A program made the position numbers and the translations under genes. A DNA stretch of 64,000 bases, filler included, from Collodictyon triciliatum (lineage: Eukaryota), in the NCBI GenBank assembly GCA_043381765.1. It is 25 parts of 25 records of this genome, joined end to end, with 100 filler letters (N's around TTAATTAATTAA, not from the genome) between each part and the next. Parts side by side here need not be neighbours in the genome. Positions count along the whole stretch, not along the records: positions 7,440 to 12,151 come from JBHJMP010008999.1; 24 more parts are not named here. One strand, written 5' to 3'. The notes beneath the pieces are model-generated. The model saw only the letters and a program-made list of their open reading frames with translations, was not told the origin of the DNA and made no database searches. Numbering within the stretch: the stretch's first letter is position 1; each line of letters opens with the position of its first letter. Below are positions 1-64,000 of the stretch, one piece after another.

Positions 1-51
<51 letters not shown>

Positions 52-177
52 CATTGATACAATATATATCATAGTGTAATATAATATAAAAAGAGGATGC
101 GATTTTTCCTTTGTCTTGGGTGATGTCATTCGGTTCATAAACTTTTAATCAAACACTATGAATCCTATTTGAGCTAG

Positions 178-1392
178 GCCTTACTGCTGGAAGGTCTAAA
201 GCAGACAAACTACTATGAAACACTTATCATCAAATACATTAAACTGCAAGAGAAAAATAGAGACATCGAAAAGGTATGAACTTGTCACATACATATTTCA
301 AAGAGTATGAGATAGTAATGGTACTCTTTAAACTCGCTTTATCCTTTCCTTACGCTTTCCTCACCCTTTTCGTTTTTTTTTTTTTTTGGGTCTGTGTTTT
401 TTCTTTTATTTTTTTTTCATTTTCATTTTGAGAAATATTTATATGGATGTATTATGATATCTTGAAATGGTATTCTTGACACACATAAATGAATTACTAT
501 CAGGCTCGTAAGGTACTTTATGAAGCTGTAAGCAAAGGAGGTCGTGGCACGCAGTTTATTAAGGCTTTGACAGAAGGGGCTTGGATGGAGGCCAGGGCTG
601 GGAATGAATCCCGAGCAAGAAATATATTTCAAGTATTGAACAATCATATGCACAATAAGATGCAATTAATGACACACACAAATATTCTTTTCATTATATT
701 CGGACCAATACTGATACCTGGCATAATATTATATAGTATCTCATCACAAGGGTTGATTCTTCTGGATTCCTTTACTACAATGCTTCCAAATTTGAAGAAA
801 AGTGCGGAAATTACTCAACCGCTTATGAGATTTCGATGAAGGCAGTGGAAAAAATCCCTCGATATAGCTTATTATGGTTTCAGTCTCTTCGGTTATCTGA
901 AAGAATGGTCTCTGCAGGATTGATTCCTCTCGCATGCATGAAGAAGTTAGTGGATGAATCCATCCAATATTTATCTAAGGATTGTTGCTGGAAAATCCAC
1001 TTTGAGTTTACTCTGTCGCTGGAGCGCTTGCTCGACAGAGAGAATTTAGCCACCTTTACGGATGTAAAGGCTGCGATGATCGAAGCACTTAAGTATTGCC
1101 CTGTCAATCAACGATGGAAGGTAGTTTCTCTTTCTTTCTTTTTCTCAGATATCGTGCTTTTTTCATCGATCCTGCACAAAAATTGAAAGGAAGAATAAAA
1201 AAAAATCGTACTTTTTTCATCGAGATATCAACAAAAGGAATAGTAATACCAACAATTAAGATGACAAAAATATCGATACTTTTAATGCTAATAACAAACA
1301 AACAAAGAAACAAACAAAGAAACAAACAAACGATTATATGAATGCAATTGAGAAAATAAAAATTCCACGTGCACAAATGTTGTATCTCAGCT

Positions 1393-1423
<31 letters not shown>

Positions 1424-2234
1424 TTCATAAAATTGCTTCTTTTTCTATTGCAAAAACATAATTAAATAGGCGATAGCTCAGCCAATATAAATATACTATT
1501 AAATTTTAATTTATTTACCGTTCCATTAGATGTGGGTCGAGAGCGCAAGGATTGAATCATCATTAGGAAGCATTGATACTGCTCGGGCTCTTATGTATAA
1601 GGCGCTAGACGAAGTCTCAGGAAAGAAAAAGGTGTGTAATCATTATCACCTTTCATGAGATTACACATTTATGTGATAGAGTTGGATTTTCTTTGACTCT
1701 TTTTTTTTTCTTGCTTTTTGAAAAGTCTTCTGTAATGGTTGGACTTGCGCGCATCGAAGAATTCGGTATGAATACGGATAAAGCTATATTCATATTGCAA
1801 GAAGCTCAAATGCATTTGAAATATGAATGGAAGATATACCACGAGATTATTATGTTCGAGATAAGAAGGGCAAACATTCACTCTGCAATTGAGAGGGCGA
1901 AAGAATCCTTGAAAGTAATCATTCACATGCGCAATACATAGGGAGCGTCACTTTAATTCTGTCTAAGCTTGTTTAATTTTGTTTAAAAAAAAATTCCTTT
2001 ATTGATGAATAAACTAACCAAATTACGAATCGATACTTAATATTTTGAAGCTATATCCTGGAACAGGCAGGCTATGGGCAATACTAATCCAGTTAATGGC
2101 CAACATTAACGAGGATGTGCAGCTACAAACTTTCTTTGAAGCGGTGCGAGAGACACCAAAGTCAGGAGAGGTTTGGTGTGAAGGAGCTAGAATTTTAATG
2201 AATCCTTTGTCAAAATTCTTTAACTTGAGACTAG
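178..2234 (+). CDS. TPR/HAT-repeat helical protein, multi-exon, partial at both ends
   Basis: Spliced exons give ALLLEGLKQTNYYETLIIKYIKLQEK, ARKVLYEAVSK..WMEARAGNESRARNIF, KIPRYSLLWFQSLRLSE, WKIHFEF, WVESARIE and LYPGTGRLWAILIQL..ETPKSGEVWCEGARI. These are HAT/TPR-like helical repeats with GT-AG introns. Confidence 0.65.
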
Positions 2235-2424
2235 GTATGTCACCACATTATATATATCATAGGATGAGATATTGTTATGCTCACATTCAATTTTCTTCCA
2301 TATGCAGAAAACAAAAAAACAAAACAAAAACAAAACAAAAAAACAAAACAAAAAAACAAAACAAAAAACAAAAAAAAATGNNNNNNNNNNNNNNNNNNNN
2401 NNNNNNNNNNNNNNNNNNNNNNNN

Positions 2425-2436
2425 TTAATTAATTAA
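2425..2436. other. Artificial contig linker TTAATTAATTAA (six-frame stop) flanked by N runs; recurs every ~2.47 kb (4905, 7384, 12196, 14673, 17150, 19627, 22103, 24579, 27055, 29530, 32005, 34480, 36955, 39429, 41903, 44376, 46849, 49321, 51792, 54262, 56731, 59198, 61665)
   Basis: Identical 12-mer embedded in equal N runs between unrelated sequences. Confidence 0.98.
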
Positions 2437-2480
2437 NNNNNNNNNNNNNNNNNNNNNNNNNNNNNNNNNNNNNNNNNNNN

Positions 2481-2524
<44 letters not shown>

Positions 2525-2939
2525 TGTGTTTGTGTTTGTGTTTGTGTTTGTGCTTGTGCTTGTTTATGCTCTTTTTATCTTTTTGCAGCCACACGGACCA
2601 TTAGAATCTATTCACAGGCAAATCAAAGTATGCATGCCGCGTGCCGATGATCAATTACAAACTGCCATCGCCAATTATCACCACATTTTTGTCACACGAA
2701 CCTCTTCGACGAAATTCTGACAAAGTGAATAAAACTCTCTCATTGTTATTCTTTTTCTTTTTCATTTCTTATTCGAGTTTCATTTCTTTATTCTTTTCTT
2801 TATTTAATTTTATGGGCAAAACACCATAAGTCGAGAGGTAAATGAAATCCAAATACTTCTGAGGAAAAAGTTTTTGTTTTTTTGTTTCTTCGTTTGTGTG
2901 TTTGTGTGTTTGTGTGTTTGTTTTTCTTTGCCTATTAGA

Positions 2940-3231
2940 TTACTCGTCATCTTCGCAGTCTTCCATTCTCTGCACCAAAGAATCGCGCTCTTTCTTGAGG
3001 TACCCTTTCTCTGCACACATTTTGGCGAGTTTGCACCACTGTTCCAATGATAACTCGGTTGGTCTCGTATTTTCGGTCACTTGAAGCTCGTCCAGCAAGG
3101 GATGGAAATCGGGTGTGTAATGCCTAAATCATTTTCGTTGCTCAATAACACCCACCTTATTTTTTTACTTTACTGTTGTTTTTGTTTGTTTGTTTGTTTG
3201 TTTGTTTGTTTGTTTGTTTGTTTGTTTGTTT

Positions 3232-3298
<67 letters not shown>

Positions 3299-4610
3299 GG
3301 AGATGAAATGGTAAAATAAATTGCTAGATAGGTTTCGAATTCTTTTGACAAAGAGATGAATCAGTAAACAGAAAGAAACAGAAAAATATTACTTTAGTGT
3401 GGTTTTGAGTGCTTTTCTTCTCGTATTTAATAGAGTTTTTGCAACTCCTTGAAGCTCTGATGCTGGTCCTGTTGTGTTAATCACGCGTTAGATCTGCATA
3501 TTTTAAATAGAGTTTCATCATGTGTATTGATACGAGGGGGAGGAAGACATAAATCTCTACCTTCATAAAACCGTTTCCTTCTAGGAATAATCTCTACAAA
3601 CCCAGCATCAACCTTTCAAATAATCAAAAGAGATTGATTATAGATCGGCAATACGTATATATCATCGTGCTCAGGCGTATTGATTTTGGCTCATATTTGC
3701 TTAAAATTATATATTATGACAAAATAACCCACTTGGGCAGGGGGTACAAATGACTTTCCGTTGACTATGGAGACAATACTTGGCTCACAAAGATTTTGCA
3801 CAAGAATCGATATCCGACCAAACTCTGGCGTATCATGAGGGGCTACTATTCTCTATGAACGCATTTTATTTCGTTGATTTAAAGGTGATAAATTAGAGGA
3901 AATGGATACAGTAAAAAAAAATTGAAAAATAAATAAGAACCTCGGCCACTTCCTATGCTCGGGTGAAGGTAACAGAAAAATGTAAATAAATGAATGAAAA
4001 TATGAGATAGATTTTGAATGTGCATTACATAGTATTTAGGTCGAATAAACCATCATGAATATTACGGCTCATAAGAGTATTAAAATTGAAGAGAAAACCT
4101 TTTGGAACATGAGATAGAGAGGAACTCGGCCCTAGAAATAAGTGAAATATTGGTTTTATGTAAGATGCTCTAAAAGTCGGAATCCCACGGTTGACACTTC
4201 AATTTCAATGCAGATAGGTATTTATTCGAGATATGTGTAATACGTATGCAAAAGCTCCTGATTTTGACTCAATCTGGTCCATCCATTTGCTGATTAAGGG
4301 GGTTGCTATATTGAACGGAAGATTCCCAGCAATTCTAACTTTGGGTAGTTCTACAGCGATAGTAATAATTTCATCTACACGCTTCAAGGAGGGTCTTGAG
4401 AAAATCAGAATTATAATACATAGATCTGATATTTGACAAATACAAAAGATAACATCTGATGACTCTGCTGATTAAAACATATCAATTATCTCTATGAACC
4501 TTGTCTCTCCCATGATAGAGGTTGGAGACCATTTATTAATTTTTGCTCGTCAACATTGAGGGCGTCTCCATGAACGATCTTAAGCCTATCCTCCCCATAA
4601 AACTGGCACC
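2940..4610 (-). CDS. TFB1M: Mitochondrial rRNA adenine dimethyltransferase / transcription factor B (TFB1M/KsgA family), 5' truncated
   Basis: Exons encode RLKIVHGDALNVD, VRIAGNLPFNIATPLISKW, VPLYLMFQK|EVAE, RIVAPHDTPEFGRISILVQNLCE..GKSFVPPAQV and TRPTELSLEQWCKLAK. Stop at 2940-2942. Confidence 0.85.
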
Positions 4611-4775
4611 ACAATTTGTGTGGTGAGTAGTGAATATATAAATCATTCAAGGGGTTATGCTTTTAATTTTGTGAATGTACATTTTTTTCTTTATGAAAAA
4701 TATTGAATCAGTGTAATTTCTTTGTATCATTGTTTTTTGGTTTTTGGTTTTTGGTTTTTTGGTTTTTTGTTTTTT

Positions 4776-4860
<85 letters not shown>

Positions 4861-5043
4861 NNNNNNNNNNNNNNNNNNNNNNNNNNNNNNNNNNNNNNNN
4901 NNNNTTAATTAATTAANNNNNNNNNNNNNNNNNNNNNNNNNNNNNNNNNNNNNNNNNNNNAAGAGAAGTAGAGGAGAAAAGAAGACTCGAAAAAACAAAA
5001 AACGTAAAGATGGAAAAAAAAAAAAAAAAAAGGGGCCACGCAC

Positions 5044-5702
5044 TGGGGCTGCTCCGGCGGGACCTGCTGGTCACTCAGCGGGCGAAGCGACTGCTGCTGA
5101 TGGTGGTGATGATGATGGTGGTGGTGGTATTGGCCCTCTGCGTACGTGGCGACGCGTGTGCCGCCCGGGTGCGATTCTGCGCGGTGCAGCGACATGGCCG
5201 CGTAGACGTGGGAGCGGGGGTGGGAGCGCAGGAGCGCAGGCGTGAACGGCTGGGCGCGGGTGTTGGCCGCCGTGTTGATCTCCGTCTGCCGTCCAAACGG
5301 CTCCTCCTGCCCCTGCCCCTGCCCCTGTGTTTGTATTTGTCTTTGTGTTTCGGCCCGGCTCGTCACCAGCCGTGGGTCCCACGCAACCTGCTTGACCGGC
5401 GGCCGCGCGTTGGCCGGGGCCACGGGGCTTCTGATCCGGTTGTGGCTGTGGCTGTGGCTGTGGTTCGGAGAATAGGAAGGGTCGGCAACCTGATTGAGGT
5501 TGGCAAAGGGCGGCGGGGAGCTGCGGAAGGCGGGCACAGACAGTGCGGAGTGGGCCGGTGGATTGTCGGCGCTGGGGCCGGGGCTGTGGCTGTGGCCCTG
5601 TGCGAGGAGCAGGCGGCTGCCGCAGTGTGGGCAGAAGGCCCCGCGCACGCTGAGGGGGGCCCCGCAGAACGGGCATTCGCACAGGAAGGCGACCGGCTGC
5701 AT
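5044..5702 (-). CDS. First exon of a GC-rich gene with an N-terminal zinc ribbon (CPFC..CPHC) and His/Gln/Pro low-complexity tracts
   Basis: ATG at 5702 gives MQPVAFLCECPFCGAPLSVRGAFCPHCGSRL. GC-rich open frame ends at a GTGCGT donor near 5043. Confidence 0.5.
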
Positions 5703-6346
5703 CGTGCGGCTGTGCTCTGGCGCTGTTTCCTGCAGATGGCGGTCGGGCTGGGTTTGGGCTGGTGAGTCTGCGTGCGAACAGGGAGTCCGGGTCCTTTCTT
5801 TCTTTCTTTCTTTCTTTTTCTTTCTTTCTTTCTCCTTCTTATTCTTCAACTTTTTTTTTTGTTTTTGTTTTTGTGTGTGGGTTTCTTTTCTGTTTCGTTT
5901 GTTCCTCGTGTGGACTGTGTGGAACGGGAAATGGCTTGATCGGTCGTTGCAGGACCTGTCTGGTTGATCCGAAAGTAAGAGAAGGAGCAATAGAGAAATA
6001 AGCGATTCTCTGAGTGGAAAAGAAATTATTATTTTTTTTTTTTGGTAAAAGTGTATTTCGAGATCAGGGGTGGTTGGTGGATAAATCGGTGGCTGGGAAT
6101 GATGAGTGAATGATCGGCTGATGGTCACGATTCGTCAAGCTGATAGGCGTGTGTTTGGCGATAATCATTGGAGGATAATCTGACGGGGGGCGGGCAATCG
6201 GAAGGATTGATGGTTTGATGGATTGTTTGTTCGTTTGTTTGAATAGTTGATAATGTTGGGAGGTATCAATCAATCACATTATTTCGTGGTGGATGTGTAA
6301 TGAACCATAAATCAGACAAAGACGTTGGTTGTAGTGTGCATCCCGT

Positions 6347-6581
<235 letters not shown>

Positions 6582-7439
6582 ACATCAGAGATATCAAAGG
6601 CCGCCTGATGATGCCGGCGATATGGAAATGGTCGAATGGACAGGAGATTTTGTGTAAGGATTGCAGATGTTGTGGGGATTCGATATGTTGTGTGCGTGTG
6701 TGTGCGTGTGTGATGATGCTTATGCAGGAGGGATGCTGATTCAACGGGGTTATTTCATGTCCTGTTTCAATGCATCCACCACGCTCAGTAAATAGAAGAA
6801 TCATGGCGCAGGCAGTGCAGGCCAACTCATACGGGTGTTTTTGTGGTGTGCTTTGGTCTCAGGAGAGTTGTACTTGTGTGTATGCAAGTCTTGATTTGTG
6901 TTGCGAAGGGATCGGTGGACTAGGCCTCCCAAGCCACTGACACAAAAGGCAGATTCACGAAGGGACAGAGAATGAAGGAAGTAAAGGAAAAAGAAAAGGA
7001 TAAAGAAAAGAAAAAGAAAAAGAAAAAGAAAAAGAGAGGGGGAGAGAGGGAGAGTGAGAGGTGTTGGAGACAGCCAAGCTCCGAAGGAAGTATCTAGCTT
7101 ATTTTGATCTTATGTCACAACCGACGAGCTTCGTTTTTTGTTTTTTTTTTCTGCAAGAATTTTGGTGAACGAATGAAAGCAACGGTATCTCATCGGTGGG
7201 AGCTAGTAAATGAACGTGGACCAAGGAGGGGGTTTACACTCTTTGGAGTTGCGCAAATCAACTGGTGTTGCCTTGCCTTATTTTTTAGTGGGTTTCCTAT
7301 GTCTTCGGCTGTGTGTGTGTTTTTTTTTTTTTTTTATCGNNNNNNNNNNNNNNNNNNNNNNNNNNNNNNNNNNNNNNNNNNNNTTAATTAATTAANNNNN
7401 NNNNNNNNNNNNNNNNNNNNNNNNNNNNNNNNNNNNNNN

Positions 7440-7490
<51 letters not shown>

Positions 7491-7688
7491 TTTTTTATCT
7501 TTTTTTTATATCTTTTTTTTATCTTTTTTTTATCTTTTTTTTATCTTCTTATTTTACTATTTGTATCTTTTCTTCTTTTTTCTTTATTTCAATCTGATTG
7601 CCCGGTTGATTGATTTATCACGTGTGCGCAGCCAAGTATGTACAGACCGAAACCGCCAACATAAGAGAAGCGAGGGACTTTGACCCGG

Positions 7689-10600
7689 CTACTCGGCCTT
7701 GGCCATGGATGCGTAAAGCCCGTCGCGGTATTGGAAGAACTGGGCGCCGAGTGTCTGCACGTGATTGGCCATTGCGCCCATGCACTCCTTGTGCTTTCTT
7801 TCCTCCTCGGCCATCTACGTCAACACAAGGATTTAACAAAGCCGCCATCATGCCTGACGATGAGGTGGCAGCAACATCAACAACCCCGCTGCGGGGCCTG
7901 ATTCCCTCACAACGGCAGCGTAATGCATTGCCTCACTCTGTGGCTAGCGGGCATGCATAGCTTTATTTTTCTTTCTCTATCTCTCTTTTATATATTATGT
8001 ATTATATTGTGAAAATAAAGACAGGCTTGTTGTTTGCCCGAAAACCACAGGAAAAATTGTGTATCATCTCTTGACAGCAACACATTTGCTTGTGGTACGT
8101 GTATCTCATGTGGTTCAAATAACGAATCACGATAGCACATCTTATATATAAATAACCTTTTGTTTACGCTCATCGATGCGCCGCTTCAACTCTTCAATTT
8201 TGCAATTTTCAGCCTTTCGAGCTTTCTCCAGAGATTGTTTTCTTTCGTTCACCCCACTGAGCTCTATAACACAGAGCATAAGACATCAGTGTCATGAAAG
8301 AGTAGCGTTTCATTAAAAAAAAAAAAAAAAATTAATATCGAGAAATCCTTTAAGAGAATGGTGATTAATAGTGTCTCCTTGATTGTGCAAAACCATTTTC
8401 TGCCATGCGAGTTCTGTTGATGCGCTTCTGTTGGAGCTGAGATAGCTGCTCGGTCTTTCCTGCCAATAACTTCACAGCATTCTGGGCAGATGGAATTAAA
8501 ATATTAATTTTGTCTCTTTAAATAAATACACCCCCTTCATATGGATAAGAAATGGCAAAGAAGGGATGGTTATGTGTATTATTGCTGCGTAATATTTACA
8601 CCACAAAGGCATAAGTATGAGATGATGATCAAAAAAAATCGATGTTTTGGTCTATGGGCAAGGTTGGGTATCTTTACCTCCTTCTGTCCTTTCAGTTCAC
8701 GAAGTTTGCGTTGCGATTCATCCACTTTCACGCGAAGTTCCTATGAATGATAAAATATTTTTAGAAACAATACGTCATTTTTTTTTCTTTATTCGATTCA
8801 AAGTAGAAACAATACGTCATGATTCTAAAAAAAAGTATGAAGAATGGTGGCTTATATAACGCTCATTAAAAGCGGTAAGATATACATGGCGCATGTGATG
8901 CAAAAACAAAAACCTTGATTTGGATTTCAAACTTGCTCTGGTCGTTGTACTTTTGTTTCAGTTCCTCCATAAATTTAATTGCCATTTTCAGGTCCTATAA
9001 TGATAAAACATGTTTGTAAGGTTTAGTATACATTATCCAATTGGATGGGTATATTTCAACATCATTTAAAATTACTCAAATGGTCGATGTTCTATGAAAC
9101 ACAAAGCAACTGAATTAAAAATGGAAAATAAAATTGAATTCTACAAGCATTTATTAAATGTTTATTTCATCGATATTGTCGGTAAATAACTACTAGTACA
9201 GAATACTCGAAAAATTAAAAAAAAATCACGAACGCTAATAATCTTGTCTAGTTCCTTCAGCCGTGCTTCTGTGTCTTTGAGCCTCAATTGGTTATCTGGA
9301 AAGAGAAAAACTACTTTAACTATCAACTTACCAATACAAAATATTTCATGAGTCAAATCGAACATTCACTCCATAATTAGCTTTTCAATTTGTCAAGTCT
9401 GGACGGGATTATTTCCATTTTATTTTGTTTTATTTTGTTTTATTTTGTTTTATTTTGTTTTATTTTGTTTTATTTTGTTTTATTTTGTTTTATTTTGTTT
9501 TATTTTGTTTTATTTTGTTTTATTTTGTTTTATTTTGTTTTATTTTGTTTTATTTTGTTTTATTTTGTTTTATTTTGTTTTATTTTGTNNNNNNNNNNNN
9601 NNNNNNNNNNNNNNNNNNNNNNNNNNNNNNNNNNNNNNNNNNNNNNNNNNNNNNNNNNNNNNNNNNNNNNNNNNNNNNNNNNNNNNNNNNNNNNNNNNNN
9701 NNNNNNNNNNNNNNNNNNNNNNNNNNNNNNNNNNNNNNNNNNNNNNNNNNNNNNNNNNNNNNNNNNNNNNNNNTGTTTTATTTTGTTTTGTTTTGTTTTG
9801 TTTTGTTTTGTTTTGTTTTGTTTTGTTTTGTTTTGTTTTGTTTTGTTTTGTTTTGTTTTGTTTTGTTTTGTTTTGTCAGTTAACGGTGCCTTTGAATGAC
9901 TATGGAAATCGTTCTATTAAATACTTAGGATTTCCTCTTCTTCGGATTTTATGCCTGCATCTAGTCGTTCGACTTCCTGTTTAAAAAAAAGCGAACACAA
10001 AAATAAGTGTCGGAAGCTAACCTTCATGTTTTCTTATAATAAGATCACATTTTTAATAGGCATATCCGTAAAGAGATGACTATACATAACCTGAATCTGC
10101 CCTTCAGGCGATGGTACAATCTGTTCCTGGATTAGGCGGATGGATGACTGTAGGTCATTCGACATTGTCTTCATTTCACGCTTTTAAATCACAAGGTTAG
10201 TGGTTAGTCTCAAATGGTAAGGTCGAAAAGAAAAAATTTTGAAGCTTTGGGTAGAACCCCAGTTGTAATCATACAAAAGAAAGAAAAGCGTGAGTAATTT
10301 ACAATCACCAACTTCATCAAAATGTCAATCAAACAAGTTCAAAAAGGATAGTTAAGAAAATGAATATCCCATTTGGCATATCTTGTCTAACCGACACCAG
10401 TATACTTTCAACCAGCATTGTTGATTCGGAGTTTGAGGCGTGCAAAAAGACATGTGGATATAGGAGTATAAGGGAGGTAGCTCACCAGCTTTGTTTGCAT
10501 CTGGTAGCATTCATCCTTTTTTTTGCTCGCCTCTTGCTTCACCTGAGCATGAACCGCATCCCTTTCTCCCATCTATATCAGTTAAATTAGTCAATTTAAG

Positions 10601-11830
10601 AATATAGCTGACATATTTATATGTAATCATATTTAATTTTGAAAGCTGACAATCATATTTTACCTCGCGCAATAGTGAAATAAAAAGTAAATTCAACTGC
10701 ACAAAGCCAGAAGGGAAAAGGAATAGGATTCGTTCGAGATGCATAAACAGCACCATGGATTATTCTTTTCCAGCAACCCACAGCAAATGAACAAATCGAA
10801 AATAGTGTTCCAATACTCACTTCTTGCTCAAGCCTTCTGATTTCCTCTGTTGTTTTGTCAACAAGTGGTTGCTTGGCTTGCTTGTCGTATCTATTAGAAT
10901 AAGGAAATACAAAATCATCAGATGAGATGTACTATTTGGTCACTTACATAACGCAATTATCAGGCTGCACTATAGTCCAACTTCAAAACAATAGGTTTTT
11001 TGTGGTATTATTAAATAATAAATGAGACAAAAGCGATCAAATGGCGCTTCTAATTTAATTATTGCGCAAGTGAATTACTGTAGAGCAAGCAAAGGAAGTG
11101 CATGTAAAAACTTACTCAATTCGCTCGATTTCTTTGCTTTTTTCTTCGATTGAAAAGAGGCAGCTTTGACACGCCTCTTCGTAATCTTCCTGTGTGACAG
11201 TATTTTTTTTTAAAAAAAAAAACACGATTATGAAACGAAGTTTGCAAAGATTTTGCATATGTCGATGAAAAAATACAAGATATAAAGCTGAAAATAGTGT
11301 ATTATAATTGTTTTTTTTAAAAAAAAAAAAAAAAAGAAAGGATTTTGGCCTTACAATCTCCTTTTCAAATAGCTCCATAAGTTCAGCGTTGTTTTGAACA
11401 AATATATGGTAGTTGGCAAAAGCACTGATGATGATTCTCATAGCATCTGTTGTAGGATGATAAACAAAGTCTCGGATAGAGAAATCATGAACCCCGATGT
11501 TCCACATAAGCTCCATGCTGAAACGAGTGATAGAACAGCATTGGTTTGAGTATAATTTACACTTTGAGAAAAAAGTGTTTTCTTTTCCTTATTATTTCAG
11601 AAGGGAAAGAAATCCTAGAGACTAACCAATTTAAAAATAGAATAGAGCATATGGTTTGTTAGAATAATGATTAATCACATGTATCTGTCATATGCAAGCT
11701 GACCGAGGGCATCTTCATGTGATTCGTTTATCCCTGTCGAAATGACGAATTGCAACAGTAAGCGATTCACGCTTTCTCGGGGAATATCAAAGTAAAGCTC
11801 CACCATGTGATCCAGCATTCTGTTATGCAT
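7689..11830 (-). CDS. NUF2: Kinetochore protein Nuf2 (Ndc80 complex), multi-exon, 5' end missing; spans the internal N gap 9589-9773
   Basis: CH-domain motif MELMWNIGVHDFSIRDFVYHPTTDAMRIIISAFANY, then coiled-coil exons including EQIVPSPE. Terminal exon MAEEERKHKECMGAMANHVQTLGAQFFQYRDGLYASMAKAE*. Confidence 0.75.
8779..8803 (-). mobile_element. 25-bp LINE 3'-tail insertion with perfect 17-bp TSD
   Basis: tagaaacaatacgtcat (8762-8778) | T8-ctttattcgattcaaag | tagaaacaatacgtcat (8804-8820). The insert matches the 3' terminus of the LINE at 23183 and 27277. Confidence 0.9.
9421..9876. repeat. (TATTTTGTTT)n / (TTTTG)n intronic microsatellite with assembly gap
   Basis: Directly visible. Confidence 0.9.
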
Positions 11831-12251
11831 AGAGATATGTATATATAACGATATCATGAGGTTAATTTGCACAGTCGACAACAGAGCTAACTCACAAGAA
11901 AATGACAACACATTAACCTTGAAGTGCAAAGAAGGGAAGCAATTATAATTTCGTGCAGTATGGTTTCCTTTTATAACACCAAGATATCTTAATAAAATAA
12001 AATAAAATAAAAAGGTCGGGCAATTGTTTGGAATTGCATCTTTCTTTTTTTTTTTTTTTAATTTTATTTGTTTTTTTTTTATATAAAAAGACTTAGAAAA
12101 AAAATGCACCTAAAGATCGAGGTCAAACAGTTACTTTTTTTCAATTAGGTANNNNNNNNNNNNNNNNNNNNNNNNNNNNNNNNNNNNNNNNNNNNTTAAT
12201 TAATTAANNNNNNNNNNNNNNNNNNNNNNNNNNNNNNNNNNNNNNNNNNNN

Positions 12252-12310
<59 letters not shown>

Positions 12311-12513
12311 AACCTACAATATCCAAGCATTCGTTGAAAATTATTAACATTAGGCGACATATGTGCACTCTGAATGAAAAAATGATTTGTCGACGCAATG
12401 ATGTTTTCGAACGGAAAAGACCTTTCAATAAAGCTACAACGTTTGTTTCATATTTCAAATCCTTTACAGAATCATTATTGAGATTATGTGCCCTAATTAA
12501 TTTTTTGAAGTAG

Positions 12514-14492
12514 AAATCCAAAGCTTCTGGTTGTATTTGTTGTAATTACTTTTATGGTTTCATCAACATCCTCTGTATACCCTTTTCAAAGGTAATTTGA
12601 ATTTGAAAAGTGCATTCCGCTATAAAATTTCAACTCAAATATTGAAAACAGATGTCAGCATACAAGAGATGAGTTACTTGCCATGAAAGTTGAAGATGCA
12701 TTCCAAATCCTGCTGAGCTACTACGATGAAACATGTCCTTTGTTTAAAAAGCAGGACAAAAATTTTTCAGAATCTGACAATGCCCAAAAATTTGGAGAAC
12801 ATCTGTTCACAAATAGGCAAGGTGCTGAATGGAATTTTGACATGAAATTGCCATCCATTGAGAACAATTTAAACAAAAAAAATCAGTTGTCAAAGCATAT
12901 TGAGGTCAAGAAAAGAAGTTTGAGTAATGAAGGGAACCGAAAAAAGGCGGATAATTCATCTGTTACTCAATACGAACTCCTTGTTCAGCTTTATGATTTA
13001 CTTGGCGGCAATAATTGGTTTTATGCCACTGGATGGAAAATTAAAAGCATTCCTATTTGTGAGTGGCATGGGATATCATGTTATGATCGTTGTCTGGATA
13101 AAGATTTTAAGGTGATTTCTATAAATATTTTTAAGTGATATTGATTTAATATTGATACTATTTTTTTTTTTAGAACAACACATGCCCCGTCATCGGAATC
13201 AATTTGTCAGAAAATAATCTTTACGGTGACATCGAAGCTGCCTCTGCGATTTTTGATAGACTTCCATTTTTGCATTATTTGAATTTGAAATACAACTCTG
13301 TTTACGGGAATCTTCCAGATTTTAACCTTCCCAGTGTTTTGTATTTGGAACTTGATGTGAATCAACTTACCGGAACCATTCCAGACTTTCAAGCAATGCC
13401 AAATATTGAACATCTTGAGATTGATAGGAATGAACTAGAAGGCACAATTCCTGACTTTTCTGGAATTTCAAGTATAAAAGTCTTGATAATGGGAAAAAGT
13501 GATAAGATCGCAGGTATGAAATACTTTTTCAATATCAATAGTTCAATTCTAATTACACCAAATATTTTTTCAAGGAACCCTGCCTGAATTCTCTGGATTG
13601 CCGAATATTCATATTCTTGGGATTTACAGCTGCAAAGTTCATGGTTTTTTTTTTTTTATTGAATTAATTGAATCATTCCAATCAACACAGTCTAATTTTT
13701 TCTTTAGGAGTAATACCAAACTTCATGGGCATTCCGAATGTTTTGGAAATTTACCTGTTCAGTAGCCAATTAGCTGGTTATTTTCCTCATTAAATCATAA
13801 AAAATAATAACGAAATACTAACTTCATCTCGCAGGGACAGTTCCAAACTTCAGTGGAATTCATAGTGTTGAAATAATTATTCTTACCAATAATAAATTGA
13901 ATGGTAAGTTGAATGATTGTTCAATCAATCCCATTCCGCTTGAATCAAAAGTAAATTTGATCACTACACAGATAATTGATGAAAAAACGACCTTATACGA
14001 TAGGAAAAATTCCAAACTTCAATGGAATTCCGAATGTCAAAACAATTATTCTTACTAATAATCTGCTGAGTGGTATTAATTAATCATTATTTCTTCTATT
14101 ATTTAAATCAAATGAATGAAAAAATCTTATTAATCTGACAAATTACAACGCTCATATCACAGGAACGGTTCCAAACTTCAGTGGAATTTCAAAAGTCGAA
14201 ATAATTTATCTTGACAACAATCGCCTGACTGGTAGCTTTATGATAATTTAAACTAATATTAGGTGTCATATATTAATTTATACCACAGGAATGGTTCCAA
14301 ACTTCGATGGCATTCCAAATGTTGAATTAATTTCCCTATTTAGTAATCAACTGAATGGTGAGTATTATTATTGTTACCTTTAATATCGAAAAAAAAATAG
14401 TATAACTCTACACTGCAGGAACAATTCCAAATTTCGATGGCATTCCAAATGTTGAATTAATTTCTCTGTCCAGTAATAACCTGAATGGTGAG

Positions 14493-14586
<94 letters not shown>

Positions 14587-14628
14587 TTGATTATCGGTAA
14601 AAAAAATCTAACTCTGTATTATAGGAAC
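12514..14628 (+). CDS. Secreted/surface LRR protein with plant/stramenopile-type LRRs, 3' truncated; seven consecutive 69-nt LRR exons
   Basis: Signal-like LLVVFVVITFMVSSTSS; N-cap LVQLYDLLGGNNW..GW..ICEWHGISC; repeats LxLxxNxLxGxIPxF. 69-nt exons at 13575-13643, 13708-13776, 13835-13903, 14004-14072, 14163-14231, 14289-14357 and 14419-14487; the next exon starts at 14625. Confidence 0.9.
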
Positions 14629-15004
14629 NNNNNNNNNNNNNNNNNNNNNNNNNNNNNNNNNNNNNNNNNNNNTTAATTAATTAANNNNNNNNNNNNNNNN
14701 NNNNNNNNNNNNNNNNNNNNNNNNNNNNAAAAAAAAAAAAAAGAAGAGAAGAAAAAGAAGAGAAGAAAAAGAAGAGAAGAAAAAGAAGAGAAGAAAAAGA
14801 AGAGAAGAAAAAGAAGAAGAAGAAAAAGAAGAAGAAAAAGAAGAAGAAAAAGAAGAAGAAAAAGAAGAAGAAAAAGAAGAAGAAAAAGAAGAAAAAGAAA
14901 AAAAAAGAGAAGATTAAAAAGTGTCACTCGTGCTACTTGCCCGAACGAAAAACAGAGAAGAGAAAAAAACGAAGAGAAGATAAAGTCGCCGCTGCAACGA
15001 GCTC

Positions 15005-15369
15005 ATGGCACAGTGGCAGTCTTACGTGGACGATGTACTCGTCGGCTCTGGAAAGGTGACGCATGCTGCGATTCTAGGCTGGAATGGGGTGGTCTGGGCC
15101 AAAACAACGAGCTTTGAGGTTGGTAGCTCGTTCTTGCAAGGATAAGCAAGCGCGAAGTCCTTTCTAACTCATTTATTCGACCACCTTTGTTGCGCATGAA
15201 AGATTCAGCCTGAGGAGGGGGCGGCTTTGTCAACATTATTTCGCTCCCAAGAAGGCCCTCAAACAGCAACGGTTTCTGTTGGCGGAGTCCGCTACATGTT
15301 TCTTCGAGGAGATGACCGAACTGTACAGTGTAGAAAGGTAGGACTATCATTTCAAGTGTAGATATACCT

Positions 15370-15464
<95 letters not shown>

Positions 15465-15656
15465 TTATCCCCTCATGTGTGCGTGCTTGCTCATCCATTT
15501 TTTCCATTTGCTTATTTCAAGGGTTCCTCTGGTGTCGTTATAGCTCGAACAAAACAAGCTTTGGTTGTTGGCGCATATAATGAGACCATTATGCCAAATA
15601 TTGCAACGTTGGCCGTGGAAAAGCTTGCAGATTATCTGATGGATAATGGTGTGTAG
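15005..15656 (+). CDS. Profilin (127 aa; exons 15005-15118, 15203-15337, 15522-15656)
   Basis: MAQWQSYVDDVLVGSGKVTHAAILG..VGGVRYMFLRGDDRTVQCRK|GSSGVVIARTKQALVVGAY..VEKLADYLMDNGV*. Confidence 0.95.
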
Positions 15657-18167
15657 ATCATCGTGGGAGCAGCCTCTTTTGTGGTGAAATTATCAAAAGA
15701 CGCACTATAAAAGAACATTTAAGCACACATCATACGAGTAAGGGCCTTCCTTACAGACTAATGTTCATGATTATGAAAGCGCTCGCTTTTGTGATGGAAA
15801 GATACGTGAATGTCCAGCACTAAGAAAGATGCTTTCTTTTTATGTTGCTGCTGCTGCACTTTGGAATTATTGCTGGTGAAAAGCCACTGAATACAAATAT
15901 TCCAGCCCGTACAGTCTGTAATGTAAATCATTCACATTCATCGTTTACTCATCTAGAATCAGGATACATGAGCCTTATCATATTTATATGCACCATGCTA
16001 TCGCCAGGCTTGTATGCAAGTTTTTTTTTCTTGTGCAGCTTCAATACTAACACGTCAACTGGCATATACGTAGCTTTTGCGGCGTAGCGACTTTTAAAAT
16101 GGCATAACTTACTACAGATGCTGTAAAAATTCAAGGCCTTATTAGTATGAAAGGGGGTTTTTAGACAGGATACGAAATATAAGTTTAAGATATGACGTGC
16201 ACATCTGGTGATTTTTATACTCAGAAAAGTTGTGAAGCTATGATGTAGTTGGCAGTATGGATGATACTTTTCGTTAAGCACCTTTCTTTGTAAACTACAG
16301 ATATTGTTTGGTTAGACAACAAATTATTATCTTTTCTATCGCCAAAACTTTGATTAATCGTCGGCTTAGCATTGACATTCACGCATTCACAAATATGGCT
16401 TCGTGTGTGTAAACTTCGAGTGAAGAACTATTCTACAAATGAACTGTAAAAGTATGTACTAGAAAAGCCCATGGAGATAAAATGTGAAAACTCTAGAGCT
16501 TACCAAATTTCTCCTTTTATTCGATTCAAATGGTCCAGAGCTAACCTGTTTAAATGGTTTAAGAGAGAGGGAAAATTATAGGAGTATGTGTGACGAGTAG
16601 AAGTGTGGGCAAAGCAAACTGGAGATGCGTATGATACCATTTTTGTTACTAGAAAATATGATCAATATATATCTTTATTTTAAAAACAATAAGAATACTA
16701 ATAAATCTACCTTGCTGGATTTTTCTTATATTTCCTTTCAATTTCTGCAAGATGGTGGATGTTTGGCTTTGGTTCACTAATCGTCATTTATATGGGCGCT
16801 ACAATCCACCCTGCTGGATAATAAAATAAGTGAAATAACAAAGGGTGAGACAACGGCATACGAGGGGTGAATCTCAAACCACCATGGATACAATATAGTT
16901 CGCATTTGCATGTTTTAAAAATGGCAAATACGTGTTTCTTTCTTTTCTTTTCTTTTCTTTTTTTTCTTTTCTTTTTTTTTTTTGGAACGGATAAAGCGAA
17001 TCTTCTGGGATGCAGAATGGCGTCACACACAACAATTCACATAGTGAATCTATATGGGTCACCCATATCCAACACAGGCTAACAAAAACAAAAAATCAAA
17101 AAAAANNNNNNNNNNNNNNNNNNNNNNNNNNNNNNNNNNNNNNNNNNNNTTAATTAATTAANNNNNNNNNNNNNNNNNNNNNNNNNNNNNNNNNNNNNNN
17201 NNNNNTTTCTTTTTTCTTTTTTCTTTTTTCTTTTTTCTTTTTTCTTTTTTCTTTTTTCTTTTTTCTTTTTTCTTTTTTCTTTTTTCTTTTTTCTTTTTTC
17301 TTTGCCAGCATCTTGGAGGCCACAACGCGCGCTCTTGTTGCTGTGTTTCAGAGCGAATACTATGATCCATTTTGTCATGATGATTGTTTTGCTTTTCTTT
17401 CCTTTATGGAATGCTAATTCACACGAGTTAAATTTAAAATTCAGTACATTTCCTTATTAATAGTAATTTATTTATTTTAAATGTATTTGTTGATTTTTGG
17501 CTTAAAGATTGAATATGCTTTCCAAAACTGGTGCTCACGAAGTCGTATCTCATTATTGTGGAAAAATAAAACATACATACATAATTCAAAATTGTACCGG
17601 CGAAGACCATCATAAACCCAATAAAAATAGTCTATTAGTATATATTGATAGCTAAAAACATTTTGTGTCACAATCCTCATTCGAATCTTCTTCTGGCGGG
17701 GGTTTTCGTTTCAATTACTGCAAACCAGTTTTCAAAAATATCGATCTCTGCCTCACAGGAAACGTGGCGATTTCTGGTTGCGATGGACTCGCTCACAGGA
17801 AAACCCTTCTTCAGAGAACTGCTTGTGCGCTTATGCCACTGGCCAAAAACAACATTACAGTCACTCTATGACCAGCTGCAACATATTTTTGTTCTATCGT
17901 TGCGACCTCTGACGAAATAAAAAACCAATAAAAAAACCAATAAAAAAACCAATAAAAAAACCAATAAAAAAAACCAATAAAAAACCAATAAAAAAACCAA
18001 TAAAAAACNNNNNNNNNNNNNNNNNNNNNNNNNNNNNNNNNCCAATAAAAAAACCAATAAAAAAGCCAATAAAAAACCAATAAAAAAACAAAAAAACAAA
18101 AACAAAAACGAAGCAGATCAAAAGCCGTTCCGCTATTGAGTGATCTGTTTAAAATGAAGCGCAAACC

Positions 18168-18194
18168 CTTTGAATCGAATAAAGGATAAAAAAA
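18168..18194 (+). mobile_element. ~27-bp LINE 3'-tail insertion with 17-bp TSD (1 mismatch)
   Basis: aaaatgaagcgcaaacc (18151-18167) | ctttgaatcgaataaaggat(A)n | aaaatgaagcgtaaacc (18195-18211). Confidence 0.9.
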
Positions 18195-18639
18195 AAAATG
18201 AAGCGTAAACCGGTCGCATTTCGTCATTTTTTTCCACCGAGGCAAACCACCTCATTTCTTCGATGCATACCAGGATATAAACCCAAAAAATGATAAAACG
18301 AAGAGATACTCCGAATAGAAAATGAGTTCTTTGAATGATTGTGCTGAAAACGAAGTTAGAACTGCGGTGTGTCAAACACACGTTATATTGAATCCCGACA
18401 CACCCAATATAGGTTTTCTCATGTATTTTTCGCGTTCTCTCCGGCCGCGAAAGAGCCCCAGTCACGGAGAACAATTATTGGAGCAACTTCATCGGAACTT
18501 ACCATTTCGTGGGGATAATGCTGCCTTTATTCTGCATGTCTAGAAACACCTTTTTCACTCACCTAACCCATCACATCTCTCATTGAAAGAACACCAGCGA
18601 CAACATGCATTTCGTTGAATTGAGAAAACCACCCTTTCT

Positions 18640-19545
18640 TGCAACTGTAAACTTTAGAAAACCCATGATTCTAATGCTGCCATAAAAAATTAACCAATCA
18701 GTGTACAGCGATTGCAGGCAGTTCTTCTGGCTCCAAGACTGGCGCGGAAAAACCCCGAGTTGCACGTAAGTCCAGGAAGACGCGTGCAAGGAAGCCGCCT
18801 GCAAGTCTGTCTGAGCGGACAGTATTTTTGCACGGGGTCGAGCAAACAGTTTACAACAAGAACAAGGCCCGCAGACTCACAGATGCGCTCGCCTCCTTCT
18901 TGAAAGCGAACAAGCTTTGCGAAGAGTCCATCCAGTTGCGCTTACCGGACAGCGAAGGCCTTTGCCTGATTTCCTTCCGCGCTGCAGAAAACGTCCGAAA
19001 GCTTCTCGAGCTGAAGCAGGTAAGTTTGAGCGATATTATAAAGAAGCTTCGGCAGAAGTAAATCAACAAAAACATCGATGATGCCCTACTAACTACCGCT
19101 GGACGTGTGGCTGCAACTCCTTCGTGAGGAACTGAAGCCATTCAGACCGACCCACATGGAGATCAAAAAAGAACAAAGGCTTCTTCACAGACACGGCCGT
19201 GGTGAAGCTTCTTTGTCACAAAAACCAGCTCCCTGCAAAGTTTACGGTCATGGGTAAAAGGTATCCCAAGCGCTATCCTCAAAGAGCGTCCGCCAGCTGC
19301 GAACAACGAACGACAAGTAAAAGCCCCGCAAAAGAATACACCCGCCAAGCAGATAAGCAGCAACGAGGTCAAGGAAGCTAACGCCAGGCAACAACAGAGC
19401 CCGCAAGACTCACAGCAGATACGCGCATACAGCGACAGTGACAACGACATGGAAGGAAATCTCGGTTCCTCTTCAGAATCGTCGCACTTGAGCCCTTCAC
19501 CGCCAACACCGGACAAGCTCGCACATCGCAAGACCGAAGAGTAAC
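18640..19545 (+). mobile_element. Putative degraded non-LTR retrotransposon ORF1 (L1/Tx1-like gag)
   Basis: GC-richer, intronless, frameshifted frames: CLISFRAAENVRKLLEL (RRM-like), LPAKFTVMGKRYPKRYP (resembles the ORF1 lP..i.i.g....v.y motif), then a disordered tail. Weak similarity only. Confidence 0.35.
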
Positions 19546-19547
19546 GC

Positions 19548-19582
<35 letters not shown>

Positions 19583-19684
19583 NNNNNNNNNNNNNNNNNN
19601 NNNNNNNNNNNNNNNNNNNNNNNNNNTTAATTAATTAANNNNNNNNNNNNNNNNNNNNNNNNNNNNNNNNNNNNNNNNNNNNCA

Positions 19685-22058
19685 GACGGACTCGCCATTA
19701 CATCAACCAACCCTTCCATTTCGGTCATGAGCTCGCCTCCAAGAGTGATATCTGTCTCCAACGGATGCGGATACTATGTCAATGTGCAGTGGAGCTCCTG
19801 CAGTAATAGCCTTGGTGGCGGACTCGGACTCGTCAACTTGAATCTACCCAAGATTACTCAAATAGCAGTGACTGTCACAGATACTAAAATCACGAGTGCC
19901 AATGACCTATCAACAACTGTTGGCATACCCACGAAGAGCAACCTGAAGGTCATGTGCACGTTTGAGAATGGAAAGCAAAGTGACTACACATTAGACTCCA
20001 GGACAAACTATGACGACACTACTGCCGATACAAGCAATATAATCCAAATTGAGACGGCAATGGTGTCATCCAGCATCACAGAGGTCTATGTGGTTGCAAC
20101 AGGCAATGGCTTCGGAACCGCGACGATAGTAGTGACAGTCAACAACGCACTGAGTTTGCAAGGAAGCGTGGACATCAATGTGATTGGATTTGCGTCGCTG
20201 CGTGTCTCGTCCAGTCCATATCCAACATACACAGGCTCCAGCACAGTGTTACTGACAAAGCTGACTCGCTATGAGTGCGCACAAGTCTATCAAAGAGCGA
20301 CGCTGGCATTGTCCATGAGACTAACTGACAACTCTGTGCATGACATCACGTCAAAACCATTGACCGTATTCTCTGTACCCACAAGTCAGCAAAATGTTTT
20401 GGTTATCAAAGACAAAACAGTTCTTGAACCAACTGGCACAAACTTCGGAAATGCTACAATCACAGCCTCATACGGAGATGCGTCAGCTACAATAGACGTC
20501 GTGGTTGCGGACGAAACTGTGAGTGCAACATCGCTAGCAACCGTGTTTCCGTCAACATACACTGGTATCATCGGAACATCAACACAAAGCATCAAAGCGA
20601 CTGCCGTGTTCCAAGACGGAACAAAACATCCAACGGCTCACTCCATCACTGGCCTATTATCTTACACCAGCGATGACCCGACTTCAATAGCTATGGACAC
20701 CGCAGGAACTGCAACCATAAAAGCAAACTCACTCAGTATTGTAACGCTTACATCATCAACATGTTATGGAGTCGTAGGAACGTCGAGCACCTATGCCAAT
20801 CTTGGTCCGAATGTCGGCGATGTCGATATTGGAAGCACGAGCGGCCTTGCATTGAGTAACATCGCAGTCGGGTCCAGCTTGACAGTTCCTGTTCGTGTCA
20901 ACACGGGAACAAAGGCACTTGGAAGTATCGATAGTAGTCTTGTGTATGACGCAGACATATTCGATGTAATATCCTACTCTACTGGAAGTAGCTGGCCAGG
21001 TGGACAGTTAGAGATTACGCTGAACGACCCACCGGGAGTCATTCGCATTGTGGGAGCGACAAGTGCAACCAGCAACTCAAAGGGCACATTGGAGGTTGTC
21101 AAGCTAGTCATCACAAGCAAACAGAACGGACTATCATACTTTGCTGGCTTCATAACCAAGATGCTAGCTAACGATGCAGCGTCTTCGCCAATCGGAAGCA
21201 CACTTGGGCAAGGAGAGACAAGAGCAATAGTGGCTGGTAACGCTCCAGTAAAGAGCGGAACGGGCATCAATTCGAGGGCTTCTTTGAGTAATGGAATGAA
21301 TTTGGTTCTGGGACATCAAAGAACTGAAGCCATACAACAAGTTGGCAGGAAATCACAGACATGCGAACCAGCTGCTGTTCTTGGAAATACAGACGGAGAC
21401 TGCGAGTTCTCAGTCGGCGATGTCCAGTTTACATTGAGATATCTGGCCGGACTGGTCTCGGCACCAGTCCAGTCCTACCAACTTCAATACTTGGATGCGG
21501 ACAGAAATGGTAAGATTCAAGTACAAGATGCGATATACTTGATTCGAGTGCTGGCAAACAAATGGCGATTCTTCAATGTCCGCACCATAGCACCCACAAT
21601 ATCCAGCTCATATCTCCAAGTTTCAGTTGACTCGCAGACAGCTGATATGGTGTACTCGTCGGCCAAGACGTCATATGATATAATTTTCTTGACAACATTG
21701 AACACAGATATGAGGATTACATTAGGGACAAACAAACAGACGTTGGCCGAAGGGCTACAGGTATCGGGCCAGGACTTCAACAACGGAACGTTCAGTGTCA
21801 TTGGAAATACATACAGGTCAGAGGTTATTGGTGTCTCCATCCATCTGAAGACTGTCGACGGTCTTGGGCAGTCATCGAATGACCGAGACGTAACATTATA
21901 TCAAGGAGTAGGAGGCACGTATGTGAGTTTTACAACAATAGCCGCTATATTTGACGCAACCCAATCCCAATCCCAATCCCAATCCCAATCCCAATCCCAA
22001 TCCCAATCCCAATCCCAATCCCAATCCCAATCCCAATCCCAATCCCAATCCCAATCCC
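19685..22058 (+). CDS. Large intronless surface protein: TMEM132-like bacterial-Ig (BIG) repeats, cohesin domain (~20860-21250), dockerin (~21380-21565), QS repeat; open at both contig ends
   Basis: More than 790 aa open frame, rich in Thr/Ser/Val. Cohesin-like VGSSLTVPVRVNTGTKALGSIDSSLVYDADIFDV..PPGVIRIVG..GTLEVVKL. Dockerin duplicated Ca-loops GNTDGDCEFSVGDVQFTLRYLAG and DADRNGKIQVQDAIYLIRVLA. Confidence 0.8.
21960..22058 (+). repeat. (CCAATC)n coding microsatellite = (QS)n
   Basis: In frame at the end of the 19685 ORF. Confidence 0.9.
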
Positions 22059-22166
22059 NNNNNNNNNNNNNNNNNNNNNNNNNNNNNNNNNNNNNNNNNN
22101 NNTTAATTAATTAANNNNNNNNNNNNNNNNNNNNNNNNNNNNNNNNNNNNNNNNNNNNGTTGAGAG

Positions 22167-22249
<83 letters not shown>

Positions 22250-22455
22250 CTATTGTTTTTCCTTTTCCAAACTCTTTGATACCAACGTTTCTTTTGGAAC
22301 AATAGCACACTTTGGATGAAAAAAAAAAAAAGACCTTTGTATATTGTAGAATTCCAAAATTTTTAAGGGATTTTTGATATGAAGCAGAGTACCAGATTAT
22401 TTTATTTTATCATTTTTATTTAATCATATTTATATATTTACATCTCACTATTAAG

Positions 22456-22748
22456 ACAGCAATATTGATTCAATTAGTATTGCGGTCCAGTCGAGAATCA
22501 CACGCGCAAGATACGATGCACCTCAACAGCCGCAAAAAGTCATTAGTGCAACTACAGGCGATTCGGTGCCTATTGACAAAAGATATGCAAACAAGGCGTT
22601 TGTGCGTTTCAGCTCCTTTGTCCGCCACAACTACCAAATAACGTATCCTACCTTTTCAAACAAGGATATCATGATTTTGATCGCACAAGCATGGCGCGAT
22701 TTAGATGAGTACCAAAAAAAACTACTTTCGCAGTCCACTCTACTCTAA
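22456..22748 (+). CDS. HMG-box protein exon (partial; possible homopolymer frameshift at ~22720)
   Basis: NKAFVRFSSFVRHNYQITYPTFSNKDIMILIAQAWRDLDEYQK matches the HMG-box consensus (AF..F...r......P.lsn.eI.k.i...W+.L). Confidence 0.65.
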
Positions 22749-23182
22749 GCAACTGTATTTTGTTGACATGACAGCCGGTGTCCATTCTGTTCCGAAGAAA
22801 ATTGGGCATCTTCAATGAAGAACACAGTTTGCATCCATTACGCATGGAATCAAAAACGCTGGGTGATTATTTTAAAAATTACCACATTATCCTCCTTTTT
22901 TTTATTTTATCATTCGTTTAATTTTATGCTTGGCGAACCAAAGCCGACATCTCCACTATCCTACGAAAAAATTGAAAGGAAGAATAAAAAAAAATCATTC
23001 ATTTAACTTTAATGAGACAATTTTTGTCTTTCATATCTATGCCGAAATGTATGGAGTTTTAGATAATCTCTATCCCCAATTTCTTTTTTATTCAGCAAGT
23101 TAATTGTTATTTATATATATATATATATAAACAGCCTTTTATAATATAATTATTATTGGGGTACTCACAGACCAAAACGAGC

Positions 23183-24265
23183 TTTTTTTTCCTATATTCG
23201 ATTCAAAATGCAGCGAAGTTATGCCATACAAAGGGGCGGGATGGGAGCGCATGGTAGAGAGCGAACGCGAGTAGGAGAAGACACTACCGTGGAGAGGGTA
23301 GCACTGGAAAGAAATCAGTGATAGCGAGTTGGTCAGGTGGGCGACCCAACTGGTTGATTGGTTGCGTGGGTAGCAGGGGTTGGATATGCTGTGGGAGATA
23401 TCGCACGACACATTCCCACATCTCTATCCGCTTGCAGTCAGAGTAGCGAAGAACGCGGGCGTGTTTCAGCAGGCTGTTCAGGAAGCTGCATTGCACGAGG
23501 CTTTCTGTCATGGATATATTGATTTCTCGTTCGTTCGAATCATTAGAGTGAGAGAATGCACGCACACTCCATAAGGGCCACAGCATATGTCCCCTTGTGA
23601 CTGTCCAGAGTATTCTAGAGTCGTGGGTCATTTGGTATTGTGCACCAAACAGGATGTCAGACGCGCTGAGTCGGTTGGGAGCATAATCAAGGTCAGAGAG
23701 CATCTTGTGGGTAGACTCTGTCACTTTTTGAGCAAGGGAGCACTTCGCAAATGTGTGTTTGATAGAGTCGTCTCCACTATGGCACATGGTGCATTCTGGA
23801 GAGGTCGTTGCTGCATGGACTACGTACACAACTATCCACAGCTCTCTGTTGGAGATATTGAGCAGTAGGGCGCGGTGTTTCGGGAGTAACTGAGGTAATC
23901 GGGCTTGCTTCCAGCTTTTGACTATTGGCGGGTCTATAATGCCTATAGTTTCGGCCCAACGACTCATCTTCTCCGGTTTGTAAGGATTCGGACTGATGAT
24001 TTTATATCGAAACAGCTTGGAGTATGCCATGGCCATCGAGAAATGCAGAGAATCAGGCGTAATGGACCGCCTTTGGTTCTTCAGGCGAAAGAAAAATGGC
24101 AACGGCGCTCCGTATGAGATGGGGCGACGTGAGCGCCATTCTCCTTTGTTTTTCGGGACGGCTGTGGTTGGGGTTGTTTCTTTGGGGTGTAATCTTTTAT
24201 CTTCCTTGTTTGGTTCAAGAAAAGATATCTTGAATTTAGTAGTTTTATTCTTAACTTTACTGCCG
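23183..24265 (-). mobile_element. 5'-truncated L1/Tx1-like LINE: ORF2 C-terminus (zf-RVT/CCHC), ~95-nt 3' UTR and poly(A)
   Basis: ORF 23284-24102 has SPECTMCHSGDDSIKHTFAKC and LWPLWSVR. The 3' UTR is near-identical to 27111-27277 and ends ...gaatcgaatatagga(A)n. Confidence 0.85.
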
Positions 24266-24443
24266 CTTCACATTCTTACCTTCACTTTACGCATGATAGT
24301 CTCATTTAGATTAAGATAAAAGAATATAAACAGCTCAAACTCTACATAGATTTAGAGGAATTGTCAAATGTCGAAGGAGGTAAGCTAGTTCAGAGCAATG
24401 GAGAGGTCTTTTTTCACGCTTGATTTATTTTTGTTATAAATGT

Positions 24444-24534
<91 letters not shown>

Positions 24535-25054
24535 NNNNNNNNNNNNNNNNNNNNNNNNNNNNNNNNNNNNNNNNNNNNTTAATTAATTAANNNNNNNNNN
24601 NNNNNNNNNNNNNNNNNNNNNNNNNNNNNNNNNNTGTTTTTTATTGTTTTTTATTGTTTTTTATTGTTTTTTATTGTTTTTTATTGTTTTTTATTGTTTT
24701 TTATTGTTTTTTATTGTTTTTTATTGTTTTTTAATTGTTTTTTATTTTGGTTTATGGATTTTTTTTGAGGGTTAAGTTTGATCAAAACCTAAAAAAATGT
24801 CGACGCTGTCGAAATAGGATTTAGAGTATTGAAGGGAAAGAATTTATCTGAAGGGATGTGCAATTCGGGAAGTAAGGAGAGAAAATGAGTCAAAAACGGT
24901 CAATCTCTTTGGTGTGGTAGTATTTGCAATCTGATAATAGATTTAAGTTCAGAAGATGAATGTTTGAAAGTGTCCCTGTATATAATTCTAATTGTTAGTT
25001 AGCTTTGGAATGAAACTTACTTATTCAGTCTGAAGCAGCTCGATTCACACGAAG

Positions 25055-61769: not shown

Positions 61770-62857
61770 GCAATACATTGCAGGTCGTAAAACATACTTT
61801 TGATGGCGATTGTGCATCGATTCGAATGGATTTGGATGATAAGGGAGATGTTTGGGTGACAAACCCCCCGGATAGCGTTCTACATTCCATCGATGATCAG
61901 AGAGGGCGTGTTGCACATGTCTCATTATTTTCAGCAACATGTTTTACTTTTGTTTCTTTTCTTGTCGTTGTCTTTCAATGTTTTATCAAAGAATTATCAC
62001 TATTTGACATCTGTGGAAAAAAAAAACCTTGGCATAGAGCCAGAAAAGGCTGGACTTTGTGGTGGTTCCGAAGAAAGGTCGTCTCTCGAGCTGGAGTTTG
62101 ATAGCTTGGTTTGACTCATGAGTGGTGATTGTTGAGGACTTTTTTCATTCTCTTCAGCAGGCTTCTTTTTGGGAGAAGACCATATAAAATGAAAAAAAAA
62201 AAGAAGCATGAAATATGAAAAAAATTAGGACAGTTAAGAAATATTTAAAGTATGTAAAGTAAGCCAGGCCACGCAAAAACTTAAAAAGTAGAGGATAAGT
62301 ATCTGATTTAAATCAATAAGTATAGTGATAATTACTTCGGATGGCGTGACCGACCAAGCTCTAATGTTGGGTAATAGAGTGAATCTACTGTTTACAGCAA
62401 CAGACTCAACCTTATCAATCAGTTTCTCAGCAAGTCGTCCCTGTGAATTGGCGCGGAAGTCGACCATATTGGCATTCAAGTACAGATACACTTTGATGGC
62501 AAAATGGATGGATTTGGCACATCGGCTCATAATAAAATGTTCTAAAGCATTTGTAGTCGAGCGCATCATCATCAAATTGCTAGTACATGAAATTGTTGGT
62601 CATTTACTAAATGAAAGTTAATGTATAAGAATTCGAGAAACAACATATGCTGAAATGCTTATTATAATATTCGCGTACCATAGCTGTGGAATATAAAATT
62701 CGATTTCCTCCTCGGGATATTCAAACAAGCGGTTTGCGATGTAATCAACCACACCAGGATTCTCAAACTTGAATAGATAAGTGACAGCAAGCCAGAGATC
62801 GAAAAACTGACTGTTGAAGAGGCGCAAAAGTGACCCAACATTCGCACTTCCATCCAT
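61770..62857 (-). CDS. PI4KB: Phosphatidylinositol 4-kinase beta (PIK1), N-terminal exons
   Basis: SLLRLFNSQFFDLWLAVTYLFK..PGVVDYIANRLFEYPEEEIEFYIPQL|..ALEHFIMSRCAKSIHFA. Confidence 0.9.
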
Positions 62858-63925
62858 TTTTTGAGATCTGGTTGTTCATTATTGTCCATTATTGTTCATT
62901 ATTGTTTGTTTGTTTGTTTGTTTGTTTGTTTGTTTGTTTGTTTGTTTGTTTGTTTGTTTGTTTGTTTGTTTGTTTGTTTGTTTGTTTGTTTGTTTGTTTG
63001 TTTGTTTGAAGTTATTATTTTCACGACGATGCTTTTTGAGTGATTTTGTTTCATTAAAAAAACGGAAATCATTTAAATAAAACACATGATCTGATATAGA
63101 GATTAGATATCATTTATGTAATATTTGTTTTATTTATTTAGGATTCATTGATGTTTCTGAGTTGCGAATCAATAGAAGAAAAATAAATGAAAATTGAAAA
63201 TCATCCAATATCGATAACAATTGATATGACATGTGTCTACATTAATCTATGCGAGTGAATATTGCAAAACTGTATGATTGTAACACATATACAAACCCAG
63301 GCATCACATCGTCCTTGATTCGGTCCATCGCTGTGGAATAGAGGGCGGCACTGCAGCTGTTAGAAGATATAATCAGTGCATTGCTGGGTGCGCCTCCAGT
63401 GGGCGAACAAGTCACGTCGCGGGGAATAATGACTTGGCCACTTTCTGTCGTGATTGCCTCCTGCGCTGACGATGCAGCGACGCCGGTTGGGCTGCTGAGG
63501 AACTGCAGACTGTTGCGCATGCCCAAGGACATTCCTGCGAGTCGGGGTGTGCTTATCTGCTTTAGCAAGGTGCGGTGGATTTAACTGGAAAATTATAGTA
63601 AAGTAAAAACAAAACCAAAAAAAAAGTGAGAGGATGACATAAAAGAAAAATATGGAAACTGTTAAAGTGTTTAGTGAATTCAGTTGCGCCGTTTAAGTTA
63701 CAACTAAATATATATTTTTTCACAAGGAAACATGAATTATTCGGTCATGTGCGGGCTGAAATATGTGGTGACAGAGAGCATAAGTTAAGTTAAAATAACT
63801 AGCTAGGAAGAAAGTATGGAATCAATTGTGGGGAATATCTTCCAATTGCCACTCTCCTATTGATAGGCATTGTCATGCGAGAGCAAGAGTTCAGAGTCGT
63901 TTTGAATTTGGCTCTGTTTTTGTTT

Positions 63926-64000
<75 letters not shown>

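Follow-up and report, generated by a model that had tools for sequence, protein, structure and literature searches.

At positions 8762..8820 of the Collodictyon triciliatum DNA analysed here, a stretch of 64,000 nucleotides referred to as the window, the last few nucleotides of a LINE stand alone between two copies of a short target sequence. The locus raises the question of how a retrotransposon comes to insert little more than its own tail, and of what would stop the copying at one and the same base in several such insertions, as the original prediction had it. The insert (8779-8803, minus strand) consists of C, the 16-mer core TTTGAATCGAATAAAG and A8, and its target-site duplications (TSDs) at 8762-8778 (TAGAAACAATACGTCAT) and 8804-8820 are identical at 17 of 17 positions.

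LINE-tail insertions and their source

The core has 13 matches in the window at up to two mismatches, against 0.18 expected, a number reached by none of 100 shuffled sequences. Two of these matches are the 3' ends of LINE fragments, and the remaining 11 are stand-alone inserts. The fragments define family A: one of ~1.26 kb (23183..24440, minus strand) contains the C-terminus of ORF2 with a Cys-His motif, ending QLAITDFF..., followed by the 3' UTR, the core and A8; the other, of at least 167 nt (27111..27277, plus strand; its 5' end lies in the mask), is the consensus-like source of the tail (...GCTGCAC TTTGAATCGAATAAAGG A8). The claim that the core is the extreme 3' end of the LINE thus holds for both fragments. 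The terminal segment, CUUUGAAUCGAAUAAAGG, is AU-rich (33% GC) and includes AAUAAA, and the 40 nt upstream, in the 3' UTR, are 60% GC.

Both LINE copies are truncated downstream of the reverse transcriptase, and no N-terminal endonuclease is present in the window. The ORF at 23284-24267 (minus strand) matches zf-RVT with an E-value of 1.5e-5 and 26 bits, just under the cut-off of 27.5; a relative that is 55% identical (P0003) reaches 36.4 bits with the same domain, and the CxxC...H....C motif is visible, which places the Cys-His (zf-RVT) element in the family A C-terminus. A protein word search with longer lengths returned no relatives; those we describe came from a full HMMER search, in which the C-terminal 327 aa found distant relatives at 26-32% identity (E 2e-9 to 4e-5). 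Three of the distant relatives are full-length (1226-1275 aa), and all carry Exo_endo_phos and RVT_1, with zf-RVT in two of the three. Judged from its sequence, the family A source is an L1-like, poly(A)-ended LINE, with a putative APE/RT architecture that is read from these distant relatives only.

The family A stubs hold the last 17-24 nt of the LINE, followed by an A-rich tail of 6-10 nt. TSDs, present in nine of the 11 stand-alone inserts (five strong, four moderate), measure 13-17 bp and consist of unique target sequence, with the A-tail always adjoining the downstream copy; in young copies TSD length is uniform, at 16-19 bp. Besides the insert at 8779-8803, three begin with C and the 16-mer: 18168-18194 (18151..18211, plus strand), which continues with GAT and A7 and has 17-bp TSDs with one mismatch; 44004-44027 (43988..44043, minus strand), with G and A6 and TSDs identical at 16 of 16 positions; and 55428-55460 (55415..55470, plus strand), with GAAAGAATA9 and a TSD (ATAATTAACTATT / ATAAACTATT) of 13 vs 10 nt that differs by a 3-nt indel (shuffle p ~0.03). 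On the minus strand, an apparent 3' splice site (..ctgcag) follows the insert at 44004-44027 after 7 nt. Two further copies are longer: 42569-42600 (42553..42616, minus strand; GCTGCAC, the 16-mer, AG and A7, with TSDs identical at 16 of 16 positions) starts 7 nt upstream of the core, and the 76-nt insert at 54884-54959 (54867..54976, minus strand; 17-bp TSDs, two mismatches) starts 53 nt upstream of it.

Older inserts are found at 16505-16533 (16492..16546, minus strand; CCA, the core with one mismatch and a decayed tail, 13-bp TSDs with two mismatches) and 36283-36312 (36272..36323, plus strand; ACAC and the core with one mismatch, 11-bp TSDs with one mismatch). A probable old insert at 51511-51536 (51495..51552, plus strand; core with two mismatches, G/A tail, 16-bp TSD-like repeat with three mismatches) adds to the copies listed originally. 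A degenerate copy at 54099..54119 (plus strand; TGCAC and the core with two mismatches) has a tail that enters an (AAT)n array and the mask, placing its TSD out of reach, and a degenerate core at 31348..31363 (plus strand, two mismatches) has no significant TSD. The stand-alone insertions predicted at 8779, 18168, 42569, 44004, 54884 and 55428, as well as the degenerate copies, are real, and the perfect or near-perfect TSDs claimed for 8779-8803, 18168-18194, 42569-42600 and 44004-44027 are borne out.

A second LINE family, related to the first, has left inserts of the same kind. Family B is represented by 1170-1204 (1151..1223, plus strand; 35 nt, ...CTGCACAAAAATTGAAAGGAAGAATA8, 19-bp TSDs with one mismatch), 22927-22993 (22909..23011, plus strand; 67 nt, 18-bp TSDs with two mismatches) and 16721-16802 (16704..16819, minus strand; 82 nt, 17-bp TSDs with two mismatches). 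These three inserts have no common start. Together, the 11 family A and three family B stubs amount to 14 per 61.7 kb of readable sequence, or about one per 4.4 kb.

Origin of the insertions

We scanned the window for a TSD plus A-tail blind to the motif, accepting inserts from 3-6 nt upwards. All seven matches of the first scan are LINE tails; among 36 direct-repeat pairs in the second, five have the polarity of target-primed reverse transcription (TPRT) and none the control polarity. At all seven well-defined sites the upstream flank is T-rich and the TSD begins with A (A(T)), a pattern that fits nicking by an endonuclease at a T-rich/A site. The proposed L1-type signature is thus recovered in each of its parts: an A-tail of the right polarity, TSDs of 13-19 bp and the T-rich/A nick site. 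The stubs are dead-on-arrival, extremely 5'-truncated TPRT products of the L1-like family A. A non-retro origin through events at the DNA level (filler DNA inserted at breaks, or duplication by slippage) has a negligible probability and is for practical purposes ruled out by the scan, the target motif and the polarity control: such events do not account for a constant A-tail polarity (five against zero for the control), for uniform TSDs of 16-19 bp in young copies and a target motif common to the sites, or for inserts identical to a LINE 3' end. That the stubs would be a major source of short duplications also stands for the window where non-tandem duplications are concerned, as they account for five of the 36 direct-repeat pairs and for four of the small number of perfect non-tandem pairs.

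In 'stringent' LINE/SINE pairs, such as eel UnaL2/UnaSINE1, the SINE shares the 3' tail of its partner LINE. The stubs resemble SINEs of this type in being short non-autonomous units that end in a LINE 3' terminus and are inserted by the LINE machinery. They differ from them in having no head, promoter or body, and in grading into longer LINE fragments; the shared 3' tail is present, and a polymerase III promoter or a tRNA/7SL/5S head is not. The original prediction had offered a processed mini-RNA acting as a minimal SINE, i.e., a separate RNA, ~18 nt long before its poly(A), that would use the LINE machinery for its insertion. The constant 5' end of four copies and a tail identical to that of the LINE would fit such an RNA, but 18 nt are too small for a polymerase III promoter or a head domain, the stubs have no Rfam match, there is no master locus distinct from the LINE, and copies that hold 3, 7 and 53 LINE nucleotides more form a continuum with ordinary truncated LINEs. 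With nothing in the unit able to act as a promoter, we consider a minimal SINE very improbable.

Position of the 5' boundary

The four inserts for which a common start had been proposed (8803, 18168, 44027 and 55428) do begin at one C, all four of them. Among the 11 stand-alone copies, three more start 1-4 nt upstream of this C, boundaries being uncertain in old copies, and one at most 5 nt upstream; one start lies 7 nt upstream, one 53 nt upstream, and one is unplaceable. Of the predicted fixed template end of ~20 nt, what stands is a mode at C (four of 11 copies); what does not is a single universal end. The breakpoints are not dispersed, as had been claimed: nine of the 12 placeable copies start within 11 nt (P ~7e-17 if starts fell uniformly along the 1240 nt that the longest copy spans). 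The peak at the exact base is, in this window alone, only moderately significant, with P 0.0035 for the five clear copies, four of which share one base, and P 0.065 with all nine short copies over 11 positions.

The starts are bounded on one side: the minimum insert is 24 nt (17 nt of template), the motif-blind scans contain none shorter, and a constant-hazard model gives this lower length bound a P of ~4e-4. On the other side, the spread from the mode at C decays into the GC-rich sequence. The stop position coincides with the border between the AU-rich terminal segment and the GC-rich 3' UTR. Three of the four junctions at C have no microhomology, and the off-mode copy at 42578 (insert 42569-42600) has 3 nt (CTC) at its 5' junction. 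Overall, the mechanism is ordinary TPRT, stopping unusually early and often unusually precisely.

The shared C might be mere sampling noise on short, skewed lengths, with LINEs terminating very early and no special site. The scattered starts in family B (35, 67 and 82 nt) and in other family A copies (41-51 and 76 nt) point this way, as does the P of 0.065 for all short copies. Four of five clear-boundary copies at one base (P 0.0035) and zero copies below 17 nt of template in the motif-blind scans count against it, and we hold it to be improbable.

The copies of 41-51 nt (including A8) come from public data. Public sequence runs (23 rows, mostly metatranscriptome contigs, none of them DNA of Collodictyon triciliatum) were available, and the assembled contigs of four runs were compared with 27122-27511, which covers the LINE 3' end. 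Loose ends at 27227, 27232, 27235 and 27237 mark these other family A copies; the copy with its loose end at 27227, present in runs X1 and X3, has as its first base the C of another CTTTG that lies 25 nt upstream. The summed contigs of the four runs have no depth step at 27252, a comparison that is uninformative as matches of ~26 nt were probably missed. In one X1 contig, 27151 is connected to 27252 through CCC. A metagenome scan with an 18-letter pattern returned at least 115 loci; among the matches listed, only one (L030, 1157 nt, with ~1 kb of the LINE-A 3' end) is a true relative, and the others are chance matches, many of them in one conserved bacterial gene. A viral-contig scan gave four loci, two of which equal the chance matches L070 and L022 in length.

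Cause of the stop

A reverse transcriptase stop caused by RNA structure, as first suggested, finds no support from folding the LINE 3' end and 3' UTR. The 26-nt tail does not fold (MFE 0), no stable structure was found in the 167-nt 3' UTR (z -0.58) or in the 78-nt ends (z +0.8 to +1.25), and folds around the breakpoint are no better than those of shuffles, none being stable or reproducible at or near the boundary. GCUGCA is paired in all eight folds, but with differing partners (five); a long-range helix as barrier is not supported, as the partners shift with the folding window. A hairpin candidate was dropped, being present in only one of eight longer folds. No Rfam family or ribozyme was found at the LINE 3' end, where the best scores are 10.6-14.1 bits vs cut-offs of 40-52.

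Alternatively, the template might be cut beforehand. A nuclease of the host, a slicer guided by small RNAs or a decay pathway would cleave either LINE RNA or the intermediate of TPRT at ..GCA|CUUUG.., and the reverse transcriptase would run to the new 5' end and jump to the top strand, producing a constant start. The absence of microhomology at three of the four junctions at C is what a jump from a template end would be expected to give, with the 3 nt of the off-mode young copy alongside; the start of the 27227 copy at the second CTTTG hints at a sequence-defined site; and an account of L1 truncation prefers host cleavage over polymerase failure (PMC10830420). Against a pre-cut template stand the missing ribozyme or other Rfam family at the LINE 3' end, the copies starting 1-7 nt upstream of C, and the lack of a common start in family B. 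We regard it as rather unlikely.

A barrier or checkpoint at the AU-rich/GC-rich border is the most likely cause of the stop. In the corresponding scheme, the LINE endonuclease would nick the bottom strand and the freed 3' end would prime on the poly(A); the reverse transcriptase would copy the AU-rich terminal segment without falling off and would very often fail on reaching the GC-rich body of the 3' UTR. A nick in the top strand, 16-17 bp away, could then resolve the stalled intermediate, with second-strand synthesis taking over prematurely and, in most cases, without microhomology. A checkpoint might consist in the C-terminal RNA-binding part not releasing a 3' UTR element that anchors the template, by comparison with human ORF2p; equivalently, the enzyme might stall where it enters a GC-rich segment that is paired or bound by protein. 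Family B and the loose-end family A copies of 41-51 nt indicate that very early exit is general. The lower length bound, the mode with its spread into the GC-rich side, the step in GC content and the junctions lacking microhomology also speak for this reading. The missing fold at the boundary, the family B inserts without a common start, a peak made of four copies and the processivity reported for human ORF2p count against a barrier. Taken as a whole, extreme 5' truncation of TPRT products with a barrier or checkpoint at this border is probably the right explanation. A stricter version, in which the abort point 17-18 nt into the template is defined by sequence, through a host cut of the RNA or TPRT intermediate or through an obligatory anchor-release checkpoint, we put forward as a tentative proposal with a small chance of being correct.

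The human data bear on several of these steps. According to one study of human ORF2p, 15 nt of single-stranded template separate the active site from a stem in the grip of the C-terminal segment, and this segment must pry the upstream RNA element open (PMC10830416); early top-strand nicking and premature second-strand synthesis have been linked to 5' truncation (PMC7617806); and another study depicts ORF2p as highly processive, its authors preferring to explain truncation by host cleavage (PMC10830420). Family A would resemble human ORF2p in having a defined single-stranded stretch (17-18 nt, against 15 nt in human), although anchoring is presumed here. It differs from human L1 anchoring in that the human stretch is the poly(A) itself, with no fixed truncation point described in these accounts, and from the human ORF2p template in that no stem is predicted with confidence in the family A 3' UTR.

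Dead-on-arrival, 5'-truncated copies made by TPRT are reported for human L1, our reference for L1-type LINEs (PMC2912911, PMC10830420, PMC7617806). The stubs share with them the poly(A) tail, TSDs of ~13-19 bp, an A/T-rich nick site and the loss of the 5' part, and the distant full-length relatives of family A share the APE, RT and Cys-His architecture of L1. Human L1 copies are described as 'often a few hundred base pairs' (PMC10830420), and one L1 mapping method covers only insertions of at least 150 bp (PMC6407172); by contrast, nine of the 12 placeable family A copies keep 17-24 nt, with a hard minimum and a modal start. Microhomology is reported for truncated L1, whereas family A junctions at the mode mostly lack it. 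In the open-access full-text literature, we found no description of LINE copies confined to ~20 nt with a fixed start, and nothing on retrotransposons of Diphylleia relatives.

What makes most LINE insertions lose their 5' part is an unsolved question, and a one-base stop combined with a hard minimum length would offer a handle for separating a barrier, a ruler and a pre-cut template. If the abort point proved true, this would be the first natural system with LINE 5' truncation at a known base. For the genome, the stubs are too short for standard repeat masking, some lie in introns near splice sites (44004-44027), and each leaves a duplication of 16-17 bp and introduces an AATAAA signal.

Tail-only inserts and their target-site duplications

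The reported site lies in AT-rich eukaryotic DNA (32–43% GC across the window), interrupted by periodic masks of 44+12+44 N. On the minus strand it reads ATGACGTATTGTTTCTA / C TTTGAATCGAATAAAG AAAAAAAA / ATGACGTATTGTTTCTA, i.e. a 25-nt insert flanked by perfect 17-bp direct repeats. The 16-mer core TTTGAATCGAATAAAG, the 3′ end of an L1-like LINE that we call family A, has 13 matches in the window at up to two mismatches versus 0.18 expected, and none of 100 shuffles reached this number. In two of these matches the core terminates a LINE fragment at its 3′ end, and the other eleven are stand-alone inserts (stubs), nine of them supported by a target-site duplication (TSD) and five strongly so, which bears out the original prediction of ~25-bp tail-only inserts with TSDs.

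Four copies are young: 8779–8803 (TSD 17/17), 44004–44027 (16/16), 42569–42600 (16/16) and 18168–18194 (17 bp, one mismatch). Among the older ones, the 76-nt insert at 54884–54959 has a 17-bp TSD with two mismatches, 55428–55460 has a TSD with a 3-nt indel (shuffle p ~0.03), 16505–16533 a 13-bp TSD with two mismatches (p ~0.04), 36283–36312 an 11-bp TSD with one mismatch (p ~0.003) and 51511–51536 a 16-bp TSD-like repeat with three mismatches (p ~0.02). No TSD was found around the copy at 31348, nor at 54099, where the tail merges with an (AAT)n array and meets a mask.

We also scanned the window without reference to the motif, for direct repeats around a short spacer ending in an A-run, leaving out tandem arrays. 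With TSDs of at least 13 bp, at most two mismatches and spacers of 6–90 nt, all seven matches were LINE tails: four of family A, with inserts of 24, 25, 27 and 32 nt, and three of family B, a second LINE whose 3′ end (...AAATTGAAAGGAAGAATA(n)) aligns as a relative of that of family A, with inserts of 35, 67 and 82 nt and TSDs of 19, 18 and 17 bp, respectively. With TSDs of at least 11 bp, at most one mismatch and spacers of 3–60 nt, 36 repeat pairs were obtained, five with the polarity of target-primed reverse transcription (TPRT) and none with the control polarity, in which the A-run stands at the wrong end. A T-rich stretch lies directly upstream of the TSD at all seven well-defined sites; the first TSD letter is A in all seven and the second T in six, a pattern that fits an endonuclease preference common to both families. 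The TSDs of two independent family A inserts (18151–18167 and 42601–42616) open with the same eight letters, ATGAAGCG, in flanks otherwise unrelated, and a third (8804–8820) begins ATGACG, with its first four letters in common with this pair; this shared opening could be fortuitous, or could mean that the endonuclease prefers a longer motif.

The source LINE and its copies in public data

Family A is represented by a ~1.26-kb fragment at 23183–24440 (−), which encodes the ORF2 C-terminus with a Cys-His motif (zf-RVT match, E 1.5e-5), and by a 3′ end of at least 167 nt at 27111–27277 (+), whose 5′ end falls inside a mask. Searched by BLAST with the 1266-nt LINE end, the window returned tails only and no further piece of the LINE body. 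With the 327-aa C-terminal ORF as query, HMMER gave 16 proteins, three of them full length (1226–1275 aa, 26–32% identity over the C-terminus); Exo_endo_phos and RVT_1 are present in all three and zf-RVT in two, the domain set of an L1-type ORF2. The ORF2 of the window LINE ends ...QLAITDFFPVLPSPR, and the ORF end at 23284–23330 (−) reads ...DQLAITDFFPVLPSPR*. Near this end, QLAITDFF matches Qxx[ILM]xx[FY][FY], the consensus of PCNA-interacting boxes.

We found no public DNA run of Collodictyon triciliatum, and compared contigs of four other public runs over 27122–27511, i.e. the LINE 3′ end and its downstream flank. The tail is highly multi-copy in two of them (188 contigs in X1 and 157 in X3, with summed depths in the thousands) and occurs at low depth in X2, a metatranscriptome (2 contigs), and X10, a DNA metagenome (20 contigs). 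Summed depth rises ~2- to 4-fold, depending on the run, across the last 150 nt of the LINE, a rise consistent with numerous short copies. Among the loose ends listed, those at 27227, 27232, 27235 and 27237 correspond to copies of 41–51 nt of LINE sequence, counting an A8 tail. Summed depth in the four runs has no step at 27252; assembler words exceed the ~26 nt of a stub, and stubs were probably left unplaced, so that this result has no bearing on a hot spot at that base. In one X1 contig, LINE position 27151 is followed by CCC and then directly by the C at 27252; this could be a stub that landed inside a different LINE copy, or else a variant with a deletion that ends exactly at this C. The downstream flank 27329–27511 is itself repeated in X1 and X3 (summed depth 60–460) and probably belongs to another repeat family. 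Of the loci matched in metagenomes (at least 115), 115 were listed, and one of these is a true relative.

Other features of the window include a GC-rich minisatellite at 37562–39217, in which 30.4 copies of a 54-nt unit match at 84% and both strands have long open frames, and tandem ~130-nt units with intron-like spacers at 14010–14493, apparently the repeated exons of a repeat protein. An 827-aa open frame at 19631–22114 (+), with no Pfam match and a hexamer repeat at its end ((CCCAAT)n, 21960–22058), is probably an expressed gene, since part of its sequence words occur in many freshwater metatranscriptome runs.

Where the copies start

The four copies that had been said to begin at one C do so, 1 nt upstream of TTTG (8787, 18169, 44011 and 55429). 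This C (LINE position 27252) opens the second of two CTTTG pentamers that lie 25 nt apart in the LINE 3′ end (27227–27231 and 27252–27256). The proposal of a single shared 5′ boundary holds as a mode but not as a rule, since other copies start further upstream: one with TGCAC, at most 5 nt from TTTG, one with GCTGCAC, 7 nt away, and one 53 nt away. Three old copies with uncertain boundaries start CCA, ACAC and TCC, 1–4 nt upstream of TTTG, and one further copy is unplaceable.

The clustering is beyond doubt, with 9 of 12 starts in one 11-nt zone (P ~7e-17 under a uniform distribution of starts along the longest copy, 1240 nt). Within this zone, one base is common to four of the five copies with clear boundaries (P = 0.0035), and the probability of at least four at one base among all nine short copies is 0.065; on the window alone, the exact-base start is thus only moderately supported. 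As neither motif-blind scan gave an insert shorter than 24 nt, with spacers allowed from 6 and 3 nt, a minimum template of 17 nt holds for this sample, and a constant-hazard model fitted to the nine short copies gives a probability of ~4e-4 that none would be shorter.

Possible causes of the early stop

Folding of the LINE 3′ UTR around the breakpoint had been suggested as a check. The 26-nt tail has an MFE of 0, the 167-nt 3′ UTR a z-score of −0.58 and the 78-nt ends +0.8 to +1.25. GCUGCA, directly upstream of the hot-spot C, is paired in all eight folds (two LINE copies at four window sizes) with five different partners; no helix at the breakpoint is reproducible across them, and a structure-induced stop is therefore not supported. 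Known RNA families gave no match near threshold at the LINE end and one tRNA only across the window (tRNA-Lys (CTT), 58823–58894 (+)).

The copied tail segment is 33% GC and contains AAUAAA, and the next 40 nt are 60% GC. Template lengths are cut off sharply at the short end and peak at one value, and from this peak the starts spread a little way into the GC-rich sequence, the shape that would be expected from a barrier met after unhindered copying. For human L1 ORF2p, PMC10830416 describes a 15-nt single-stranded template between the active site and an RNA stem, compared with the 17-nt minimum here, and a C-terminal segment that grips this stem and has to pry it open. According to PMC7617806, early nicking of the top strand is possible, and second-strand synthesis that begins prematurely then yields truncation. 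From the distribution shape, the human anchoring and the early nick, we favor a reverse transcriptase that would copy the AU-rich terminal segment unhindered and then fail when it must leave its anchoring element or, alternatively, stall where it meets GC-rich sequence that is bound or paired. Its chief rival is a template cut beforehand. PMC10830420 argues for a high processivity of ORF2p and for host cleavage as the likelier cause of truncation. Junctions at the C lack microhomology in three of four cases, with a single ambiguous A in the other, which agrees with a jump from a template end; the copy starting 7 nt upstream has a 3-nt microhomology. A further copy, present in X1 and X3, has its start at 27227, where the first CTTTG opens, a hint of a template cut at a sequence-defined site.

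Whichever way they are truncated, the stubs are dead-on-arrival LINE copies made by TPRT, and the minimal SINE considered in the original prediction is unlikely. Ordinary in kind, they are unusual in degree, with templates of 17–24 nt, a hard minimum and a modal one-base start. This hot spot would make the cause of LINE 5′ truncation testable.

Follow-up and report, generated by a model that had tools for sequence, protein, structure and literature searches.

LRR arrays in which each repeat occupies a symmetric exon of its own are described from a few eukaryotes. In the ROCO genes of Ectocarpus each LRR is a single 72-nt exon with the consensus GxxPxxLxxxxxLxxLxLxxNxLx (Zambounis et al., 2012, PMC3341825). 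According to a later report, LRR exons of brown algal ROCO genes are 72 bp long, phase 2 and alternatively spliced (Teng et al., 2024, PMC11378527); the two papers also describe ROC-COR domains, shuffling between loci and positive selection in these genes. Tetrahymena is reported to have nearly 50,000 LRR exons of exactly 90 bp, with >96–98% phase 2 introns (Xiong et al., 2019, PMC6564038). The gonadotropin/LH receptors, with in-phase single-LRR exons of phase 2, are regarded as the classic example of an LRR array enlarged through exon duplication (cited in PMC11378527). The first-pass annotation of the DNA analysed here had pointed to symmetric single-LRR exons in Ectocarpus ROCO and Tetrahymena genes, and PMC3341825, PMC11378527 and PMC6564038 bear out that comparable arrays exist there.

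The gene we compare with these systems is located in the window, i.e., the whole 64-kb stretch of DNA that was analysed. The window is made of 25 segments and includes 50 N runs, the paired 44-N runs flanking TTAATTAATTAA at regular spacing. Most of the segments are 2367–2380 nt long and follow each other in order of falling length. The window is a string of unrelated small unplaced contigs joined by a linker with stops in all frames. The contig of the LRR gene covers only 12252–14628 (2377 nt, GC 0.298). It opens with an unstranded (TAA)18 microsatellite (12252–12305, detected by Tandem Repeats Finder) and is followed by the non-genomic, likewise unstranded assembly linker N44-TTAATTAATTAA-N44 (14629–14728), beyond which an unrelated contig begins. 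The LRR gene is cut off by the contig end at 14628, shortly 3' of an intron containing (ATT)30. Overall, the genome looks AT-rich, rich in introns and microsatellites, and protist-like. A profilin gene at 15005 belongs to a contig other than that of the LRR gene and gives no information on its context; an H2A gene is also present in the window, for which Atlas returned generic histone clusters only.

All parts of the gene model lie on the plus strand. The modelled exon 1 (12686–13111, 142 codons, 3' end in phase 0) is an open frame with an inferred ATG start at 12686. Besides an N-terminal region, it encodes an LRR N-terminal cap (…LLVQLYDLLGGNNW…ICEWHGISC…), which LRRNT_2 matches weakly (E 0.05, 14.3 bits with a cut-off of 20.7). 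By eye, a hydrophobic leader is absent from the modelled start, MKVEDAFQILL…, and a candidate 38-nt upstream exon (12554–12591, joined in frame at 12652) adds no signal peptide. A 62-nt phase 0 GT…AG intron (13112–13173) separates exon 1 from exon 2 (13174–13513, 340 nt), which contains about 4.5 LRRs and is supported by Pfam matches, by alignment with the Diphylleia protein P0007 and by the relatives P0280, P0281 and P0282 (see below). The LRRs of this exon had been annotated as intronless, which we can confirm. Exon 2 exceeds the Pfam cut-offs for LRR_4 (30.2 bits, cut-off 27), LRR_1 (26.9 bits, cut-off 20.6) and LRR_8 (27.4 bits, cut-off 27), and the gene is a member of the LRR superfamily by all three families. 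The final base of exon 2 is a G, the first base of a split Gly codon.

Seven exons of exactly 69 nt follow, all phase 1-1 and located as the first-pass annotation had placed them: c1 (GTLPEFSGLPNIHILGIYSCKVH, 13575–13643), which is like a 23-residue unit in P0282, c2 (13708–13776), c3 (13835–13903), the first of a closely related block c3–c7, c4 (14004–14072), c5 (14163–14231), c6 (14289–14357) and c7 (14419–14487). Their translations are identical to the seven peptides quoted there. Each of these cassettes is preceded by AG and followed by GT, opens with bases 2–3 of a Gly codon and ends in the G of the next Gly; the introns are therefore in phase 1. The eighth exon annotated from 14625 is real, but only its first 4 nt (GAAC, 14625–14628) follow the TAG acceptor before the contig ends and the N run starts at 14629. 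A scan for AG-69 nt-GT segments with an open frame, run over the entire window in both orientations, yielded 128 candidates (75 on the plus and 53 on the minus strand), among which only c1–c7 were LRR-like.

The introns between exon 2 and the eighth cassette are, in order, 61, 64, 58, 100, 90, 57, 61 and 137 nt long, all of them GT…AG. The seven that precede c1–c7 (57–100 nt) have a GC content of 0.20–0.32 versus 0.29–0.42 in the exons. Retention would shift the frame in five of these seven cases, and the other two introns, with lengths divisible by three, hold in-frame stops. When joined, the nine exons read as 416 codons with no stop under the standard genetic code. All seven cassettes have a repeat period of 23 residues, as do two intronless units of exon 2. 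The consensus of the cassettes is GxIPNFxGIxxVxxIxLxxNxLx, and each intron follows base 1 of the Gly codon within the NxLxG|xIP turn.

The nearest named homologues of the gene are from Diphylleia and are just 32–46% identical to it. P0007 (1504 aa) and P0005 (1806 aa) are transcript-derived proteins of Diphylleia rotans taken from EukProt. The 416-codon model is aligned with P0007 in a single colinear BLASTP segment (q65-396 / s114-443, 32% identity, E 7e-51). In pairwise BLASTP, residues 66–142 of exon 1 correspond to P0007 115–189, and residues 1–107 of exon 2 to P0007 190–296 (46% identity). Since the two exons abut in a transcript-derived protein, with the junction at residues 189|190 of a contiguous alignment, the removal of the 13112–13173 intron is supported. 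Both Diphylleia proteins include a signal peptide, a cap-to-LRR junction like that of the window gene, a long 23-residue GxIPxF array, a Cys-rich stretch and a hydrophobic C-terminal part. The latter has no match in Pfam, and Atlas provided leads only, namely Ephrin_rec_like and TRP-like membrane clusters. With its colinear cap and 23-residue LRR array, the predicted product of the window gene is P0007-like.

The solved structures closest in sequence are the ectodomains of the plant LRR-RLKs MIK2, FLS2, GSO1 and BRI1; together with ERL1/2 and PGIP they were found at E 1e-40 to 1e-16. Of 337 candidates in a wider word search, 116 were LRR proteins at E<=1e-3. As many of them are bacterial or plant proteins, this repeat type is widespread.

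The first-pass annotation had held that a single-copy gene would speak against its reading. The gene is evidently not single-copy but a member of a multi-copy family, as at least four relatives of exon 1 and three relatives of exon 2 are located on other short contigs. An exhaustive HMMER search with exon 1 retrieved 850 proteins at E<=1e-3, most of them matching the cap only (approximately residues 90–135), often several times per protein. Among the best 150 of the 850, at least four (P0144, P0154, P0169 and P0175) match the whole exon with 32–37% identity. These are proteins of 141–155 aa from NCBI-sourced contigs of 521–1155 bp, which share the Met start with exon 1 and have few residues beyond its conserved end. 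No longer protein was scored in the word search with exon 1 (0 of 78 candidates).

A search with exon 2 among proteins of similar length gave four proteins out of eight candidates, and three of the four are clear relatives: P0280 (67% identity), P0281 (65%) and P0282 (51%), encoded on contigs of 547–986 bp. Their reading frames stop or read on right after the terminal Gly of exon 2. In P0282, 18 in-frame residues that are not LRR-like are followed by GTLPDFSSLVSVENIGIYESKITG, a c1-like unit of 23 residues, and then again by a non-LRR stretch. Judging from the protein, this would correspond to a 69-nt exon lying between a 57-nt phase 1 intron and the following intron, both introns being read through. 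Scanning of metagenomes with the exon 1 alignment found five loci, none of which had an array of 60–81-nt LRR-like exons. Four of them (L001–L004) are cap-only matches. The fifth, L005, was rejected as a relative: it represents the C-terminus of an ORF that is not related to the gene but has 'EAFEILLSYYD' in common with exon 1.

The cassettes are related to each other to very different degrees. Nucleotide identity is 71–86% within c3–c7, 57–68% between c2 and c3–c7 and 46–54% between c1 and the other cassettes. For the two intronless 23-residue units of exon 2, identity to the cassettes is 0.41–0.61, so c1 is no nearer to c3–c7 than these units are. Because c1 is that remote, a duplication history from one founder is not demonstrated for all seven cassettes.

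Only c6 and c7, each with its downstream intron, look like products of a younger duplication. The first-pass annotation had called these exons and their donors near-identical. The exons are in fact identical at 59 of 69 positions (86%), while the introns that follow them proved homologous apart from the (ATT)30 expansion. The intron after c6 (14358–14418, 61 nt) and the intron after c7 (14488–14624, 137 nt, with the microsatellite at 14495–14584) share the layout GTGAGT, ATT repeats, TTACCTT…TATCG…A-run…TAACTCT. Their local alignment scores z=7.8 against shuffled sequences; the next best intron pair reaches z=3.7 and the rest are at background, so that no similarity is detectable for six of the seven comparable introns. 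As both the exons and the following introns of this pair can be aligned, the duplicated unit was an exon with its downstream intron. The proposed exon and intron duplication thus stands for c6 and c7. They already differ by 4.5 synonymous and 5.5 nonsynonymous changes, i.e., about 0.29 synonymous differences per synonymous site (4.5/15.7). The introns outside this pair are unalignable, which indicates that most of the array is old.

Nei-Gojobori counts among c3–c7 were used to obtain pN/pS; this is a weak test, as it compares repeats of one gene and not alleles or orthologues. The ratio is 0.07 at framework positions, pointing to purifying selection on a functional fold. It is 0.83 at the five x positions of the concave face and 1.01 at the other x positions (same weak test). 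A conserved framework with variable strand positions had been noticed in the first-pass annotation, and these values agree with it. The excess of change expected there for concave-face sites was not seen in this comparison of repeats of one gene. The x positions appear to change nearly neutrally, consistent with relaxed constraint and with no excess of replacements, as far as the weak test goes.

Among the public sequencing runs listed, none was an RNA run with the LRR gene, and none contained half or more of the words sampled from the stretch. Three public runs were compared as assembled contigs, which cover the locus in parts only: two contigs of 151 nt (0 differences), one of 212 nt (2 differences) and one of 262 nt (2 differences). 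One of these runs is perhaps the source sample. The contig of run X2 that matches 14096–14357 (2 differences) is unspliced. The same run, possibly RNA, also contains two contigs with intronless LRR units in exact 69-nt register. In the first of them the units start at 65 and 134; in the second, which is 1304 nt long, they start at 449 and 725, a distance of 4x69. These contigs are either spliced mRNA or intronless relatives. In Diphylleia, four aligned isoform sequences of one related transcript cluster differ at the C-terminus only, and none differs by an LRR cassette. Interpretation of the length differences between isoforms as multiples of 23 residues was rejected, since they are C-terminal truncations.

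We consider it likely that the locus is a plant-type LRR receptor-like gene with 69-nt phase 1 cassettes, the array of which has grown by tandem duplication of exon and intron. This builds on the exon anatomy, the LRR membership, the colinearity with P0007, the relatives and the one younger duplication. The stretch would represent 416 codons from the 5' side of a gene with a large protein product, a member of a small-to-moderate family, in which one 69-nt exon presumably codes for each 23-residue repeat from the fifth or sixth repeat on. New repeats would arise by tandem duplication of an exon together with its downstream intron, probably through unequal crossing-over. With both copied together, each new repeat would inherit the intron position and phase. 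Block c3–c7 may then be the expanded part of the array, c6 and c7 its youngest pair, and c1 and c2 old position-specific repeats. The introns are most simply expected to be removed constitutively, resulting in a continuous LRR solenoid whose concave sheet would bind a ligand. By colinearity with P0007, the remainder of the gene beyond the contig may code for numerous further LRRs as well as for a Cys-rich region and a multi-pass membrane portion; this C-terminal architecture is extrapolated from a homologue of only 32–46% identity.

The first-pass annotation had proposed a modular, diversifiable recognition system for immunity or prey sensing. In an actively diversifying form of it, cassettes would be skipped, duplicated or swapped between loci to yield many receptor variants, as has been proposed for brown algal ROCO genes. 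The exon design would permit this, as skipping, duplication or swapping of exons that are all 69 nt and phase 1-1 keeps the reading frame. A gene family exists, one duplication of an exon and intron is visible at c6/c7, x positions vary over a fixed framework, and the similarly designed brown algal ROCO LRR exons are alternatively spliced (PMC11378527). However, among the repeats of this one gene neither class of x positions has pN/pS clearly above 1. The synonymous divergence already accumulated between c6 and c7, together with unalignable introns elsewhere, argues for slow turnover in the LRR gene, and the four Diphylleia cluster sequences vary only at the C-terminus. Besides, to our knowledge, variable x positions are typical of all LRRs. 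We therefore find active diversification unlikely; a function would be ascribed to the gene from its LRR membership alone. A broader version, in which 69-nt phase 1 LRR exons are duplicated, exchanged and alternatively spliced genome-wide, yielding a variable receptor repertoire and a third, independently evolved cassette system, draws on the existence of a gene family, on the single younger duplication and on the X2 contigs in 69-nt register. We allow it a small chance.

The two remaining alternatives concern the origin of the introns and the state of the locus. It seems extremely improbable that introns were gained independently at one site per repeat, either by preference for a proto-splice site or through an introner-like element, though six of the seven comparable introns lack detectable similarity, the exon 2 repeats have the equivalent Gly position and no intron, and c1 is as far from c3–c7 as the intronless units. 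Such gain would require eight insertions at one identical codon base. The only pair young enough to judge, c6/c7, was duplicated as exon and intron together, the intron position is kept in relatives with 51–67% identity, and the introns show no repeated sequence that would point to a mobile element. A dead fragment, a pseudogene or assembly debris could be suspected in a contig of just 2377 bp with microsatellites at both ends, carrying a truncated gene for which no signal peptide was seen and no RNA run was matched among those listed. Yet 416 codons are open through nine exons, all eight GT…AG intron pairs are intact, the framework pN/pS is 0.07, and parts of the locus turn up again, with 0–2 differences, in other public runs (one run being perhaps the source sample), so we regard this as very unlikely. 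A receptor-like gene with an array extended by exon and intron duplication is the explanation we prefer.

With its 69-nt phase 1 exons, the locus brings another lineage into the small group of eukaryotes having LRR arrays of one repeat per symmetric exon. This supports the view that the architecture arises repeatedly by tandem duplication of exon and intron. Should the family prove large and alternatively spliced, one more unicellular eukaryote would become a candidate for combinatorial receptor diversity. At present, the truncated contig offers a neat example of textbook style.

In gene content the closest comparison is with Diphylleia P0007 and P0005, which share the colinear cap, the '…C…NNTCPV…NNL.GDI' junction and the long 23-residue GxIPxF array. 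Unlike the window gene, where none was seen by eye at the modelled start, they have a signal peptide. They are known as transcripts and hence were compared without exon structure. The ectodomains of plant LRR receptor kinases and PGIP have the same LxxLxLxxNxLxGxIP motif class, but no kinase domain is encoded in the contig-limited part of the window gene. The plant (PS-like) LRR repeat is 24 residues long, while the period of the window gene is 23. ERECTA-type genes also have LRRs in single 72-bp exons; our literature search yielded no paper on such exons, either for ERECTA or for plants generally. Nor did we find a paper on LRRs with a '69-bp' or '69-nt exon'.

Among the systems with one repeat per exon, gonadotropin/LH receptors resemble the window gene in their in-phase single-LRR exons. 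They are animal GPCRs, phase 2, with another LRR class and other exon lengths. Tetrahymena LRR genes likewise have tandem LRR exons of equal length, introns in a single phase, and duplication of exon and intron as the explanation. However, this ciliate is reported to have tens of thousands of such exons in thousands of genes, and its exactly 90-bp phase 2 exons differ from the 69-nt phase 1 cassettes described here.

The brown algal ROCO genes are the most similar in design. They also have one LRR per exon, the unit starting from the Gly of GxxP, symmetric exons of equal length, a plant-type motif and tandem arrays within a gene family; all seven window cassettes are of one length divisible by three and in one phase. 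ROC-COR GTPase domains lie downstream of the LRRs in the algal genes, and the window gene is known only 5' of the contig end at 14628. The algal genes are also reported to undergo shuffling between loci, positive selection and alternative splicing; none of these is shown for the window gene, where pN/pS at concave-face sites is 0.83 in a weak test on repeats of one gene. The exons are 72 nt and phase 2 in brown algae versus 69 nt and phase 1 in the window gene, which argues for an origin independent of the algal exons. The window gene is thus best regarded as a case in which a known one-repeat-per-exon architecture arose separately.

The modelled LRR gene begins at the ATG at 12686, and a candidate first exon of 38 nt lies upstream of it (ATG at 12554, donor GT at 12592). 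This would be followed by a candidate 60-nt intron running up to 12651, with an in-frame join at 12652, and would add 24 residues to the LRR protein. These residues would not supply a signal peptide. All four relatives of exon 1, short proteins encoded on other contigs, begin at a Met equivalent to that at 12686, so we kept the gene start there.

About 25 unrelated contigs, sorted by length and mostly 2367-2380 nt long, make up the window as a pseudo-scaffold, joined by the linker N44-TTAATTAATTAA-N44 (e.g., 12152-12251 and 14629-14728). Genes on either side of a linker are not genomic neighbours. As GC content ranges from 0.298 to 0.525 among the contigs, they may be of mixed origin or strongly heterogeneous.

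The contig at 14729-17105, which starts with a purine-rich 14-mer repeat, carries a profilin gene on the plus strand, read from the sequence as three exons (15005-15655). Its exon 1 (15005-15118) matches Pfam Profilin (E 1.7e-09), and its second intron contains a long (TTTA)n tract. An intronless histone H2A gene of 150 aa is located on the minus strand of contig 51848-54217 (52346-52795); its frame matches Pfam Histone and Histone_H2A_C, both above cut-off. The GC content of this contig (0.465) is far above that of the LRR contig (0.298).

An open frame of 327 aa (23287-24267, minus strand) matches zf-RVT slightly under the cut-off (E 1.5e-05, 26.0 bits; cut-off 27.5) and probably represents a non-LTR retrotransposon tail. 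Pfam searches found no family for two other frames: an intronless 651-aa frame with numerous hydrophobic stretches (25058-27010, minus strand) and a 791-aa frame without introns (19685-22057, plus strand), which spans the entire contig 19683-22058 (GC 0.474) and terminates at its edge with an (SQ)n repeat. The GC-rich (0.525) contig 37011-39384 consists of a degenerate tandem repeat (37454-39336), which leaves several frames open on both strands (…CEADFVDVRHSGEPSWVL… and similar).

The proteins P0131-P0143, found by a HMMER search with exon 1, are very large (1744-3508 aa) and come from metagenome sources. The cap motif '…LY…G..W….W…..C.W.GV.C' occurs in them 5 to 20 times per protein, which implies many cap+LRR modules in a single chain; P0001 and P0002 likewise have many such modules per chain.
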